Source: Roseiflexaceae bacterium (GTDB lineage Bacteria > Chloroflexota > Chloroflexia > Chloroflexales > Roseiflexaceae). Taken from it: DNA of 64,000 bases. Under the pieces are notes generated by a model. That model had not been told where the DNA came from. It ran no database searches and worked only from the letters and a program-made list of their open reading frames with translations. This document shows, piece after piece, positions 1 through 64,000 of this stretch. Location of the stretch: the NCBI GenBank assembly GCA_947474225.1, contig CANJHS010000010.1, forward strand, positions 551-64,550, written 5' to 3'. Made by a program: the position numbers and the translations under genes. Position 1 is the first letter of the stretch; the number at the start of each line of letters is the position of its first letter.

Positions 1-1389
1 CACGTCGACCCGATCCGTGGCACGGTTTGTGGCCACGGCTGCGGTCGTGCCTTTGGGCATATGAATGCCATTCACACGCGTTTCGACGTTCTTCTTGCCA
101 TCGCTATAGCCGACAACGATATCGGGGCTACTCTCGCTGCCACTCGCCACCGCAGCAGTCCCCCGCTGCTGATCCAAACGGACTTCACTGGCAACGGTCG
201 TATCGACCGCCAGATTCTGAACGCTCACGACTGATCCAGCCCCAAACGCCGACACGGTCACTGGTGCCTCAGCAGAACCGGTAACGTACACCGCTCCATG
301 GGTCGTCACAGGCAATTCAATCATGGGCATCCCGTTGCGCGACCATTGTCCGGACGCACCCCGCAAATAGTGTACCTGTGCGCCGGGGATGTCGTTGTAC
401 GATTTCCCCAACACAACGCCACTGCGCCGTCCTTGGCTGTCTTCGAAGTACGCCGAATACGCAGCGGTGTTGTCTTTTGCATTTGGTAGCGCGGACGAAA
501 ACAAAATCGTCGTTAGTTCCTCGATACCTTTGCTCAACGGATTGCCCGGACAAAACTGACAAACTTGCTTTTCAAGCCGTGGCGATGTCTCGGTCAGATC
601 CAATGTACCTGACGACGCATCTCCTTTGTAAAGCACCGTGCTGACGCCCTCGTTGGTCGTTGTATATTCCCAGCTGTTTTTGGCGGTATCCACGATGATT
701 TCTTGCGTGGTTTTGGGCAGATTATTGTCATAGATCTGTATCGCCACATGGGTTGCATCTCGTTCTGTCAGGCCGATGGGAGTCACCGTGTGACCGCCCT
801 TCCCTTTCGATTCGTATATTCCTAGTGTGTACAGCACATCGATATTAGCTTTTGGTTGCATACCGGCCCGCAGCACTGCAATAGCGGAGACGGCATCCAT
901 GACGGTATGATGCGCTCGCGTCGGGTATGTCGCTTGGGTCGCCCACCAGTAGGCAATCTCACGCTGGAGGGCGATATTCCCCTCGAGGACGAGCTGCGCT
1001 GCAATCGGACTGCCAAACGCCTGTGGCTTTAACACGCCGAAATAAAAATACTGACTGAGTACTGCCATTCCTTCACAGTGCCCAGCCTCCATGGCGGTGT
1101 TAAGCGATTCCATCCATATCCGTGCAGGCGGGATGAGTATGCACGTCGGATCGAGGCTGGCACACACTTCGTCACCGAACATGCGCTGGAGGTCGGCAGG
1201 AGTCAGATTGGTGACATTAGCTGCGCCATAATTTTCGAATCCAAACCCGTCGCTACGCGGTTCGAAGCCAGTCGTCTGCACCTTGGCCTCCACAGCGATA
1301 TCCTCGGTCACACTGGGTCCACATGCGGACAAGAGCAGAGCCGCAAGGACCACACGCACAATCAATGTTTTCTGTTTCGTCATCCCCAT
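1..1389 (-). CDS. Secreted lipoprotein of unknown function (partial; C-terminus lies beyond the left edge)
   Basis: The minus-strand frame is open from ATG 1389 (second ATG at 1383) to position 1. It is missing from the ORF track because it has no stop in the window. An in-frame TGA lies just upstream of 1389. The N-terminus MGMTKQKTLIVRVVLAALLLSAC is a signal peptide plus lipobox (L-S-A-C). Confidence 0.6.
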   Translation of the reverse strand, partial: MGMTKQKTLIVRVVLAALLLSACGPSVTEDIAVEAKVQTTGFEPRSDGFGFENYGAANVTNLTPADLQRMFGDEVCASLDPTCILIPPARIWMESLNTAMEAGHCEGMAVLSQYFYFGVLKPQAFGSPIAAQLVLEGNIALQREIAYWWATQATYPTRAHHTVMDAVSAIAVLRAGMQPKANIDVLYTLGIYESKGKGGHTVTPIGLTERDATHVAIQIYDNNLPKTTQEIIVDTAKNSWEYTTTNEGVSTVLYKGDASSGTLDLTETSPRLEKQVCQFCPGNPLSKGIEELTTILFSSALPNAKDNTAAYSAYFEDSQGRRSGVVLGKSYNDIPGAQVHYLRGASGQWSRNGMPMIELPVTTHGAVYVTGSAEAPVTVSAFGAGSVVSVQNLAVDTTVASEVRLDQQRGTAAVASGSESSPDIVVGYSDGKKNVETRVNGIHMPKGTTAAVATNRATDRVDV

Positions 1390-1603
1390 TGGTCACCATA
1401 TGTAATCGTATATACGCATCGTAGCATGAAGCGAATTACTTTTTGCACCAACAGGCGTGCCTCGTACAAAAAGAACAAATGTTTCTTCTTTGAGAGCATC
1501 CGTAGATATATTTCGTTTGTTCCTCATGCAATAAATTATTTTCGATTGCAGAATACATTCACAAACCAATTATATGCAATGCGATGAGACGGAGGTCGGA
1601 CTT

Positions 1604-2254
1604 TTAGCTGTACGTAGGGTACTGCGGCCACCCTGCCGGAGAATCTTCGAAATCCTCTTGGCGGCCGTAGGGCGTCCGATCGAGGAATGATTGCGCGCTA
1701 TTGAGGCCCTCTACTCCGCGTTGGAGCGCTGTATAGGTGTGGTACACGTCATCACCGAGGCGAAAGAAGACACTGATGCCTTGGCCCTCACCCTGGGCAT
1801 CGGACATCTTCATGTCGTAGTTGAAGTCGCTTTGGTACGACGAAAAGAACGGGAAGCGGATTTCGCTCACCTGACGATGAGCCTCGAGTTTAGCATACGG
1901 TGCGCGAGCGACGATGACAAACCGACTATCGCGCTTTTCGAGGGACGCTAAATCCGGCAAACTCAACATAAATCCTGTACAGACAGGGCAACCGACGTCG
2001 TTTTGTGGGCCATACATGAAGTGGTACATGATGAGTTGCCGTTTGCCCGCAAAGAGTTGAGCAAACGAGACGTCGCCCTCAGCACCAGTGAAGCGGTACG
2101 GCTTATCCATATGCACCATCGGCAATCGTCGGCGTTGTGCAGCGACGCGATCGTACATTTTGGTCAATGCTTTTTCTTCGTTCAACAGCGTTGCACGCGC
2201 AGTCTCCCATTCTGTGCGGGTCACGATTGGTGGGTGCGGGATATTCTTTTCCAT
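1604..2254 (-). CDS. DUF899 thioredoxin-like family protein
   Basis: 216 aa. The N-terminal TRTEWETARATLLNEEKALTK and a CPVC motif are typical of the DUF899 family. Confidence 0.8.
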   Translation of the reverse strand: MEKNIPHPPIVTRTEWETARATLLNEEKALTKMYDRVAAQRRRLPMVHMDKPYRFTGAEGDVSFAQLFAGKRQLIMYHFMYGPQNDVGCPVCTGFMLSLPDLASLEKRDSRFVIVARAPYAKLEAHRQVSEIRFPFFSSYQSDFNYDMKMSDAQGEGQGISVFFRLGDDVYHTYTALQRGVEGLNSAQSFLDRTPYGRQEDFEDSPAGWPQYPTYS

Positions 2255-2384
2255 TGAGACCTCTCTGTATCATTCTGATTTGTTACAGTATACCTGCCCG
2301 CACCCGTGACATCCGAGACAGCATACACAAAACACACGACACCAGTGGTGTCGTGTGTGTCGAAAGCGTGATATAGCGCAGTAA

Positions 2385-3758
2385 TTAGCCGCGCAGGGGT
2401 GATCCAACGGCGAGGTATTGGTACCCCTGAGCCACGAGTTCGGCGTAATCAGGGATCATGCGGCGGCCGTCGATGATGAGGTAGGGTTTTTTGGTGTGGA
2501 GTTCGATGGTGCGCGACAGGCCGCGGAACTCTTCCCAGTCTGTAGCAATGACCAACACATCGGTGCCTGCCAAGGCGCTTTTGACCGACTCGTGGTAGCT
2601 CAATTTGGCAAACAACGGGTTCATGCTGGGGTCGAACCAGCGACGCGCCTCGTGCATCGACATGGGGTCGTAGGCGTGGATGGCACTCGCACCACGGCCA
2701 AGCAAGCCCTCGACGACCTTGAGCGCCGACGAATCGCGCATGTCGTTGGTGCGTTGCTTGAATGACAACCCGAGCAGTGCGACGGTTTTGTTGGCAAACG
2801 AAAAGCCGGCTTCGGACTCTGCCCGATCGAGCAGGTACATCTTTTGGTATTCGTTGATGTCGTAGACCGAGCGGAGCAATTGGGCGTCTTGGTTGCGGCT
2901 TTCGAGCTGATAGATGAGCGACTGGACATCTTTGCCGAAGCACGAGCCACCTGCGCCGATGCCGACGTACGAGCCCCACTTCGAGATACGGTTATCGGCG
3001 GTGACGCCACGCTTCAGGTCTTCCATCCGTACATTGGGGAAGGTCTCGCCGATGCGGGCGCCGATGCCGTTCCAAAATGACACATAGGTCAGCAGCAGCG
3101 TATTGGCGATGTATTTGATGGATTCGGCGGTTTCGGGCGTTGTTTCGATGTAGCTGATGCGCACATGATTGACGAACTGTGAGTAGATGCGGCGCAGGAT
3201 GCGGAAGTCTTCGTCGGTGTCGGCACCGACCACGACGCGATCGGGGCGACGTGATTTTTCGACAGCGTCACCCTCGGGCAAAAATTCTGGGTTCGAGGCG
3301 ACACCCACATTGGGGACGTTGTGTTTGGCCAAGGCTTGTTCGAGGGCACGTGCGGTGCCGATGGGTACGGTGCTTTTGTTGATGATGACGACACGCCGTT
3401 GGTCGCTGCGCTTGGCGAGGAGTTGTGCCAAGTAATCTACGGCGTTGAAGTAAAAGCTCAAGTCCGACGACCCATCCGGATTGGGAGGGGTGGGCAAACA
3501 GAGGAATATGGCGTCGGTGCCTTCGAGGATGGGCGTAATTTCGGTGGTGAAGAAGAGGTAGCGATTGAGATTTTCGGCAATCACGGTGGCCAGACCGGGC
3601 TCGTTGATCATGCGTTCTATCTCTTCGGCTTTGCCAGAGGAATAGGCCGCAATGCGCACTTTGTCGATGTCATACGCATAGACTTCGTGCCCGTATTCGG
3701 AGCAGACTGCTGCATGACAAAGACCGACGAACCCTGTACCGACGACGATTATTTTCAT
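2385..3758 (-). CDS. Nucleotide-sugar dehydrogenase (UDP-glucose 6-dehydrogenase family)
   Basis: 457 aa. Has an N-terminal Rossmann motif VVGTGFVG and the catalytic-Cys motif GGSCFGKD. Confidence 0.9.
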   Translation of the reverse strand: MKIIVVGTGFVGLCHAAVCSEYGHEVYAYDIDKVRIAAYSSGKAEEIERMINEPGLATVIAENLNRYLFFTTEITPILEGTDAIFLCLPTPPNPDGSSDLSFYFNAVDYLAQLLAKRSDQRRVVIINKSTVPIGTARALEQALAKHNVPNVGVASNPEFLPEGDAVEKSRRPDRVVVGADTDEDFRILRRIYSQFVNHVRISYIETTPETAESIKYIANTLLLTYVSFWNGIGARIGETFPNVRMEDLKRGVTADNRISKWGSYVGIGAGGSCFGKDVQSLIYQLESRNQDAQLLRSVYDINEYQKMYLLDRAESEAGFSFANKTVALLGLSFKQRTNDMRDSSALKVVEGLLGRGASAIHAYDPMSMHEARRWFDPSMNPLFAKLSYHESVKSALAGTDVLVIATDWEEFRGLSRTIELHTKKPYLIIDGRRMIPDYAELVAQGYQYLAVGSPLRG

Positions 3759-3792
3759 AGTACCTGTTAATCCTTTACCACAGTGAATCGGG

Positions 3793-4878
3793 TTACTTTA
3801 TGGCCAGGATGTCCCGCAGGGCATCGAGGCAGAGCATGTTTTCGGCGGGAGTCCCAAACGAAATGCGCAACACGCCGGGCAAGCCCCAGGCGCCGAGTGC
3901 ATTGATGGCGATACCCCGGGCAGCCAGGGCGGCGACAACGACAGCGTCACTGACACCGGCGGGGAGGGGCACGGCGATGAAGTTGGTCTCGGATGGAAAG
4001 GGCTGTAACCCCAACGCCGTGAGCCGTTCGACGTACAAATCGCGGGCTTCATTGGCTTGGGTACGACTCGCCTCGAGGTGCGCGGTGTCGCTCAGCGCGG
4101 CAATCCCCGCGACGGCAGCGAGCGCGTTGACATCGAAAACGGGGCGGGTTTTGGAGAGGTAATCGAGTACTGCCGGGGCAGCGAGGGCGTACCCCAGCCG
4201 CAACCCTGCCAGGCCGTAGATTTTCGCATACGTACGCAAAACAATCATGTTGGCACGGCCATTGCGGAGTTCGCCGATCATATCTGGGAAGTCTGCGCGG
4301 GTCGCGTATTCGATATAGGCTTCGTCGACCACGATGAGCACATCGTCGGGAACTGCTACCAAAAACTGCTGCATCTCGGCGGCGCCGTTGGTCGAGCCGG
4401 TGGGATTATTGGGGTTGCAGATGAGCACCATGCGCGTTTTTGGGGTGATGGCAGCGGCCATGGCGGCCAAATCGTGGGCACCGTTGCGCAGCGGGATTTT
4501 CTTTTGGGTGGCAGCCATCATGCCGGTGCGCATCACATAGCTGACAAACGTGCCGTCGGCCATGACGACTTCGTCGCCTGGCTCGAGGTAGGCGAGCGCA
4601 ATCAACAGGATGAGTTCGTCGGACCCATTTGCACATAACACCATATCGGCGCTGATGGAAAAGTGTTGTGCCAATGCGCTCCGCAGTGCCGTATTGTTGG
4701 GGTCAGAGTAGCGATGCATGGTGGGGATAGCGGCGGCCGCAGCGGCCATTGCTTTGGGTGAGGGTCCTAACGGGTTTTCATTGGCGGACAAGCGTGCCAC
4801 AACGGTCACTGCTGGTCCTGCTGCGGGGGGTGCACTGCGCATCGAACGGAGCGCAGCAATGGCGGGTTTTTGGCGCAT
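3793..4878 (-). CDS. hisC: Histidinol-phosphate aminotransferase
   Basis: 361 aa. Has the LSANENPLGPSP motif and class II aminotransferase layout. The start could be the internal Met 12 codons downstream. Confidence 0.85.
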   Translation of the reverse strand: MRQKPAIAALRSMRSAPPAAGPAVTVVARLSANENPLGPSPKAMAAAAAAIPTMHRYSDPNNTALRSALAQHFSISADMVLCANGSDELILLIALAYLEPGDEVVMADGTFVSYVMRTGMMAATQKKIPLRNGAHDLAAMAAAITPKTRMVLICNPNNPTGSTNGAAEMQQFLVAVPDDVLIVVDEAYIEYATRADFPDMIGELRNGRANMIVLRTYAKIYGLAGLRLGYALAAPAVLDYLSKTRPVFDVNALAAVAGIAALSDTAHLEASRTQANEARDLYVERLTALGLQPFPSETNFIAVPLPAGVSDAVVVAALAARGIAINALGAWGLPGVLRISFGTPAENMLCLDALRDILAIK

Positions 4879-5033
4879 ATACGACCCCTCACGTCATTCA
4901 AATGACATACACAAAGGTATGATAGTATAGCACGCTACTGCGTCAAACATGCCTTGTACTTGCGTGTTGTGAAAAATAGTGCTATCCTCGATACATTATA
5001 TGACTTTATAAAGCCATTTTCTAAGGAGTCGTT

Positions 5034-5666
5034 GTGAGCCGTGCTGTCATGCCACCCGATGTCGTTGTACGTCGTCTCCCGCTCTATGCGCGGAGCCTGC
5101 GCTACCTGTTGCACGAAGGTGTGCTGTCGGTATCCTCCCAAGAACTCGGTGAACGTATCAATGTGACCGCCGCCCAAATCCGCAAGGATTTGTCGTATTT
5201 TGGTGAATTCGGCAAGCAGGGCATCGGCTACGATGTCGAACGCTTGTTAGAACAAATCGACCAAATCCTGGGACTCGATCGGTCATGGGCGGTCGCGCTC
5301 ATCGGTGCTGGTCAATTGGGTGAAGCAATTGTGCGCTACGAGGGCTTCCGCGAGCAAGGCATTCACATCGCGGCAGTATTCGATGCCAATCCCGACAAAG
5401 TCGGCAAACCACTGGGCACGATTGTCGTCCAGCATAGTGACAGTATCATGCAGACTATCCCGGCGCGGGGCATCGAAATGGCGATTATTGCCGTTCCCGC
5501 AGATCGTGCCCAGAGTGTCACTGACGTCGTCATCAAAGCTGGCGTGCGCGCGCTGTTGAGTTACGCGCCCACGGTGCTGCAAGTCCCGGCAGGGGTGTGG
5601 GTGCGCTATATTGACCCGCTATCGGTGTTGCACTCCATGACGTTCTACCTCGCGCGCGGCGAATAA
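5034..5666 (+). CDS. rex: Redox-sensing transcriptional repressor Rex
   Basis: 210 aa. Has [20 protein letters not shown]-like winged-helix motifs and a Rossmann GAGQLG motif. GTG start lies 7 nt after AAGGAG (5021-5026). Confidence 0.9.
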
Positions 5667-5681
5667 GCCTGCGCAAACCAG

Positions 5682-5717
5682 ACAGCCCCGTTCCGCAGTG
5701 CGGAACGGGGCTGTTTT
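5682..5717 (+). terminator. Rho-independent terminator after rex (convergent with the mscS-family gene)
   Basis: ACAGCCCCGTTCCG-cagtg-CGGAACGGGGCTGT followed by TTTT. Confidence 0.75.
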
Positions 5718-5736
5718 CGCATACTGATGCTGCGTC

Positions 5737-6534
5737 CTAGAGCTGATTGACGCTCGAGCCGACCCGTGTCGATGGTGCGAGTGTGCCCAGGTAGGCATCG
5801 ATGGCTAAAATGACCGCAGTGCGACACGAGCCATCGTCGTCGTGTTCGGCCGCCGTCCATGTGATGACCTGCAAGACGACGAGCGCACCCTGCATATCAG
5901 CGATGCTGGCGGTGGTGTGTGGTTCGGCGGCGATGGTCGGCAGGCCTTGGATGATCCGTGGTAGCGCATCAATTATGCTCTCGAAGGGACTATTGCGCGG
6001 CACAGTCAAGGCAAACGTCAGTTGCCGTAACCCAGAGCGCGTGTAATTGGTAATGGCACTGCCGTTGATGGCGTTGCTAGGGATGTGCACCAACAAGCCT
6101 GCTTGGTTCCGCAGCACGGTCACGTGCAAACGCATGGCCGTGACGACACCGCGAATCCCGGCAATCATCACCGCATCGCCGACCTGATACGGTCGGTAAT
6201 AGAGCAGCATGATACCAGCCGTGTAACTTTTGGCGACGTCTTGGATGGCCAGGACGATTACCACACCGCCGAATCCCAGCCCAGCCATAACACTCGAAGC
6301 GATTGTCCCCCAGCCACCTTGTGCAAAGGCAATCGAAACGCCGATGAGGATTGTCACGGCAAAGACGACGCTGCCCGCCAGCGCGGCGATATCAGCGGGG
6401 AACCCCATGCGCGTTGCACCAGCCGCCGAGACGACGCGCAACCGGCGGGAGATAACCACTGTGCCCAGCAGAATGCTCAACACGATTAGAATTGTCGGAG
6501 TATGTGCGAGAACCGCAGCCACTGTTGCCTGCAT
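5737..6534 (-). CDS. Small-conductance mechanosensitive channel (MscS family)
   Basis: 265 aa. Has N-terminal TM helices and the MscS beta-domain pattern YRPYQVGDAVMIAGIRGVVTAMRLHVTVLR. Confidence 0.85.
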   Translation of the reverse strand: MQATVAAVLAHTPTILIVLSILLGTVVISRRLRVVSAAGATRMGFPADIAALAGSVVFAVTILIGVSIAFAQGGWGTIASSVMAGLGFGGVVIVLAIQDVAKSYTAGIMLLYYRPYQVGDAVMIAGIRGVVTAMRLHVTVLRNQAGLLVHIPSNAINGSAITNYTRSGLRQLTFALTVPRNSPFESIIDALPRIIQGLPTIAAEPHTTASIADMQGALVVLQVITWTAAEHDDDGSCRTAVILAIDAYLGTLAPSTRVGSSVNQL

Positions 6535-6662
6535 TGTCTCTCCTTTGCGGTACGCTGATTATGTGTCTGTAGTGTAGCATTGCCACGCACTGCAGTCATA
6601 TCAGTTTTGCTACTATAATAGTGTTGACAGTCGCATTCATCCAATCAGATAGCAGGACCGCC

Positions 6663-7133
6663 ATGTCGATAGACGATGCATTGTTTCGCAAAGCGCTGGG
6701 AAGTTTTCCAAGCGGTGTGACGGTGGTGACGACGGTTCATGACAATGCAGCCTACGGAATGACGGTCAGTTCGTTTAGTTCGTTATCACTCAAACCACAA
6801 TTACTGCTGGTCTGCATCCAAAGCCATCTCCCCACACACGCAGCCATCCTCAAATCAGGGATATTTGCGGTGAGTATTTTGGCGGCCGACCAAGCCGATA
6901 TTTCGCAGCACTTCGCCAGCAAAATCACCGACAAATTCACCGGGATTAACTGCTCGACCACGGCCTCGGGCATCCCTGTTATCGCCAACGCCTGTGCCAC
7001 CTTTGCCTGCACGCTTGCGCACATCCTGCCGGGTGGTGATCACTCGATTATCGTCGGCGCCTTGGACGAAGTCCACGTCAGCGACCGTCCACCGTTGGTC
7101 TATCACCTCGGTGGCTACCACCAGCTGGTATGA
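6663..7133 (+). CDS. Flavin reductase-like FMN-binding protein
   Basis: Has FRKALGSFPSGVTVVTT, the flavin reductase domain signature. The ORF track starts at GTG 6621. ATG 6663 fits family N-termini better. Confidence 0.8.
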   Translation: MSIDDALFRKALGSFPSGVTVVTTVHDNAAYGMTVSSFSSLSLKPQLLLVCIQSHLPTHAAILKSGIFAVSILAADQADISQHFASKITDKFTGINCSTTASGIPVIANACATFACTLAHILPGGDHSIIVGALDEVHVSDRPPLVYHLGGYHQLV

Positions 7134-8167
7134 AGACCCACCTCCTGACCGTATCGGCGACGCACCCTGAGCCTGACGTCATTGCCGCTGCTGCTGCCTG
7201 CATTGCAGTCGGCGAGTTGGTTGCAATGCCGACCGAAACGGTCTATGGTCTGGCAGCAGACGCACATAACCCTGTAGCAGTCGCACGCATCTTTGCCGCC
7301 AAAGGGCGACCGACAACCGACCCGCTCATCGTACACATCGCCGATATCGATCAACTCGCAGCTGTGGCGACGGACTACCCACCCGCCTATAGCCTATTGG
7401 CTGAGGCCTTTTGGCCAGGTCCGTTGACCATGTTGTTGCCGCGCCATCGATCGTTGAATTCGACCATTACCGCCGGTTTTGACACGGTCGCCGTGCGGAT
7501 GCCCGCGCACCCCGTGGCCCTGGCACTCATCCGGGCCTGCGGGACACCCTTGGTTGCGCCTTCTGCCAACCTTTTTTCACATCCGAGCCCGACCACTGCC
7601 GCACATGTCGTCCATGACCTCGATGGTCGGATTGCGATGGTGCTCGACGCAGGTGCATGTCGCATCGGCGTCGAATCGACGATCGTCGACATTACGCAGA
7701 CCCCGGCGGTGATCTTGCGCCAGGGTGACGTCAGTGCCGAGCAACTGACCACTGTGCTGGGCGAAGTCATGGTGTTGCAACGTACGCTGGCCACCAGCCA
7801 GGCTGCACCAGCCCCAGGCATGCTGCTCAAACACTATGCACCGCGCACACCACTGCGGCTGTTGCGTGGACCGGCTGCAGCGGTGCAGCAGGCGGTGGCC
7901 CAGATTCATCGCCAACAGCATACAATTTGGCTCTGTTACGCAGAGGACGAAGCATACGCGCAGCACCTGGGCATTGCGACTTTTTCGCTCGGAGCAGTAA
8001 GTGATGGAGCGCAGATTGCCCGCTCGTTGTTTGCGGCGTTGCGCGCTGCCGATGCTGCTGGGTACGCAGTGATTGTGGTGGCCGAGCCAAACGGCACCGG
8101 TGTTGCAGCCGCCGTCCGCGATCGTCTCTTCCGTGCAGCCGAAGGAGTCATTCACACCGTCGAATAG
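7130..8167 (+). CDS. tsaC: L-threonylcarbamoyladenylate synthase (Sua5/YwlC-type, with C-terminal Sua5 domain)
   Basis: 345 aa. Has the PTETVYGLAADAHN and RIFAAKGRP motifs. Its start overlaps the upstream stop by 4 nt. Confidence 0.9.
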   Translation: MKTHLLTVSATHPEPDVIAAAAACIAVGELVAMPTETVYGLAADAHNPVAVARIFAAKGRPTTDPLIVHIADIDQLAAVATDYPPAYSLLAEAFWPGPLTMLLPRHRSLNSTITAGFDTVAVRMPAHPVALALIRACGTPLVAPSANLFSHPSPTTAAHVVHDLDGRIAMVLDAGACRIGVESTIVDITQTPAVILRQGDVSAEQLTTVLGEVMVLQRTLATSQAAPAPGMLLKHYAPRTPLRLLRGPAAAVQQAVAQIHRQQHTIWLCYAEDEAYAQHLGIATFSLGAVSDGAQIARSLFAALRAADAAGYAVIVVAEPNGTGVAAAVRDRLFRAAEGVIHTVE

Positions 8168-8217
8168 GCTTCTCCGGTGGTGTGCTATACTTTGCAGAAT
8201 ATCTTTTGCAGGTGCCT

Positions 8218-8535
8218 ATGAGCTGGTTCAAACGCATTTTCGGTATCTCATTGGTCCCGCCCGAGCGCGCCATTGTGGTATACGTCCGGTGCGACAAATG
8301 TCAGCACCCGGTGAGCGTCCGCATCGATCGCTACAACGATTTGGCGGTCGAATACAACGAACGCGAAATTGAAATCGGCTATGTGGTCCACAAATCCATC
8401 ATGGACTCCACCTGCTTCCGCATCATGCAGGCCACACTGACCTTTGATACGCAGCGCAACGAGCAGACCAGGACCATCAGCGGTGGGACCTTCATTGACG
8501 AAGCTACCTATCGAGCACTGCACCCTACGACGTAA
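8218..8535 (+). CDS. Hypothetical protein with a single CxxC motif
   Basis: ORF 8182-8535. ATG 8218 is preceded by AGGTG. No family recognised. Confidence 0.45.
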   Translation: MSWFKRIFGISLVPPERAIVVYVRCDKCQHPVSVRIDRYNDLAVEYNEREIEIGYVVHKSIMDSTCFRIMQATLTFDTQRNEQTRTISGGTFIDEATYRALHPTT

Positions 8536-8560
8536 TTCGACAGCAGAGCAGCGAGGAACA

Positions 8561-9976
8561 ATGGACTACCACAACCCCCAATGGCAGGCGTCGATGCGCA
8601 TCCGCCTCGACATCAATAACACCCTGCGTAGCGTCGTCGGCAGCCACGGCATCGACGTGGCCGACATCACTGCCATGGCCGCAGCCGCCGGCAAAGCCAT
8701 CGCCGACATCGATGCCAATCGAGCGCAGCTCGGCTGGCCAGACCTACCCGCCCAAGATATCAGCGCCATCCTGGCCGCCGCCCAGAAGGTGATGCATGTC
8801 GAAAACTTCGTCGTGCTGGGTATTGGTGGTTCTGCACTGGGCAATATTGCCGTCCAATCAGCCCTCAATCACCCCTTCTACAACGATCAGCCGCGTGGCA
8901 TACGCACCCATCCGCGCCTGTATGTCATCGACAACTCCGACCCAGATTTGAATGCAGCCCTGATCGAGACACTCGATCCGGCCAGCACGGTCTACAACGT
9001 CATTTCGAAATCGGGTACCACTGCCGAGACGATGTCGTCGTTTTTGGCGGTGCGTGCGCACCTCATCAACACCCTCGGCCCCAATGCCCTCAAAGAACAC
9101 GTCATCGTCACCACCGACCCCAGCAGCGGCTTTATGCGCCAAATCGGTCTGCGTGAAGGCCTGCCGATGCTCGAATTGCCGCCCACGGTGGGCGGCCGCT
9201 TCTCGGTCTTGACCACCGTTGGCCTGCTTTCTGCGGCGGTTACCGGTGTCGACATCCGCGCCCTGCTGTCGGGTGCTGCGTATGGCTACAAAATCGCCTC
9301 CAACCCGGATGTCCTCAAAAACCCCGCCGCATTGGCTGCCATCGTCAATCTGCTGTGCGCCAAACAGGGTCAAAACATGGTTGTCATGATGCCGTATTCG
9401 CACCATCTGCGGCATATTTCGGATTGGTTCGCCCAACTCTGGGCCGAAAGCCTGGGCAAAAAGACCAGCCTCAGCGGCGAGACCGTCAACGTCGGCACCA
9501 CACCAATCCGCGCACTCGGCGCGACCGATCAGCACTCACAGGTGCAACTCTATGTCGAGGGACCATTCGACAAGCTGGTCAACTTCATCGCCGTCGACAC
9601 CTATGCGCAGAGTATGACTATCCCTTCTGCGTATACCGATTTGGAGGGTGTCTCGTACCTGGGCGGTCACACATTTAATGAGCTCATCAACGCCGAGCAA
9701 CAGGCAACGGCCATTGCGCTCAACGACGCCGGTCGCCCCAACATGACCCACACGGTGCCGGCCATCAACGCATTCACCATCGGTCAGCTCTTTATGCTGC
9801 TCGAAATGCAGACGGCGATAGCTGGGGCACTGCTCAATATCAACACCTTCGACCAACCCGGCGTCGAAGCCGGCAAAATCGCCACCTATGCGCTCCTCGG
9901 TCGCGACGGCTTTGCCGAGCGGCGGGCAGCCATAGCAGCCGCACGTGCGCGACGATCCGCGCAATGGGAGGTCTAG
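8561..9976 (+). CDS. pgi: Glucose-6-phosphate isomerase
   Basis: PGI/SIS-domain motifs are present (VVLGIGGSALG, ISKSGTTAET, GGRFSV). ATG 8561 lies after GAGG. The track start at 8444 would overlap the upstream gene. Confidence 0.9.
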   Translation: MDYHNPQWQASMRIRLDINNTLRSVVGSHGIDVADITAMAAAAGKAIADIDANRAQLGWPDLPAQDISAILAAAQKVMHVENFVVLGIGGSALGNIAVQSALNHPFYNDQPRGIRTHPRLYVIDNSDPDLNAALIETLDPASTVYNVISKSGTTAETMSSFLAVRAHLINTLGPNALKEHVIVTTDPSSGFMRQIGLREGLPMLELPPTVGGRFSVLTTVGLLSAAVTGVDIRALLSGAAYGYKIASNPDVLKNPAALAAIVNLLCAKQGQNMVVMMPYSHHLRHISDWFAQLWAESLGKKTSLSGETVNVGTTPIRALGATDQHSQVQLYVEGPFDKLVNFIAVDTYAQSMTIPSAYTDLEGVSYLGGHTFNELINAEQQATAIALNDAGRPNMTHTVPAINAFTIGQLFMLLEMQTAIAGALLNINTFDQPGVEAGKIATYALLGRDGFAERRAAIAAARARRSAQWEV

Positions 9977-9977
9977 C

Positions 9978-10442
9978 ATGAGTGATGCACGCTGCCCACA
10001 GTGCAACAACGCATTGGTACCCATCGCCGCCGTTGTCAACGACCCCGCTACCGCCGACGCCGTCCGCGCGTCATTAGCACTGGCTGCCACACCGAAACCA
10101 CGCGCTGCCGGCGGACTCGGCTGCATGTCGATCATCCTGAGTGGTTCGGTTGCATTCGCAGCAGCGGTCATCATTGGTGGCATCAGCCAGTTCACCTTGG
10201 GCACAGACTACCCCGCGCCGGGATATCGCTTCGGCGAAGCGGCCATCTTCAGCGGCATTGCCGCGTTTATTATCGTGATGGTGGCGATGTTCTCGGTCTT
10301 TGTCTGGCGACAAGCCAACAATGACCGCATCTACAAAAAAATCGTCGCTGTCTGGTACACGCAAAAAATCGCGTACGACAACGATTCCTACTGCACCACC
10401 TGTCATACCCGCGTCGCTGGTCCGCCAGCGACCACACCATAA
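9978..10442 (+). CDS. Hypothetical membrane protein with a split zinc-ribbon (CPQC ... CTTC) flanking two TM helices
   Basis: ATG 9978 lies after GGGAGG. There are two hydrophobic helices between the CxxC pairs. Confidence 0.5.
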   Translation: MSDARCPQCNNALVPIAAVVNDPATADAVRASLALAATPKPRAAGGLGCMSIILSGSVAFAAAVIIGGISQFTLGTDYPAPGYRFGEAAIFSGIAAFIIVMVAMFSVFVWRQANNDRIYKKIVAVWYTQKIAYDNDSYCTTCHTRVAGPPATTP

Positions 10443-10452
10443 GGAAAAGCAC

Positions 10453-12426
10453 ATGCATACGATCGATCTGCTGCTCAGTCACGCAACGGTCGTCACCATG
10501 GACGAGCACGGCACCATTCTGCATGATGGTGCCGTTGCTGTACACGGTGATATCATCATTGCAATCGACAGCACCGCCGCACTGACCGCCCGCTACCAGG
10601 CAGCCCATACCATCGACTGTCAGGGCTGTGCCATCACGCCTGGTCTCATCAATGCGCATGCCCATGTGCCGATGAGCTTGTTACGCGGTGTCGCTGCCGA
10701 TTTGCAACTCGACGTCTGGTTGTTCGGCTACATGTTCCCCGTCGAAGCACGTTTTGTGACGCCCGAATTTGTCCGCACCGGCACGTTGTTGTCCTGCGCC
10801 GAGATGATCCGTGGCGGCACGACGACCTTTGTCGACATGTACTTCTACGAAGAAGAAGTCGCTCGTGCCGCCGACGAAGCCGGCATGCGCGCCGTCTGTG
10901 GCCAATCGGTGATGCGCTTGCCATCTCCAGACGCGTCGTCGTTCGACATTGGCCTCGAACGCGCCACCCGCTTCATCGATGCCTGGCACACCCACCCACG
11001 CATCACCCCGACCATTGCCCCGCACGCACCGTATACCTGCACCGACGAAATCTATGCCCAAGCCGTCGAACTCTGCAAAAAATACGGGGTCCCGCTGGTC
11101 ACACATCTGTCCGAGACCGCCCGCGAAGTCGACGAATCACGGGTCGATCGGCACGCCACGCCCATCGGCTATGCCGAGCGCGTCGGCGCATTCTCGGTAC
11201 CATGTATTGCGGCCCACTGCGTCCATGCCACCGACGAAGACATTGCAACTCTGGCCGCCAAAGGTGTCGGCGTCGCGCCATGTCCGACGTCGAATCTCAA
11301 GCTTGCCAGTGGCGTCGCACCGTATCTCAAGTTCCTCAATGCCGGGGTGAAAACAGGCCTCGGTACCGACGGTCCTGCGTCGAACGACGACCAAGATATG
11401 TTCAGCGAAATCCACTTGGCGGCATTACTCCCCAAAGGGTTATCCGGCGATCCGACGGCAATGCCCGCCAAGACAGCATTTTCGCTGGCGACATCCTCTG
11501 GTGCCCGCGCCATACACCAAGCCGACCGCATCGGCTCACTCGCAGTCGGCAAGCAAGCAGACCTGGTCGTAATCTCACTGGGCGCGCTGCATAATTCACC
11601 GACGTATACCTACAGCGCCGATGCCATCTACAACCAACTCGTCTACACCTGTCACGCCAGCGATGTACGCGATACCATCATCGCCGGTCGCATCCTGATG
11701 CGTAATCGCGAATTACTCACGCTCGACGAGCAGACCATCCTGCGTGATGCACGACGCATCGCCAGCGAGATCAACACCTTCCTCGCCAACCGCGAAGAAC
11801 ACCTCCTCGACAAAATCCTGGCCATCAGTCCCATCCAAGCCAGCGAGATTTTTGAGATCCAAGTCAAGGCCAAAATCGACCCCTCCGACACACACGCCAT
11901 CCGCGCCATCCTGGGCGCTGCGCCGTTCATCATCAATCGTCAGAATCAGCGCACACAGTACGACACCTACTTCGGCTGGAACGATCTCGCGCAGGGGCGC
12001 ATCCGTCTGCGCGAAGACCATCGCGTTGATGCCCAGGGTCGTACCCCGCCCTACTACACCCTCACGCTGACCGAGCCCGTCAAACGCGTCGAATACAACG
12101 CCGCCGTGCAGTTATCTCGGGCACGCTACACCGCACCCGCCCATCACACCGAACGCTTCTACCGCGAATACTTCCAACCCAACCACACAATCACCATCAC
12201 CAAAGAACGTCAGCGCATCCATGTGACCTTCCGGGACACCGAATTTGCCATCAACATTGATACCATCACCAGCACGCCAAACGCCGGGATGTATGTCGAA
12301 ATCAAAAGCCGTACCTGGAGTCAACGTGACGCCACCCACAAAGCAGCACTGATCGGTGACATCCTTCAGCTGTTGGGGATTGCCGATAATCGGCTGATCA
12401 AAGACGAATATGTCGACCAACTATAA
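10453..12426 (+). CDS. Amidohydrolase (MtaD-like 5-methylthioadenosine/S-adenosylhomocysteine deaminase family) fused to a C-terminal CYTH (CyaB/ThTPase-like) domain
   Basis: The N-terminal ~440 aa carry the motifs PGLINAHAHVPMSLLRG, VTHLSET and GTDGPASNDDQDMF. The C-terminal ~195 aa carry CYTH-like strands: EIFEIQVKAK, QYDTYFG, IRLRED, YYTLTLTEP, VKRVEYN, ITKERQR, YVEIKS. ATG 10453 lies after AAGGAAAAG. Confidence 0.8.
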   Translation: MHTIDLLLSHATVVTMDEHGTILHDGAVAVHGDIIIAIDSTAALTARYQAAHTIDCQGCAITPGLINAHAHVPMSLLRGVAADLQLDVWLFGYMFPVEARFVTPEFVRTGTLLSCAEMIRGGTTTFVDMYFYEEEVARAADEAGMRAVCGQSVMRLPSPDASSFDIGLERATRFIDAWHTHPRITPTIAPHAPYTCTDEIYAQAVELCKKYGVPLVTHLSETAREVDESRVDRHATPIGYAERVGAFSVPCIAAHCVHATDEDIATLAAKGVGVAPCPTSNLKLASGVAPYLKFLNAGVKTGLGTDGPASNDDQDMFSEIHLAALLPKGLSGDPTAMPAKTAFSLATSSGARAIHQADRIGSLAVGKQADLVVISLGALHNSPTYTYSADAIYNQLVYTCHASDVRDTIIAGRILMRNRELLTLDEQTILRDARRIASEINTFLANREEHLLDKILAISPIQASEIFEIQVKAKIDPSDTHAIRAILGAAPFIINRQNQRTQYDTYFGWNDLAQGRIRLREDHRVDAQGRTPPYYTLTLTEPVKRVEYNAAVQLSRARYTAPAHHTERFYREYFQPNHTITITKERQRIHVTFRDTEFAINIDTITSTPNAGMYVEIKSRTWSQRDATHKAALIGDILQLLGIADNRLIKDEYVDQL

Positions 12427-13042
12427 CTACATCATCGGCCTGACGGGCAATATCGCCTGTGGCAAAAGCGTCGTCGTCCAGACCCTCGCCGCTTTGGGAG
12501 TACACACCTGCGACGCCGATGCCGTCACACGCACACTCCAACAACCGGGGCAAGCGGTCTATCACGCAATCGTTGCTGCGTTCGGCCCTACAATTGTCGC
12601 GCCAGACGGGAGTATCGATCGGCGCGCGTTGGGGTCGATTGTCTTTGCTGACCCGGTCCAACTCAAACGCCTCGAACAGCTGATCCACCCCGCCGTCCGT
12701 CAGCATATCTTGCAGTTTCTGGCCGCCCTCCCGCAGGGGACGGCCGACGCGCCGACCATCGCGGTCATCGATGCCATCAAACTCATTGAATCGGGCTGGC
12801 CCGCCCATTGCAACACGGTCTGGGTGGTGACCGCTCCCCGCGCCACACAAATCACCCGGCTGATGCAGACACGTGGTTTGACCGAGGCAGAAGCCATCAT
12901 CCGCATCGACGCACAGTCACCCCAAGCAGACAAAGTAGCGCAGGCACATCACGTCTTTGCAAACACCGGGACCCTGGCGTCACTCCAACAGCAGGTACAT
13001 GTTGCCCTCGACGGCATCTATGCCGAGCTAGCCTCGCGATGA
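12410..13042 (+). CDS. coaE: Dephospho-CoA kinase
   Basis: 210 aa. Has the P-loop IIGLTGNIACGKS. It overlaps the upstream gene by 17 nt. Confidence 0.9.
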   Translation: MSTNYNYIIGLTGNIACGKSVVVQTLAALGVHTCDADAVTRTLQQPGQAVYHAIVAAFGPTIVAPDGSIDRRALGSIVFADPVQLKRLEQLIHPAVRQHILQFLAALPQGTADAPTIAVIDAIKLIESGWPAHCNTVWVVTAPRATQITRLMQTRGLTEAEAIIRIDAQSPQADKVAQAHHVFANTGTLASLQQQVHVALDGIYAELASR

Positions 13043-13070
13043 CAATAGTTCTGTGCTGATGTTTCACACA

Positions 13071-13105
13071 AACACCCCCCGTGGCGAATGCCACGGGGGG
13101 TGTTT
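13071..13105 (+). terminator. Rho-independent terminator after coaE
   Basis: AACACCCCCCGTGGC-gaa-TGCCACGGGGGGTGTT followed by TTT. Confidence 0.8.
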
Positions 13106-13117
13106 TTCCTTAGCCGG

Positions 13118-14290
13118 TTATTGCTTGATGTTTTTGTACAACTCGTCGTGTTGCGCGACGATACGATCCCAGCCGAATATTTCCATCAATTCACGACCAC
13201 CGCGACTCAGCGTAAACGCGAGTTCAGGATTTGTGCGGACCTGTTCGATTGCTGCAGCCAACGCGGTGTCACTGTCGGGTTCGATAAGCAAGGCATGTTT
13301 GCCATCGATCAAATCAGGGAGCGGATCCTGGCTCACATTGAGGTGTGCCTTTGTGGTAATCATCGGCACACCATGTGCCAAACCGGTCAGCAAGCTCCCT
13401 CGTCGATAGGAATAGCCATCGCTAAACGGCAGCACAATTGCATCCGCTGCGATGAGATACGCCGATACGTCGGCCGGTTCGGCATGACCCGTCACGATGA
13501 CGCGCTCTTCGAGCCCGTAGTCGATGATATTTTGGCGGATGCGGCGTGCATACGCTTGGTCTTCGTTCGATTCACCTTCGCCGCCAATCAACGCCAATCG
13601 CGTCGTTGCCGGCAACGTACGCATCGCCATCAACAACGTATCGATGCCTTTGGTGTGCGTCAGCAAGCCAAAATATGCCAGCAACATGTCGCTCTGGTAG
13701 ACGCCAAATCGACTCCGCCACAACTCGCGGTCATAGTTCTCGGGTGGCGCAGGCGATACATTTGCGCCTATCGGGATAAAAACCGTGTGCGGATTCCATG
13801 CCCCTTTGCTCCCATCCATCACGGTATGGTAGTCGGAGGCATTGGTCATCACGGCGCCGTCTGCATCGCGGATGATTTTTTTCGTGTACCATTTGCGCAA
13901 AAAACTTGCCTTAGGGAACAAATACGGTGGCAACAAATCGTGGGCCGTCGTCACCACGCGCAGTCCTTGCTTTCGCTCACGCGACAACACGCGTGGCAAA
14001 CGATTGATGGCTACCCTCATGTCATATGCGCCGGTTTGATACTGGATATGCACAATGTCGGGCTGGAGTTTGGCAATGGTCTGACGGATAACGGGGAGGC
14101 AACTGTTGTCCCACTTTTCAATGCGTACGGGATAAATACGCGCGGCATCGCGATACGCCTGGCCTTGTTTGCCTGTCATGATGGCGACCTCGTGACCGAG
14201 TTTGCTCAACCCTGTGGTCAATCGTCGCGTATAGTCACCAATTCCCCCCGACATGGGTGGGTATTCGGCCGTTATCATCAAAATACGCAT
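13118..14290 (-). CDS. Glycosyltransferase family 4 (GT-B, RfaB-like)
   Basis: MRILMITAEYPPMSGGIGDY N-terminus. The track start at 14428 would run into the upstream gene's stop (14335), so Met47 (14290) is chosen. Confidence 0.85.
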   Translation of the reverse strand: MRILMITAEYPPMSGGIGDYTRRLTTGLSKLGHEVAIMTGKQGQAYRDAARIYPVRIEKWDNSCLPVIRQTIAKLQPDIVHIQYQTGAYDMRVAINRLPRVLSRERKQGLRVVTTAHDLLPPYLFPKASFLRKWYTKKIIRDADGAVMTNASDYHTVMDGSKGAWNPHTVFIPIGANVSPAPPENYDRELWRSRFGVYQSDMLLAYFGLLTHTKGIDTLLMAMRTLPATTRLALIGGEGESNEDQAYARRIRQNIIDYGLEERVIVTGHAEPADVSAYLIAADAIVLPFSDGYSYRRGSLLTGLAHGVPMITTKAHLNVSQDPLPDLIDGKHALLIEPDSDTALAAAIEQVRTNPELAFTLSRGGRELMEIFGWDRIVAQHDELYKNIKQ

Positions 14291-14334
14291 CGCACTTCCT
14301 CGCTTCAGTCCGTCTGTAGCCTCTACGCGCGTCG

Positions 14335-15351
14335 TTAGACGCTCCGTCCCAACAGGCTCGCAGCCAATTCTTGTAGTTGCGTCTGTACCGATACATCGAG
14401 CACCTGCACGCGTGCCAGCGCAGCACACGCCGTTACATAATGGAACTCCGCCAACTGCGCCGTAAATGCCTGTGCTCCCGAGGCGTCGATAGCCTGACGG
14501 GCAGCTGCCAGCCCGGCATCATCCCCAGCGGCTGTTGCGTACAAGCGATGAATGGGGCCGTTGCTCGCCTCGCGCGACAGCGCATAAATGACCGGTAGGC
14601 TTTGCTTGCGGCGCAACAAATCAGCGGCATCTGGCTTGCCGGTGACCGCAGGATCGCCCCAAATACCCAAAATATCATCCTGCATTTGGAACGAGATACC
14701 CAGATGCAAGCCAAACTCTCCTAATGCGGCGGCTGCGCCTTCTGATGCGTTTGCAGCCATCGCCCCGAGTTCGCAACAGGCAGCCAACAATACGGCTGTT
14801 TTGCGTGTCACCATCGCCACATATTCGTCCTCGGTGACCGTCTGTTTACCCTCGAAACTGATATCGAGGTACTGACCCTCGCATATCGACAGAATCGTCC
14901 GATCGAATCGCGCCAAAATATCGAGGACGCGCTCCGCCGAAAGTCCCGTTTGGCGCAACCGTTGAATGGCCAGATGCGCCACCACAAACATGCCATCGCC
15001 CGCATTGATCCCTTGGGCGAGACCCCAGATCGTCCACAATGTGGTACGGCCTCGGCGCAAATCACTATTGTCTTGGATGTCGTCATGAATCAAAGAAAAA
15101 TCATGGATGAGTTGTATGCCCGCCGCCAACGGCAACGCCTGTGCGTGCGTTCCACCCATCAATGCACAACACATCATGGTGATAATCGGCCGCAACAGTT
15201 TACCCGGATCGGCGTATTCAACCTCGAGCGCGCGGTTGCGCCAGCCGAGGTGGTATTCTTGCATCTCATAAAATTCACGCACTGCCGCAGTATGCGCTGG
15301 GTAGGCAGCTTGCATCTCGGTGCGTATGAGTGTTCGTATATCCTGCGTCAT
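14335..15351 (-). CDS. Polyprenyl diphosphate synthase (trans-isoprenyl, GGPP/FPP synthase family)
   Basis: Has the first Asp-rich motif LIHDDIQD and the second, QMQDDILG. Confidence 0.85.
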   Translation of the reverse strand: MTQDIRTLIRTEMQAAYPAHTAAVREFYEMQEYHLGWRNRALEVEYADPGKLLRPIITMMCCALMGGTHAQALPLAAGIQLIHDFSLIHDDIQDNSDLRRGRTTLWTIWGLAQGINAGDGMFVVAHLAIQRLRQTGLSAERVLDILARFDRTILSICEGQYLDISFEGKQTVTEDEYVAMVTRKTAVLLAACCELGAMAANASEGAAAALGEFGLHLGISFQMQDDILGIWGDPAVTGKPDAADLLRRKQSLPVIYALSREASNGPIHRLYATAAGDDAGLAAARQAIDASGAQAFTAQLAEFHYVTACAALARVQVLDVSVQTQLQELAASLLGRSV

Positions 15352-15598
15352 GCAGCACTCCCTGAACAATCGACACATACATTCTCTCACCACGTCTTGT
15401 TCTATTATCACCCATGAATGCTGCTCTCACAACTCAACGCAAAAACGGCGTCCCACCTGATGTTTTGGGATATTCCTCTCCCTGATAGAAATAATGAAAA
15501 TTCTCTCATCCTTGTAATTAGCTTGTCATCCACCCACATTGTGAAGTATGCAAGTGGGTAGTACACTACTGCTAGTACGATAGATTGTCCCAAGAGGA

Positions 15599-16024
15599 GT
15601 GTGTATGGCGCCGAACCTCAGATTTCGCTTTAGTCCGGCCAAAGACGGCCTGGTTAAAGTGCTCGGGCCACTCGAAACAGACATCATGCAGGTCATCTGG
15701 CATGACGATTGTGGTACCGTCAAAAAAGTTCATCGCGCACTCGCTCAAAACCGCGAAATCGCATACACCACTGTGATGACGACGATGAGCCGCCTGGCCG
15801 AAAAAGGCGTCCTCAAACGCCAACGCGATGGCCTCGCCTATACATACACCCCAAGTCTCACCGAAGATGACTTCGTGACGATGGTCGTCCAACAGGTCCT
15901 CGATGGCTTGCTTACAGATTATAGCGAGACCGCCGTAGATTACATGGTCGAATTCTTGGTGCGCCATAATCCCAACGAACTCGAACGACTCCGTGGCGTT
16001 ATCAGCAAGCATTCGGTCGCCTAA
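15599..16024 (+). CDS. BlaI/MecI/CopY-family transcriptional repressor
   Basis: 141 aa. Has the winged-helix pattern LGPLETDIMQVIW ... AYTTVMTTMSRLAEKGVL. The start could be ATG 15605. Confidence 0.8.
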   Translation: MCMAPNLRFRFSPAKDGLVKVLGPLETDIMQVIWHDDCGTVKKVHRALAQNREIAYTTVMTTMSRLAEKGVLKRQRDGLAYTYTPSLTEDDFVTMVVQQVLDGLLTDYSETAVDYMVEFLVRHNPNELERLRGVISKHSVA

Positions 16025-16031
16025 CAAAAAC

Positions 16032-16067
16032 AAAATCCCCCGCTGGCATATGCCAGCGGGGGATTTT
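16032..16067. terminator. Bidirectional terminator between the BlaI-like gene and rimO
   Basis: AAAATCCCCCGCTGGCA-ta-TGCCAGCGGGGGATTTT, with A and T tracts on both sides. Confidence 0.8.
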
Positions 16068-16077
16068 CATTGCGGTT

Positions 16078-17457
16078 TTATACGACATTGCCCCAGAGAT
16101 CGTATTCGGTGGTGGTCGTGATTTTCACACTCCGAATCGTGCCAACCTCTCCTTTGCCCCAGGCAAATACCTGCCCATCGACTTCGGGCGCATCGCGGAA
16201 CGACCGACCGACTAATAATGGCCGTCCCTCATCATCACTGCCAGTGCCTTCAATCAGCATCTGCACGGTTTTGCCACGCCACGCCTGTTGCCGTTGCGTC
16301 GATATTTCTTGCTGGAGCTGCATCACCTTGTGCCAACGGCGTTCGATTTGCTTCTGTGGTACTTTGGCTTCCAATGTGGTCGCGTGCGTACCTGGTTCGT
16401 CGCTGTAGCGGAAGACGCCGACGCGATCGAGGGTCATTTCGCTCAAGAACTCGGTCAGGCTGAGGAACTCGTCCTTCGTCTCGCCGGGGAATCCAACGAT
16501 GAAGGTCGACCGGATTGCAATCTCGGGCATGGCATCGCGTAAGTCGCGGATGATACCTTTGGTGCGTTCAATGTCGGGGGGCCGGCGCATCCGTCGCAAC
16601 GTGGCCGGATCTGCGTGCTGCAACGGCATATCGAGGTACTTAACGATTTGTGGATGCGCCTTCATCACCTCGATGAGACGCGCGGTGATGCCGTGAGGGT
16701 AGGCGTACATCAACCGAATCCAACGCCCCTCAGGGACGACGGTACACAGTTGTTCGAGCAAATCGGCCAAGCCGTCCTTCATGCCCATGTCACGACCGTA
16801 GTCGGTCAGATGTTGGGCCACCAAGATAATCTCTTGGACGCCCCGTTCCATCAGCTGCTTGGCCTCGGCCAAAATAGCGTCTTGTTTCTTGGAACGCATG
16901 TCGCCTTTGAACGAAGGAATCGTACAAAACGCACAACGCAGATTGCAGCCGTCTGAGATTTTGAGGTATGCCGACGGACCGGAGACGCTTCGTTGAATTT
17001 GTGACGTGCGCCAGTCAGCGTATTCGCCGGGCACTTTCAAATCAATCGCAGTCGGATCAACGGGCTTCAGGTCAATTAAATTTCCCATCGAAAACATGTT
17101 TTTGGTGGGTGTTGTCTTGGGTTGTTCGCCGATAACCTCGCCGATACGCATCCATTCACGCGTGCCCAAGATCGCGTCGACGCCGGCAACAGCTTTCACC
17201 AGATCGCCGTGGCTTTCGGCCATACAGCCGGCAGCGATGAGTTTTTGGCCAGCGTGTTTTTTGGCGCCCATCTCGTGCAGCACCGCGAGTGTTTCGTCAC
17301 GGGCCGAGGCGATGAAGCTACAGGTGTTGACAATGACGACGTCAGCCTGCTCGGATTCGGCAACGGTGGTATGCCCTTGCGCGTGTAAGATCCCCGTCAT
17401 CCCCTCGCTGTCGACGGAATTTTTGGGGCAGCCGAGGGTAATCAGATGTATCTTCAT
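16078..17457 (-). CDS. rimO: Ribosomal protein S12 methylthiotransferase
   Basis: 459 aa. Has MKIHLITLGCPKNSVDSE, a radical-SAM CNLRCAFC motif and a C-terminal TRAM domain. Confidence 0.9.
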   Translation of the reverse strand: MKIHLITLGCPKNSVDSEGMTGILHAQGHTTVAESEQADVVIVNTCSFIASARDETLAVLHEMGAKKHAGQKLIAAGCMAESHGDLVKAVAGVDAILGTREWMRIGEVIGEQPKTTPTKNMFSMGNLIDLKPVDPTAIDLKVPGEYADWRTSQIQRSVSGPSAYLKISDGCNLRCAFCTIPSFKGDMRSKKQDAILAEAKQLMERGVQEIILVAQHLTDYGRDMGMKDGLADLLEQLCTVVPEGRWIRLMYAYPHGITARLIEVMKAHPQIVKYLDMPLQHADPATLRRMRRPPDIERTKGIIRDLRDAMPEIAIRSTFIVGFPGETKDEFLSLTEFLSEMTLDRVGVFRYSDEPGTHATTLEAKVPQKQIERRWHKVMQLQQEISTQRQQAWRGKTVQMLIEGTGSDDEGRPLLVGRSFRDAPEVDGQVFAWGKGEVGTIRSVKITTTTEYDLWGNVV

Positions 17458-17493
17458 GAATGGTTCCTACTAGCGCAGATCAGTACGTCCACG

Positions 17494-17991
17494 TCACCGG
17501 TAATTATTGAATTGCAGCGCAACGGGGAACTCATCGGCTGCCTCGCGCAGCGCGGTGATGACCAATTGCAGATCATCGCGGCTTTTGCTGCCGACGCGAA
17601 TCGACTCACCCTGTATGCGGCCTTGGACTTTGGGGAACTTGTCCTTCAAAAAGCGCTGTATCTTCTTGGCGACGTCGTCAGCCAATCCCTTTTGCAAGGT
17701 GATGACCTGCTTGACACGACCACCAGCGACATCCTGGACGTCGTTCAGTTTGAAGACCTTTATCGACAAATTGCGGCGCAATGCTTTGCTGAGCAAAATA
17801 TCGCGGATAGCAGTCATATGCATGTCTGATTCGGTAGTGATGATGAGTTCTTTGTCGGACAATTCGATGTCGGTCTTGGTGTCCTTCAAATCGTAACGTG
17901 TCTGGACTTCGCGCTTGGTCTGGTCTACTGCGTTGACCATCTCTTGTGTGTCGTATTCGGACACAATGTCAAAGCTACTTTCGGCTGCCAT
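17494..17991 (-). CDS. yajQ: YajQ-family nucleotide (c-di-GMP)-binding protein
   Basis: 165 aa. SFDIVSEYDTQEMVNAVDQTKREVQTRYDLK matches UPF0234/YajQ. Confidence 0.9.
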   Translation of the reverse strand: MAAESSFDIVSEYDTQEMVNAVDQTKREVQTRYDLKDTKTDIELSDKELIITTESDMHMTAIRDILLSKALRRNLSIKVFKLNDVQDVAGGRVKQVITLQKGLADDVAKKIQRFLKDKFPKVQGRIQGESIRVGSKSRDDLQLVITALREAADEFPVALQFNNYR

Positions 17992-18013
17992 CTGCTGCTC
18001 CTTCTACACACCA

Positions 18014-18038
18014 ACGCGGGGGACGTGCGCCCCCGCGT
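18014..18038 (-). terminator. Possible terminator hairpin after the RodZ-like gene
   Basis: ACGCGGGGG-N7-CCCCCGCGT. There is no clear U-tract. Confidence 0.3.
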
Positions 18039-18066
18039 ATGCGCTCATGTCGTCGCCTGCGTCACC

Positions 18067-18876
18067 TTAGGGTGGTGGCCAACTGAACGAAACAACGTCG
18101 CCGGGCGTATTACTCAGCCGTTGTTCAACACCGTTGATGTTGACGGTCACGACATATGCATTACCTGCCCGGATCCAGACACCGCGCTGCGCCGTGTAGC
18201 GCAACGATTCGCCTGGTTTAAGGACCTTTTGGAACACAGATTTGTTGTCGATTTTGACGTTCAACCACGAACCCGGATTTTTGCCGGCATCGACTTTGAC
18301 TATCATCACAATCGGCGCTTCGGGCGTACCCGTTGCGGCTGAAGCCACAACAGGCGTGGCCGTTGCTGCATCTGGATTGATCGGCACCGCAGTCGGCTGT
18401 GGTTGCGCCGTGGTCGGCTCGGGAATCGCCGTCGGTGCTACCACCGCAATGGTCGCTGTCTCTTGTGTGCTGATCGTGTCGATCGGTGATGCCCCCAAGT
18501 TCATGAACTCGGTAACACGCAGAATCAACCAAATAAAGCCCATAATACACAGCATGACAAAGAACATGCCAAAGAAGTTGGGCAACATTGCACCACGAAT
18601 CCGCGGAGCAACCACAGCCGGTCGTATGACTATCGGCTCGGTGCGGCCACGTTCGTACCGGTACAGTTGGATGAGTTCTTCAACAGGGATTTTGAGGTAG
18701 AGTGCGTAGTTCCGTATGAACCCACGCGCATAGACGTCACCGGGAAGGTATTTGTAATCACCCTCCTCGAGCGCCACCAAATAGCGTTGAAGGATGCGTG
18801 TTTCAGCTGCTGCCTGCGCCAAACTAATCCCTTGGGATTCTCGTGACGCACGGAGCCGATCGCCTAGCTCACTCAT
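18067..18876 (-). CDS. RodZ-like protein (XRE HTH, TM helix, Pro/Thr/Ala linker, DUF4115)
   Basis: MSELGDRLRASRESQGISLAQAA forms an HTH. The C-terminal pattern IRAGNAYVVTVNINGVE is present. ATG 18876 lies after GAGGAAG. Confidence 0.75.
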   Translation of the reverse strand: MSELGDRLRASRESQGISLAQAAAETRILQRYLVALEEGDYKYLPGDVYARGFIRNYALYLKIPVEELIQLYRYERGRTEPIVIRPAVVAPRIRGAMLPNFFGMFFVMLCIMGFIWLILRVTEFMNLGASPIDTISTQETATIAVVAPTAIPEPTTAQPQPTAVPINPDAATATPVVASAATGTPEAPIVMIVKVDAGKNPGSWLNVKIDNKSVFQKVLKPGESLRYTAQRGVWIRAGNAYVVTVNINGVEQRLSNTPGDVVSFSWPPP

Positions 18877-19283
18877 AGCGGTTACTTCCTCGCACAATCC
18901 ATGTACCACATGCGACGCATGTATACAATTTCATTATATGCTAGTCTCTCATAATATGCCAATACTGAGACTTTTACCATGGTAATTGCATGATTTCGTT
19001 CTTTTCGTTTCACGTTCGCTTCCATAGATCCCAGTAGCGGTGTGTGCGGACGCGGGAGTCTCCTTTCTTCCCTCCATTTCGTGCCGTCGTTTTTTTCGCC
19101 TGATACCCCCTCCTATGTTCGTATGCTCGTCTCGATAGTGTCTGTGTTGTAAATTCTGCACATATGTGGTCTTGTATCGGTGGTTGTGGTTTTATTGTTT
19201 GGTGAAAACCGTGCTGCCAGCACTATCCTGATAGACAGGACAATACCGGCAGACAGCGGCGGATTTTGGATTACACGGAAAAG

Positions 19284-19853
19284 CTATTTGAGTCCTTCGA
19301 CGCGCGGCAACACAATGCCCCGCTGACCCATATATTTGCCTGCTTTGTCTTTATACGACGTCTCGGCGACTTCATCTCCTTGGAAGAACAGACATTGCGC
19401 GATGCCTTCATTGGCATATATTTTAGCAGGTAACGGCGTCGAATTACTGATTTCGATGGTCCATTGCCCTTCCCAGCCGGGTTCGCCGGGAGTCACGTTG
19501 ACGATAATCCCAGCCCGCGCATAGGTCGATTTGCCGATCACCAAGACCAATACGTCCGAAGGTAAGCGGAAGTATTCGAGCGAGTGACACAATGCATAAC
19601 TATTGGGCGGGATGATACAGACATCGCCTTTGAAATGTTGAAAAATACGCTCGTCGATATTTTTAGGATCGACAACGGTGTTATATGGGCTCGTCGAAAA
19701 GATTTTGAACTCGTCTGAGACGCGCATGTCGTACCCATAGGACGAAAGTCCGTACGAAATCACCCCGCCGCGCTGTTGTTTGCCGATAAAAGGCTCAATC
19801 ATGGCGTGTTCTTCGGCCATCTTGCGGATCCAACGGTCGGATTTAATGGTCAT
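19284..19853 (-). CDS. dcd: dCTP deaminase
   Basis: [23 protein letters not shown]-terminus. ATG 19853 lies 6 nt after GAGGGAG. Confidence 0.9.
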
Positions 19854-19874
19854 CGTTTTCTCCCTCGTCACATC

Positions 19875-22037
19875 CTAGGCGCTGCGCTGTACCGCACGCG
19901 CCGGCAACAACAACCGCAACCCATTGGCTACCACGAGGAGTGTACTTCCTTCGTGGCCAATTACCCCATACGTCATCTTCATCTCGAAGCCGGGCATCAA
20001 GGTCGACACCACCAGCACCGTAATCACGACGAATGCGAATATCAAATTTTGCCAGATGACCGTGCGCGCCTGTTTCGCGAGGAGCAACGCACCGGTTAAC
20101 CGACTCAAATCATCCTTCATCAAGACAACATCTGCGCTCTCGTGTGCCACATCCGAGCCAGCAGAACCCATGGCGATGCCCAAATTCGCAGTCGCCAGCG
20201 CTGGTGCATCGTTGATGCCGTCACCGATCATCGCCACAGGTCCATATTTGCGCTGCAAATCGCGTATTGCATCGACCTTGTCTTGTGGCAACAATTCTGC
20301 GCGCACATCATCCAATCCCAATTCCTTGGCCAGGGCATTGGCGACATGCTGATTATCACCCGTCAGCAACACAACGCGATAGCCGGCGCGATGCAAATCA
20401 CGTAGCGCTTCTTGCGACTCCGGCCGGACGGTGTCGGCGATGGTAATTAATCCCCAAATTTCATCTTCAGAGCCGACAGCAATCGTTGTATTGCCGCGCC
20501 GCTGCTCGGCTTCTATCTCGAACAACACATCCGAGGTGACATGACCAAACAACGACGGTTTGCCGACGCGCATGCGCTGGCCGGCCACTACCGCGGTCGC
20601 ACCTGCGGCGACCACAGCCCTGAAGTCTGTCGCTTCGGGGACCGTCAAGCCACGTTCCTTCGCTCCCAACACAATTGCTTTGGCCAGTGGGTGCTCCGAA
20701 GAATGTTCGACTGCCGCCGCTGCAACCAGCAAGCGAATTTGATCATCGGTCATATCGCCCAATGCGTCGTCGTCGAGGGTCGTACGTGACTGTTGCGGCA
20801 AATTCAACGTCATGCGACCGGGACCGCCGACGGGAATGACTGCCACCACGCCGGGACGACCCGTCGTCAGTGTCCCGGTTTTGTCAAAGGCCACAACCTT
20901 GATGGTCGCTGCTGCTTCGAGCTGCTTGCCGCCCTTGAACAACACCCCATTGCGGGCAGAATGTGCCAATGCAGACAACAGCGACGATGGGATCGAAATG
21001 ACCAACGCACACGGCGACATCACCACCAACAGCGTCATGGCGCGGTAAATGGTCACACCCCAAGGCTCGGTGGTGACTAGATGACCAATCACAATAGCCA
21101 ACAATGCAGTAATCGCGACAGCCTTGGCGTAGTAATTACCGATAATGCGGTCTGTGAAGTCTTGGCTCTGCGCCTTCTGCTCACGCGCCTCACGCACCAC
21201 ACTGACGATACGTGCCAATGTTGACTGCGATGCATCGGTGGTGACTTCGATGTGCAACGCACCTTCGCCGTTCATCGTGCCAGCAAATGCTTTCGTGCCG
21301 GGTTTTTTGTCTACCGGTACCGCCTCGCCGGTAATCGACGCTTCGTTCACCGACGACGATCCACTCGTCACCAATCCGTCAGCGGGGATTTGGGCACCTG
21401 GACGAACAAAAACGACATCGCCAGGCACCAACGCCTCGACCGAGATCGTCCGGGTCCCGTTCGCATTGACCACCTCTGCCTCACGCGGGGACATGGCAAT
21501 CAACGACCGAATCGACGCATGGGTGCGCCCCATTGCGTAGGTCTCGAGTGTGCCCGCCATGCTAAACAAAAACATCAGCAGCGCGCCCTCTGCCGGCTGA
21601 CCCACTGCAGTTGCGCCGAGCGCACCGATGAACATCAATGCGTCGATGTTGAATTCGAATTTGCGGAACGAATGGAACGATTCGATTGCACTGTCATAGC
21701 CACCGAATATCATGCCGACAATGAAGAACGGCCACCAATACAGCGTGGCATCTTCGCCCACAAGGTACTTGACCACATATCCCAACGCCGTTGCGACGAG
21801 ACAAATCCCCGTGAACCATATCATTCGTGGCAAATTTGCGATTTCGGCTTCTTCGGGGGATATCTCGACTTCGACTGATTCGATGACCAAGGCCATGTTG
21901 TTGTCGTCGCAGATCTCGCGCAGTGCATGCCGATCGGTGTCTTTGCGACACAGCACAATCACCCCAGCGTTATCCTCGCGGAATCGCGCCCCTGCCACGC
22001 CATCCAACGCGCGTATCGATTGTAAAATGTCGGTCAT
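19875..22037 (-). CDS. Heavy-metal translocating P-type ATPase, P1B-4-like (SPC motif)
   Basis: 720 aa. Has DKTGTLT, GDGINDAP, the TM motif MSPCALV and HEGSTLLVVANGLRLL. The N-terminal ~70 aa domain has no CxxC. Confidence 0.9.
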   Translation of the reverse strand: MTDILQSIRALDGVAGARFREDNAGVIVLCRKDTDRHALREICDDNNMALVIESVEVEISPEEAEIANLPRMIWFTGICLVATALGYVVKYLVGEDATLYWWPFFIVGMIFGGYDSAIESFHSFRKFEFNIDALMFIGALGATAVGQPAEGALLMFLFSMAGTLETYAMGRTHASIRSLIAMSPREAEVVNANGTRTISVEALVPGDVVFVRPGAQIPADGLVTSGSSSVNEASITGEAVPVDKKPGTKAFAGTMNGEGALHIEVTTDASQSTLARIVSVVREAREQKAQSQDFTDRIIGNYYAKAVAITALLAIVIGHLVTTEPWGVTIYRAMTLLVVMSPCALVISIPSSLLSALAHSARNGVLFKGGKQLEAAATIKVVAFDKTGTLTTGRPGVVAVIPVGGPGRMTLNLPQQSRTTLDDDALGDMTDDQIRLLVAAAAVEHSSEHPLAKAIVLGAKERGLTVPEATDFRAVVAAGATAVVAGQRMRVGKPSLFGHVTSDVLFEIEAEQRRGNTTIAVGSEDEIWGLITIADTVRPESQEALRDLHRAGYRVVLLTGDNQHVANALAKELGLDDVRAELLPQDKVDAIRDLQRKYGPVAMIGDGINDAPALATANLGIAMGSAGSDVAHESADVVLMKDDLSRLTGALLLAKQARTVIWQNLIFAFVVITVLVVSTLMPGFEMKMTYGVIGHEGSTLLVVANGLRLLLPARAVQRSA

Positions 22038-22220
22038 TAGGTAGTTTTCCTTCTAGTGTGGCTATTATATCGCCAACTCTGATTGTTCAGATTGTGGTTT
22101 TGGGCGCATGGTCTGTGCAGAGCAGTTTATTCGCGTTGGTATCGTTTTTCTTTTGAGAAAACAAACCCGACCAGTTTTTTATCAAAGCGAGTTTCACCGT
22201 AGCATATGCTTTTTTGCACG

Positions 22221-22253
22221 AAAAACCCGGAGCTTCCGTACGGAAGCTCCGGG
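22221..22253 (-). terminator. Rho-independent terminator after the OppF-like gene
   Basis: On the minus strand, CCCGGAGCTTCCG-ta-CGGAAGCTCCGGG is followed by TTTTT. Confidence 0.8.
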
Positions 22254-22269
22254 TCTACAGGAACAGGAT

Positions 22270-23295
22270 TTACTTGTCGACGGCCATCAATGCAATTGCT
22301 TCGCTAGAGCGGTGGCACGACACCATGTGTCCGCCGCCGATATCCTTGAGCTCGGGTTCTTCTTTTTTGCACTGATCCGTTGCAATCGGACAACGGGTAT
22401 GGAATCGGCAACCCGATGGTGGATTGAGCGGGCTGGGCACGTCACCGGTAAGGATGATACGCGCGCGCGTGCGCTCTAATTCAGGATCGGGGATGGGCAC
22501 TGCCGAAAGCAATGCTTGGGTGTATGGGTGCGTCGGTGCATGGTAGAGTTGCGCACCAGCAGCGATTTCGACGATTTTGCCGAGGTACATGACCGCGACG
22601 CGATCGCTGATGTGCTTGACCGCAGCCAAACCGTGGGCAATGAACAAGTACGTCAAGCCGAGTTGATTCTGCAAGTCTTCGAGCAAATTCAAAATCTGGG
22701 CTTGAATCGACACGTCCAGCGCCGATACCGGCTCGTCACAGACGACAAACTCAGGCTCGACGGCCAATGCGCGGGCAATACCGATGCGTTGGCGCTGACC
22801 ACCCGAGAATTCGTGTGGGTAGCGGTTGATGAAGTACGGGTTGAGTCCGACCAGCTTGAGCAGCTCTTGGACGCGCTCGCGTACCGCATCTTTGCCCTTA
22901 CGCAAGCCATGAACCATGATGGGCTCGGCGATGATGTCGCCGACGGTCATACGTGGATTCAACGATGCATATGGGTCTTGGAAGATCATCTGCACCTTGC
23001 GGCGCATCTGACGCATCTGTTCTTGCGGCAGTTTGGTCAAGTCCGTCCCACGGAAGATGACTTCGCCGTTGGTTGGTTTGAAGAGTTGAATCAGTGCGCG
23101 GCCAGTCGTGGACTTGCCACAACCGGACTCACCCACCAGACCCAACGTCTCGCCCTTGCGGATCGAGAACGTCAGCCCGTCTACTGCTTTGACATCGCCG
23201 ATTTTGCGTCGGAGCACGATGCCCTTGGTGACAGGGAAGTACATTTTGAGGTCTTTGACTTCAATCAAAGTCTCTGAGAGTGTGTGGTCTGTCAT
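22270..23295 (-). CDS. Oligopeptide/dipeptide ABC transporter ATP-binding protein (OppF/DppF-like)
   Basis: 341 aa. Has Walker [10 protein letters not shown], the LSGGQ-like FSGGQRQR motif and a C-terminal oligopeptide-transporter Cys-rich tail. Confidence 0.9.
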
Positions 23296-23328
23296 GCGTT
23301 ATCTCCGTACCCTAATGAGCGTTGTTGC

Positions 23329-24339
23329 TTAAGAAGCGACTGCGTTCGTTGGTGTTTCTTTTGTGATATCGAACAAACAAGCTGCTTTGTGATCGGTACC
23401 GACACTGCGCAGCGCAGGTACTTGTGCATCACAGACACCCGCTTTGAAGTAGTCACAACGTGCACCAAAGGCACAGACTTCACCCAACGTAATCAAATCG
23501 GGTGGCATGCCCCGGATTGGCTCGAGACGGCGATCGTGCGCATCGTCCAAACGTGGGATGGACTTGAGCAACCCGATCGTATACGGCATGCGTGGATTGT
23601 TGAAGATTTCGTGCGTGGAGCCTTCTTCGACAACTCGTCCGGCATACATAACCATGACGCGATCTGCCATACCAGCGACCACACCCAAGTCATGGGTGAT
23701 TATGATGACGGCCATGCCCAACTCAGATTGCAAGCGCTTGATGAGCTCGAGAATCTGGGCTTGGATGGTCACGTCCAACGCGGTGGTTGGTTCGTCTGCA
23801 ATCAAGAGTTCGGGGTTACAGGCCAGAGCCATGGCAATCATCACGCGCTGACGCATCCCGCCCGAGAATTGGTGGGGGTATTCGTCGATGCGCTTGGCCG
23901 CGCCAGGAATGCCGACCATGTTCAGCAGTTCAATTGCCCGATCGCGTGCTTCGCGTGCAGACAATTTGAGATGCAGAATCAACGATTCGGTGATTTGTTG
24001 GCCGACGTTCAGCACCGGATTCAACGACGTCATCGGATCTTGGAAGATCATTGCGATGCGATTGCCGCGCAACTCGCGCATTTTGTCTTCGCTGATTTTC
24101 AGGATGTCCTGACCATCAAAGAAAACTTCCCCACCCGAAATACGCCCGGGAGGGTTTGGAATGAGGCGCATCACAGAAAGTGATGTCACACTCTTGCCTG
24201 AGCCCGACTCGCCGACGATGCCAAGCGTCTCACTACGATTGACGTAGAACGAAACGTTGTTCACTGCCCTGACCACGCCGTCCTGCGTTTTGAACTGCGT
24301 CTCAAGGTTGCGGACCTCTAACAAAGGCGCCATACGCAA
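23329..24339 (-). CDS. Oligopeptide/dipeptide ABC transporter ATP-binding protein (OppD/DppD-like)
   Basis: 336 aa. Has [21 protein letters not shown], Walker A GESGSGKS and FSGGMRQR. Confidence 0.9.
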
Positions 24340-24470
24340 ACTCCACGTTCATCAATCAAGGATAGAATATCCTTTAGATTGCAGTATTGACTTTCCCGAG
24401 TCTAGAGAAAACTAGTGAAGACCTGTTGGAACATTGTATGTTGTTCACTAGAATAATGCAAGAGGTTAAT

Positions 24471-25523
24471 ATGCGACTTGTTGTAGTAGGTGCCGGATTG
24501 AGTGGTCTTGCGGTCGCACACACCCTGCATTCCATTGCCCCCCAGATGGCTGTTCACTGCGTCGAAAAAAGCCGTGGCCTCGGCGGCCGCGTCGCAACGC
24601 GACGGCATGAGGGCGCCACGTTCGACCATGGCGCACAATTCTTTCGGCCGCTCGATGCCGACCAGATGCACTTCTTCACACAGACGCTGCCCCACGACAC
24701 CCTCATTGATATTGCCAAACCAGTCTATGCATTTGATGCACAAAACCGCATCACAATCGGTGATTCCGCACAAAACAACGAACCCAAATTTGTGTACCGA
24801 GACGGCCTTAACACCCTCGCCAAACTCATTCGACCAGCTTCCATGACACTTTCGTTACAAACCCGCATCCAACGCATCGAAGCGACCACAACAGGCTACA
24901 CGATCTACTCAGACCAAGGCGTACGCATCGATTCGGCCGACGCACTTGTCTTTACCCCGCCCGCCCCGCAAACGATTGAATTGTTACACGCAAGTACCAT
25001 TACCGAATCTGTAAAGAACGATTTAATAAAAGGGCTCGCGCCGGCCACCTATCGACCATGTCTGAGTGTGTCGTTGCTCTATGCCGGCTTCTTCGATCCT
25101 GCCTATTACGCACTCGTCAACAACGACCGCGCTCATCCTATTTCGTGGCTGGCGGTCGAACACGCCAAACATGCCGCCCGTGTACCCGAGGGCCACACAC
25201 TTTTGACCGCCCAGTTGGCTCCGCAAGCCAGCCGTGACCTCTGGGAAGTCGACGAAGCAACGCTCTACGAGACCGTAGCCGCCTGGGCACAAACCCTGAC
25301 TGGCCATCCATTGGGTGCTCCCCTTTGGGGCGATCGCCAAGGCTGGCGTTATGCGCTCCCCGATGGGCGTGCAGACGCGACCACCATGCAATCCTACGAG
25401 CAATCACATGGGCTATACTTTGCTGGAGATGCGCATACCGGACTCGGTCGCATCCAATTGGCTATACAAAACGGCGCGGCTGTTGCACAGCGTATCGCCG
25501 CCCACGCAGGAGCACGCATATGA
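24471..25523 (+). CDS. NAD(P)/FAD-dependent oxidoreductase (renalase/amine-oxidase-like)
   Basis: Has the MRLVVVGAGLSGLAVA dinucleotide-binding motif. ATG 24471 lies after AGAGG. Confidence 0.75.
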   Translation: MRLVVVGAGLSGLAVAHTLHSIAPQMAVHCVEKSRGLGGRVATRRHEGATFDHGAQFFRPLDADQMHFFTQTLPHDTLIDIAKPVYAFDAQNRITIGDSAQNNEPKFVYRDGLNTLAKLIRPASMTLSLQTRIQRIEATTTGYTIYSDQGVRIDSADALVFTPPAPQTIELLHASTITESVKNDLIKGLAPATYRPCLSVSLLYAGFFDPAYYALVNNDRAHPISWLAVEHAKHAARVPEGHTLLTAQLAPQASRDLWEVDEATLYETVAAWAQTLTGHPLGAPLWGDRQGWRYALPDGRADATTMQSYEQSHGLYFAGDAHTGLGRIQLAIQNGAAVAQRIAAHAGARI

Positions 25524-26398
25524 CCAGCAAAATCCTTCGTCCCCTCATCATCGGCGTTGTATCGGTCATTGTGCTGGCGTTACTCGCCCTGTTGATTACG
25601 ACACCGACCGAGTCACTGGTAGCGCCTACCAATCATGGCATTGTGTTACTCATTCCTGTGACGTTTTTGGCTGGTCTGTTTAGCTTTCTCTCGCCCTGCA
25701 CGTTACCCATATTGCCTGCTTACTTCGCTTTTACGTTCCAAGCCAAACGCGAACGGGTGACCGTCATGTCGATTGCCTTCTTCCTTGGCTTGGCAACGAC
25801 AATTGTCATCTTGGGTGCGAGCGCAACGGCATTGAGCAGATTTTTGTTCAGTTATCTTTCGTTGTTGACTACGTTGGGTGGCGTGTTAATTATTGTGTTC
25901 GGTGTGATGAGCTTTTTTGGCATTGGCTTTAGCGGTGTTCAATTGCTCGAGCGCCCCGTCGGAGGCATCCTCGGATCGTTTCTGTATGGGGCTACGTTTT
26001 CGCTCGGGTGGTCTGCCTGCGTCGGTCCGATCCTCGGCGCGTTACTGACCATGTTGGCGACCCAAGGCATCGCCGTGGCCCAAGGTGCGTTGTTGGCCTT
26101 TGTCTATGCCTTGGGCTTGGGAACGCCGCTGATTGTCATTTCGTCGTTTTTTGGGCGTCTCGGTACGGGCTCAAAGTTTTGGCAACTCATCAAAGGCAAG
26201 GCGTTTTTTGTCACCATCGCTGGTCGTGAGCTGATGTTGCACACCACCAGCATGGCCAGTGGGCTGTTGTTGGTGGTGATGGGTATCTTGCTGGCGACGG
26301 GCAATCTGGCTACCCTCGGCGAGTGGACGCGCCAGTCGTCGCTTTCGGAATATTCCCTCCATTTCGAGAGTTGGCTTCAGAGTCTGTTAACACAATAG
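25520..26398 (+). CDS. ccdA: Cytochrome c biogenesis / thiol-disulfide transfer membrane protein CcdA (DsbD_2 family)
   Basis: Has the FLSPCTLPILPAYFAF motif and multiple TM helices. Its ATG overlaps the upstream stop (ATGA). Confidence 0.8.
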   Translation: MTSKILRPLIIGVVSVIVLALLALLITTPTESLVAPTNHGIVLLIPVTFLAGLFSFLSPCTLPILPAYFAFTFQAKRERVTVMSIAFFLGLATTIVILGASATALSRFLFSYLSLLTTLGGVLIIVFGVMSFFGIGFSGVQLLERPVGGILGSFLYGATFSLGWSACVGPILGALLTMLATQGIAVAQGALLAFVYALGLGTPLIVISSFFGRLGTGSKFWQLIKGKAFFVTIAGRELMLHTTSMASGLLLVVMGILLATGNLATLGEWTRQSSLSEYSLHFESWLQSLLTQ

Positions 26399-26413
26399 CG
26401 AGACGGTGACGTA

Positions 26414-26830
26414 ATGACCCTCAAGAAACATGCAGCTGGTGCGGTTGTGTACCGTCGGACGCCCGAAGGTCCGCGCTTTTTGATTATCTACGATGCCTAC
26501 GGGCATTGGACCTTCCCCAAAGGCCACCTCGAGGCAGACGAATCGAGCGCGGCGGCTGCCCGGCGTGAGGTCGCAGAAGAGACGGGTGTCAATGGCCATC
26601 TCGGACCACTGGTCCATACGATTTTTTATCCCGTCATCAAAAAAGGCGTGACCTACGACAAGCAGGTCGATTGGTACCTGCTCGAAGCCGACAACGATGG
26701 AGTGGTCCTGCAAGCCGAAGAGGGCATCACCGCCTATCGCTGGGAGCCTGCCGACGAAGTCGCAGCTCTGCTCAGCTACGCACAGCTTCCCGACGTATTT
26801 TCCAAAGCACGTGACGCACTTGGAGTATAA
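26414..26830 (+). CDS. NUDIX hydrolase
   Basis: 138 aa. Has the Nudix box GHLEADESSAAAARREVAEETG. Confidence 0.8.
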   Translation: MTLKKHAAGAVVYRRTPEGPRFLIIYDAYGHWTFPKGHLEADESSAAAARREVAEETGVNGHLGPLVHTIFYPVIKKGVTYDKQVDWYLLEADNDGVVLQAEEGITAYRWEPADEVAALLSYAQLPDVFSKARDALGV

Positions 26831-26864
26831 TTCGATTCCAATTCTATATTCGTGAGGCTGACTT

Positions 26865-27326
26865 ATGCAACCCGCCTATTCCGTTGAGCGCGAATACGCC
26901 TACCCCATCGAAAAGCTCTGGCACGCCTGGACAACCGCCGCAGCCTTGCAATCCTGGTACCACGGCGTGGACCACCGTTGTGTACCCAATTCGGTGACTG
27001 CTGATGCGGCAGTCGGGGCTATATGGTCGGTTGGCATCGATGTGCCACAGTACAACGTCCAGGTTTTTTTCTATGGCACCTATACGACGGTGACGCCGCA
27101 GACGCAGCTCGTGCACACCATGCACTACACCGAAATGATCGAAGAATTCGCCGTCAAAGACATGAGCACACCAGCACACCGGGTCGTCATCGACTTCGAA
27201 CGACGCCCGAATGGCAGCTGGGTGCGCTATGCGCAATTCGGTGAACTTCCGCCGGAGCAGATTCCCCTCGTTATCGCGGGTATGAATAGCTACTTTGATT
27301 CGCTCCAGCAGTACCTTGATGAATAG
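26865..27326 (+). CDS. SRPBCC (Aha1/START-like) domain protein
   Basis: 153 aa. Has the VEREYAYPIEKLWHAWT pattern of AHSA1/SRPBCC proteins. Confidence 0.75.
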   Translation: MQPAYSVEREYAYPIEKLWHAWTTAAALQSWYHGVDHRCVPNSVTADAAVGAIWSVGIDVPQYNVQVFFYGTYTTVTPQTQLVHTMHYTEMIEEFAVKDMSTPAHRVVIDFERRPNGSWVRYAQFGELPPEQIPLVIAGMNSYFDSLQQYLDE

Positions 27327-27375
27327 ACTCCCGGGTGTATTGCGTCGTTGAGCAGGGTTTGCGCGGGGAGTTTTT

Positions 27376-27405
27376 GAGCAGGGTTTATTGCAATAAACCC
27401 TGCTC
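27376..27405. terminator. Bidirectional terminator hairpin between the SRPBCC gene and murJ
   Basis: Perfect palindrome GAGCAGGGTTTATTG/CAATAAACCCTGCTC, preceded by TTTTT. Confidence 0.7.
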
Positions 27406-27425
27406 AATCTTTATTTGAGAATCCA

Positions 27426-28973
27426 TTACCGCGCCAGGCGTTCGCGGATTTTTGTATAAACCAGCTGATATGCCATCAATACGGGCGAAATGCGGAATTG
27501 CCAGGCTACCCCAAGGTATGCAGCTACCGCTACCGTCGACAGCACCACGAGTTGCGCCAGCATCGGCCACGCAGACGTATCCAACAGTGTCGAAATGCCG
27601 CGTACCAGCGCCCAGCTCATCGCACCGGCCATCGCACATAAAGCAATTGTCTGCACGAGCCCGAGCCCACGCAAATTAAACAGCCGATGGGCCAGTACCG
27701 CCATCAAAAGCATATGCGTAATCCACTGTACCGAATTGGCGAAGGCCAGCGTTTGGGCGCTCGGTCCAAAAAACGCCAAGCCAATTACCACACCCACACC
27801 ATAGCCGCCAATTGCTGCGCCTTGGACGAGGTTTGGCGCGAGGGTACGGCCGCGCGCATAGTAGGCAAACAGCAGAATCTGGTCGATTGCAGCAGCCGGC
27901 AAGCCAGGGATATACCATTTGAGCGTGTCGGCCACGGCTTGAGTGTCCGCGGCAGAAAACGCTTTGCGTTGCAGAATCAACCCCGTCAATGGCACCCGCA
28001 CCAGCCACAGCATCACCGCCGCCGGCACAATCAACGCCACCACCACCGTCAGTGCTTGGGCGACGGTCGCGCGGAACGCATCGCGGTCTGCATCATCACG
28101 CAGCCGTGCCAACGTCGGCAAAATAGCCGTCGAGACAGCTGCAGCAACTAATCCGAGTGGGAACTGAATGAGCGTGGTTGCGTAGCGCATCGTCGGCAGC
28201 ACGTTTTCGCCATAGCTGCTGCCCAAACGTCGATCAATCACCGTGCCAATGGCCGAGAATCCCATGCCGAGCGCTACCGGTGCATACAGCCGCAACATTT
28301 CGCGGATGGCTGGGTTCCGCCAATCGGTACGCCAGCGCAGCTGCATCTCCCGAAGGCCATACGCCTGCATGACAACCTGTGCCACCGACCCCACGACCAT
28401 ACCGACCGCCAGCGCCACCGGTCCTAACAGCGGAGTAAAAGCCAATGCACCGACAATCAATCCAACATTGAACACGCTCGTCACAAAGGCCGGCAACACA
28501 AACCGCTGTTGTGCCTGCAGTGCCGCCGTCATCACCCCGGCAACGACCATACAGGGTACCGCAAAGACCATCCAGCGCACCATGGTAGTCGTCAACTCTT
28601 GCATCTGTGGATTGAATCCGCCAGCCAGCCATGCCACCAATTGCGGTGCAAACCACACCATCGGCAACACCAACCCGCTGACCACCACAATCATCAGACT
28701 CAGGACCTGCGATACCAGCCGATCGCGGGCTTCGGGTTGCGCTGCCACACGACTAAACACCGGCACCAACGCGGCGCTGATTGCACCGCTCAATAGCAAG
28801 TCGTAGACAAGGGTTGGAATGGTCGACGCAGCGGTAAAGGCCGCCAGTTCACTGCCGCGGCCAAAGGTCGCCGCAAAAACCGCCTCACGGATGACTCCGA
28901 TGAGGCGGCTGGTAATATTGCCGACAGCGATGAGCAATGCAGCCATCGCGATTGTACGTCCGTTGTTGGTCAC
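27426..28973 (-). CDS. murJ: Lipid II flippase MurJ (MviN)
   Basis: 515 aa polytopic membrane protein. Has the N-terminal NITSRLIGVIREAVFAATFG motif. Confidence 0.9.
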   Translation of the reverse strand: MTNNGRTIAMAALLIAVGNITSRLIGVIREAVFAATFGRGSELAAFTAASTIPTLVYDLLLSGAISAALVPVFSRVAAQPEARDRLVSQVLSLMIVVVSGLVLPMVWFAPQLVAWLAGGFNPQMQELTTTMVRWMVFAVPCMVVAGVMTAALQAQQRFVLPAFVTSVFNVGLIVGALAFTPLLGPVALAVGMVVGSVAQVVMQAYGLREMQLRWRTDWRNPAIREMLRLYAPVALGMGFSAIGTVIDRRLGSSYGENVLPTMRYATTLIQFPLGLVAAAVSTAILPTLARLRDDADRDAFRATVAQALTVVVALIVPAAVMLWLVRVPLTGLILQRKAFSAADTQAVADTLKWYIPGLPAAAIDQILLFAYYARGRTLAPNLVQGAAIGGYGVGVVIGLAFFGPSAQTLAFANSVQWITHMLLMAVLAHRLFNLRGLGLVQTIALCAMAGAMSWALVRGISTLLDTSAWPMLAQLVVLSTVAVAAYLGVAWQFRISPVLMAYQLVYTKIRERLAR

Positions 28974-28993
28974 AGGACCTCTTTCGTCCTCAC

Positions 28994-30535
28994 TCAGGGG
29001 AGATACTTCATAGGGTCAACCGCCTTGCCGCCCACCTTGACGGTGAAGTGCAAATGCACTCCGGTCGAATACCCGCCACCGGCCGTATCGTAGCTGCTAC
29101 CCATCAACCCGATGAAGTCGCCCATATCGACGACGTCCCCCGGCCGAACCGGCGGTTTTTTGAGCATGTGCCCATAGATCGACTGCACGCCATTGCCGTG
29201 ATCGATTTTGACACACCAACCAAATCCGCTACACCAGCCGCCCTCGAACACACGACCATAACGGGCAGCAAAAATAGCTGTCCCTGCTTTGTTGGCAAAG
29301 TCTATGCCATTATGGAACGAATAGAATGGTGCGCTTCGCCACCCGAACGGCGACGTCAGCTGACCCGTTGTTGGCCATACCCAGCGCGGTGGTGGATATG
29401 GTACGTTATTGATACTCGGCAGACCTTCGATTAACCCATCCGACATGCCCAACAACGAACCCTTGACCCAGCCAGTCTCGCCCGGGACATATTCGATTTT
29501 AATCCAGCTTCCATACCGTCCAATAGGAATGAGCCGCTGACCGAGGGCAAGGGTGCCGATTTTGTCGTAAGCGCGGCCTGGACCGCCGCGTAGATTTGTC
29601 TGGTCTTCGAGGACGGTAACCGTCTCGATTGCCTCCATCCCGGCCACACCCTCTGCACTTCCATATTTGTTGATGGTAGCTTCCGGGTAATCGGGCACCG
29701 CAAAGGGGATGAAAACCTCGCGGTCAATCACCAAATCTTCGTCTTTGGTGACTCGATTGGCGCGAAATAACGTTATCGCATCTGGAGTCGACGCATACTG
29801 CGTCGCAATGCTCTCGATGGTGTCGCCTTCGGCGATAGTGTGCGATACGCCCGCCATCCGTGGGATGCGCAGCGTACTACCCACAATAAAGACACGGCCG
29901 TTTTGCAATCCATTCGCCCAAAACAATACTTGCGGGCGCATCGCATATTCTGCCGCAATCGATCCCAACGTGTCATTGCTGCGGATACGGTGATAGAACA
30001 AAAATGGCGGCAACGCATTTGGAAGCGGTGTCACCATGTGCGGTACGGTTAATTCGGAGTCACTACTCACCTGTGGTAACGGCGCATCGATCGGCAGCGT
30101 CATCTCGGCACTGCTCGCCAATCGAGAGTATCCCGATCGATATTCGAGTCCGCTTTTTTTGACGAGTGTTGGTCCAAAGAGCAATATGGCCACGATGACA
30201 ACCGCGCTGGTAACATGCCCCGCCATACGAGGCTCTATGAGCGCATCCACCATGAGTGATTTTTTGCGTACGTTCGTCGTGCTGGGTGTCGCTGTTTGTT
30301 GAATGGCTTGGCCGAGGAAGACTGCTCGGGCTGATTGCGCTGCTTTTTGCTGGGCAACCATTGATTCACGCAAGATACGCGGTGCCAACCATGCTTTGGC
30401 GCCCGCGTTGAGGGGGAATGTGTCTAAAATTGCCCAAACACGCGATCGTGCGGTGACTTCTCGTTGCCGAAGCAGCTGGATTTTGGTCACAATCGATTGC
30501 GTTGACGGCTGCGGTATAATCATTTTGGTCTTCAC
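28994..30535 (-). CDS. M23 peptidoglycan endopeptidase with two LysM domains and an SH3-like domain
   Basis: Has LysM repeats (NDTLGSIAAEY, GDTIESIATQY), an SH3-like NLRGGPGRAYDKIG segment and M23 motifs HNGIDF and SIYGHM ... GVHLHF. Confidence 0.85.
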   Translation of the reverse strand: MKTKMIIPQPSTQSIVTKIQLLRQREVTARSRVWAILDTFPLNAGAKAWLAPRILRESMVAQQKAAQSARAVFLGQAIQQTATPSTTNVRKKSLMVDALIEPRMAGHVTSAVVIVAILLFGPTLVKKSGLEYRSGYSRLASSAEMTLPIDAPLPQVSSDSELTVPHMVTPLPNALPPFLFYHRIRSNDTLGSIAAEYAMRPQVLFWANGLQNGRVFIVGSTLRIPRMAGVSHTIAEGDTIESIATQYASTPDAITLFRANRVTKDEDLVIDREVFIPFAVPDYPEATINKYGSAEGVAGMEAIETVTVLEDQTNLRGGPGRAYDKIGTLALGQRLIPIGRYGSWIKIEYVPGETGWVKGSLLGMSDGLIEGLPSINNVPYPPPRWVWPTTGQLTSPFGWRSAPFYSFHNGIDFANKAGTAIFAARYGRVFEGGWCSGFGWCVKIDHGNGVQSIYGHMLKKPPVRPGDVVDMGDFIGLMGSSYDTAGGGYSTGVHLHFTVKVGGKAVDPMKYLP

Positions 30536-30694
30536 AACGGGCTAGCAACCATCGGATTGTTGCATGATACGACGCAACATAGTTGGTGTCAATAATCTGC
30601 GCCCAGACGCGTTGTATCCCCTCGATGAATGTTGTACTCTGACGTATACTATACCCATCACCCCCTAGGGGTTTTGCTAAGAAGGATAATCACG

Positions 30695-31288
30695 ATGATT
30701 CAAGTCAACGTCGATAGTGTACGTGTGAGTTTACTCACCCAAAACCGCGTTGTCGTGCTACGCGAGACAGACAGTCGGCGCTATTTGCCCATTTGGATTG
30801 GCCAATTCGAGGCAGATGCAATCTCGTTTGTGCTGCAGAACCTCACCCCCACACGCCCTATGACCCACGACCTGCTCTGCACCGTCTTCCAAGAACTCGA
30901 TGCCGAGATAGTCCACGTGCTCATCAACGATGTCCAAGAGACTACCTTCTACGCACGTATTCTCGTCCAGACTCCGCAACGCTCATTCGAAATAGACGCA
31001 CGCACCAGCGACGCAATTGCCATCGCCCTGCGTGCACACGTGCCGATCTTTGTCGCACCACATGTCTTCGAACAAGCGTCTGTGCCGTTCGACGGCGACG
31101 AACAACAAGAACCACCGCTCTTCAAAGCATCCCCATCCGTCAGCGAAACAGAGCCGGCAGCGACCATAGACGCAGCCAACGCTCCTACCGATGCTCCTGT
31201 CTCTGATGAAACGATGTCGATGTTTCGTGACTTCATCAATTCGCTCGACGAAGACGATGATGCAAAGAAAAACCCACCCAGCGCATAG
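30695..31288 (+). CDS. Bifunctional nuclease (BFN/DUF151) domain protein with an acidic tail
   Basis: VVVLRETDSRRYLPIWIGQFEADAI matches the DUF151 core. ATG 30695 lies after GAAGGA. Confidence 0.8.
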   Translation: MIQVNVDSVRVSLLTQNRVVVLRETDSRRYLPIWIGQFEADAISFVLQNLTPTRPMTHDLLCTVFQELDAEIVHVLINDVQETTFYARILVQTPQRSFEIDARTSDAIAIALRAHVPIFVAPHVFEQASVPFDGDEQQEPPLFKASPSVSETEPAATIDAANAPTDAPVSDETMSMFRDFINSLDEDDDAKKNPPSA

Positions 31289-31336
31289 CAACGCGCTTAC
31301 CCAAAACATCTAATCTGATATGTTTTTACACTCCAA

Positions 31337-31809
31337 TGTGCATAACTTGGGGTGTTTTTGTGGATAACTCACCAAAATGTGGAGAGTTCTGCTCTCCAAC
31401 GCACTTTACGTACCTTCGTAAAATAAAAACAAATGTTCGCCTTGGTTTATCATTGTAGTGCAGCGAAAAACCACTACGACACAGTTCTTTTTTGTGTATA
31501 ACGCGTGTAGAATCCGAGGAGAGTCGGCGAATAACATCTGCTCTTTTTCCGCTTCTCCACAGGTTTTGTGGATAACCGAGCCTTGTACTGGTGGACCATT
31601 CTGCATCGATTGTGGATGACTGTCTGATTGCTTTTTTTCTTGTTGAGTACTGTTGACCGTCATACACAATCTGGCACGAGTGATTTTCGCAGCCTTATGG
31701 GTCAAAACCGCACTTTCTACTTATCCACACCGATTACTATCGGCTGCTATTTCTTCTCTTATTCTCTTTGTTCTTCTTATAGAAAGACGTGCGCATACAA
31801 CGATCCACA
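31337..31809. other. DnaA-box cluster (candidate oriC or DnaA-titration/regulatory region)
   Basis: Perfect boxes lie at 31359-31367 and 31567-31575 (TGTGGATAA) and at 31721-31729 (TTATCCACA). One-mismatch boxes lie at 31337-31345, 31493-31501, 31553-31561 and 31611-31619. Two-mismatch boxes lie at 31660-31668 and 31801-31809. The whole region is a noncoding, AT-rich 640-bp gap. Confidence 0.55.
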
Positions 31810-31930
31810 TTACAGAACATCTCCTGTTTCTCCAAAAGTGCAGATTGTGGTACACTACATGCAGTAAGTTATGCATTGTTGCGCCTCGACCTCGGAGGTC
31901 GTGGCGTTTGTATGTTGTGTGGGAGCAAGC

Positions 31931-33769
31931 ATGAAGCGAACAGAATTGCGCAATGTGGCTATTATTGCGCACGTTGACCACGGCAAAACGACCCTCGTAG
32001 ATGGTTTATTACGCCAATCCCGTATCTTCCGAGATAATCAGCAGATGACCGAGCGCGTCATGGACTCGAATGATCTCGAGCGCGAGCGCGGCATCACCAT
32101 CATGGCCAAAAATACCGCCGTGATGTACAAAGGCAACAAAATCAACATCGTCGACACCCCAGGTCACGCAGACTTTGGCGGTGAAGTCGAACGTGTAATG
32201 AACATGGTAGACGGCGTGTTGTTGCTCGTCGATGCTGTCGATGGCCCGATGCCACAAACACGCTTCGTGCTGCGCAAAGCACTCCAGGCTGGTCACAAGG
32301 CGATTGTGGTGGTCAACAAAATTGACCGACCAAATGCGCGACCACAGTGGGTCGTCAACGAAACATTCGACCTGTTCGTCGAGTTGGGTGCAACAGACGA
32401 GCAAGCAGAATTCCATACTGTTTTTTCGAGTGCAATCAATGGTATCGCAGGCACAGACTTCAACAATCTGAGTGATTCACTTGAGCCATTGTTCGACGCC
32501 ATCATCAACCACATCCCCGCACCAGACGTCGATCCAGATGCACCGCTGCAAATGTTGGTTACCAATACGTTCTACGACGACTACCGCGGCAAAATCATGA
32601 TGGGCCGCGTCCGTCGTGGTTCGTTGACCAAGGGTATGTCGGTCATCAAGTTTGACCACGAAGGCGAGATGAAGCCTTCGAAGATCGTCCAGATCTTCCA
32701 ATACGTCGGGTTGAATCGTGCCGAAGTCGAAGAAGCCACCGCTGGCGACATCATCGCCATTGCCGGTATTGCCGATGGCATGATCGGCGACACCATTGCC
32801 GATGCCACCAATCCCGAGCAGCTTCCGGTGCTGGCCGTCGAAGAGCCAACCGTTAACATGACGTTCGGTGTCAACACCAGCCCATTCGCCGGTCGTGAAG
32901 GCCAGCACGTGACCTCGCGCAAGATTCGCGACCGCTTATACGCCGAGCGCGAGCGCGACGTTGCATTGCGTGTCGAAGACACCGATGTCCCTGATGCCTT
33001 CACGGTATCTGGTCGCGGTGAATTGCATTTGACTATTCTGATCGAAAATATGCGCCGTGAAGGGTATGAATTCCAGGTTTCGAAGCCTGAAGTTATCTTC
33101 CGTGTTATCGACGAGCAGCGGATGGAGCCTATCGAACAGGTCGAAATCGAAGTCTCGGAGCAATACCAAGGTGCAGTTATCGAATTGCTCGGGCAGCGCC
33201 GCGGTATCATGCGCGATATGCGCTACCGCGAAGACGGGACCGTCAGCCTGACATTCCTTGTGCCTACCCGCGGTTTGCTCGGCTTCCGCCAGCAACTGCT
33301 CACCGCCAGCCGCGGTGAAGGGCAAATGAATTCGTTGTTCTACGAATACCAGCCTGTAGCCGGTGATATCAGCACGCGTTCCAATGGTTCGTTGGTTGCG
33401 TCAGAGTCCGGTCAAACGACGACCTTTGGGTTGTTCGGCTCGCAGGAGCGCGGGCAGTTGTTCATTGGCGCCGGCGTCGATATCTACGAAGGTATGGTCA
33501 TCGGTATGCACGCCCGTGAGCGCGACCTCGAAGTCAACTGCTGCAAAAAGAAGCACCTTACCAACATGCGTTCGTCTGGTGCCGACGATGCACAACGCCT
33601 CGAGACCCCACGTAACATGAGCTTGGATGATGCAGTCGAATACATCGGCGACGATGAATTGCTCGAAATCACCCCCAAGAACTATCGCTTGCGCAAGAAA
33701 TTGCTCAATCAAGAAGAGCGTAAACGCGATCAAAAACGCCGCGAAATGTCTTTGATGACAAACGGCTAA
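31931..33769 (+). CDS. typA: Translational GTPase TypA/BipA
   Basis: [20 protein letters not shown]1 motif, with the full BipA layout. ATG 31931 lies after GGGAG. Confidence 0.95.
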
Positions 33770-33788
33770 ACTTTTCGTGCTTGTATCG

Positions 33789-33830
33789 AAACAGACCGAG
33801 GTACGTCATGTACCTCGGTCTGTTTGTTGT
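33789..33830 (+). terminator. Rho-independent terminator after typA
   Basis: AAACAGACCGAGGTAC-gtcat-GTACCTCGGTCTGTTT followed by a GTTGTT tail. It lies inside the track's extended ORF 33781. Confidence 0.75.
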
Positions 33831-33873
33831 TATACTACCCTACATAATACGCACCAAATATATCGAGGCATGC

Positions 33874-35625
33874 ATGAACCAGCTCCGGGCATTGTGGCCC
33901 TATGTTGTTCGGTATCGGGCCCGTTTTCTCCTTGGCTTGCTGACGAGCGTCATTGCAACCGGATTTGCGGTGCAAATTCCGCAGATGTTGCGCATCATTG
34001 TCAACGAAATCAACGAACGCGGCATTATTTGGACCGATTTGATACACAGTGTGCTCATCATGGTGGGTTTTTCGATCGCTGATGGTATCTTTCGTTTCGG
34101 CCAACGCACGCTGATTATGGGAACCGCCCATCAGGTCGAAAGTGATATCCGCGAAGGCATGTTCAAACGATTGCTCGAACTGGATCAGAAGTTCTACGGT
34201 GAACATCACACCGGCGACCTGATGACGCGCGTCACCAACGATATTTCGTCTATTCGACAATTCTATGGTCCGGGAGTGAGTTCGATGGCCAGCGCAATAT
34301 TGATGATTGTGACTGCATCGGCGCTCATGATGACTACCAATGCCACACTCGCATCTATCGTGTTGTTGCTGCTGCCGGTCGTCACCATTTTGTTTGTGGT
34401 GGTCGGTGGTCGCATGCGCCTTATCTTCCGCAAGGTGCAGGATTTGTTTGGCGAGGTGTCGAGCCGGGCCCAAGAAAACTTCTCGGGCATACGCACCATC
34501 AAAGCGTATACCCAAGAAGTACCCGAGACCGCAGAATTCTTGCGTGTCAACGAACGGTTTCGTCTGCAAAACGTCAAATACGTGTTGTTGAGTGGTTTGC
34601 TTTGGCCGACCATTAGTCTCGTGATGGGCACCATCGGTGCACTTGTGTTGCTCATCGGTGGTCGTTCTGTGGCAGCCGGCGAGATGACTATCGGTGATCT
34701 CGTCCTCTTCAACGGGTACTTGGCCGCCCTCGGCTGGCCGGTTGTTGCGCTGGGTTGGACGGTCGATCTCTATCAACAGGCTGCTTCGGCAGCTGGTCGG
34801 CTCGGTGAGGTGTTGCAGCGCGTCCCTACAATCAAAGATGAATCACATACGCCTGTCCAACTTACTGTCGATGGTGCGATTGCTTTTCGCAATGTCGGTA
34901 TTTCTGTCGGCGATGGCGATGCCAAGCGAACGATTTTGCACGATATTTCGTTTACAGTCGAAAAGGGACAGACAGTAGCGATTGTGGGCGCGACTGGTGG
35001 CGGCAAAACGACCCTGGTCAATCTGCTGTCGCGCGTCCAAGATCCTACCCACGGTACCGTTCATATCGATGGTCATGACATCCGCACGGTAGCCTTATCG
35101 TCACTCCGTGACGGTATCGGGTATGTCCCGCAAGATACTTTTCTGTTTAGCGTCCCAGTGCGCGAAAATGTCACATTCGGACGACCAGATGCAGACGAAG
35201 CAGATATCCAACAAGCGCTGCTTATTTCGCGGTTGAGTAATGATGTCGTCCAATTGCCGCAAGGTATTGATACGCTCGTCGGTGAACGTGGTGTCACACT
35301 TTCTGGTGGCCAAAAACAACGCACCGCTATTGCCCGCGCGGTACTGCGCAACCCAGCAATTTTGGTGCTCGATGATGCGTTGTCCAGTGTCGATACGCAC
35401 ACTGCCGCACAGATTCTCGAAGGATTGCGTACCTTCCGGTCTGGTGGCACAGCGATTCTGATAGCACAGCGTATTGCTACGGTGCGCGAGGCCGATATGA
35501 TTATCGTCCTCCATGAAGGGACCATCGCCGAGCAAGGAACGCACAGTGAGCTCGTTGCACGCAATGGTCGGTACGCCGCGATGTATCAGCGCGAGCAGTT
35601 GGCTGATGCCGTCGAGAACGCGTAG
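33874..35625 (+). CDS. ABC exporter, fused permease/ATPase (heterodimer subunit 1)
   Basis: Has a six-TM domain plus an NBD with GATGGGKTT, LSGGQKQR and ILVLDDALS. ATG 33874 lies after GAGG, downstream of the typA terminator. Confidence 0.85.
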   Translation: MNQLRALWPYVVRYRARFLLGLLTSVIATGFAVQIPQMLRIIVNEINERGIIWTDLIHSVLIMVGFSIADGIFRFGQRTLIMGTAHQVESDIREGMFKRLLELDQKFYGEHHTGDLMTRVTNDISSIRQFYGPGVSSMASAILMIVTASALMMTTNATLASIVLLLLPVVTILFVVVGGRMRLIFRKVQDLFGEVSSRAQENFSGIRTIKAYTQEVPETAEFLRVNERFRLQNVKYVLLSGLLWPTISLVMGTIGALVLLIGGRSVAAGEMTIGDLVLFNGYLAALGWPVVALGWTVDLYQQAASAAGRLGEVLQRVPTIKDESHTPVQLTVDGAIAFRNVGISVGDGDAKRTILHDISFTVEKGQTVAIVGATGGGKTTLVNLLSRVQDPTHGTVHIDGHDIRTVALSSLRDGIGYVPQDTFLFSVPVRENVTFGRPDADEADIQQALLISRLSNDVVQLPQGIDTLVGERGVTLSGGQKQRTAIARAVLRNPAILVLDDALSSVDTHTAAQILEGLRTFRSGGTAILIAQRIATVREADMIIVLHEGTIAEQGTHSELVARNGRYAAMYQREQLADAVENA

Positions 35626-35668
35626 CTTTTCCCACAGAATCGTATCCGTACACATATAGGACAAAAGT

Positions 35669-37453
35669 ATGACAGTCTACGATGACGAAATATTAGGGAA
35701 AGCGTACGATGGTCGGTTAGTAAGACGACTCATGACGTTTGTCTGGCCCTACAAATGGCAACTCTTCCTGTCGATTGGGTTGATGGTCGGCAGTGCATTG
35801 GTCGAATTGGTGCCACCATATCTGTTGCGCACCGCGATTGATGGTCCAATCGCCAGCAAACACATCGATGGAATCGTGCCTATTTTTTTGATTTACATCA
35901 TTACCCTCGTGGCAGCCTTTGGTTTTCGCTATGCACAAAATTACACCATGCAGGTGATGAGCCAAAAAGTCATTATCGATATCCGAATGGTTATTTTTAG
36001 CCATATTCAACGGATGAGTCTTGGATTCTTCGATCGCAATCCGGTCGGCCGATTATTGACGCGTATAACCAATGACGTCGATGCGCTGAACGAATTTATC
36101 ACGCAGGGTACGGTTGCGCTGCTGGGCGATCTTGTCCGGTTGATTTTTGTGATCGGCATGATGCTGATATTGAGTTGGCGATTGGCATTGGTGTCGTTCA
36201 TCATGTTCCCGGTGGTGATAATTTCGACGATCATCTTCCAAAAAATCATGCGGGCCACCTACCGCGAGATGCGTCAGCGTCTGGCGCGTATCAACGCCTA
36301 TCTCAACGAACAAATCACCGGGGTATTGGTGACCCAATTGTTTGGCCGAGAACCGCGCAGCAAGGAATACTTCGCCGAGATGAGTGCCAAATATCTCGAA
36401 TCACAATTCAAGTCCAATACGACATTCGCAGTGTTCTTCCCTGCCATTAACCTCATCTCGGTAACGGCGACAGCGGTGTTGCTGTTGTTGGGGAGTCAAT
36501 TAGTCTTTGCAGAATATGCAACGATAGGGTTGTTGGTTGCGTTTACCCTGTATAACGAGCAAGCGTTTGGCCCGATTCGCCAATTGGCAGAGCGGTATAA
36601 CACATTGCAAAGCGCGATGGCATCATCCGAACGCATTTTCGGTGTGCTTGATACACCCGAAGGTATCCTCGATCCAGAACATCCCGTTGCATTGCCGGCT
36701 CCGGTACGCGGCGAAATCGTCTTCGACAAGGTCATCTTTGGCTACAATCCAGACGAACCGGTGCTCAAAGGGGTCTCGTTCACCATCCCAGCAGGGCAAT
36801 CTGTGGCAGTGGTGGGTGCAACGGGTGCCGGCAAAACATCGTTGGTCAGTTTGATGGCGCGTTTCTATGACATCCAATCCGGTGGAATTTTGTTGGATGG
36901 TATCGACATCCGCACCGTGCCGCAGCACGAGTTGCGCAGGCATGTCGGCGCAGTCCCGCAGGATCCAACCTGTTTCAGCGGCACCATTCTGCAGAATATT
37001 CGACTGCACGACGAGACGATTACTGATGAGCGCGTCAAATGGGCGGCTGAGATTTCTGGTGCTTCGACGTTTATCGACCACCTGCCAGATACATACCAGT
37101 ACGAAGTGCGTGAACGTGGTTCAAACCTGTCTGTCGGTCAACGGCAGTTGTTGGCGTTCGCACGCGCCATGGCCTTTAATCCTGATGTCCTGCTCATCCT
37201 CGACGAAGCGACTTCGAGTGTCGATACCGAGACCGAAGTTGTCATGCAGAAAGCTGTCCAGCGCTTGTTGAAGGGGCGTACCTCGATTGTCATTGCTCAC
37301 CGTTTGTCGACGATCCGCAACGTTGATCGTATTTTGGTGTTGCACCGTGGTGAACTCGTCGAAGATGGCTCGCACGAAGAACTCCTCGCCCTCAACGGCT
37401 TCTATGCGCGACTCTATCGTCTGCAATACGCAGAACAATTGGGTGGCAGCTAG
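35669..37453 (+). CDS. ABC exporter, fused permease/ATPase (heterodimer subunit 2)
   Basis: 594 aa. The NBD has GATGAGKTS, LSVGQRQL and LLILDEATS. Confidence 0.9.
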   Translation: MTVYDDEILGKAYDGRLVRRLMTFVWPYKWQLFLSIGLMVGSALVELVPPYLLRTAIDGPIASKHIDGIVPIFLIYIITLVAAFGFRYAQNYTMQVMSQKVIIDIRMVIFSHIQRMSLGFFDRNPVGRLLTRITNDVDALNEFITQGTVALLGDLVRLIFVIGMMLILSWRLALVSFIMFPVVIISTIIFQKIMRATYREMRQRLARINAYLNEQITGVLVTQLFGREPRSKEYFAEMSAKYLESQFKSNTTFAVFFPAINLISVTATAVLLLLGSQLVFAEYATIGLLVAFTLYNEQAFGPIRQLAERYNTLQSAMASSERIFGVLDTPEGILDPEHPVALPAPVRGEIVFDKVIFGYNPDEPVLKGVSFTIPAGQSVAVVGATGAGKTSLVSLMARFYDIQSGGILLDGIDIRTVPQHELRRHVGAVPQDPTCFSGTILQNIRLHDETITDERVKWAAEISGASTFIDHLPDTYQYEVRERGSNLSVGQRQLLAFARAMAFNPDVLLILDEATSSVDTETEVVMQKAVQRLLKGRTSIVIAHRLSTIRNVDRILVLHRGELVEDGSHEELLALNGFYARLYRLQYAEQLGGS

Positions 37454-37519
37454 AGTCTCGTGGCGAACAGTGGTAGGATTGTGGTAACCCTTTGAGATGT
37501 AGAGAAAGAAGGCAGAGCG

Positions 37520-38842
37520 ATGGCTCCGAGCATCATTTTGAAAACTGCGATTCCTGGACCAAAATCCAAAGCTGTCGTTGCGCGTCGCGAAGCGGCGGTA
37601 CCAAGCGGCTTGTACAAAGCGCATCCGATTGCAATTGAAAGCGCCAAAGGCGCACTGGTAACAGACGTCGATGGCAATACCTACATCGACTTTGTCGGTG
37701 GTATCGGTGTGCTCAATGCCGGCCATGCGATGCCCGAGATTGTCAATGCAATCACCGACCAAGCACAGAAGTTGATCCACTTTTCGGCGCTGGTGGGCAC
37801 CTACGAAAGCTACGTTGCGCTCTGTGAACGTCTCAATGACGCGGTGCCAATCACTGGGCCCAACAAAACAATTCTGGCCAACAGTGGTGCCGAAGCGGTA
37901 GAAAACGCCATCAAAATCGCCAAATATGCCACCGGACGAAGTGCCATTATTGCCTTTGAGGGTGGGTATCATGGCCGCACACTGATGACACTTTCGCTGA
38001 CATCCAAAACTTCATTCAAAAAGAACCTCGGACCGTTCTTTCCCGAAGTCTATCGTGCTCCATTCCCATATGAATATCAATGTGCAATGTGTACCAATGC
38101 CTGTAGCGGTGCGTGTGCCGATCAGCTCGAAAAGATGCTGCTGACGCATGTCGAACCGTCTGCGGTGGCAGCGATTATCATCGAACCGGTGCAGGGTGAA
38201 GGCGGGTTCATTCCCGTACCACCCAGCTATATGAAACGATTGCGCGCGCTGTGTGACAAGCACGGTATCATCCTGATTGCCGACGAAGTCCAGTGTGGCT
38301 TTGGTCGTACCGGTACATTGTTTGCTATGGAACAGATGGGTGTCGAACCCGATATCATCGTGACCGCCAAGTCCATTGCCGCCGGCATGCCATTGGCAGC
38401 GGTAACCGGACGGGCGCACTTGATGGATACTGTTCACCTCGGTGGCATTGGCGGTACGTACGGTGGGAATCCGCTCGCTTGCGCTGCAGCACTCGAAGTC
38501 ATGAATCAATTCCAGGATGGCAACCTGCTCGAGCGAGCGATGTCGATTGGTGGTCAAATCCGTACACGCGGTGAACAGTGGACCAAACAGTTCAGTGGTA
38601 TCGGTGATGTGCGTGGTCTGGGTGGCATGATTGCCATCGAGTTCGTCAAGGATCGCACTACGCGAGAACCTGATCCAGATGCTGTCGCAAAAGTCGCTAC
38701 CTACTGTTTGCAGCACGGTGTCATCACCATGCGGGCTGGTTTGTATACCAATTGTATTCGCCTGTTGATGCCATTGGTTATTACTGACGAACAGCTCCAA
38801 GAAGGCTTGGATGTGCTCGAAGCCGCAATGAAGTCACTCTAG
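37520..38842 (+). CDS. Class III PLP aminotransferase (4-aminobutyrate/omega-amino acid transaminase family)
   Basis: 440 aa. Has SGAEAVENAIKIA, a DEVQCGFGRTG motif and TAKSIAAG (PLP Lys). Confidence 0.85.
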   Translation: MAPSIILKTAIPGPKSKAVVARREAAVPSGLYKAHPIAIESAKGALVTDVDGNTYIDFVGGIGVLNAGHAMPEIVNAITDQAQKLIHFSALVGTYESYVALCERLNDAVPITGPNKTILANSGAEAVENAIKIAKYATGRSAIIAFEGGYHGRTLMTLSLTSKTSFKKNLGPFFPEVYRAPFPYEYQCAMCTNACSGACADQLEKMLLTHVEPSAVAAIIIEPVQGEGGFIPVPPSYMKRLRALCDKHGIILIADEVQCGFGRTGTLFAMEQMGVEPDIIVTAKSIAAGMPLAAVTGRAHLMDTVHLGGIGGTYGGNPLACAAALEVMNQFQDGNLLERAMSIGGQIRTRGEQWTKQFSGIGDVRGLGGMIAIEFVKDRTTREPDPDAVAKVATYCLQHGVITMRAGLYTNCIRLLMPLVITDEQLQEGLDVLEAAMKSL

Positions 38843-38850
38843 GAGCCGGC

Positions 38851-39474
38851 ATGCAATTCACCGTCGTCAACACGGCGCTTGCACACATCGATGCACTCGA
38901 GGAGTTGCAGCGGTTGTGCTACCCCACTTTGGACCCGTCGCATCTGTTGCGACGACCGCATCTCGAGAGTCACTTGCGCATCTTCCCTGAGGGACAGCAT
39001 GTCGCGTTGTATGACGGCCGGCCGGTTGCAATGAGCTCGACGCTGCGTCAGCATGTCGATTTCGAACATGCCCAACATGCGTTTGATGATGTTATTGCGG
39101 GTGGGTACTTTACCACCCACGAACCAACCGGCGAATGGCTCTATGGGGCCGACATGAGTACCCATCCTGATTATCGCCAAAAAGGACTAGCGTCGTTGCT
39201 CTATCACGCACGTCGTGACCTGATCAAGCGACTCAATCTGCGCGGTATGGTCGGTGGCGGCATGGTACCGGGATATCGCTTCTACAAAGATCAGATGTCT
39301 TTGGATGTGTATGCAGCCAAAGTATCGGCAGGTGAGCTCAAAGATCCGACGCTGACGCCACAGCTCAAGAATGGGTATGTGGTACGTGGTATCATCCGCG
39401 ACTACTTGCACGACGACGTATTGGGCAATGATGCCACGCTGATTGTCTATGACAATCCCGACTATCGAACATAG
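38851..39474 (+). CDS. GNAT-family N-acetyltransferase (probable)
   Basis: 207 aa. HPDYRQKGLASLLYHARRDL resembles GNAT motif A (acetyl-CoA binding). Confidence 0.65.
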   Translation: MQFTVVNTALAHIDALEELQRLCYPTLDPSHLLRRPHLESHLRIFPEGQHVALYDGRPVAMSSTLRQHVDFEHAQHAFDDVIAGGYFTTHEPTGEWLYGADMSTHPDYRQKGLASLLYHARRDLIKRLNLRGMVGGGMVPGYRFYKDQMSLDVYAAKVSAGELKDPTLTPQLKNGYVVRGIIRDYLHDDVLGNDATLIVYDNPDYRT

Positions 39475-39504
39475 GCTCTGCTGTACGATTATCACGAGGA
39501 TTAT

Positions 39505-40947
39505 ATGGAAAAGCACAAGAATTTCATAGCGGGTGAATGGGTCGCCCCCACTGGTGATCAATACAGCGAAATACGCAATCCCGCCGATACCAATGACATC
39601 GTCGGCTATGCGCCACGTTCTACCGTTGTCGATGTTGATCAAGCAATTGCTGCTGCCCATGCTGCCTTTGGTGCATGGGCCGGTCGTCCCGCACCAGAAC
39701 GCGGTAGAATCCTCTACAAAGTAGCCAACATCATCGAAGGTCAAATCGATGCATGGGCTGCAGAGCTTACCCGTGAAGAAGGCAAAACACGCACCGAGGC
39801 GCGCATGGAAGTCGTGCGTGCGGTTGAGGTGTTTCGGTACTTTGCCGGCGAAGCGTGGCGTGTCGGAGGCGATGTACTACCGGCCGATACGACCAATACG
39901 TTGCTCTACAGCAAACGTGTGCCGCTTGGTGCAGTGGCAATTATTACGCCATGGAATTTTCCGCTGTCTATTCCAGTCTGGAAGATGGCTCCGGCCTTGG
40001 TGATGGGCAACACAGTCGTCCTCAAGCCAGCCTCTGCCACGCCGTTGATGGCGCTACGGCTGATGGGTGCGTTGCACGAAGCCGGAGTTCCCGCCGGTGT
40101 GGTCAATTGTGTGACTGGTAGCGGCGCAGTCATTGGTGATACTCTCGCGACCGATGCGCGTATCAAAGCTGTTTCGTTCACCGGTTCATATGCGGTCGGT
40201 CATGCGTTGTACCAAAAAACGGCGCTCCGACTCACCCGCACCCACCTCGAGATGGGCGGCAAAAACCCGGTGATTGTCGCTGCAGATGCAGATCTCGACA
40301 AAGCGGTTAATATCGTGGTCCGCGGTGGATTTGGATTGACCGGACAAGCGTGTACTGCAACCAGCCGTGTGATTGTTGATCGTACGATTACGCAAGAGTT
40401 CTCGCGCCGATTGATTGCAGCAGCCCAAAAGATTGTGGTTGGCCCAGGATTGGTTGATGGTGTCCAGATGGGTCCTGCGGTCAGTGCCGCACAGCGGGAT
40501 ATTGATAACGAATTCATCGCGATTGCTGCACAACAGGGTGCGCAGGTTGCCGTCGGTGGGAATGATGTCTCTGGGCAGGGGTATTTTGTGCGTCCGACCG
40601 TGATTACCGGCGTGACAGCACAGATGCGCATTGCCCAAGAGGAGGTATTCGGACCAGTGATTGGCATCCTCGAGGCAGGTGATATCAACGAGGCATTGGC
40701 CCTGTCGAATGACATTGCCTATGGTTTATCGGCAACTATCGTCACGAATGACCTCCGTCAGGCAATTCGCTTCGCAGATCAAGCCGAAGCAGGAATGCTC
40801 AAGGTGAATCAACCAACTGCTGGTGTGTCGATACAGGCGCCGTTCGGTGGATTCAAGAACAGCGGCTCAGGTATGTTCCGTGAAATGGGCAAAGGCGCTG
40901 TAGAGTTCTTTTCCCAAGAGAAAGCAATTTATATCGACGGGAATTAA
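39505..40947 (+). CDS. NAD(P)+-dependent aldehyde dehydrogenase
   Basis: 480 aa. Has LEMGGKNP (catalytic Glu) and GQACTATSR (catalytic Cys). Confidence 0.9.
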   Translation: MEKHKNFIAGEWVAPTGDQYSEIRNPADTNDIVGYAPRSTVVDVDQAIAAAHAAFGAWAGRPAPERGRILYKVANIIEGQIDAWAAELTREEGKTRTEARMEVVRAVEVFRYFAGEAWRVGGDVLPADTTNTLLYSKRVPLGAVAIITPWNFPLSIPVWKMAPALVMGNTVVLKPASATPLMALRLMGALHEAGVPAGVVNCVTGSGAVIGDTLATDARIKAVSFTGSYAVGHALYQKTALRLTRTHLEMGGKNPVIVAADADLDKAVNIVVRGGFGLTGQACTATSRVIVDRTITQEFSRRLIAAAQKIVVGPGLVDGVQMGPAVSAAQRDIDNEFIAIAAQQGAQVAVGGNDVSGQGYFVRPTVITGVTAQMRIAQEEVFGPVIGILEAGDINEALALSNDIAYGLSATIVTNDLRQAIRFADQAEAGMLKVNQPTAGVSIQAPFGGFKNSGSGMFREMGKGAVEFFSQEKAIYIDGN

Positions 40948-40960
40948 TGCTTCTCTTTGC

Positions 40961-40990
40961 TGCAGGGTATCACGCTTGTGGTACCCTGCA
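40961..40990 (+). terminator. Possible terminator after the aldehyde dehydrogenase gene
   Basis: TGCAGGGTA-N12-TACCCTGCA followed by CTTTATGTTTTTTG. Confidence 0.45.
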
Positions 40991-41514
40991 CTTTATGTTT
41001 TTTGTATCATTTTTCGTTGTAGAGCTGATACAGTTTGTTCTTTTCCGATGCGGTACTATCAAGAATGTATACAAGTATTAATGGGTGTCTTTTGCATACG
41101 CAATAGCAATATGTTTTGCATGCTGGTATCTGATAACGTGCATTATTGAATGTGTCTGGCGATGTACCATGTTTTTAGGATATATTGAATCTGTTTTATA
41201 TTATTTGGCTTTCTAATGGGATTTGTTGACTGTAATAGAATATATTTATGGTATTTAATCAATATTATTGTGTGAATGTACACAAAATATATACGTAATT
41301 TCAATTTTGATTATTAAAAAATAAAAAAACATCATTTTCTTTAAAATTTTACGTTGTATGATTACATACATTCACCAATAGATTTTGTGTATGTGTATAG
41401 TATTTCTTCAAAAAGACGGCATCGTAATTTTTATGTATTTGAAAGCACACACCGTTCATAGAGACAAAGTGTACGGTTTTGGGGATTGCTATCCATAAGA
41501 GTTATGTATCACGA

Positions 41515-41597
41515 ATTGAGTATCTCATGGAGCAAAATTGAGAGGATTGACGACGTATTGAGTTCTCATGGAGCAAAATTGAGAGGATTGACGACGT
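41515..41597. repeat. Tandem direct repeat, 42 nt + 41 nt (one indel), iteron-like
   Basis: ATTGAGTATCTCATGGAGCAAAATTGAGAGGATTGACGACGT is followed by ATTGAGTTCTCATGGAGCAAAATTGAGAGGATTGACGACGT. Confidence 0.9.
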
Positions 41598-41872
41598 ATC
41601 TTGATATTTGCGAAAAAAATTTTGGAGTACGTGTATTTTTCTTGCAGTTTCCATACCGTGAGTTTGGAATGAGGAATGTATTTGCATGGCGTATTGTAGG
41701 CTGAGGTCGAGATCTGTTACGATACACAGCAGGTCTGTGTTGCGGGATGTTTATTGTTTTCATGTGTTGTATCGCCGACTGGTGTTGTTTAATGTTTAGA
41801 AATCTTTTGTTTTTGAAATTCTTGCGTTCATGTCCTTAATTTTTACATATTTTAAAATAGACCAAAATATCC

Positions 41873-41901
41873 TTGACATTATGAGCAAAATGAGATATAT
41901 T
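41873..41901 (+). promoter_or_regulatory. Near-consensus sigma-70-type promoter for hup
   Basis: TTGACA (41873-41878), a 17-nt spacer, then TATATT (41896-41901), 36 nt upstream of the hup ATG. Confidence 0.6.
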
Positions 41902-41936
41902 TTTATATGGTTGTGAACGAACGGAAAGTAGAAACA

Positions 41937-42209
41937 ATGCAGAAGACAGATTTCGTCAAAGCAGTAGCTGAGAAGGCTCAGATGTCCCAGAAGGACACCA
42001 AGGAAATCATTGACGCAGCGTTGGAAGTCATTGCGCAGCAGCTCAAGGGCGGCGAAAAGGTTACTCTTACCGGATTCGGTACCTTTGAAGTACGTCAGCG
42101 CCAGGCCCGCGAAGGGGTCAACCCACAGACCGGCGCAAAAATCAAGATTCCAGCCACCAAGACCCCAGGCTTCAGCGCAAGCAGCACCCTGAAGGCACAG
42201 GTCAAGTAA
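41937..42209 (+). CDS. hup: Nucleoid-associated DNA-binding protein HU
   Basis: 90 aa. MQKTDFVKAVAEKAQMSQKDTKEIIDA ... GFGTFEVRQRQAREGVNPQTG matches the HU/IHF fold. The track start at 41907 adds 10 non-family residues. Confidence 0.9.
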   Translation: MQKTDFVKAVAEKAQMSQKDTKEIIDAALEVIAQQLKGGEKVTLTGFGTFEVRQRQAREGVNPQTGAKIKIPATKTPGFSASSTLKAQVK

Positions 42210-42215
42210 TTTCTG

Positions 42216-42256
42216 AAAACGCCCTCGGTCGCTCTAGAGCGATCGAGGGCGTTTTT
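42216..42256. terminator. Bidirectional terminator between hup and the O-antigen-ligase-like gene
   Basis: AAAACGCCCTCGGTCGCTC-tag-AGCGATCGAGGGCGTTTTT. Confidence 0.85.
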
Positions 42257-42270
42257 GTGTCTTTTTGTGT

Positions 42271-45200
42271 TTACGGGATTTTGGAATTCAGATAATCTGC
42301 GAGTTGCTGATAGAGTGCAACGGTTTCGGTTGGGAGTTGCTGCGAGGTAGCAAGTGACACAAGGTTTTTTGCTTGAATTGAAGCATTCTGGTACTCAAGA
42401 CCGTTGCTCAACACAATGGTGTAGTTTTGGAGTGCCTCGATACTTTCGGGTTGGATAGCAACGAGTTGACCAAAGGCTGCAATTGCTTCTGGATAATTTC
42501 GTTCACGACTTGCAATCAAGCCAAGGATAGACAAGAGTAAGCGATCGTTTTGATAGGGTGTTGCCAGATAGGCGGTGCGGAGCTGCTGGAGCAACACCGG
42601 GGTGCCGACGAGTTGATCAACGATGGTTGAAATCTGACCATCGAGTGCGTGCGGCTCTTTTTGGATAATGCCAGCATAGAGTGGCATTGCCTCGCTGTAG
42701 CGCCCATCGGCATAGGTCAGGTCTGCAATGCGTATTGCCGTATCAGGGTAGGTTGGATCGAGGAGTTGTGAACGCTCTAGGGCAGCATGTGCTTTTTCTC
42801 TGAAACGTTTGGCTTCGTCTGGATTTGTGTCGCGTAGTCGATTGGCACGTGTAATAAGCGCACCGATGTATTCATTCAAAATGCTGACGTCGTTGGGAGC
42901 ATTGGCTACGCCCTTTTCGAACCATGTGGTGATGGCTGTTTCTGCCGCTGGTGTTTGTTCGACACGGGTATACCAGAATGTATAGAGGCGAGCAAGATTG
43001 GCAAAGTGGTCTTTGTTGTACGGATTGAGGTCGTGTGCAGTCAGCAGAGCCTGCTCGGCAAGGTGGATAATGTCACGCGTCGAGCGCGGTTCGAGATAAT
43101 CTTTGATGTCGAGTGCTGATTGTTGGGCAATGAGTGTAGGCAGTGTTGTATCGATGGATTCAATTTTGTTCCCACCGATCCGCCGTTTTGCATCCGCCAA
43201 ATTCAGTAATGAACGCCCTGCGCTCAGATAGTAATAATCCTGGTTGGGTTCCATCCGTATCGCATCGAGGAAGTACGAGAGACCGATGATTTGTTGGTCG
43301 GTATTGCCGGAGCTTGTTGCTGCTTCGGCATAGCTGCTCCCTTGTTGGAAGCGCATGTCGGCCAGTGCGTTATCGATGTTGAACGACCATGCGGCCAAAC
43401 CGCCAGAGATGACAATTGCAGCGTAGAGAATGTAGTGGATGAATGCTGGTTGGGGTACAGAGACAACGGCGCGTTGTGGTGTTGCCTGGGGACGTCTACG
43501 GCCAGTTTGGTTCGGCTTGGTCGTCGGTGTGACGATCGGTTCTGCGACTGTTGGTTGTTCGAAGGGGACGACTGGTTCTTTCGACAGTCGTGCAATAGCG
43601 AGCAACGCGCCGATAGATAACCATTGCATCATCAGTGTCGTAACCACGGGGATACCCGTCAGTCCCTCCACATTGTGTGCAACGATCGCACTCATGGCAG
43701 CGATGACAAAGAATCGATAGGGTGCAATTGTTGGTCTTTTGAGTAATGCAAAACCATACAGCACAGCGCTGATAATTAACGCAATGTAGCTGAAGAGACC
43801 AAGTAGGCCCTTATTGACGAGTTCGTCGAGGAAGGCTTGGTGCGATCGGTCGGGCGATGCGCTCCGAGATTCGATGTGTGCCAGGGATGGTGGGTAGAAC
43901 GTGTTGTACGCAACGAACATACTTTCTGGGCCCCAGCCGATGACGGTGCGGAGAGGATCTGATGTAATCAGACCAATGGTGCCTTTGCCGAATTCATCGC
44001 CAAACCAGATTTTCATCCGGACGTCACCAGTCGTGCCAGCACTCACATCAAACAATTTGCCCATACGACCAATATATGGGACGGTGCGTAACTGTACAAA
44101 AAGGGATGATGTGCTGAAATTGAGGAGCAGCAGAAAAACCACAACCAAACCCACGATACTGCATTCTGCAATAAAGAGTCGTGCTGCGATACGCGAATAC
44201 ATCCCGCCGCGGCGGCGTATGTCGAGTAAGTTCGTCGTGATAAAGAAAAACAATCCGACCGCGCCACCAATCCATGGGCCGCGACTTTGGGTGAAGAATA
44301 CGGTGACCAAACTCGCACACGCAAAGGCGATACTCGCCCAGCCAGCGAATGCGAAGTAACGATTGTGTGTAACCGCAGATACTTTTTGTACTACTGGTAC
44401 CACAAACGCTACCCACAGTAAGAGCGCCGCGGCGAGAAGCCAGAGGAGCCAATGTTCCCCGAATTGACCGTCGGTCGGCAAGACGACTTTGACATCGGTA
44501 CTCGGCTGCGCACTCACCATCAATGCGATGGTGTACACGGATGTCAGGGCTGCGGCAATACTGCGGCGTAAAAGGTGTGTCGCCGGTGGGGAAAGCAGCT
44601 CGATATAGGCTATTGCAGCGATGAGAATCGCACCAGGATAGACCCACCAGAAGCGCAGATCGATGGAACGCACGACGCCACTAAACTGGATGGCTGCAAA
44701 TACAAGAGCAAACACACCGATAATCGTAGAGACACCTGCAACGAACACAGGCAGCGACAATGGTTTGGTTTGTTGGTCGATAGGTTGCCGTGATTGGCGG
44801 ATGAGCGTCAGTCCGTATGCGATTGCGTACGGGATGATCAAAATAAGGAAGGCAGCGATAAAAATGGAATTGCCCATCGTCGATGCGACGCGGGTAATGA
44901 CGTCGCCCTTCCACGGTAGTGGATCTGTCTGGAAATGTTGCACATACCCATAGAATGTCGGCACGATCGCTGACAAGATAACCATAGCAACCGTACGCCA
45001 GAGTTGCGCTGGTGTCCGTGTATGTGTCACGATAATCAGTGCGAGTGCTACGTACGAAAGATTTGTGTAGGTACCTTGTAGCCGTTGATACGAACCCCAA
45101 AATGACAGCCCGGGTACGATCGATGTCATGGTCGCAAAAACAAAAATCACACAGTATGCAACGATGCTGTAACTGAGTACCGTATTTTGGAGAGAAAAAA

Positions 45201-45420
45201 ACGGTTTAGGGGATTTTGCGTGGAGGCGTTGATCTGTCCAGCGGAGTACTGCGACTGCGCATAATATCGTGACGAAGGCACGAAAAAGCACAGCTTTGTC
45301 TGGTTCGAAATGTCTGGCCGACAGCAGATTAAAGTAGGACGGGATAATCGCAATACAGAGCAACCAACCGTATTCCAGCACACGGTCGCACCATTCAGCA
45401 ATTTTGGAGTGAGGATGCAT
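42271..45420 (-). CDS. Large polytopic membrane protein: O-antigen ligase/polymerase-like (Wzy_C) domain with C-terminal TPR repeats
   Basis: 1049 aa. Has more than 10 predicted TM helices in the N-terminal ~630 aa and a TPR-like helical repeat region in the C-terminal ~400 aa. Confidence 0.7.
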   Translation of the reverse strand: MHPHSKIAEWCDRVLEYGWLLCIAIIPSYFNLLSARHFEPDKAVLFRAFVTILCAVAVLRWTDQRLHAKSPKPFFSLQNTVLSYSIVAYCVIFVFATMTSIVPGLSFWGSYQRLQGTYTNLSYVALALIIVTHTRTPAQLWRTVAMVILSAIVPTFYGYVQHFQTDPLPWKGDVITRVASTMGNSIFIAAFLILIIPYAIAYGLTLIRQSRQPIDQQTKPLSLPVFVAGVSTIIGVFALVFAAIQFSGVVRSIDLRFWWVYPGAILIAAIAYIELLSPPATHLLRRSIAAALTSVYTIALMVSAQPSTDVKVVLPTDGQFGEHWLLWLLAAALLLWVAFVVPVVQKVSAVTHNRYFAFAGWASIAFACASLVTVFFTQSRGPWIGGAVGLFFFITTNLLDIRRRGGMYSRIAARLFIAECSIVGLVVVFLLLLNFSTSSLFVQLRTVPYIGRMGKLFDVSAGTTGDVRMKIWFGDEFGKGTIGLITSDPLRTVIGWGPESMFVAYNTFYPPSLAHIESRSASPDRSHQAFLDELVNKGLLGLFSYIALIISAVLYGFALLKRPTIAPYRFFVIAAMSAIVAHNVEGLTGIPVVTTLMMQWLSIGALLAIARLSKEPVVPFEQPTVAEPIVTPTTKPNQTGRRRPQATPQRAVVSVPQPAFIHYILYAAIVISGGLAAWSFNIDNALADMRFQQGSSYAEAATSSGNTDQQIIGLSYFLDAIRMEPNQDYYYLSAGRSLLNLADAKRRIGGNKIESIDTTLPTLIAQQSALDIKDYLEPRSTRDIIHLAEQALLTAHDLNPYNKDHFANLARLYTFWYTRVEQTPAAETAITTWFEKGVANAPNDVSILNEYIGALITRANRLRDTNPDEAKRFREKAHAALERSQLLDPTYPDTAIRIADLTYADGRYSEAMPLYAGIIQKEPHALDGQISTIVDQLVGTPVLLQQLRTAYLATPYQNDRLLLSILGLIASRERNYPEAIAAFGQLVAIQPESIEALQNYTIVLSNGLEYQNASIQAKNLVSLATSQQLPTETVALYQQLADYLNSKIP

Positions 45421-45458
45421 GAGGAATTCCTTTAATTGCGACGCCTGTAGTGCGTTCG

Positions 45459-47210
45459 TTATTGAGGCAGTGCTTTGCGTTCACGCGCGTAGACAAGCAT
45501 GTCTGCAGCGACAGAGCGACTCTGTGCACTGACAGGGTGACCATTGAGCATAGCTGCGAGTTCGTCGATACGTGCAGGTTGATCGAGTGCTGTCACGTGT
45601 GTCGTGGTCCGATCTGCACTGATTTTTTTGCTGATAGCGTAGTGTGTGTCTGCGAAGGTTGCGACTTGTGGCAAATGGGAGATACATAGAACTTGATGGT
45701 GACGGCTGATCTGCCAGAGCTTCTCGCCGACGACTGCACCAGCGCGGCCACCGACCCCGGTGTCCACTTCGTCAAAGACCATTGTCTCGATTATTTCGAC
45801 CTGCGCAAGGACGGACTTGATCGCCAAGAACAGACGTGACCCTTCGCCGCCCGAGGCGGTTTTGGCCAGAGATTTGGGTTCTTCACCGGGATTGGGGGCA
45901 ATCATAAATTCGACATGGTCGATGCCGGTTTTATCGCACGCGAGTGTTGCAAGAGAGCTGTCTGACTGCTGTACGATTACGCCATCAAATGCCTTGGTTT
46001 GCGTCTGGTGCACCATAAAACGGACATGCGGCATTGCCAAATCGCGTGCTGATGCTTCGACGGCTTGTGCGAGTTTGGCTGCGGCGCTGACGCGATGTTG
46101 AGAAAGCACGTTCGCTGCGGTTCCTAATTGACTACGCATACGTTGTTCTTGTTGTTCGAGTGCTGCGACGTATTCATCGCTGTGTTCGAGTTTTTCGAGT
46201 TCTGTTGCGGCAGTTGTTGCGCGCTCGATGAGCTCGGGAATGGTTGCACGATATTTGCGCTGGAGTGCACGCAGCTCGGTTATGCGGTCCTCGATCGCCT
46301 CGATGCGGCCCGGGTCGAATTCAATACGATCGCGGTAGGCGCGGACTGCCTGGGCGAGGTCGGTTAGTGCGTACTGGAGTTCGGTTGCTTGGGTAACGAT
46401 TGCTTCGATTGATGAGTCGTACTTTTGCAGGTCCGCACACAGTTGGGCGACTACCACGCTCGAATCGACGAGGCCACGGGGGCGGCGATCATCGCCATTC
46501 AATGATTGATAAATCTGGGTGGTTAACTCGGTGATACGCGCACCGTTCTGGAAGCGTGTACGCTCCGCAGTGAGTGCTTCTTCTTCGCCAGGGATGAGTT
46601 TGGCCGCGTTGACATCTTTTTGCAGTGCGCGCAATTCTTGGATGCGTTCGGTGCGGCGGGATGCTGCAGTGCGCAGGTCGTTGAGCTCGTTGCGGAGCGC
46701 CTTCCATTGTGCATGGAGTTCGGACACTTTCTGCCGAGTAGGGAATAACTTGCCAAATCGATCCAACATATCAAGGTGGGTTTTTGCGTTGAAGATTGTC
46801 AGACCATCGTGTTGGCCATGGATATCTATCAGCCAGCTGCCTATCTCGCGCAGGATGGTATTGGTGACCGCACGACCATTGATGCGGCTGACCGTACGAT
46901 TGCTCTCGCGATTGACCTCGCGGAAAATAATGATGTTGTCGTCGCCTTCCTCGCGGAGGCCATGCTCGTCGAGGAGTGCAATGAAGTCGGGATTCGGTTT
47001 GACTTGGAAGACGCCTTCGATGCGCGAACGATCCATGCCGTTCCGTATGTGACTCGCGTCGAATCGGTCGCCACGCAAAATCCCCAACGCATCGATGATC
47101 ATCGACTTACCAGCACCTGTCTCGCCACTGAGTACGGAGAAGCCGTTGTTGAACGATAGGGTCACTTGGTCGATAATCGCAAAATTACCGATATGTAATT
47201 CTAAGAGCAT
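45459..47210 (-). CDS. recN: DNA repair protein RecN
   Basis: 583 aa. Has MLLELHIGNFAIID, Walker A GETGAGKS, a coiled-coil middle and a C-terminal MVFDEVDTGVGG motif. Confidence 0.95.
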   Translation of the reverse strand: MLLELHIGNFAIIDQVTLSFNNGFSVLSGETGAGKSMIIDALGILRGDRFDASHIRNGMDRSRIEGVFQVKPNPDFIALLDEHGLREEGDDNIIIFREVNRESNRTVSRINGRAVTNTILREIGSWLIDIHGQHDGLTIFNAKTHLDMLDRFGKLFPTRQKVSELHAQWKALRNELNDLRTAASRRTERIQELRALQKDVNAAKLIPGEEEALTAERTRFQNGARITELTTQIYQSLNGDDRRPRGLVDSSVVVAQLCADLQKYDSSIEAIVTQATELQYALTDLAQAVRAYRDRIEFDPGRIEAIEDRITELRALQRKYRATIPELIERATTAATELEKLEHSDEYVAALEQQEQRMRSQLGTAANVLSQHRVSAAAKLAQAVEASARDLAMPHVRFMVHQTQTKAFDGVIVQQSDSSLATLACDKTGIDHVEFMIAPNPGEEPKSLAKTASGGEGSRLFLAIKSVLAQVEIIETMVFDEVDTGVGGRAGAVVGEKLWQISRHHQVLCISHLPQVATFADTHYAISKKISADRTTTHVTALDQPARIDELAAMLNGHPVSAQSRSVAADMLVYARERKALPQ

Positions 47211-47263
47211 ATCTGACCTCGACTATGACAGAAGCGCCAGAAAGAGTGCAACGCCATGTTGGT

Positions 47264-48220
47264 TCATTTTGTAAATACTTCGAGGAACTCTTGGAGCTTC
47301 TCGGGACTATGGAAAACAAATGTCAGCCGTACATCACGAGGACTCCGCTGGATTTGGACGGGAGTGCCGACATGTACCTCGAGTTCGCGGGCAACGGCAC
47401 GATCGTCCGCACTGGTTGTATTCTGCGGCTCTTGTTCGGTTAAGGTTGCAGTCGGTACTTTGGGTCGAATAGGTGTTGGTTTGCCACCGCTTGCCGTGAT
47501 GCCACGGATCTTTTGGAGCGAACTCACCGCTTCTGCCACAGAGTCGAATGTACTATCACTCAGCAGTTCGGCCTCTCGCACCGTCACCGTATCGTGTTGA
47601 ATGACTTGCAGAAGCATGTTCTGCTTGCCTGGTTCATTAATTTTGAGCAGCGTCCGTCCGTGTCCAGCACTTATTGCACCACCACGTAGCGCGGTTTGGG
47701 CGTCTTCGGTAAGGCGGAGCAGGCGCCGGGTGTTGGTTATATGCACACGGCTGGTGCGACCCATCCGGACGGCAATTTCTTCATCGCTGAGCTGGAATTC
47801 GTCTTTGAGCGCTTGGTATGCGAGTGCTTCTTCTATGGGGTTGAGATCTGCGCGTTGGACGTTCTCGATGATTGCTATTTCGAGCATCTCTTGCGGCGTG
47901 CTTTCGCGGATGATGACGGGCACAGTCTCGAACCCTGCCATCCCGGCCGCGCGCAGTCGCCGTTCACCGGCGATGAGTTCGTACCCGCCGCTGGGGAGTC
48001 GGGTGACAATCAGTGGTTGTACCACACCGTGTTCTTTGATCGAAGCCGACAAATCAGCGATTTGTTGGTCATCAAAGGTTTTGCGGGGCTGGTAGCGATT
48101 GGGACGCACATCGCCGATTGCGATCTCGCGGATTGACAGATTATTTGATGGTGTCCCCACGGATGCACTGGGTAACAGTGCATCGAGGCCACTCCCGAGA
48201 CCGCCGCGTCGCTTGCTCAT
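47264..48220 (-). CDS. parB: Chromosome partitioning protein ParB/Spo0J
   Basis: 318 aa. Has RGGLGSGLDALL, PRKTFD, GVVQPLIV, IAGERRLRAA and HTH motifs. Confidence 0.9.
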   Translation of the reverse strand: MSKRRGGLGSGLDALLPSASVGTPSNNLSIREIAIGDVRPNRYQPRKTFDDQQIADLSASIKEHGVVQPLIVTRLPSGGYELIAGERRLRAAGMAGFETVPVIIRESTPQEMLEIAIIENVQRADLNPIEEALAYQALKDEFQLSDEEIAVRMGRTSRVHITNTRRLLRLTEDAQTALRGGAISAGHGRTLLKINEPGKQNMLLQVIQHDTVTVREAELLSDSTFDSVAEAVSSLQKIRGITASGGKPTPIRPKVPTATLTEQEPQNTTSADDRAVARELEVHVGTPVQIQRSPRDVRLTFVFHSPEKLQEFLEVFTK

Positions 48221-48224
48221 AGTA

Positions 48225-49034
48225 TTAGCCCTTCACGTTCATGCGGACGATTAAATCTTCGGCTACGCGTTGGTACGCGCTGGTGGCGCGACCTTCGGGA
48301 TCGTATTCATACAACATCTGACCATAGCTCGGTGCTTCGCTGGCGCGCACGCTGCGTGGGATAGGTGTGTTGCAGATATGCACTGGGAAGAAACGTCGTA
48401 CTTCGTCTACGACTTGTTGGGCTAAATTTGTGCGACCATCGTACATGGTCATTACTACGCCGAGAATCGAAAGCTTTGGATTGAGGCTCTGATGCACTCG
48501 ATCGATGATGTTTTTGAGTTGAGCGAGACCTTCGAGGGCCAAGAACTCACACTGCAATGGAATACAAACCGTGTTTGCCGCAGCCAGTGCATTCACTGAC
48601 ACAAACCCCAACGCCGGAGGACAATCCAACATGATGACATCGTACTGGCTGCGAATCGGAGCAATTGCTTCGGCGAGTCGAAATTCGCGTCGCTCTATGT
48701 CGACCAACTCGACTTGTACACCTGATAATCGTTCGCTAGCCGCAATGAGATCAAAGTTTGGCCGGTTTGTCGGAATGATAGCAGCCGTAATTGGTTGCGT
48801 CCCCATGATGACTTCGTAGGTTGTATTGACGAGATTCTGTTTACTCACGCCCAGGCTTGTTGCAGCATTCCCTTGTGCATCACAGTCGATAAGCAGCACG
48901 CGTAGATTGCTCCGTGCAAATTCTCCACAGAGATTCACTGCGGATGTTGTCTTACCGACACCGCCTTTTTGGTTCATACAGGCGATGATGATGCCTGCAC
49001 GTGGTGCTTCGTTTGGCTTTTGCTGTACGGTCAC
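48225..49034 (-). CDS. parA: Chromosome partitioning ATPase ParA/Soj
   Basis: Has the deviant Walker A NQKGGVGKTT. GTG 49034 lies 6 nt after AGGAG. The track's 344-aa version (start 49259) would translate through a parS site. Confidence 0.85.
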   Translation of the reverse strand: MTVQQKPNEAPRAGIIIACMNQKGGVGKTTSAVNLCGEFARSNLRVLLIDCDAQGNAATSLGVSKQNLVNTTYEVIMGTQPITAAIIPTNRPNFDLIAASERLSGVQVELVDIERREFRLAEAIAPIRSQYDVIMLDCPPALGFVSVNALAAANTVCIPLQCEFLALEGLAQLKNIIDRVHQSLNPKLSILGVVMTMYDGRTNLAQQVVDEVRRFFPVHICNTPIPRSVRASEAPSYGQMLYEYDPEGRATSAYQRVAEDLIVRMNVKG

Positions 49035-49242
49035 TGGGTTCTCCTGCTGCACAGATTGGTATGCGCATACTATACCGTTTGAGACATGGAAAAAGGTACG
49101 GGGGGATAAAATGTTGTATTTGAGATTGTACTGTATTTCGTGATGATTGTCTTTGTTCAACCCTCTTCGGCGCGGCACAACTACTATGCTGTCATTGGGC
49201 TGTAACGCTCGGTGGGAGGATAATGACAAAAGTGATGCAAAC

Positions 49243-49258
49243 TGTTTCACGTGAAACA
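49243..49258. other. parS centromere-like site (perfect consensus palindrome)
   Basis: TGTTTCACGTGAAACA. Confidence 0.9.
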
Positions 49259-49307
49259 TTGAGATCAGAATTCTCCGATGATTTCGGCGGTAAATCTACA
49301 CAGGGAA

Positions 49308-49323
49308 TGTTTCACGTGAAACA
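49308..49323. other. parS centromere-like site (perfect consensus palindrome)
   Basis: TGTTTCACGTGAAACA, 65 bp from the first copy. Confidence 0.9.
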
Positions 49324-49403
49324 ATCCGTGGTTTGCAAGGCTTTCGCATACGCAACAAGGGCATCGTGTAGAATATGAGGACGAGAAAACAAGGGAGGAA
49401 CAG

Positions 49404-50138
49404 ATGACGATAGCGTTGTTTATTACATGTTTCAACGACACACTCTTCCCGAATACTGGTAAGGCCGTGGTGACCATTCTTGAAAGACTGGGGCATCAGG
49501 TAGCATTCCCGGAGGAGCAAACGTGTTGTGGGCAGATGCACTTCAACACGGGGTATCAGTCAGAAGCGCTGCCATTGATCAAACGGTTTGTGCGGGTTTT
49601 CTCTGAATACGAATGTATCGTGTCGCCCTCTGCTTCGTGCGTGGGGATGGTACGTGATATGTATCAATATGCAGCAGAAGTTGCAAAGGATAAAGGGCTG
49701 GCGGCAGAGGTGAAAGCACTTGCTCCGCGTGTATATGAATTATCTGAGCTACTGGTGAACAAATTAGGTCTTGTGGATGTTGGGGCGTATTACCCGCACC
49801 GTGTCACCTACCATCCCACCTGTCATTCGATCCGCGGGATCCGCGTAGGAGATGCTCCAGAGCAGTTGTTGCGGGCTGTGCGCGGTATTGATTATGTGCC
49901 ATTGCCGGCAGCGGAGGAGTGCTGCGGATTTGGTGGCACGTTTGCGATCAAAAACGCCGATACATCGATGGCGATGTTGAGTGACAAGATGCGCAACATA
50001 ACGGGGACGCGTGCCGAAGTATGTGTGGCAGCCGATAATTCGTGTTTGATGCACATCGGTGGAGCGTTGCATCGGCAGCGCACCGGAGTCAAGATTGCAC
50101 ATCTCGCCGAAGTGCTCGCTTCAGGAGAACAAGCATGA
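49404..50138 (+). CDS. lutA: Lactate utilization protein A (CCG-domain Fe-S oxidoreductase)
   Basis: 244 aa. MTIALFITCFNDTLFP and QTCCGQ motifs match the YkgE/LutA family. RBS is GGGAGG. Confidence 0.85.
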   Translation: MTIALFITCFNDTLFPNTGKAVVTILERLGHQVAFPEEQTCCGQMHFNTGYQSEALPLIKRFVRVFSEYECIVSPSASCVGMVRDMYQYAAEVAKDKGLAAEVKALAPRVYELSELLVNKLGLVDVGAYYPHRVTYHPTCHSIRGIRVGDAPEQLLRAVRGIDYVPLPAAEECCGFGGTFAIKNADTSMAMLSDKMRNITGTRAEVCVAADNSCLMHIGGALHRQRTGVKIAHLAEVLASGEQA

Positions 50139-51583
50139 AGCCAGATTCGGTCATTATTGAATTGTCGCCGGAGTTTTCGGTCGGGGCGAAGCAGGCGCTG
50201 CAGAATACACAGCTCCGCCGCAATATGGGCAAGGCGACACAGACGATTCGTGCCAAGCGGGCGACTGTGGTCGGCGAGTTACCAAACTGGGAATCATTGC
50301 GCGATGCCGGTGAACGCATCAAGGCAGAGACGATGGCGCATTTGGATGTGTATATCGAGCGACTTGAGAAAAACATCCAGGCAGCTGGTGGTACCGTTCA
50401 TTGGGCAAGCACTGCGGCGCAGGCAAACGAGATCGTCACGAAGCTCATCCAGGCGACCAAGTCCAAACATATTATCAAAGTGAAGTCCTTGACGACCGAC
50501 GAGATTCGTTTGAACGAAGCGCTGGAGGCAGCGGGTATCACGCCAATCGAGACAGACCTGGCAGAATTGATTATTCAATTGGCGCACGAAAAATCGTCGC
50601 ATATCCTGGTGCCGGCCATTCACAAAAACCGTTCCGAAATCCGTGAGCTCTTCCAAAAGGCAATGCATCTGCCGGATCTGACGGATGAGCCGAAGGAACT
50701 GGCTGCTGCGGCGCGTACATTCCTGCGCGAGAAGTTCATGACGGTCAAAGTAGCCACCAGCGGTGCGAACTTTGCCATTGCCGAGACGGGGAGTGTCTGT
50801 GTCGTCGAGTCCGAAGGCAATGGGCGTATGTGCCTGACGCTGCCGGATGTGCTCATAACGGTGATGGGAATTGAGAAAATATTGCCGCGCTGGGAAGACC
50901 TCGGCGTGTTTATGCAGTTGCTGCCACGCTCTTCGACGGGCGAGCGGATGAACCCCTACACGTCGATTTGGACCGGTGTACACCCCGGCGACGGACCGCA
51001 AGAGTTCCACATTGTGCTGCTCGACAATGGGCGCACCCAAGTCTTGGGTGATAGTGTGGGACGACAGACGTTGCACTGCATTCGCTGCAGCGCGTGTATC
51101 AATATTTGTCCGGTGTATGAACGGACCGGTGGTCATGCGTATGGATCGGTCTATCCCGGTCCTATCGGGGCTATTCTGACGCCGCAGTTAGTGGGCACCG
51201 AGCATGCTGCATCACTGCCATATGCATCGTCGCTGTGCGGCGCGTGCTATGACGTCTGCCCGGTCAAGATAAATATCCCCGAGGTATTGGTGCATTTGCG
51301 CGGTCGTGTCGTGCGCGAAAAGCATTCGCATGTGTCGGGGTGGTTGGATCCAGAATCCATTGGAATGTCTGGGCTAGGGCAAGTCTTCGGCAATCGAATG
51401 GCATACGAAGGTGCTCAGACCATGGGCAAACTCGCGCAGTGGCTGTTCGTGCATGATGGATATATAGAAAATGGTCCTGGGCCATTGGGTGCTTGGACCG
51501 CGATGCGTGATTTGCAGGCAATCCCAGATCAGACGTTCAGACAGTGGTGGCGCGAAAGGAATGAACATGACGACCACGCGTAA
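50135..51583 (+). CDS. lutB: Lactate utilization protein B (4Fe-4S binding)
   Basis: Has two ferredoxin-type motifs, CIRCSACINICP and CGACYDVCP. Its ATG overlaps the lutA stop. Confidence 0.85.
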   Translation: MKPDSVIIELSPEFSVGAKQALQNTQLRRNMGKATQTIRAKRATVVGELPNWESLRDAGERIKAETMAHLDVYIERLEKNIQAAGGTVHWASTAAQANEIVTKLIQATKSKHIIKVKSLTTDEIRLNEALEAAGITPIETDLAELIIQLAHEKSSHILVPAIHKNRSEIRELFQKAMHLPDLTDEPKELAAAARTFLREKFMTVKVATSGANFAIAETGSVCVVESEGNGRMCLTLPDVLITVMGIEKILPRWEDLGVFMQLLPRSSTGERMNPYTSIWTGVHPGDGPQEFHIVLLDNGRTQVLGDSVGRQTLHCIRCSACINICPVYERTGGHAYGSVYPGPIGAILTPQLVGTEHAASLPYASSLCGACYDVCPVKINIPEVLVHLRGRVVREKHSHVSGWLDPESIGMSGLGQVFGNRMAYEGAQTMGKLAQWLFVHDGYIENGPGPLGAWTAMRDLQAIPDQTFRQWWRERNEHDDHA

Positions 51584-52217
51584 TCAAGTCCTCGCTGATA
51601 TCCGTGCCGCAACGGCACGAGGGGAGCGCCCTGGGCATCAGACCCATTCTTTTGCGACAGATTTGCAGGCAGAGGCAGCACTGAGTCCTAGCGCTTTGGT
51701 GCATATGTTTGCAGAGCGTGTCAGTGAATACAAGGCGTGGGTCGGCTACAGTACGTCGGCCGGATTATCAGAAGCAATTGGTGAGCGGCTGGCGTTGTAT
51801 GGCACACGATATGTGGTGCCAGCGGATTTCCCTGCAGATCTTGTCCAACAATTGCCGTGTGTGCGAGACGAGCAGTTGAGCCATGCAGATATTGCAAGTG
51901 CTGATGGGGTTGTCAGTTTGTCTGCACTAGGAATTGCGCAGACCGGTTCGATTGTGCTCGATGCAGGGGTTGGTCAGGGACGGCGTGTGTTGACGCTGTT
52001 GCCGGATTATCATCTGTGTGTGGTCTATGCAGCGTCGATTGTATTGACGGTGCCCGAGGCATTTGAACGCCTGCGTGCATCGATCCAAGAACGACGTGCG
52101 CCGTTGACGTTCATCTCGGGACCATCAGCGACGTCCGATATTGAGTTGAATCGTGTCGAAGGGGTGCATGGGCCACGGCGCCTGGAGGTCATTATTGTCG
52201 ATGCACCAGGCCGCTGA
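51567..52217 (+). CDS. lutC: Lactate utilization protein C
   Basis: LUD/YkgG-family size and position after lutAB. The start is ATG 51567 (or 51561), overlapping the end of lutB. Confidence 0.75.
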   Translation: MTTTRNQVLADIRAATARGERPGHQTHSFATDLQAEAALSPSALVHMFAERVSEYKAWVGYSTSAGLSEAIGERLALYGTRYVVPADFPADLVQQLPCVRDEQLSHADIASADGVVSLSALGIAQTGSIVLDAGVGQGRRVLTLLPDYHLCVVYAASIVLTVPEAFERLRASIQERRAPLTFISGPSATSDIELNRVEGVHGPRRLEVIIVDAPGR

Positions 52218-52238
52218 GCATGCGTCTGGGGGTGGGAG

Positions 52239-52264
52239 GCGGGCTGCAGGAGCAGCCCGCTTTT
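52239..52264 (+). terminator. Terminator after lutC (shared with the convergent cupredoxin gene)
   Basis: GCGGGCTGC-agga-GCAGCCCGC followed by TTTT. Confidence 0.75.
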
Positions 52265-52744
52265 CTATGGAGTAATGGTGATGGTACCAATCATTTGGAG
52301 GTGGTTTGGACCGCAGTACGAGGTACATGCGAGGGGGTAGGTGCCGGGGGTGGTGAAGGTGATGGTGCGTGTACTGATGGTGCCGGCGATGATGGGGATG
52401 GCAGGTTCTTTGCCGATTTTGAGGGAGTGCATCACATCCATACTGGTAGCCACGATGGTGACGGTCGACCCGACGGGGATGGTGAATGCAAACGGTTGAT
52501 CGCGCCGCTGTCCCGCATCAAAGACCCACTCTTTGGCGATGAGACGGAGGGTGTAGGAGGATGCCCCTGTTTTGAAGAGACCGCGGTCGCGGAATTCTGT
52601 CATGTTGAGGCGGAGCGGGTCGATAGTGCCTGCGGCTATCGGTAAACGGACCAGCTGGACGGCAAGGAACGCCGCAGCCAAGGTGAGAGAAACGGCTCCC
52701 ACGATGACTGCGGCTATTTTCCAACCGGCAATAGGGCGACGCAT
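52265..52744 (-). CDS. Membrane-anchored CuA-type cupredoxin (cytochrome c oxidase subunit II C-terminal domain-like)
   Basis: Has one N-terminal TM helix. Has DVMHSL plus C-TSY-C-GPN-H-LQ-M, matching the CuA ligand pattern H...CxxxCGxxHxxM. Met35 of the track ORF is chosen because the track start overlaps the upstream gene. Confidence 0.65.
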   Translation of the reverse strand: MRRPIAGWKIAAVIVGAVSLTLAAAFLAVQLVRLPIAAGTIDPLRLNMTEFRDRGLFKTGASSYTLRLIAKEWVFDAGQRRDQPFAFTIPVGSTVTIVATSMDVMHSLKIGKEPAIPIIAGTISTRTITFTTPGTYPLACTSYCGPNHLQMIGTITITP

Positions 52745-52748
52745 CGAT

Positions 52749-53792
52749 CTAAAAGAAAATCTTTGCGATGCCGAGGATGCCTTGCTTCCACGGCACGCGG
52801 TGTGATACCCCGCTGGCGTTGGCGAATCCGGCCAGATTGGCGACATACCAGTGGTAGTTGCGAATCAGTGCTTGTTTGTTCGAGTACTGCGGTACATAAC
52901 CCAATGTGCTCTGTGCTTTCTCGATAGAGACGAACGAATCAGTGACGGCAGTCTCGTAGACCCATTTGTATAGGGGCGAAAGTTTGAGGAGCTCGAGGAA
53001 GCGCAGCGTCCAGATAACTGGTGCTGCTGGCAATGGGCGGACTTTCTTGCCGAAGCCGGCGACATCCAAGACTGCTTGGTAGTCTTCGCGCATGGTGGTG
53101 AATTCTTTGGCGCCGACATTGAACGTGTCGTTGACGACGGCGTCCTCGCCGGTTGCGCAGAGGTAGATGGCTTGGCAGAGGTCTTCGACATCGAGGAATT
53201 GGTAGCGGTTGTTGCCGCTGCCGATCATGGGGAAGCCGTGGCCGTCTTTGGCCCAGTCATACAGTAGCGCAAAGACGCCCAACCGCTCGGGTCCGACAAA
53301 GGACTTGGGTCGGAGGATGGGCACAATCATGCCCGTTGCGCGGTAGTCGAGGCAGATTTGCTCGGCGGCGACTTTTGCCTCGCCGTAGGGACCAACGCCG
53401 ACGAGGGTATCGTCTTCGAAGAGCGGATGGTGATCGGGGATCCCGTATACAGCGGTCGAAGAGATGTGGATGACACGTTTGATACCGCGCTTCTGGGCGG
53501 CAGTCAAGACATTACGGGTGCCATCGAGGTCAGTGGTGCGGATATCTTTTTCGGAGTACAGCGGTAGGGCAGCGGCGGTGTGGACAACCAGGTCACAGCC
53601 ATCCATCGCGGCATAGAGTGCGTCTGGGTTACGGATGTCGCCGGTGACTTCGGTAATCTGGATCCGTTCGGGGTAGTCGAACGATGCGATGTCAAAGCTG
53701 ACCACGCTGTGGCCGCGGCTGAGCAGGTATCGGAGCAGATTGATACCCAAAAATCCGGCACCGCCAGTGATGAGAATTCGTGTGGGTTGCAT
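52749..53792 (-). CDS. NAD-dependent epimerase/dehydratase (extended SDR)
   Basis: 347 aa. Has ILITGGAGFLG and a YGEAK active-site motif. Confidence 0.85.
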   Translation of the reverse strand: MQPTRILITGGAGFLGINLLRYLLSRGHSVVSFDIASFDYPERIQITEVTGDIRNPDALYAAMDGCDLVVHTAAALPLYSEKDIRTTDLDGTRNVLTAAQKRGIKRVIHISSTAVYGIPDHHPLFEDDTLVGVGPYGEAKVAAEQICLDYRATGMIVPILRPKSFVGPERLGVFALLYDWAKDGHGFPMIGSGNNRYQFLDVEDLCQAIYLCATGEDAVVNDTFNVGAKEFTTMREDYQAVLDVAGFGKKVRPLPAAPVIWTLRFLELLKLSPLYKWVYETAVTDSFVSIEKAQSTLGYVPQYSNKQALIRNYHWYVANLAGFANASGVSHRVPWKQGILGIAKIFF

Positions 53793-53828
53793 TGTGTGCT
53801 CCTTGCGAAACGGCGACTGCCGTGCGGG

Positions 53829-56561
53829 TTAGTCGGCTGCGTATTCGTTCAAACGCTGGGTGAGACGGACGATTTGGGCCTCGAGGTTTGTCAGGAAGTC
53901 GCGTTCCTTTTGGACCACTGCTGCTGGTGCTTTGCCGGTGAACGACTCATCGCTGAGGCGCGTTCGTTTGCGCTCTGCATCGGTCTGGGCTGATTCGAGG
54001 TCTTTGCTGAGGCGGGCTCGTTCGGCATCCAGATCAATCAAACCAGCCAGTGGGATGAACACCTCGATGTCGCCGATGACCAGTGTGGCAGCGGCTTTGG
54101 GTCGGGCAGGAATGCTGGTCACAATGGTCAACTCGTCATTGCTCAAACGGGCCATGCGAGCCAGCAAGAGCCGTTGTTCGTCGAGTTGTGCGGCGTTGGC
54201 GCTGACGATGGTGGCAGCGACGAACTTGGCCGGTTCGACTTTGTACTCTGAACGGACATTACGGATGCCGATGACCACCTCGCGCAGGGTGCTGATGGTC
54301 AGTTCGGCTGGGATGTCGCGCAGGGAATCGTCTGGCTGCGGATAGGCGGCGACCATCAACGAATCGGCTTGCATGTCTTGGTCGACACGGCCGGTCAAGT
54401 ATTGCCAGGCTTCTTCGGTGACGAAGGGCATGAATGGGTGCAACAGCCGCAGCGAGCCTTCGAGGACGGTGAACAAGACTTCGCGGGTCAAGAGTTGGCG
54501 CTTATCATCGCCGTCGAGCTGGCCCTTGGCGATTTCGACGTACCAGTCGGCGAATTCACTCCAAATGAAGTCTTGGATTTGACGGCCGGCTTCGCCGTAG
54601 TTGTAGCCGGTCATCAAGCGATCGACATCGGCGACGACCTGTTGGTAGCGCGACATGATCCAGCGGTCGGCGACCGTGTATGGGAAGTCGCGCAGGCAGT
54701 GGCCGGTCACGATGTGGGTACTATTGGGCTTCCAGTCGCCGAATCGACCAAGGACGAAGCGGGTGATGTTCCAGAGTTTGTTGGCGAAGTTGCGGCCTGA
54801 TTCGATGCGCTCGGGATTGAGGTTCAAGTCCTGGCCGGGTGAGCTGCTGGTGGCCAGGGTGTACCGCAGGGCATCGGTGCCGAATTGCGACATGATTTCG
54901 AGCGGGTTGACTACATTGCCGTAGGTCTTGGACATTTTGCGGCCGTCTTTGTCACGTACCAGACCATGCAAATAGATGGTGTGGAACGGCGCCTTGCCTG
55001 TCAGGTAGCAGCCCAGCATCATCATACGGGCGACCCAAAAGAACAAGATGTCGTAGCCGGTCTCCATCACCTGAGTGGGGTAGAAGCGCTGGAAGTCTGC
55101 CGTGTTGTCGGGCCAACCAAGGGTCGAGAACGGCCACAAGCCGCTCGAGAACCAGGTGTCGAGCACGTCGGGGTCTTGGGTGATGCCAGGGCCGGTTGGA
55201 TCGGGTTCGTCTGGGCCGGGAACAATCATCTCGCCGTTTGGACCGTACCAGACGGGGATGCGGTGGCCCCACCACAGCTGGCGCGAGATACACCAGTCTT
55301 GGATGTTGTCGAGCCAGTTGTCGTAGACGCGGCCAAAGTTTTCGGGGATGATTTTGGTCTCGCCGCTTTTGACTGCTGCCAGTGCCAGGTCGGCTAGCGG
55401 TTGCATTTTGACGAACCATTGCTCGGACAACAGCGGCTCGATGACTTCGCCGCCGCGTTGGCTGATGCCCACCGACATGCGATGTGGTAGGGTGGCGACG
55501 AGGAGGTGTTCTTTTTCGAGGTCGGCCAGGACCGCTTTGCGGGCGGCGAAGCGTTCGATACCGACATACGGACCAGCCTCGGCGTTGAGCGTTGCATCGC
55601 GGTTGAGGATGTTGATCATCGGCAGGTTTTGGCGTTGCGCGACGGCGTAGTCGTTTTGGTCGTGGGCTGGGGTGATTTTGACGGCACCGGTGCCAAACGT
55701 CGGATCGGCGTGCTCGTCGGCGACGATGGGGATGCGCCGATTGACCACGGGCAAGACCAAGAATTTGCCGATGAGGTGGGCGTAACGCTCGTCGGTGGGA
55801 TTGACGGCGACGGCGACGTCGCCCATCAGGGTCTCGGGTCGGGTAGTGGCGACGGTGATGTACTGGGTCGCGCCGGCTGCCCATGTGCCCGATGCCCAGC
55901 TGCCGGGAGTCCAATCGCCGGCGATGGGGTAGCGGATGTGCCACATATGGACGTCGCGGTCTTCGTATTCGACCTCGAGGTCAGAGACAGCGGTCTGGAG
56001 GTTGGGTGACCAATTCACCAGACGCGTGCCGCGGTAGATGAGGCCGTCGTCGTAGAGTTTTTTGAAGGCGGTACGGACCGCGCGGGACAAATCGGGGTCG
56101 AGGGTAAAGTGCTCACGAGACCAATCGCACGACGCACCGATGCGCCGGAGCTGTTGGGTGATTTTGCCGCCGAATTCTTCTTTCCATGCCCACGTACGCT
56201 TTTCGAATGCTGCACGACCGACTGCTGCCCTGGTCGTACCTTCGCGCACGAGGGCGCGTTCGACCTGGAGCTGGGTGGCGATGCCGGCGTGGTCCGTTCC
56301 TGGGATCCACAACGCTGGATGGCCACACATGCGTTGCCAGCGGGTCATCACGTCTTCGAGGGTGACAAACATCGCATGGCCCATATGCAACTCGCCGGTC
56401 ACGTTGGGTGGCGGCATGGCCACCACAAACGGAGATTTGTCGGTGTTTTTGGAAGGTTGGAACAGCCCTTTGCCGTCCCACCACTCGTACAGCCGCTCTT
56501 CGACGAGGGTTGGTTCGTAGGCCTTGGCCATTTCTTTCGGGCGTTGGAATGATTCCGTCAT
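53829..56561 (-). CDS. valS: Valine--tRNA ligase
   Basis: 910 aa. Has the HIGH motif (PNVTGELHMGH), KMSKT and a C-terminal coiled coil. Confidence 0.95.
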   Translation of the reverse strand: MTESFQRPKEMAKAYEPTLVEERLYEWWDGKGLFQPSKNTDKSPFVVAMPPPNVTGELHMGHAMFVTLEDVMTRWQRMCGHPALWIPGTDHAGIATQLQVERALVREGTTRAAVGRAAFEKRTWAWKEEFGGKITQQLRRIGASCDWSREHFTLDPDLSRAVRTAFKKLYDDGLIYRGTRLVNWSPNLQTAVSDLEVEYEDRDVHMWHIRYPIAGDWTPGSWASGTWAAGATQYITVATTRPETLMGDVAVAVNPTDERYAHLIGKFLVLPVVNRRIPIVADEHADPTFGTGAVKITPAHDQNDYAVAQRQNLPMINILNRDATLNAEAGPYVGIERFAARKAVLADLEKEHLLVATLPHRMSVGISQRGGEVIEPLLSEQWFVKMQPLADLALAAVKSGETKIIPENFGRVYDNWLDNIQDWCISRQLWWGHRIPVWYGPNGEMIVPGPDEPDPTGPGITQDPDVLDTWFSSGLWPFSTLGWPDNTADFQRFYPTQVMETGYDILFFWVARMMMLGCYLTGKAPFHTIYLHGLVRDKDGRKMSKTYGNVVNPLEIMSQFGTDALRYTLATSSSPGQDLNLNPERIESGRNFANKLWNITRFVLGRFGDWKPNSTHIVTGHCLRDFPYTVADRWIMSRYQQVVADVDRLMTGYNYGEAGRQIQDFIWSEFADWYVEIAKGQLDGDDKRQLLTREVLFTVLEGSLRLLHPFMPFVTEEAWQYLTGRVDQDMQADSLMVAAYPQPDDSLRDIPAELTISTLREVVIGIRNVRSEYKVEPAKFVAATIVSANAAQLDEQRLLLARMARLSNDELTIVTSIPARPKAAATLVIGDIEVFIPLAGLIDLDAERARLSKDLESAQTDAERKRTRLSDESFTGKAPAAVVQKERDFLTNLEAQIVRLTQRLNEYAAD

Positions 56562-56660
56562 AATTCACCTATAGAACATCATTGCGATGCATTATAAAAG
56601 AAATTTCTCACGAGTGGAGAAACAATTTACACAAAATAATATTATTCACTATCGATACGC

Positions 56661-57752
56661 TCAAAGAACCTTCGAGAGTGTCGTTACGGTGACGCCTAAT
56701 TGGGCAAATCGGTCGAGGATGCGCGGCAACGCGTCGGCTGTCGTCTGGTTGCCACAATGGGCCAGCAAGATGGCACCGGTGCGTTTGTCGGCGCTGAGGG
56801 TGTTGGTCAGGCGGTCGAAGAGATAGTCGGCGCTTTTGACTTCTCCGAACGAATCGAGGCTATCGAGCGTCCAGAAAATAGGCAAGTAGCCGTGTGCAAT
56901 GATGACTTTCAGGACACGTTCGTCGTACGACCCAAAGGGCGGGCGCATGTATGGTGCAGGTCGCACTCCCGCGACTGCGTACAAGGCATCCGCCATGCCA
57001 TCGAGTTCGGCGCCGATTTGTTCGTCGCTGATCAGGCGGAAGTCCGGATGCGAGACGCTGTGATTGCCTATTTCGTGGCCATCGGCGACGATGCGGCGGG
57101 TGAGGTCGGGATTTTTCACTATCCAGTCACCCGACAAAAAGAAGGTGATATGCACATTCCTGGCAGCCAATGCGTCGAGCATTGCCGTGGTCGGGGCCGC
57201 GCTTGCGCCTGCATCGAGGGTCAGTGAGATCGCTTCTTGGCTGCTCCCACGCTGGACGATGATAGATTGCGAGGCAATGCTCGCGCCGGCAGGATTGATT
57301 TGCGGGATGATGAGTGGCTGTTGGGCGTGTACTTCGCCGTCGATGCGGTTGTAGGTACGGATCAGCGCTGCATCACTGCCGGATCGGGCCGCGATGTCGG
57401 CCAGCGTTTCGCCCTCTTTGACGCGGTATGCGATGTAGCTTTGGACTGCTGCTGATTCGGTTGGGGTTGGTGTGCGTTGTATTGGTGTAGGCGAAAACGT
57501 GGTGGGCACAACTGTTGCAGACGCGGGTGGGGGTATGGCAGCGGTCGGTGAAAAAGCCGCCGTTGCGCTCGGGCGCTGGTCGCCTGCTGTTGCGGTTTGT
57601 TGCGTCACGGCGACGGTCTGCGTTGTGGCTGGTTGCTCCATGGTCTGGGTCTGTGTCGGGCTGTCGATGACTTGTATGACGCGTTGTGCTGCAGCATACA
57701 ACACCAAAAGCATACAACCGACCAGGAGCAAAAAGAGCCACGGGTATTTCAT
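56661..57752 (-). CDS. Polysaccharide deacetylase (NodB/CE4) with TM anchor and LysM domain
   Basis: Has LysM (EGETLADIAARSG) and NodB motifs TLDAGAS and HEIGNHSVSH. Confidence 0.85.
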   Translation of the reverse strand: MKYPWLFLLLVGCMLLVLYAAAQRVIQVIDSPTQTQTMEQPATTQTVAVTQQTATAGDQRPSATAAFSPTAAIPPPASATVVPTTFSPTPIQRTPTPTESAAVQSYIAYRVKEGETLADIAARSGSDAALIRTYNRIDGEVHAQQPLIIPQINPAGASIASQSIIVQRGSSQEAISLTLDAGASAAPTTAMLDALAARNVHITFFLSGDWIVKNPDLTRRIVADGHEIGNHSVSHPDFRLISDEQIGAELDGMADALYAVAGVRPAPYMRPPFGSYDERVLKVIIAHGYLPIFWTLDSLDSFGEVKSADYLFDRLTNTLSADKRTGAILLAHCGNQTTADALPRILDRFAQLGVTVTTLSKVL

Positions 57753-58240
57753 TATGGTGTGATCCTGAGCGAAGCGGCAATCAGGATGCGCAGGGTTTGT
57801 TCGTGGCCACTCGCGCGCAGGACCGCGGTCGGGATGACGAGGTAGCCCCAGGCTGCATGGACCAGCAAAATGTAGCGTTTGTTTTCGATGAGTTTGCTAA
57901 ATTTGTCCCAGCTGTAGGTCACACTGCGCTCAGCAACGGTGACGACGACGCCGGCACTGTCGAAGGCAATGGTGGTGGGCAGTGCGGGTTGGCTGAGCCG
58001 AGTGACGCTCATCAGAATAAGCGGCACCGGATCGACAAAGAGCAGAATGGCGATCACATACAACATCAATTGGGTCGATGCAAAGCCGGTGCGGTAGGCC
58101 TGATAAATGGTGAAGCTGAAAATGCCCAACGCCACGATTTGATAGACGCGGTGTTTGAGCGTGCTCCCCTGATAGAGTGTGGCGGCAGCGAGGCCATCAC
58201 TCATCGAGTAGCGGCAGGTTATCGATGCAGGTGTGGTCAT
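57752..58240 (-). CDS. YcxB-like membrane protein
   Basis: Has two TM helices, then YSWDKFSKLIENKRYILLVHAAWGYLVIP, resembling the YcxB-like domain. Its stop overlaps the downstream start (TAATG). Confidence 0.55.
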   Translation of the reverse strand: MTTPASITCRYSMSDGLAAATLYQGSTLKHRVYQIVALGIFSFTIYQAYRTGFASTQLMLYVIAILLFVDPVPLILMSVTRLSQPALPTTIAFDSAGVVVTVAERSVTYSWDKFSKLIENKRYILLVHAAWGYLVIPTAVLRASGHEQTLRILIAASLRITP

Positions 58241-58947
58241 GGGATGTTGAGTTCCTGTCCTACGATGAGTGCGTCCGGGTTCTGGAGGTACGGATTGACG
58301 GCCACGATTTGTTTGACCGTGACCTTGAACTTGTCGGCGATGGATCCGAGCGAATCACCAGATTGGACAGCATAAACACGCAATCCGACGGGTTCGGTCG
58401 GTGCAGGGATGAGGGTCGGCTCGACGCTTGCACTGACGGCTGTCGGGACAGGGGTCGCTACGGCTTGGGCGGTGGCTGCGGGCGTGGCAGCACCGGGTTC
58501 GATGGTATCGGTCAACGTGGTCGTATCGGTGAGTGTCGTGGTATCGGTTATTCCTGTGCCTTCTTCGAGCGAGACGGTAGGAGTGAGGACGGCGGTCTCT
58601 TGTGTAGGCTCGATGATGGGCTCGGCGGTAATGGTCACCTCGGGGATGTCGGTAGCGGCTTGGTCAATGGTGGTTTCGTCGATGATGGGCTCGACCGAGG
58701 TATCGACGGGACGATCTACCGACGACGCCACGGGCAACAGCAGCGTCAGATTCGCAATGCGAAAGCTACCGATGTTGATGCTCGATAGACTGAGCACTGC
58801 ACTGACTACCAGGACAGAAACGATGGCGCCAAACACCGCTGCCACATTCGGTGGCAAGATAGTGCGGAACATGCGTAACACCAATGCCCCCAAAAACGGG
58901 AGGATGAGTGCAATCGCCAGCAGGATGGTGATGACGGTTTGTGACAT
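58237..58947 (-). CDS. Membrane-anchored LysM-domain protein with a Thr/Pro-rich linker
   Basis: Has a C-terminal LysM (VQSGDSLGSIADKF ... VGQELNIP). The linker contains an 18-nt coding repeat (TDTTTL x2.5). Confidence 0.7.
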   Translation of the reverse strand: MSQTVITILLAIALILPFLGALVLRMFRTILPPNVAAVFGAIVSVLVVSAVLSLSSINIGSFRIANLTLLLPVASSVDRPVDTSVEPIIDETTIDQAATDIPEVTITAEPIIEPTQETAVLTPTVSLEEGTGITDTTTLTDTTTLTDTIEPGAATPAATAQAVATPVPTAVSASVEPTLIPAPTEPVGLRVYAVQSGDSLGSIADKFKVTVKQIVAVNPYLQNPDALIVGQELNIP

Positions 58948-58966
58948 GTGCGTGCTCCAGCCCCTA

Positions 58967-61441
58967 TCAATGCTCGTTCAAGTGTACAACAGTTACCCCT
59001 TCGCCACCGCTTGCGCCGCCGCCGGTCATCGATTTGACCTGACGGTGTTGGTTGAGCTGGTCGCGCAGGGCTTGGCGAAGGGCGCCGAGGCCTTTGCCAT
59101 GGATGATACGGACGTACGGCAACCCAGATCGGTAGGCGTCGTCGATATAGCGGTCGACGCGTTCGCAGGCATCGACGGCGCGCAAACCACGTACATCTAT
59201 CTCGAGCGCGACCGACGGCGCGGCCGGGATGGTGGTCTGGCGTGGCGGATTGGCTGATTCGGCTTTGGCCTTGCCGGGTCGGAGTTCGCGTAGCGGCACG
59301 GTCAAGCGAAAACCGCCCACCTGCACCTCGGCGCTGTCGTCGCCTTCGTCGATCGATACGACGTCCCCCGTCAGGTTGATCGATGCCACAAAGACCGCAT
59401 CGCCCACCTGGATTGGTCTTTTTTCTTCGACCACAGGAACGGGCGTCGCTGGCGCTTGTGGACGTCGTTGTTTGTCGATGCGCGTAGTGGCAGATTTTTG
59501 CAGGTCAGATGTGCGTTGTTGCGCGTCTTCCATCCATTTTTTGGTGATGCTGACGTTCTGCACGTCGTCGCGCAAGCGGCGCAGCTCGGCTCGTACGGCT
59601 TTGACTTCGTCGTCGATGGCCGTGGCCGCGGCGAGGCGTTCTTGTTCGAGTTGCGCCTCGAAATCACGACGCTGGACAATGAATTCGCGTTGCATGGCCA
59701 GGGCTTCGGCTTCGACCGCTGCGGCCTCGGCTAACATTTCGGCCGCTTCGCGCCGTTCTTTTTGGATGGCGGCGAGCAGGGTATCGACGTGGAGTTCTTG
59801 GTTGGGCAGGGTGGCGCGCGCTTTTTCGATAATCGCCCGTGACAAACCGAGGCGGGTCGCGATAGCCAGCGCATTGGAACGCCCAGGGACGCCAATCATC
59901 AAGCGGTAGGTGGGCGACAGTGTCTCGGCGTTGAACTCGACCGAGGCATTTTGGACGCCCGCGGTGGTATATGCGTAGGCTTTGAGTTCGGCGTAGTGGG
60001 TGGTGGCAATCGCAAAGACGCCGTAGTGCAGGATGTGGTCGATGATGGCCCGGGCCAAGGCCGATCCTTCGACCGGATCGGTTCCGGCACCGAGCTCGTC
60101 GAACAAAATGAGGACCGGCAAATCGTCCACAAAGACCGGCTCGCGCGGTTGCCAATCGGTCGGTTGGAGCATCTGGACGGTCGACGGCGCCGGTTCGATG
60201 TGGCTGTCGAGTGATGCCAGGATGCCGATGATGTTGGTCATGTGGGACGAAAAGGTCGACAGACTCTGCTCGATACTCTGTTCATCACCGATATCGGCAA
60301 AAATCCGCCCGAATACGGGCAGCGTCGATCCATCGTTGGCGGGGATGAACAAGCCGGATTGGGCCATCAGAGCGAGTAAGCCGGTGGTTTTGAGCGAGAC
60401 GGTTTTGCCACCCGTATTGGGGCCGGTGATGAGCGTGATGCGCGTCTCGTGCGGCATCGAAATGTCGGTCGGCACCACTTTGAGGGGATCGATGAGCGGA
60501 TGCCGGGCTTTGATGAGCACGATGGAGGGGTCTTGGTTGTTGTGGACGTCGATCATGACCGGCTCGGTGGCTCGCAGATGCCCTGCGAAGCGCGCTTTGG
60601 CAATCGAAAAGTCGAGCTCTGCCAAAGCGGTAATGCCAGTGCGGATATAGGTGGCTTGAGCGCCGACCATGTCGGACAGCTCGGCCAAAATCCGGGCGAC
60701 TTCGTCGGCCTCGTCGAGCTGGAGCTCGCGGAGTTTGTTGTTGAGTTCGACCACGACCAGTGGTTCAATGTAGAGCGTGATTCCTTTGCCCGATTGGTCG
60801 TGGACGAGGCCTTTGACCATGCGCTTGTGGCTGGCTTTGACTGGGACGACGTAGCGGCCGTTGCGTATGGTGACGATGGCCTCTTGGAGGGCGTCGCTGT
60901 ATTGACCAGACGAGACGATGTGTTGTAGGCGTTCTTGGACGCGCGCCATGGTGATGCGGATTTCGCTGCGCAGCGAGCCAAGTTTGGGGCTGGCCGAGTC
61001 GAGCACTTCGCCGTCGTTGTTAATCGAGCGATCGATGCGCTCTTCGATGAAAGGCAGCACTGGCAGCCGCTGAATGGCGTCGTAGAGCAGAGGAATGTGC
61101 TTGGGATCGACCGATGCAAAGCTTTGTTTGAAGCGCCGTGCGGCACCCAACGTGCGTGCTACCTCGAGCAATGAACCGGCATCGAGGACACCGCCGCGCT
61201 CGGCCAGACGTACGCTGTCGCGGATATCGCGGGCAGCGCCGATGCTCAGATCGGGGTAAGTATCGAGCAGGTAGCGCGCTTCACGCGTTTGTGCCAACGC
61301 CATGCCGATGACATAGGCGTCGCACGACGGGGTCAGCGTCTGGATCATCTGTTTGGACGCCGAAAAGCTGGCGTGTAGTGCCAGCATGTTGCGTATCGCA
61401 GGGAATTCGAGGGTCGTCAGGGTATGTTCAGGGATGTTCAT
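58967..61441 (-). CDS. mutS2: Endonuclease MutS2 (MutS domain V + Smr)
   Basis: 824 aa. Has Walker A GPNTGGKT and a C-terminal Smr domain (IIHGKGLGALR). Confidence 0.95.
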   Translation of the reverse strand: MNIPEHTLTTLEFPAIRNMLALHASFSASKQMIQTLTPSCDAYVIGMALAQTREARYLLDTYPDLSIGAARDIRDSVRLAERGGVLDAGSLLEVARTLGAARRFKQSFASVDPKHIPLLYDAIQRLPVLPFIEERIDRSINNDGEVLDSASPKLGSLRSEIRITMARVQERLQHIVSSGQYSDALQEAIVTIRNGRYVVPVKASHKRMVKGLVHDQSGKGITLYIEPLVVVELNNKLRELQLDEADEVARILAELSDMVGAQATYIRTGITALAELDFSIAKARFAGHLRATEPVMIDVHNNQDPSIVLIKARHPLIDPLKVVPTDISMPHETRITLITGPNTGGKTVSLKTTGLLALMAQSGLFIPANDGSTLPVFGRIFADIGDEQSIEQSLSTFSSHMTNIIGILASLDSHIEPAPSTVQMLQPTDWQPREPVFVDDLPVLILFDELGAGTDPVEGSALARAIIDHILHYGVFAIATTHYAELKAYAYTTAGVQNASVEFNAETLSPTYRLMIGVPGRSNALAIATRLGLSRAIIEKARATLPNQELHVDTLLAAIQKERREAAEMLAEAAAVEAEALAMQREFIVQRRDFEAQLEQERLAAATAIDDEVKAVRAELRRLRDDVQNVSITKKWMEDAQQRTSDLQKSATTRIDKQRRPQAPATPVPVVEEKRPIQVGDAVFVASINLTGDVVSIDEGDDSAEVQVGGFRLTVPLRELRPGKAKAESANPPRQTTIPAAPSVALEIDVRGLRAVDACERVDRYIDDAYRSGLPYVRIIHGKGLGALRQALRDQLNQHRQVKSMTGGGASGGEGVTVVHLNEH

Positions 61442-61998
61442 GAATTCGGTTTTTCCGGAAAGAGTTCATAGATGTCACTAAAGACAAAGGGCGCAATCAT
61501 GGATACCACCGTAGGCGATGCAGCGTCTGCCAACGGTTTGATGGTTTTGGACGACGCCACCAACGACGTGGCATGTTGGCCACCAAAGATGGTGATAGTG
61601 TCGGCCTCGGGGACGGTCAGCGAGATAAAAATAAACAGGTGCGCGACCACGCCCCACACCATCAGGCTGTTGAGCAACGCCATTGCGATGCCCGCTACCC
61701 GACTGGTCGTGGACTGCTGGTCACCGGCGATCGAGCGGGAGGTGTACAACCCCATTGCTGAGAGCAACAGGAACGTCACCGAGAATGTCGACAAAAAGGC
61801 GATTGCGTGGCTCTCGGGCAGGTTGATGTTGGCATAGAGATGCAACATATCACCGAATGTTTGGAAGTAGAGGCCGGCGAGGATCAAACAGATATACGCC
61901 AACACGCCAAAGACAATCATGCGTAGCACGCCATAGAAAAAACCGAACCCAAGTGCAATGAAGCACACGAGTAATGATGCAAAATCAAATGGATTCAT
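61438..61998 (-). CDS. cvpA: CvpA-family membrane protein
   Basis: Has a four-TM CvpA-like profile. ATG 61998 lies 7 nt after GGAGG. Its stop overlaps the mutS2 start. Confidence 0.75.
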   Translation of the reverse strand: MNPFDFASLLVCFIALGFGFFYGVLRMIVFGVLAYICLILAGLYFQTFGDMLHLYANINLPESHAIAFLSTFSVTFLLLSAMGLYTSRSIAGDQQSTTSRVAGIAMALLNSLMVWGVVAHLFIFISLTVPEADTITIFGGQHATSLVASSKTIKPLADAASPTVVSMIAPFVFSDIYELFPEKPNS

Positions 61999-62173
61999 CG
62001 TACCCTCCACCCACCAAAAGCTAAGCGATTATACCATACAGTGCATCTCTATGGTCTGAACGTGCTATGTTACAATCTGTAGTGAAGCAACAGAGATGCG
62101 ATTGTCGACAGACGACGGTCGCAGCGAGATGTGTCATTGCAACGCCATAGACACCCGTACGAAAGAGGAGTAT

Positions 62174-62665
62174 ATGCGATACCTGCGAGTATTGATTATT
62201 GTGGCAGTGCTGGGTTTGGGATATTTCTGGTACACGGGGCAGCAGCCCGTTGCCAACGACAGCACGGTCCCGACGATGGAGGTCGCACCGACGGCGACGA
62301 CTGCAGCAGCGCCGGTCACGGCGAACGCCAAAGTCGTCACCGTTACCGAGGCCGAAATCAACGAAAAACTGACCACGCCCGCAGACAGTCCCGCCAAAGT
62401 GGGCAAAGTGACGTTTCTCAAGGACGATGTCGCTGTCGAATTAATCGCCGGACCGTTGAAGGGCACCCTGCACTGCAATTTGATCGCCGAAAACGGCGTA
62501 GTCATCATCAAAGACGCCAAGATGGAAGGTATGTTGGGTACCCTCATTACCCAGATTATCCCGTTTATGCAGCAGGCAATCAACGAGCAGTTGGTAGGAA
62601 AGACGACTATCGAGCAGATACGCGTGCTCGATGGCGCGTTGGAAGTGACCTTCGCAGCCCAGTAG
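62174..62665 (+). CDS. Hypothetical membrane-anchored protein
   Basis: ATG 62174 lies after AGAGGAG. Has an N-terminal TM (LRVLIIVAVLGLGYFWY), a Pro/Thr/Ala linker and a ~110-aa globular part. No family recognised. Confidence 0.55.
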   Translation: MRYLRVLIIVAVLGLGYFWYTGQQPVANDSTVPTMEVAPTATTAAAPVTANAKVVTVTEAEINEKLTTPADSPAKVGKVTFLKDDVAVELIAGPLKGTLHCNLIAENGVVIIKDAKMEGMLGTLITQIIPFMQQAINEQLVGKTTIEQIRVLDGALEVTFAAQ

Positions 62666-62675
62666 GCGCATGGTG
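62618..62675 (+). repeat. Direct repeat copy A (3-prime end of 62174-62665 plus its stop codon)
   Basis: 53 of 58 nt are identical to 63421-63478. Weaker similarity continues to about 62735 versus about 63531, including the shared GCACGCCGTGGTT. Confidence 0.85.
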
Positions 62676-62985
62676 TTTGGTAACAATCCTATATTGGTCA
62701 AATAATACGAGAAGCACGGCACGCCGTGGTTTTCGTGTTCGTTTTCGACGAAACGCAGCGAGCTACAAGACACATACGGCGCGTTCCTCGTTCGAACGCC
62801 CTGCTCGGGCGGATGTGCCTCTACACCCTCTGCACCCCCTGTGCGGGAGAAACCACGCGCAAATACTGCGCTTGGTATCGTTATAATATAAAGACATTAT
62901 CAAGAATTAGTGTTTATTATTGCAAAACTTTCTGTAAGTTGCTAGTATGACAACGTATATAGTGTTAACTGAAATGGAATAATGC

Positions 62986-63276
62986 ATGCGCACTCTTGGC
63001 TGGATTTTTTTGCCATTCGTGATGATCTTCAAAAACTGGAAACAACGCACTGGCGTTGCCAATCTGATTGGTAGCTTGTTCGCCATCTGCATGCTATCGT
63101 TTTACACCATACTCATAGTCGGATCTCTATACGGTGGTGCGTTGGCAGATATCCCATTCGATCTCCGTGGCAGAGGCTGTGGCGTATACCAACCATGTAA
63201 ACCTGCTGCAGCGACCGCCACCCCCATCCCCCGGACCGCCACCCCCATTCCACGGACCGCCACCCCCCTCCCATAA
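62986..63276 (+). CDS. Small two-TM protein with a TATPIPR-repeat tail; probably the still-open 5-prime part of a decayed paralog of 62174-62665
   Basis: A promoter-like TTGCAA-17-TAGTAT lies at 62920-62948. The ORF is in the same frame as the EVTFAAE-stop remnant at 63445-63468. The RBS is weak. Confidence 0.35.
   Translation: MRTLGWIFLPFVMIFKNWKQRTGVANLIGSLFAICMLSFYTILIVGSLYGGALADIPFDLRGRGCGVYQPCKPAAATATPIPRTATPIPRTATPLP
63214..63272 (+). repeat. 21-nt tandem repeat, ~2.8 copies (ACCGCCACCCCCATCCCCCGG)
   Basis: Copies start at 63214, 63235 and 63256. They encode TATPIPR repeats in the frame of ORF 62986. Confidence 0.85.
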
Positions 63277-63420
63277 CTGCGACGACACAAACCCTAGCGT
63301 CACTCGCCAAAACTGCCGCAGCCAAATTGCCAAAATACAGAAAAGCACGACGGAGGCACGCAACAGATTGCGTGTCTCCGTTTCACCCGCTCCTCAACTC
63401 CAACATGAGACTTTGAACGT

Positions 63421-63478
63421 ATACGCGTGCGCGCTGGCGTGTTGGAAGTGACCTTCGCAGCAGAGTAGGCGCATGGTG
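63421..63478 (+). repeat. Direct repeat copy B (gene-end remnant)
   Basis: ATACGCGTGCGCGCTGGCGTGTTGGAAGTGACCTTCGCAGCAGAGTAGGCGCATGGTG lies 803 bp downstream of copy A. Confidence 0.85.
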
Positions 63479-63633
63479 GCGTGGGAACATCGAACTCTAT
63501 ATACATCCGAGACGACGCACGCCGTGGTTCACGGGTGTACTGTGTCTATCGATTGAATCAAATGACAATGTCATATTATGAAATACTGTATATTCGATAT
63601 AATCGTCTTACTAATCAGTAGGACACACCCCCC

Positions 63634-64000
63634 ATGAACCTCACCAAATCCAAATAAAGTATCGCCGATCACGGCGAAGTATTCACACCGGTCTGGATGG
63701 TCGAGGCCATGCTCGACATGGTCAAAGCCGAGACTGAGCGCATTGATTCGCGCTTCCCCGAGCCGGCCTGTGGCGACGGCAACTTCCTCGTGCAGGTCCT
63801 GCGCCGCAAACTGGCCGCCGTACAGCACAAATACGGCGCATCCGACTTCGAGTGCACGCACTACGCCCTGCTCGGGCTGATGTGCATCTACGGCATCGAG
63901 CTGCTGGCCGACAATATCGCTGACTGCCGCGCCAACTTGCTGGCCATCTATGCCGCCTACCTCCAGCTCAGTACCAGCGACGAACACACCGGGCTGCCTG
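63634..64000 (+). pseudogene. N6-adenine-type DNA methyltransferase, 5-prime part, with an in-frame TAA at codon 8 (possible pseudogene or sequencing error); continues beyond the right edge
   Basis: The frame reads MNLTKSK-stop-SIADHGEVFTPVWMVEAMLDMV ... RFPEPACGDGNFLVQVL. The GEVFTP segment and the AdoMet motif I-like EPACGDGNFL are present. The frame is open to position 64000 and is missing from the ORF track because it is open-ended. Confidence 0.55.

Follow-up and report, generated by a model that had tools for sequence, protein, structure and literature searches.

The locus is a 642-bp intergenic gap (31289-31930) in the window, by which we mean the whole 64-kb stretch of DNA that was analysed. 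A BFN-domain gene (30629-31288, + strand) lies on the left of the gap, and typA, with its ATG at 31931, lies on the right. Gene calling in an independently assembled version of this sequence left the gap empty. A small gene was rejected as a candidate, because the small ORFs of the gap were uncalled in the independent assembly and the indels in the alignment do not come in threes. An RNA element was also rejected, since the gap gave no Rfam match at the gathering threshold or at E<=1 and no tRNA. From left to right, the flanks and the gap contain the following features.

30629-31288, + strand: bifunctional-nuclease-domain (BFN_dom) gene, the left flank (Pfam BFN_dom)
31289-31930, no strand: intergenic region with the candidate oriC (about 31320-31790) and the typA promoter and leader (ORFs, Pfam and box statistics)
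31337-31345, - strand: DnaA box TTATGCACA, one mismatch, box 1 of the left array; invariant in the 8 closest relatives
31359-31367, - strand: perfect DnaA box, box 2 of the left array; invariant in close relatives
31378-31386, - strand: weak DnaA box CTCTCCACA, two mismatches, position 3 of the left array; TGTGGA core invariant
31493-31501, - strand: DnaA box TTATACACA, one mismatch; partly conserved
31553-31575, no strand: head-to-head pair of TTCTCCACA (+ strand, 31553-31561) and a perfect box (- strand, 31567-31575), separated by a 5-nt spacer
31611-31619, - strand: DnaA box TCATCCACA, one mismatch; core conserved
31660-31668, + strand: weak DnaA box TCATACACA, two mismatches; T.CACA core invariant in close relatives
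31721-31729, + strand: perfect DnaA box, the anchor of the box-plus-trio module, facing the putative unwinding site
31730-31743, no strand: 14-nt spacer CCGATTACTATCGG, a small palindrome, leading from the box to the trios
31744-31788, + strand: DnaA-trio-like tract and putative DNA unwinding element, with a T/C-rich continuation
31801-31809, + strand: two-mismatch box CGATCCACA; not conserved in close relatives, and probably non-functional
31848-31856, + strand: probable typA promoter, extended -10 element TGgTACACT; GTGGTACACT invariant in 15 relatives
31882-31906, + strand: GC-rich hairpin in the typA leader, followed by a U-rich stretch; conserved in 15 relatives
31931-33769, + strand: typA/bipA, the right flank (Pfam GTP_EFTU and BipA_C)

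The DnaA boxes form a significant cluster in intergenic DNA, as is expected of an oriC. The 64-kb window contains three perfect TTATCCACA boxes, all of them inside the BFN-typA gap; shuffling of the window gave an expectation of 0.39, and three were reached in 0 of 100 shuffles. Allowing one mismatch, 7 of the 15 boxes in the window fall inside 393 bp of the gap, where about 0.07 are expected at the window-wide rate. Allowing two mismatches, 12 sites were found in 540 bp of the gap versus about 1.3 expected. The first-pass annotation had described this cluster, and all of its coordinates and sequences were reproduced on recheck: the three perfect boxes, which are the sole perfect ones in the window; the one-mismatch boxes at 31337, 31493, 31553 and 31611; the two-mismatch boxes at 31660 and 31801; the inverted pair 31553/31567 with its 5-nt spacer; and the T7 run (31632-31638) and the A/T tract (31419-31434). 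Two further two-mismatch sites beyond its list, at 31378 and 31828, also lie in the gap. Elsewhere in the window, a minor secondary cluster of three - strand boxes with one mismatch each (42488, 42660 and 43062; window 42488-43070) was observed within the 3' TPR-coding part of a gene encoding a 1049-aa Wzy_C/TPR protein.

The boxes of the left array start 22 bp apart (31337 to 31359) and 19 bp apart (31359 to 31378), and the weak box at 31378-31386 lies within a 7-bp hairpin-like inverted repeat. The A/T tract lies between this array and the leftward box at 31493-31501, whose extended flank TTTTTGTG.ATAAC is shared with other leftward boxes; the flank common to the leftward boxes reads TTTTGTG.ATAAC. 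Farther to the right, the boxes at 31611 and 31660-31668 together form an inverted repeat.

A box-plus-trio module was found at one edge of the cluster. The published search for origin unwinding modules requires three or more 3'-NAN-5' triplets that come after a DnaA box at a distance of no more than 16 bp (PMC8287927). The consensus of the DnaA-trio is 3'-GAT-5', the spacer length peaks at 10-13 bp, and the examples tabulated in the supplement are oriented as 5'-TTATCCACA, spacer and 5'-CTA... (PMC8287927). In the window, the first trio starts 14 nt after the perfect rightward box at 31721-31729. The tract from 31744 reads CTG CTA TTT CTT CTC TTA TTC, that is, seven in-phase NTN triplets (lower strand, 3'-GAC GAT AAA GAA GAG AAT AAG-5'). 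Box and trios have the same orientation as the tabulated examples (PMC8287927), with the triplets on the side and strand that the search rule specifies. Only 9 NTN runs of at least seven triplets occur on both strands of the window (128 kb), two of them in the tract 31744-31788, and 0.16% of positions have such a run starting within 16 nt downstream. Within the gap, duplex stability is lowest at 31747-31788, with -32.1 kcal/mol per 30-mer versus a window-wide 99th percentile of -34.0; an oriC is expected to have such a low-stability element flanking its box cluster on one side. The T/C-rich tract, which had been proposed as an unwinding element, is thus the least stable DNA of the gap and carries trio-like triplets directly after a correctly oriented box, suggesting that it may well serve in this role.

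The order and spacing of these elements are conserved upstream of typA in related genomes. The closest TypA, with 98% identity, is encoded by the freshwater genome "Chloroflexi bacterium Tous12m-chloro-G3", and TypA proteins with 81-97% identity were found in about 20 other species-level metagenome-assembled genomes, many of which are labelled Roseiflexaceae. In these relatives (TypA identity at least 81%, about 20 at species level), the 900 bp upstream of typA contain 4-11 boxes that deviate from the consensus at no more than one position; L010, with only two, is the exception. The number of perfect boxes differs between sub-lineages, from 1 to 5. At the far end of the gap, the relatives have two to three leftward boxes that follow each other at 20-22 bp, and nearly all box-carrying relatives have the head-to-head pair with an identical 14-bp start-to-start distance. 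The sequence (A/T)TATCCACA is kept at the place of the anchor box in all box-carrying relatives, and the anchor box is followed, after 10-16 nt, by CT(A/G) CTG (CTA) TTT CTT ATA and then by clearly AT-rich DNA. In the sub-lineage of the window, the tract after the trios is T/C-rich and not strongly AT-rich. Several lineages have a second box upstream of the anchor box at an 8-nt offset, TT(A/T)TCAACA-TATCCACA; this upstream partner is degenerate in the window, with 4 mismatches. In the alignment of the 8 closest sequences, which has a mean column identity of 76%, the boxes, trios and promoter stand out as invariant islands.

The first-pass annotation had named typA upstream regions lacking boxes in relatives as evidence that would speak against an origin; the relatives do carry boxes, and the element is conserved at the orthologous place in related genomes, as is expected of an oriC. 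In the more distant Chloroflexota L015 and L016 (TypA identity 71-72%), typA has different neighbours and no boxes upstream, and the non-Chloroflexota typA loci have no upstream boxes. A metagenome scan with the pattern TATCCACA-N10-17-CTRTTTCTT, which was too loose, returned 120 stretches, only 3 of which had at least four boxes nearby; dnaA, dnaN, the BFN gene and a close typA homologue were found in none, with one weak match of 31%. Some of the relatives carry unexpected record titles. L007, L009, L017 and L020 (TypA identity 83-86%, identical origin architecture) were deposited as "uncultured Klebsiella sp.", and the titles "Singulisphaera sp." (L010) and "Thermoflexus hugenholtzii" (L018) also occur. 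These records look like mislabelled metagenome-assembled genomes of the Chloroflexota lineage.

The cluster coincides with a switch in strand asymmetry, as is expected of an oriC, in local data from the window and 16 relatives. Plotted over the 64 kb of the window, cumulative GC skew forms a V whose local minimum is at 32944. At third codon positions, a coding-strand effect and a position effect are both present, and in a model with strand as a covariate, a left/right switch gains 90-103 log-likelihood units. The model locates this switch in the window only to about 29-46 kb, with the best change point at 33.8 kb, and a change point at 41.6 kb fits about as well as one at 31.6 kb. Since the change point in the window cannot separate these two positions, we considered the AT-rich noncoding region 40948-41906 as the true origin. 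It was rejected because it has no box with one mismatch or fewer and because, in the relatives, the stretch from typA to this region already has a clearly positive skew. This region, about 960 bp of noncoding DNA of very low G+C upstream of the HU gene (41907-42209), gave no Rfam match. Two copies of a direct repeat of 36 nt, TCTCATGGAGCAAAATTGAGAGGATTGACGACGTAT, lie within it, at 41523-41558 and 41564-41599.

The relatives were analysed over local spans of about 22 kb each. In 10 box-carrying relatives, the skew minimum within +/-10 kb lies 530-1033 bp upstream of the typA ATG (L009, -90), and in 6 more it lies within 2.2 kb, so that it falls in or near the gap in 16 in total. Left-hand skew typically ranges from -0.05 to -0.10, right-hand skew from +0.08 to +0.14. 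The box-less typA loci L015, L016, L023, L024 and L026 showed no skew switch. In 6 relatives, genes on the + strand and genes on the - strand both change skew sign across the gap; therefore, gene orientation does not explain the switch. The polarity, from negative to positive, is that expected of an origin and not of a terminus. A skew minimum mapping elsewhere had likewise been named as counter-evidence, and in these local data the minimum coincides with the box cluster. The leftmost 6 kb of the window have a positive skew, opposite to the trend. There, the UDP-glucose dehydrogenase and aminotransferase genes (2385-4878, - strand) deviate from the left-arm trend with a third-position GC skew of +0.32 to +0.43; an inversion in the past, strong codon bias or recent acquisition of the genes could be the cause.

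Conservation and skew also bear on whether the locus is a relic or secondary origin, that is, a former oriC left after a rearrangement, with replication now starting elsewhere. Such a history would be consistent with a gene context unlike that predicted for the cultivated relatives, and with the range of one to five perfect boxes across sub-lineages. However, the boxes and trios appear to be under purifying selection across lineages in which the intervening sequence has diverged. In addition, third-position skew, which decays after a change in fork direction, still switches in all box-carrying lineages. We therefore consider a relic extremely improbable, and favor an oriC that is in use.

Genes and sites typical of chromosome maintenance are located to the right of the cluster, as follows.

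41907-42209, + strand: HU (Pfam)
45459-47210, - strand: RecN (Pfam)
47264-48220, - strand: ParB (Pfam)
48225-49259, - strand: ParA (Pfam)
49243-49323, no strand: two perfect parS sites (49243-49258 and 49308-49323) at the head of parA-parB

Thus, parAB and its pair of perfect parS sites are located about 17.5 kb from the cluster, with hup and recN in between, in line with the first description of the stretch. Sites of the parS type are typically origin-proximal. The pair marks an origin-proximal region, and its distance of 17.5 kb agrees with the origin polarity of the skew. The two sites are 65 bp apart. At its 5' end, the longest parA frame (48225-49259) runs into the first of them, and the true start codon of parA is therefore probably located further downstream.

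The cluster is not adjacent to dnaA or dnaN, an adjacency that is usual for an oriC and does not define it. Pfam analysis of all sizeable ORFs of the window revealed no DnaA or beta-clamp domains. The window, which comprises nearly all of a 64,375-bp metagenome contig, gave no tblastn match to DnaA of B. subtilis or DnaN of E. coli, queries that were validated with Pfam at 1e-81 and 1e-49; neither did the 10 kb by which a contig from another sample (L037) extends it to the left, nor the DNA within 10 kb of typA in the relatives. Neither dnaA nor dnaN was found, then, within about -40/+32 kb of the cluster. With approximate query sequences, rpmH and rnpA gave no match in the window either. The Pfam and tblastn results agree with the earlier statement that dnaA, dnaN, rpmH and rnpA are not in the window, for rpmH and rnpA by way of the approximate queries. 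Bacterial origins usually adjoin dnaA, and origins distant from dnaA are also stated by the Ori-Finder authors (PMC10225481).

The separation from dnaA and dnaN is what would be seen if the cluster were a DnaA-titrating or DnaA-recycling locus like E. coli datA/DARS, which would control the pool of active DnaA while the true origin lies elsewhere, for example beside dnaA. The skew evidence is local, and the DoriC-predicted origins of cultivated Roseiflexus and Chloroflexus lie at the start of the genome numbering; both are compatible with such a locus. In contrast, a titrating or recycling function leaves unexplained the change of skew sign, which co-occurs with the boxes and is lacking at box-less typA loci, the conserved and correctly oriented succession of box, trios and low-stability DNA, and the nearby parS/parAB. 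Furthermore, datA and DARS were defined in enterobacteria, and we know of no established equivalent in Chloroflexota. A locus of this kind is therefore very unlikely, and we favor the chromosomal origin.

The right end of the gap contains the predicted typA promoter and the typA leader. A simple sigma-70 scan found no promoter in the gap, and the promoter is assigned from the invariant TGgTACACT only. This predicted promoter lies about 60-100 bp downstream of the putative unwinding site and reads away from it. The typA leader (31846-31930) comprises, in order, the -10 element, the invariant hairpin, UUUGUAUGUU and a ribosome-binding site. The 3' arm of the hairpin is kept even in the distant L015 and L016; neither covariation nor an Rfam family was found for it. 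The hairpin (31882-31906) is outside the origin, and the leader could be an attenuator or a protein-binding leader. In eight relatives (L013, L014, L017, L020, L022, L030, L032 and L011), two leftward boxes (TGTG.ATAACCCGTGGACTATGTGGATGAA) are located directly upstream of the typA promoter. Outside L011, these promoter-abutting boxes of sister lineages lie at -143/-123 from the typA ATG, and the sub-lineage of the window has none. In L011, the two-box unit is duplicated (about 100 bp, at approximately 9640-9770).

The boxes might instead serve mainly in the control of transcription of typA, of the BFN-nuclease gene, or of both. The predicted typA promoter is at most 100 bp from the cluster, and the boxes at -143 and -123 abut it in several relatives, as would be expected of an operator. 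Yet at least 10 boxes over about 450 bp, mostly more than 200 bp from the promoter, exceed what an operator needs, and the promoter-proximal boxes are the ones that are missing from the sub-lineage of the window. Regulation would neither create a skew switch nor require trios. We regard promoter control as the main function of the boxes as highly improbable; regulation of typA could coexist with origin function, and would not replace it.

Taken together, the box, trio, skew and conservation evidence indicates that the region of about 31320-31790 is very probably the chromosomal oriC of an uncultured freshwater Chloroflexota lineage with relatives recorded as Roseiflexaceae. A chromosomal origin outside the dnaA-dnaN context was also the leading reading of the first-pass annotation, and it is the one that this sequence-based evidence favors. 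It is almost certainly an ordinary DnaA-dependent origin, in a gene context that is unusual yet has precedent. We infer the following course of initiation from the arrangement of the elements. DnaA would bind the double-stranded boxes, namely the left array, with its boxes about two helical turns apart, the head-to-head pair and the further single boxes, and this binding would raise the local concentration of DnaA. DnaA at the rightward box 31721-31729 would nucleate an oligomer that extends onto the triplets of the lower strand. The oligomer would then open the low-stability T/C-rich tract 31744-31788, where the helicase would be loaded, and forks departing both ways would give rise to the GC-skew switch. 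Transcription of gidA has been proposed to aid opening at E. coli oriC. By analogy, the typA promoter, firing away from the opening site, may assist through negative supercoiling.

The origin of this clade would thus be separated from dnaA and dnaN and physically joined to the promoter of typA, which encodes a ribosome-associated GTPase. The putative opening site lies about 60-100 bp behind the promoter, and boxes abut the promoter in sister lineages; therefore, replication initiation and typA expression could influence each other. We put such an interaction forward tentatively, as possible and rather unlikely. Our literature search found no paper combining typA with oriC and DnaA boxes, and the supplements of Ori-Finder 2022 contain no mention of Chloroflexi, typA or bipA. 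Other bacteria are already known to have origins at a distance from dnaA, the elements described here are canonical, and the locus reveals no new mechanism.

An origin annotation for this abundant uncultured freshwater lineage aids the ordering of contigs and analyses of strand bias, and it serves coverage-based estimates of growth rate, since peak-to-trough methods need an origin. The locus also offers a clean box-plus-trio module that is conserved family-wide, in a phylum with weak published predictions. Furthermore, as an indicator gene for predicting origins, dnaA performs poorly in this clade.

By convention, the start of genome numbering is the dnaA region. The DoriC-predicted origins of Chloroflexia comprise those of Roseiflexus sp. 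RS-1, R. castenholzii, Chloroflexus aggregans and Herpetosiphon aurantiacus (PMC8287927, supplementary file 3). These predictions lie at 112-140, 5723277..6, 18-38 and 6346006-6346041, where the genome numbering starts or ends, and the tabulated modules are weak, with 3-5 trios (PMC8287927). In Cfl. aurantiacus, dnaA is Caur_0001 (PMC3150298). The locus described here resembles these predictions in being based on DnaA boxes with a box-plus-trio candidate, in the same phylum and nominally the same family. It differs from them in that the candidate origin adjoins typA, dnaA was not found within tens of kb, and the module has seven trios. The gene context of the origin appears to differ from that of the cultivated relatives.

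E. coli datA and DARS1/2 are non-origin DnaA-box clusters that modulate the nucleotide state of DnaA in an IHF-dependent manner and do not fire. Like the typA gap, they are intergenic, rich in DnaA boxes and distant from dnaA. In contrast to the gap, they neither coincide with a skew switch nor carry a module of box, trios and unwinding element, and these two features of the gap speak for firing.

In E. coli, oriC has gidA/mnmG and mioC as its neighbours and is separated from dnaA by about 40 kb. The candidate origin resembles it in being unlinked to dnaA, in having an R1-type box that faces the putative unwinding element, and in having, by the unwinding end, the promoter of a flanking gene that reads away from the origin. 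Unlike E. coli oriC, the typA gap lacks GATC clusters, 13-mer repeats and recognisable IHF/Fis sites. It is flanked by the BFN-nuclease gene and typA, and its boxes are arranged as a left array with 20-22 bp spacing plus a head-to-head pair.

The closest likeness in the module itself is to the basal unwinding system of Bacillus subtilis incC, which consists of DnaA-box 6/7, DnaA-trios and an AT-rich element (Richardson 2016; PMC6669920; PMC8287927). The typA locus differs from B. subtilis in that it is not between dnaA and dnaN and shows no sign of a bipartite origin flanking dnaA, and in that the sub-lineage of the window has a degenerate upstream tandem partner and a T/C-rich putative unwinding tract. 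As in the basal unwinding system, in-phase triplets that read 3'-GAT/GAC/AAA/GAA-5' on the lower strand begin 11-14 nt past a rightward 5'-TTATCCACA box and lead into low-stability DNA, and additional boxes upstream may deliver DnaA. In the relatives, the anchor box is the second of two boxes with an 8-nt offset, as in the entry for Bacillus cereus in the table of PMC8287927.
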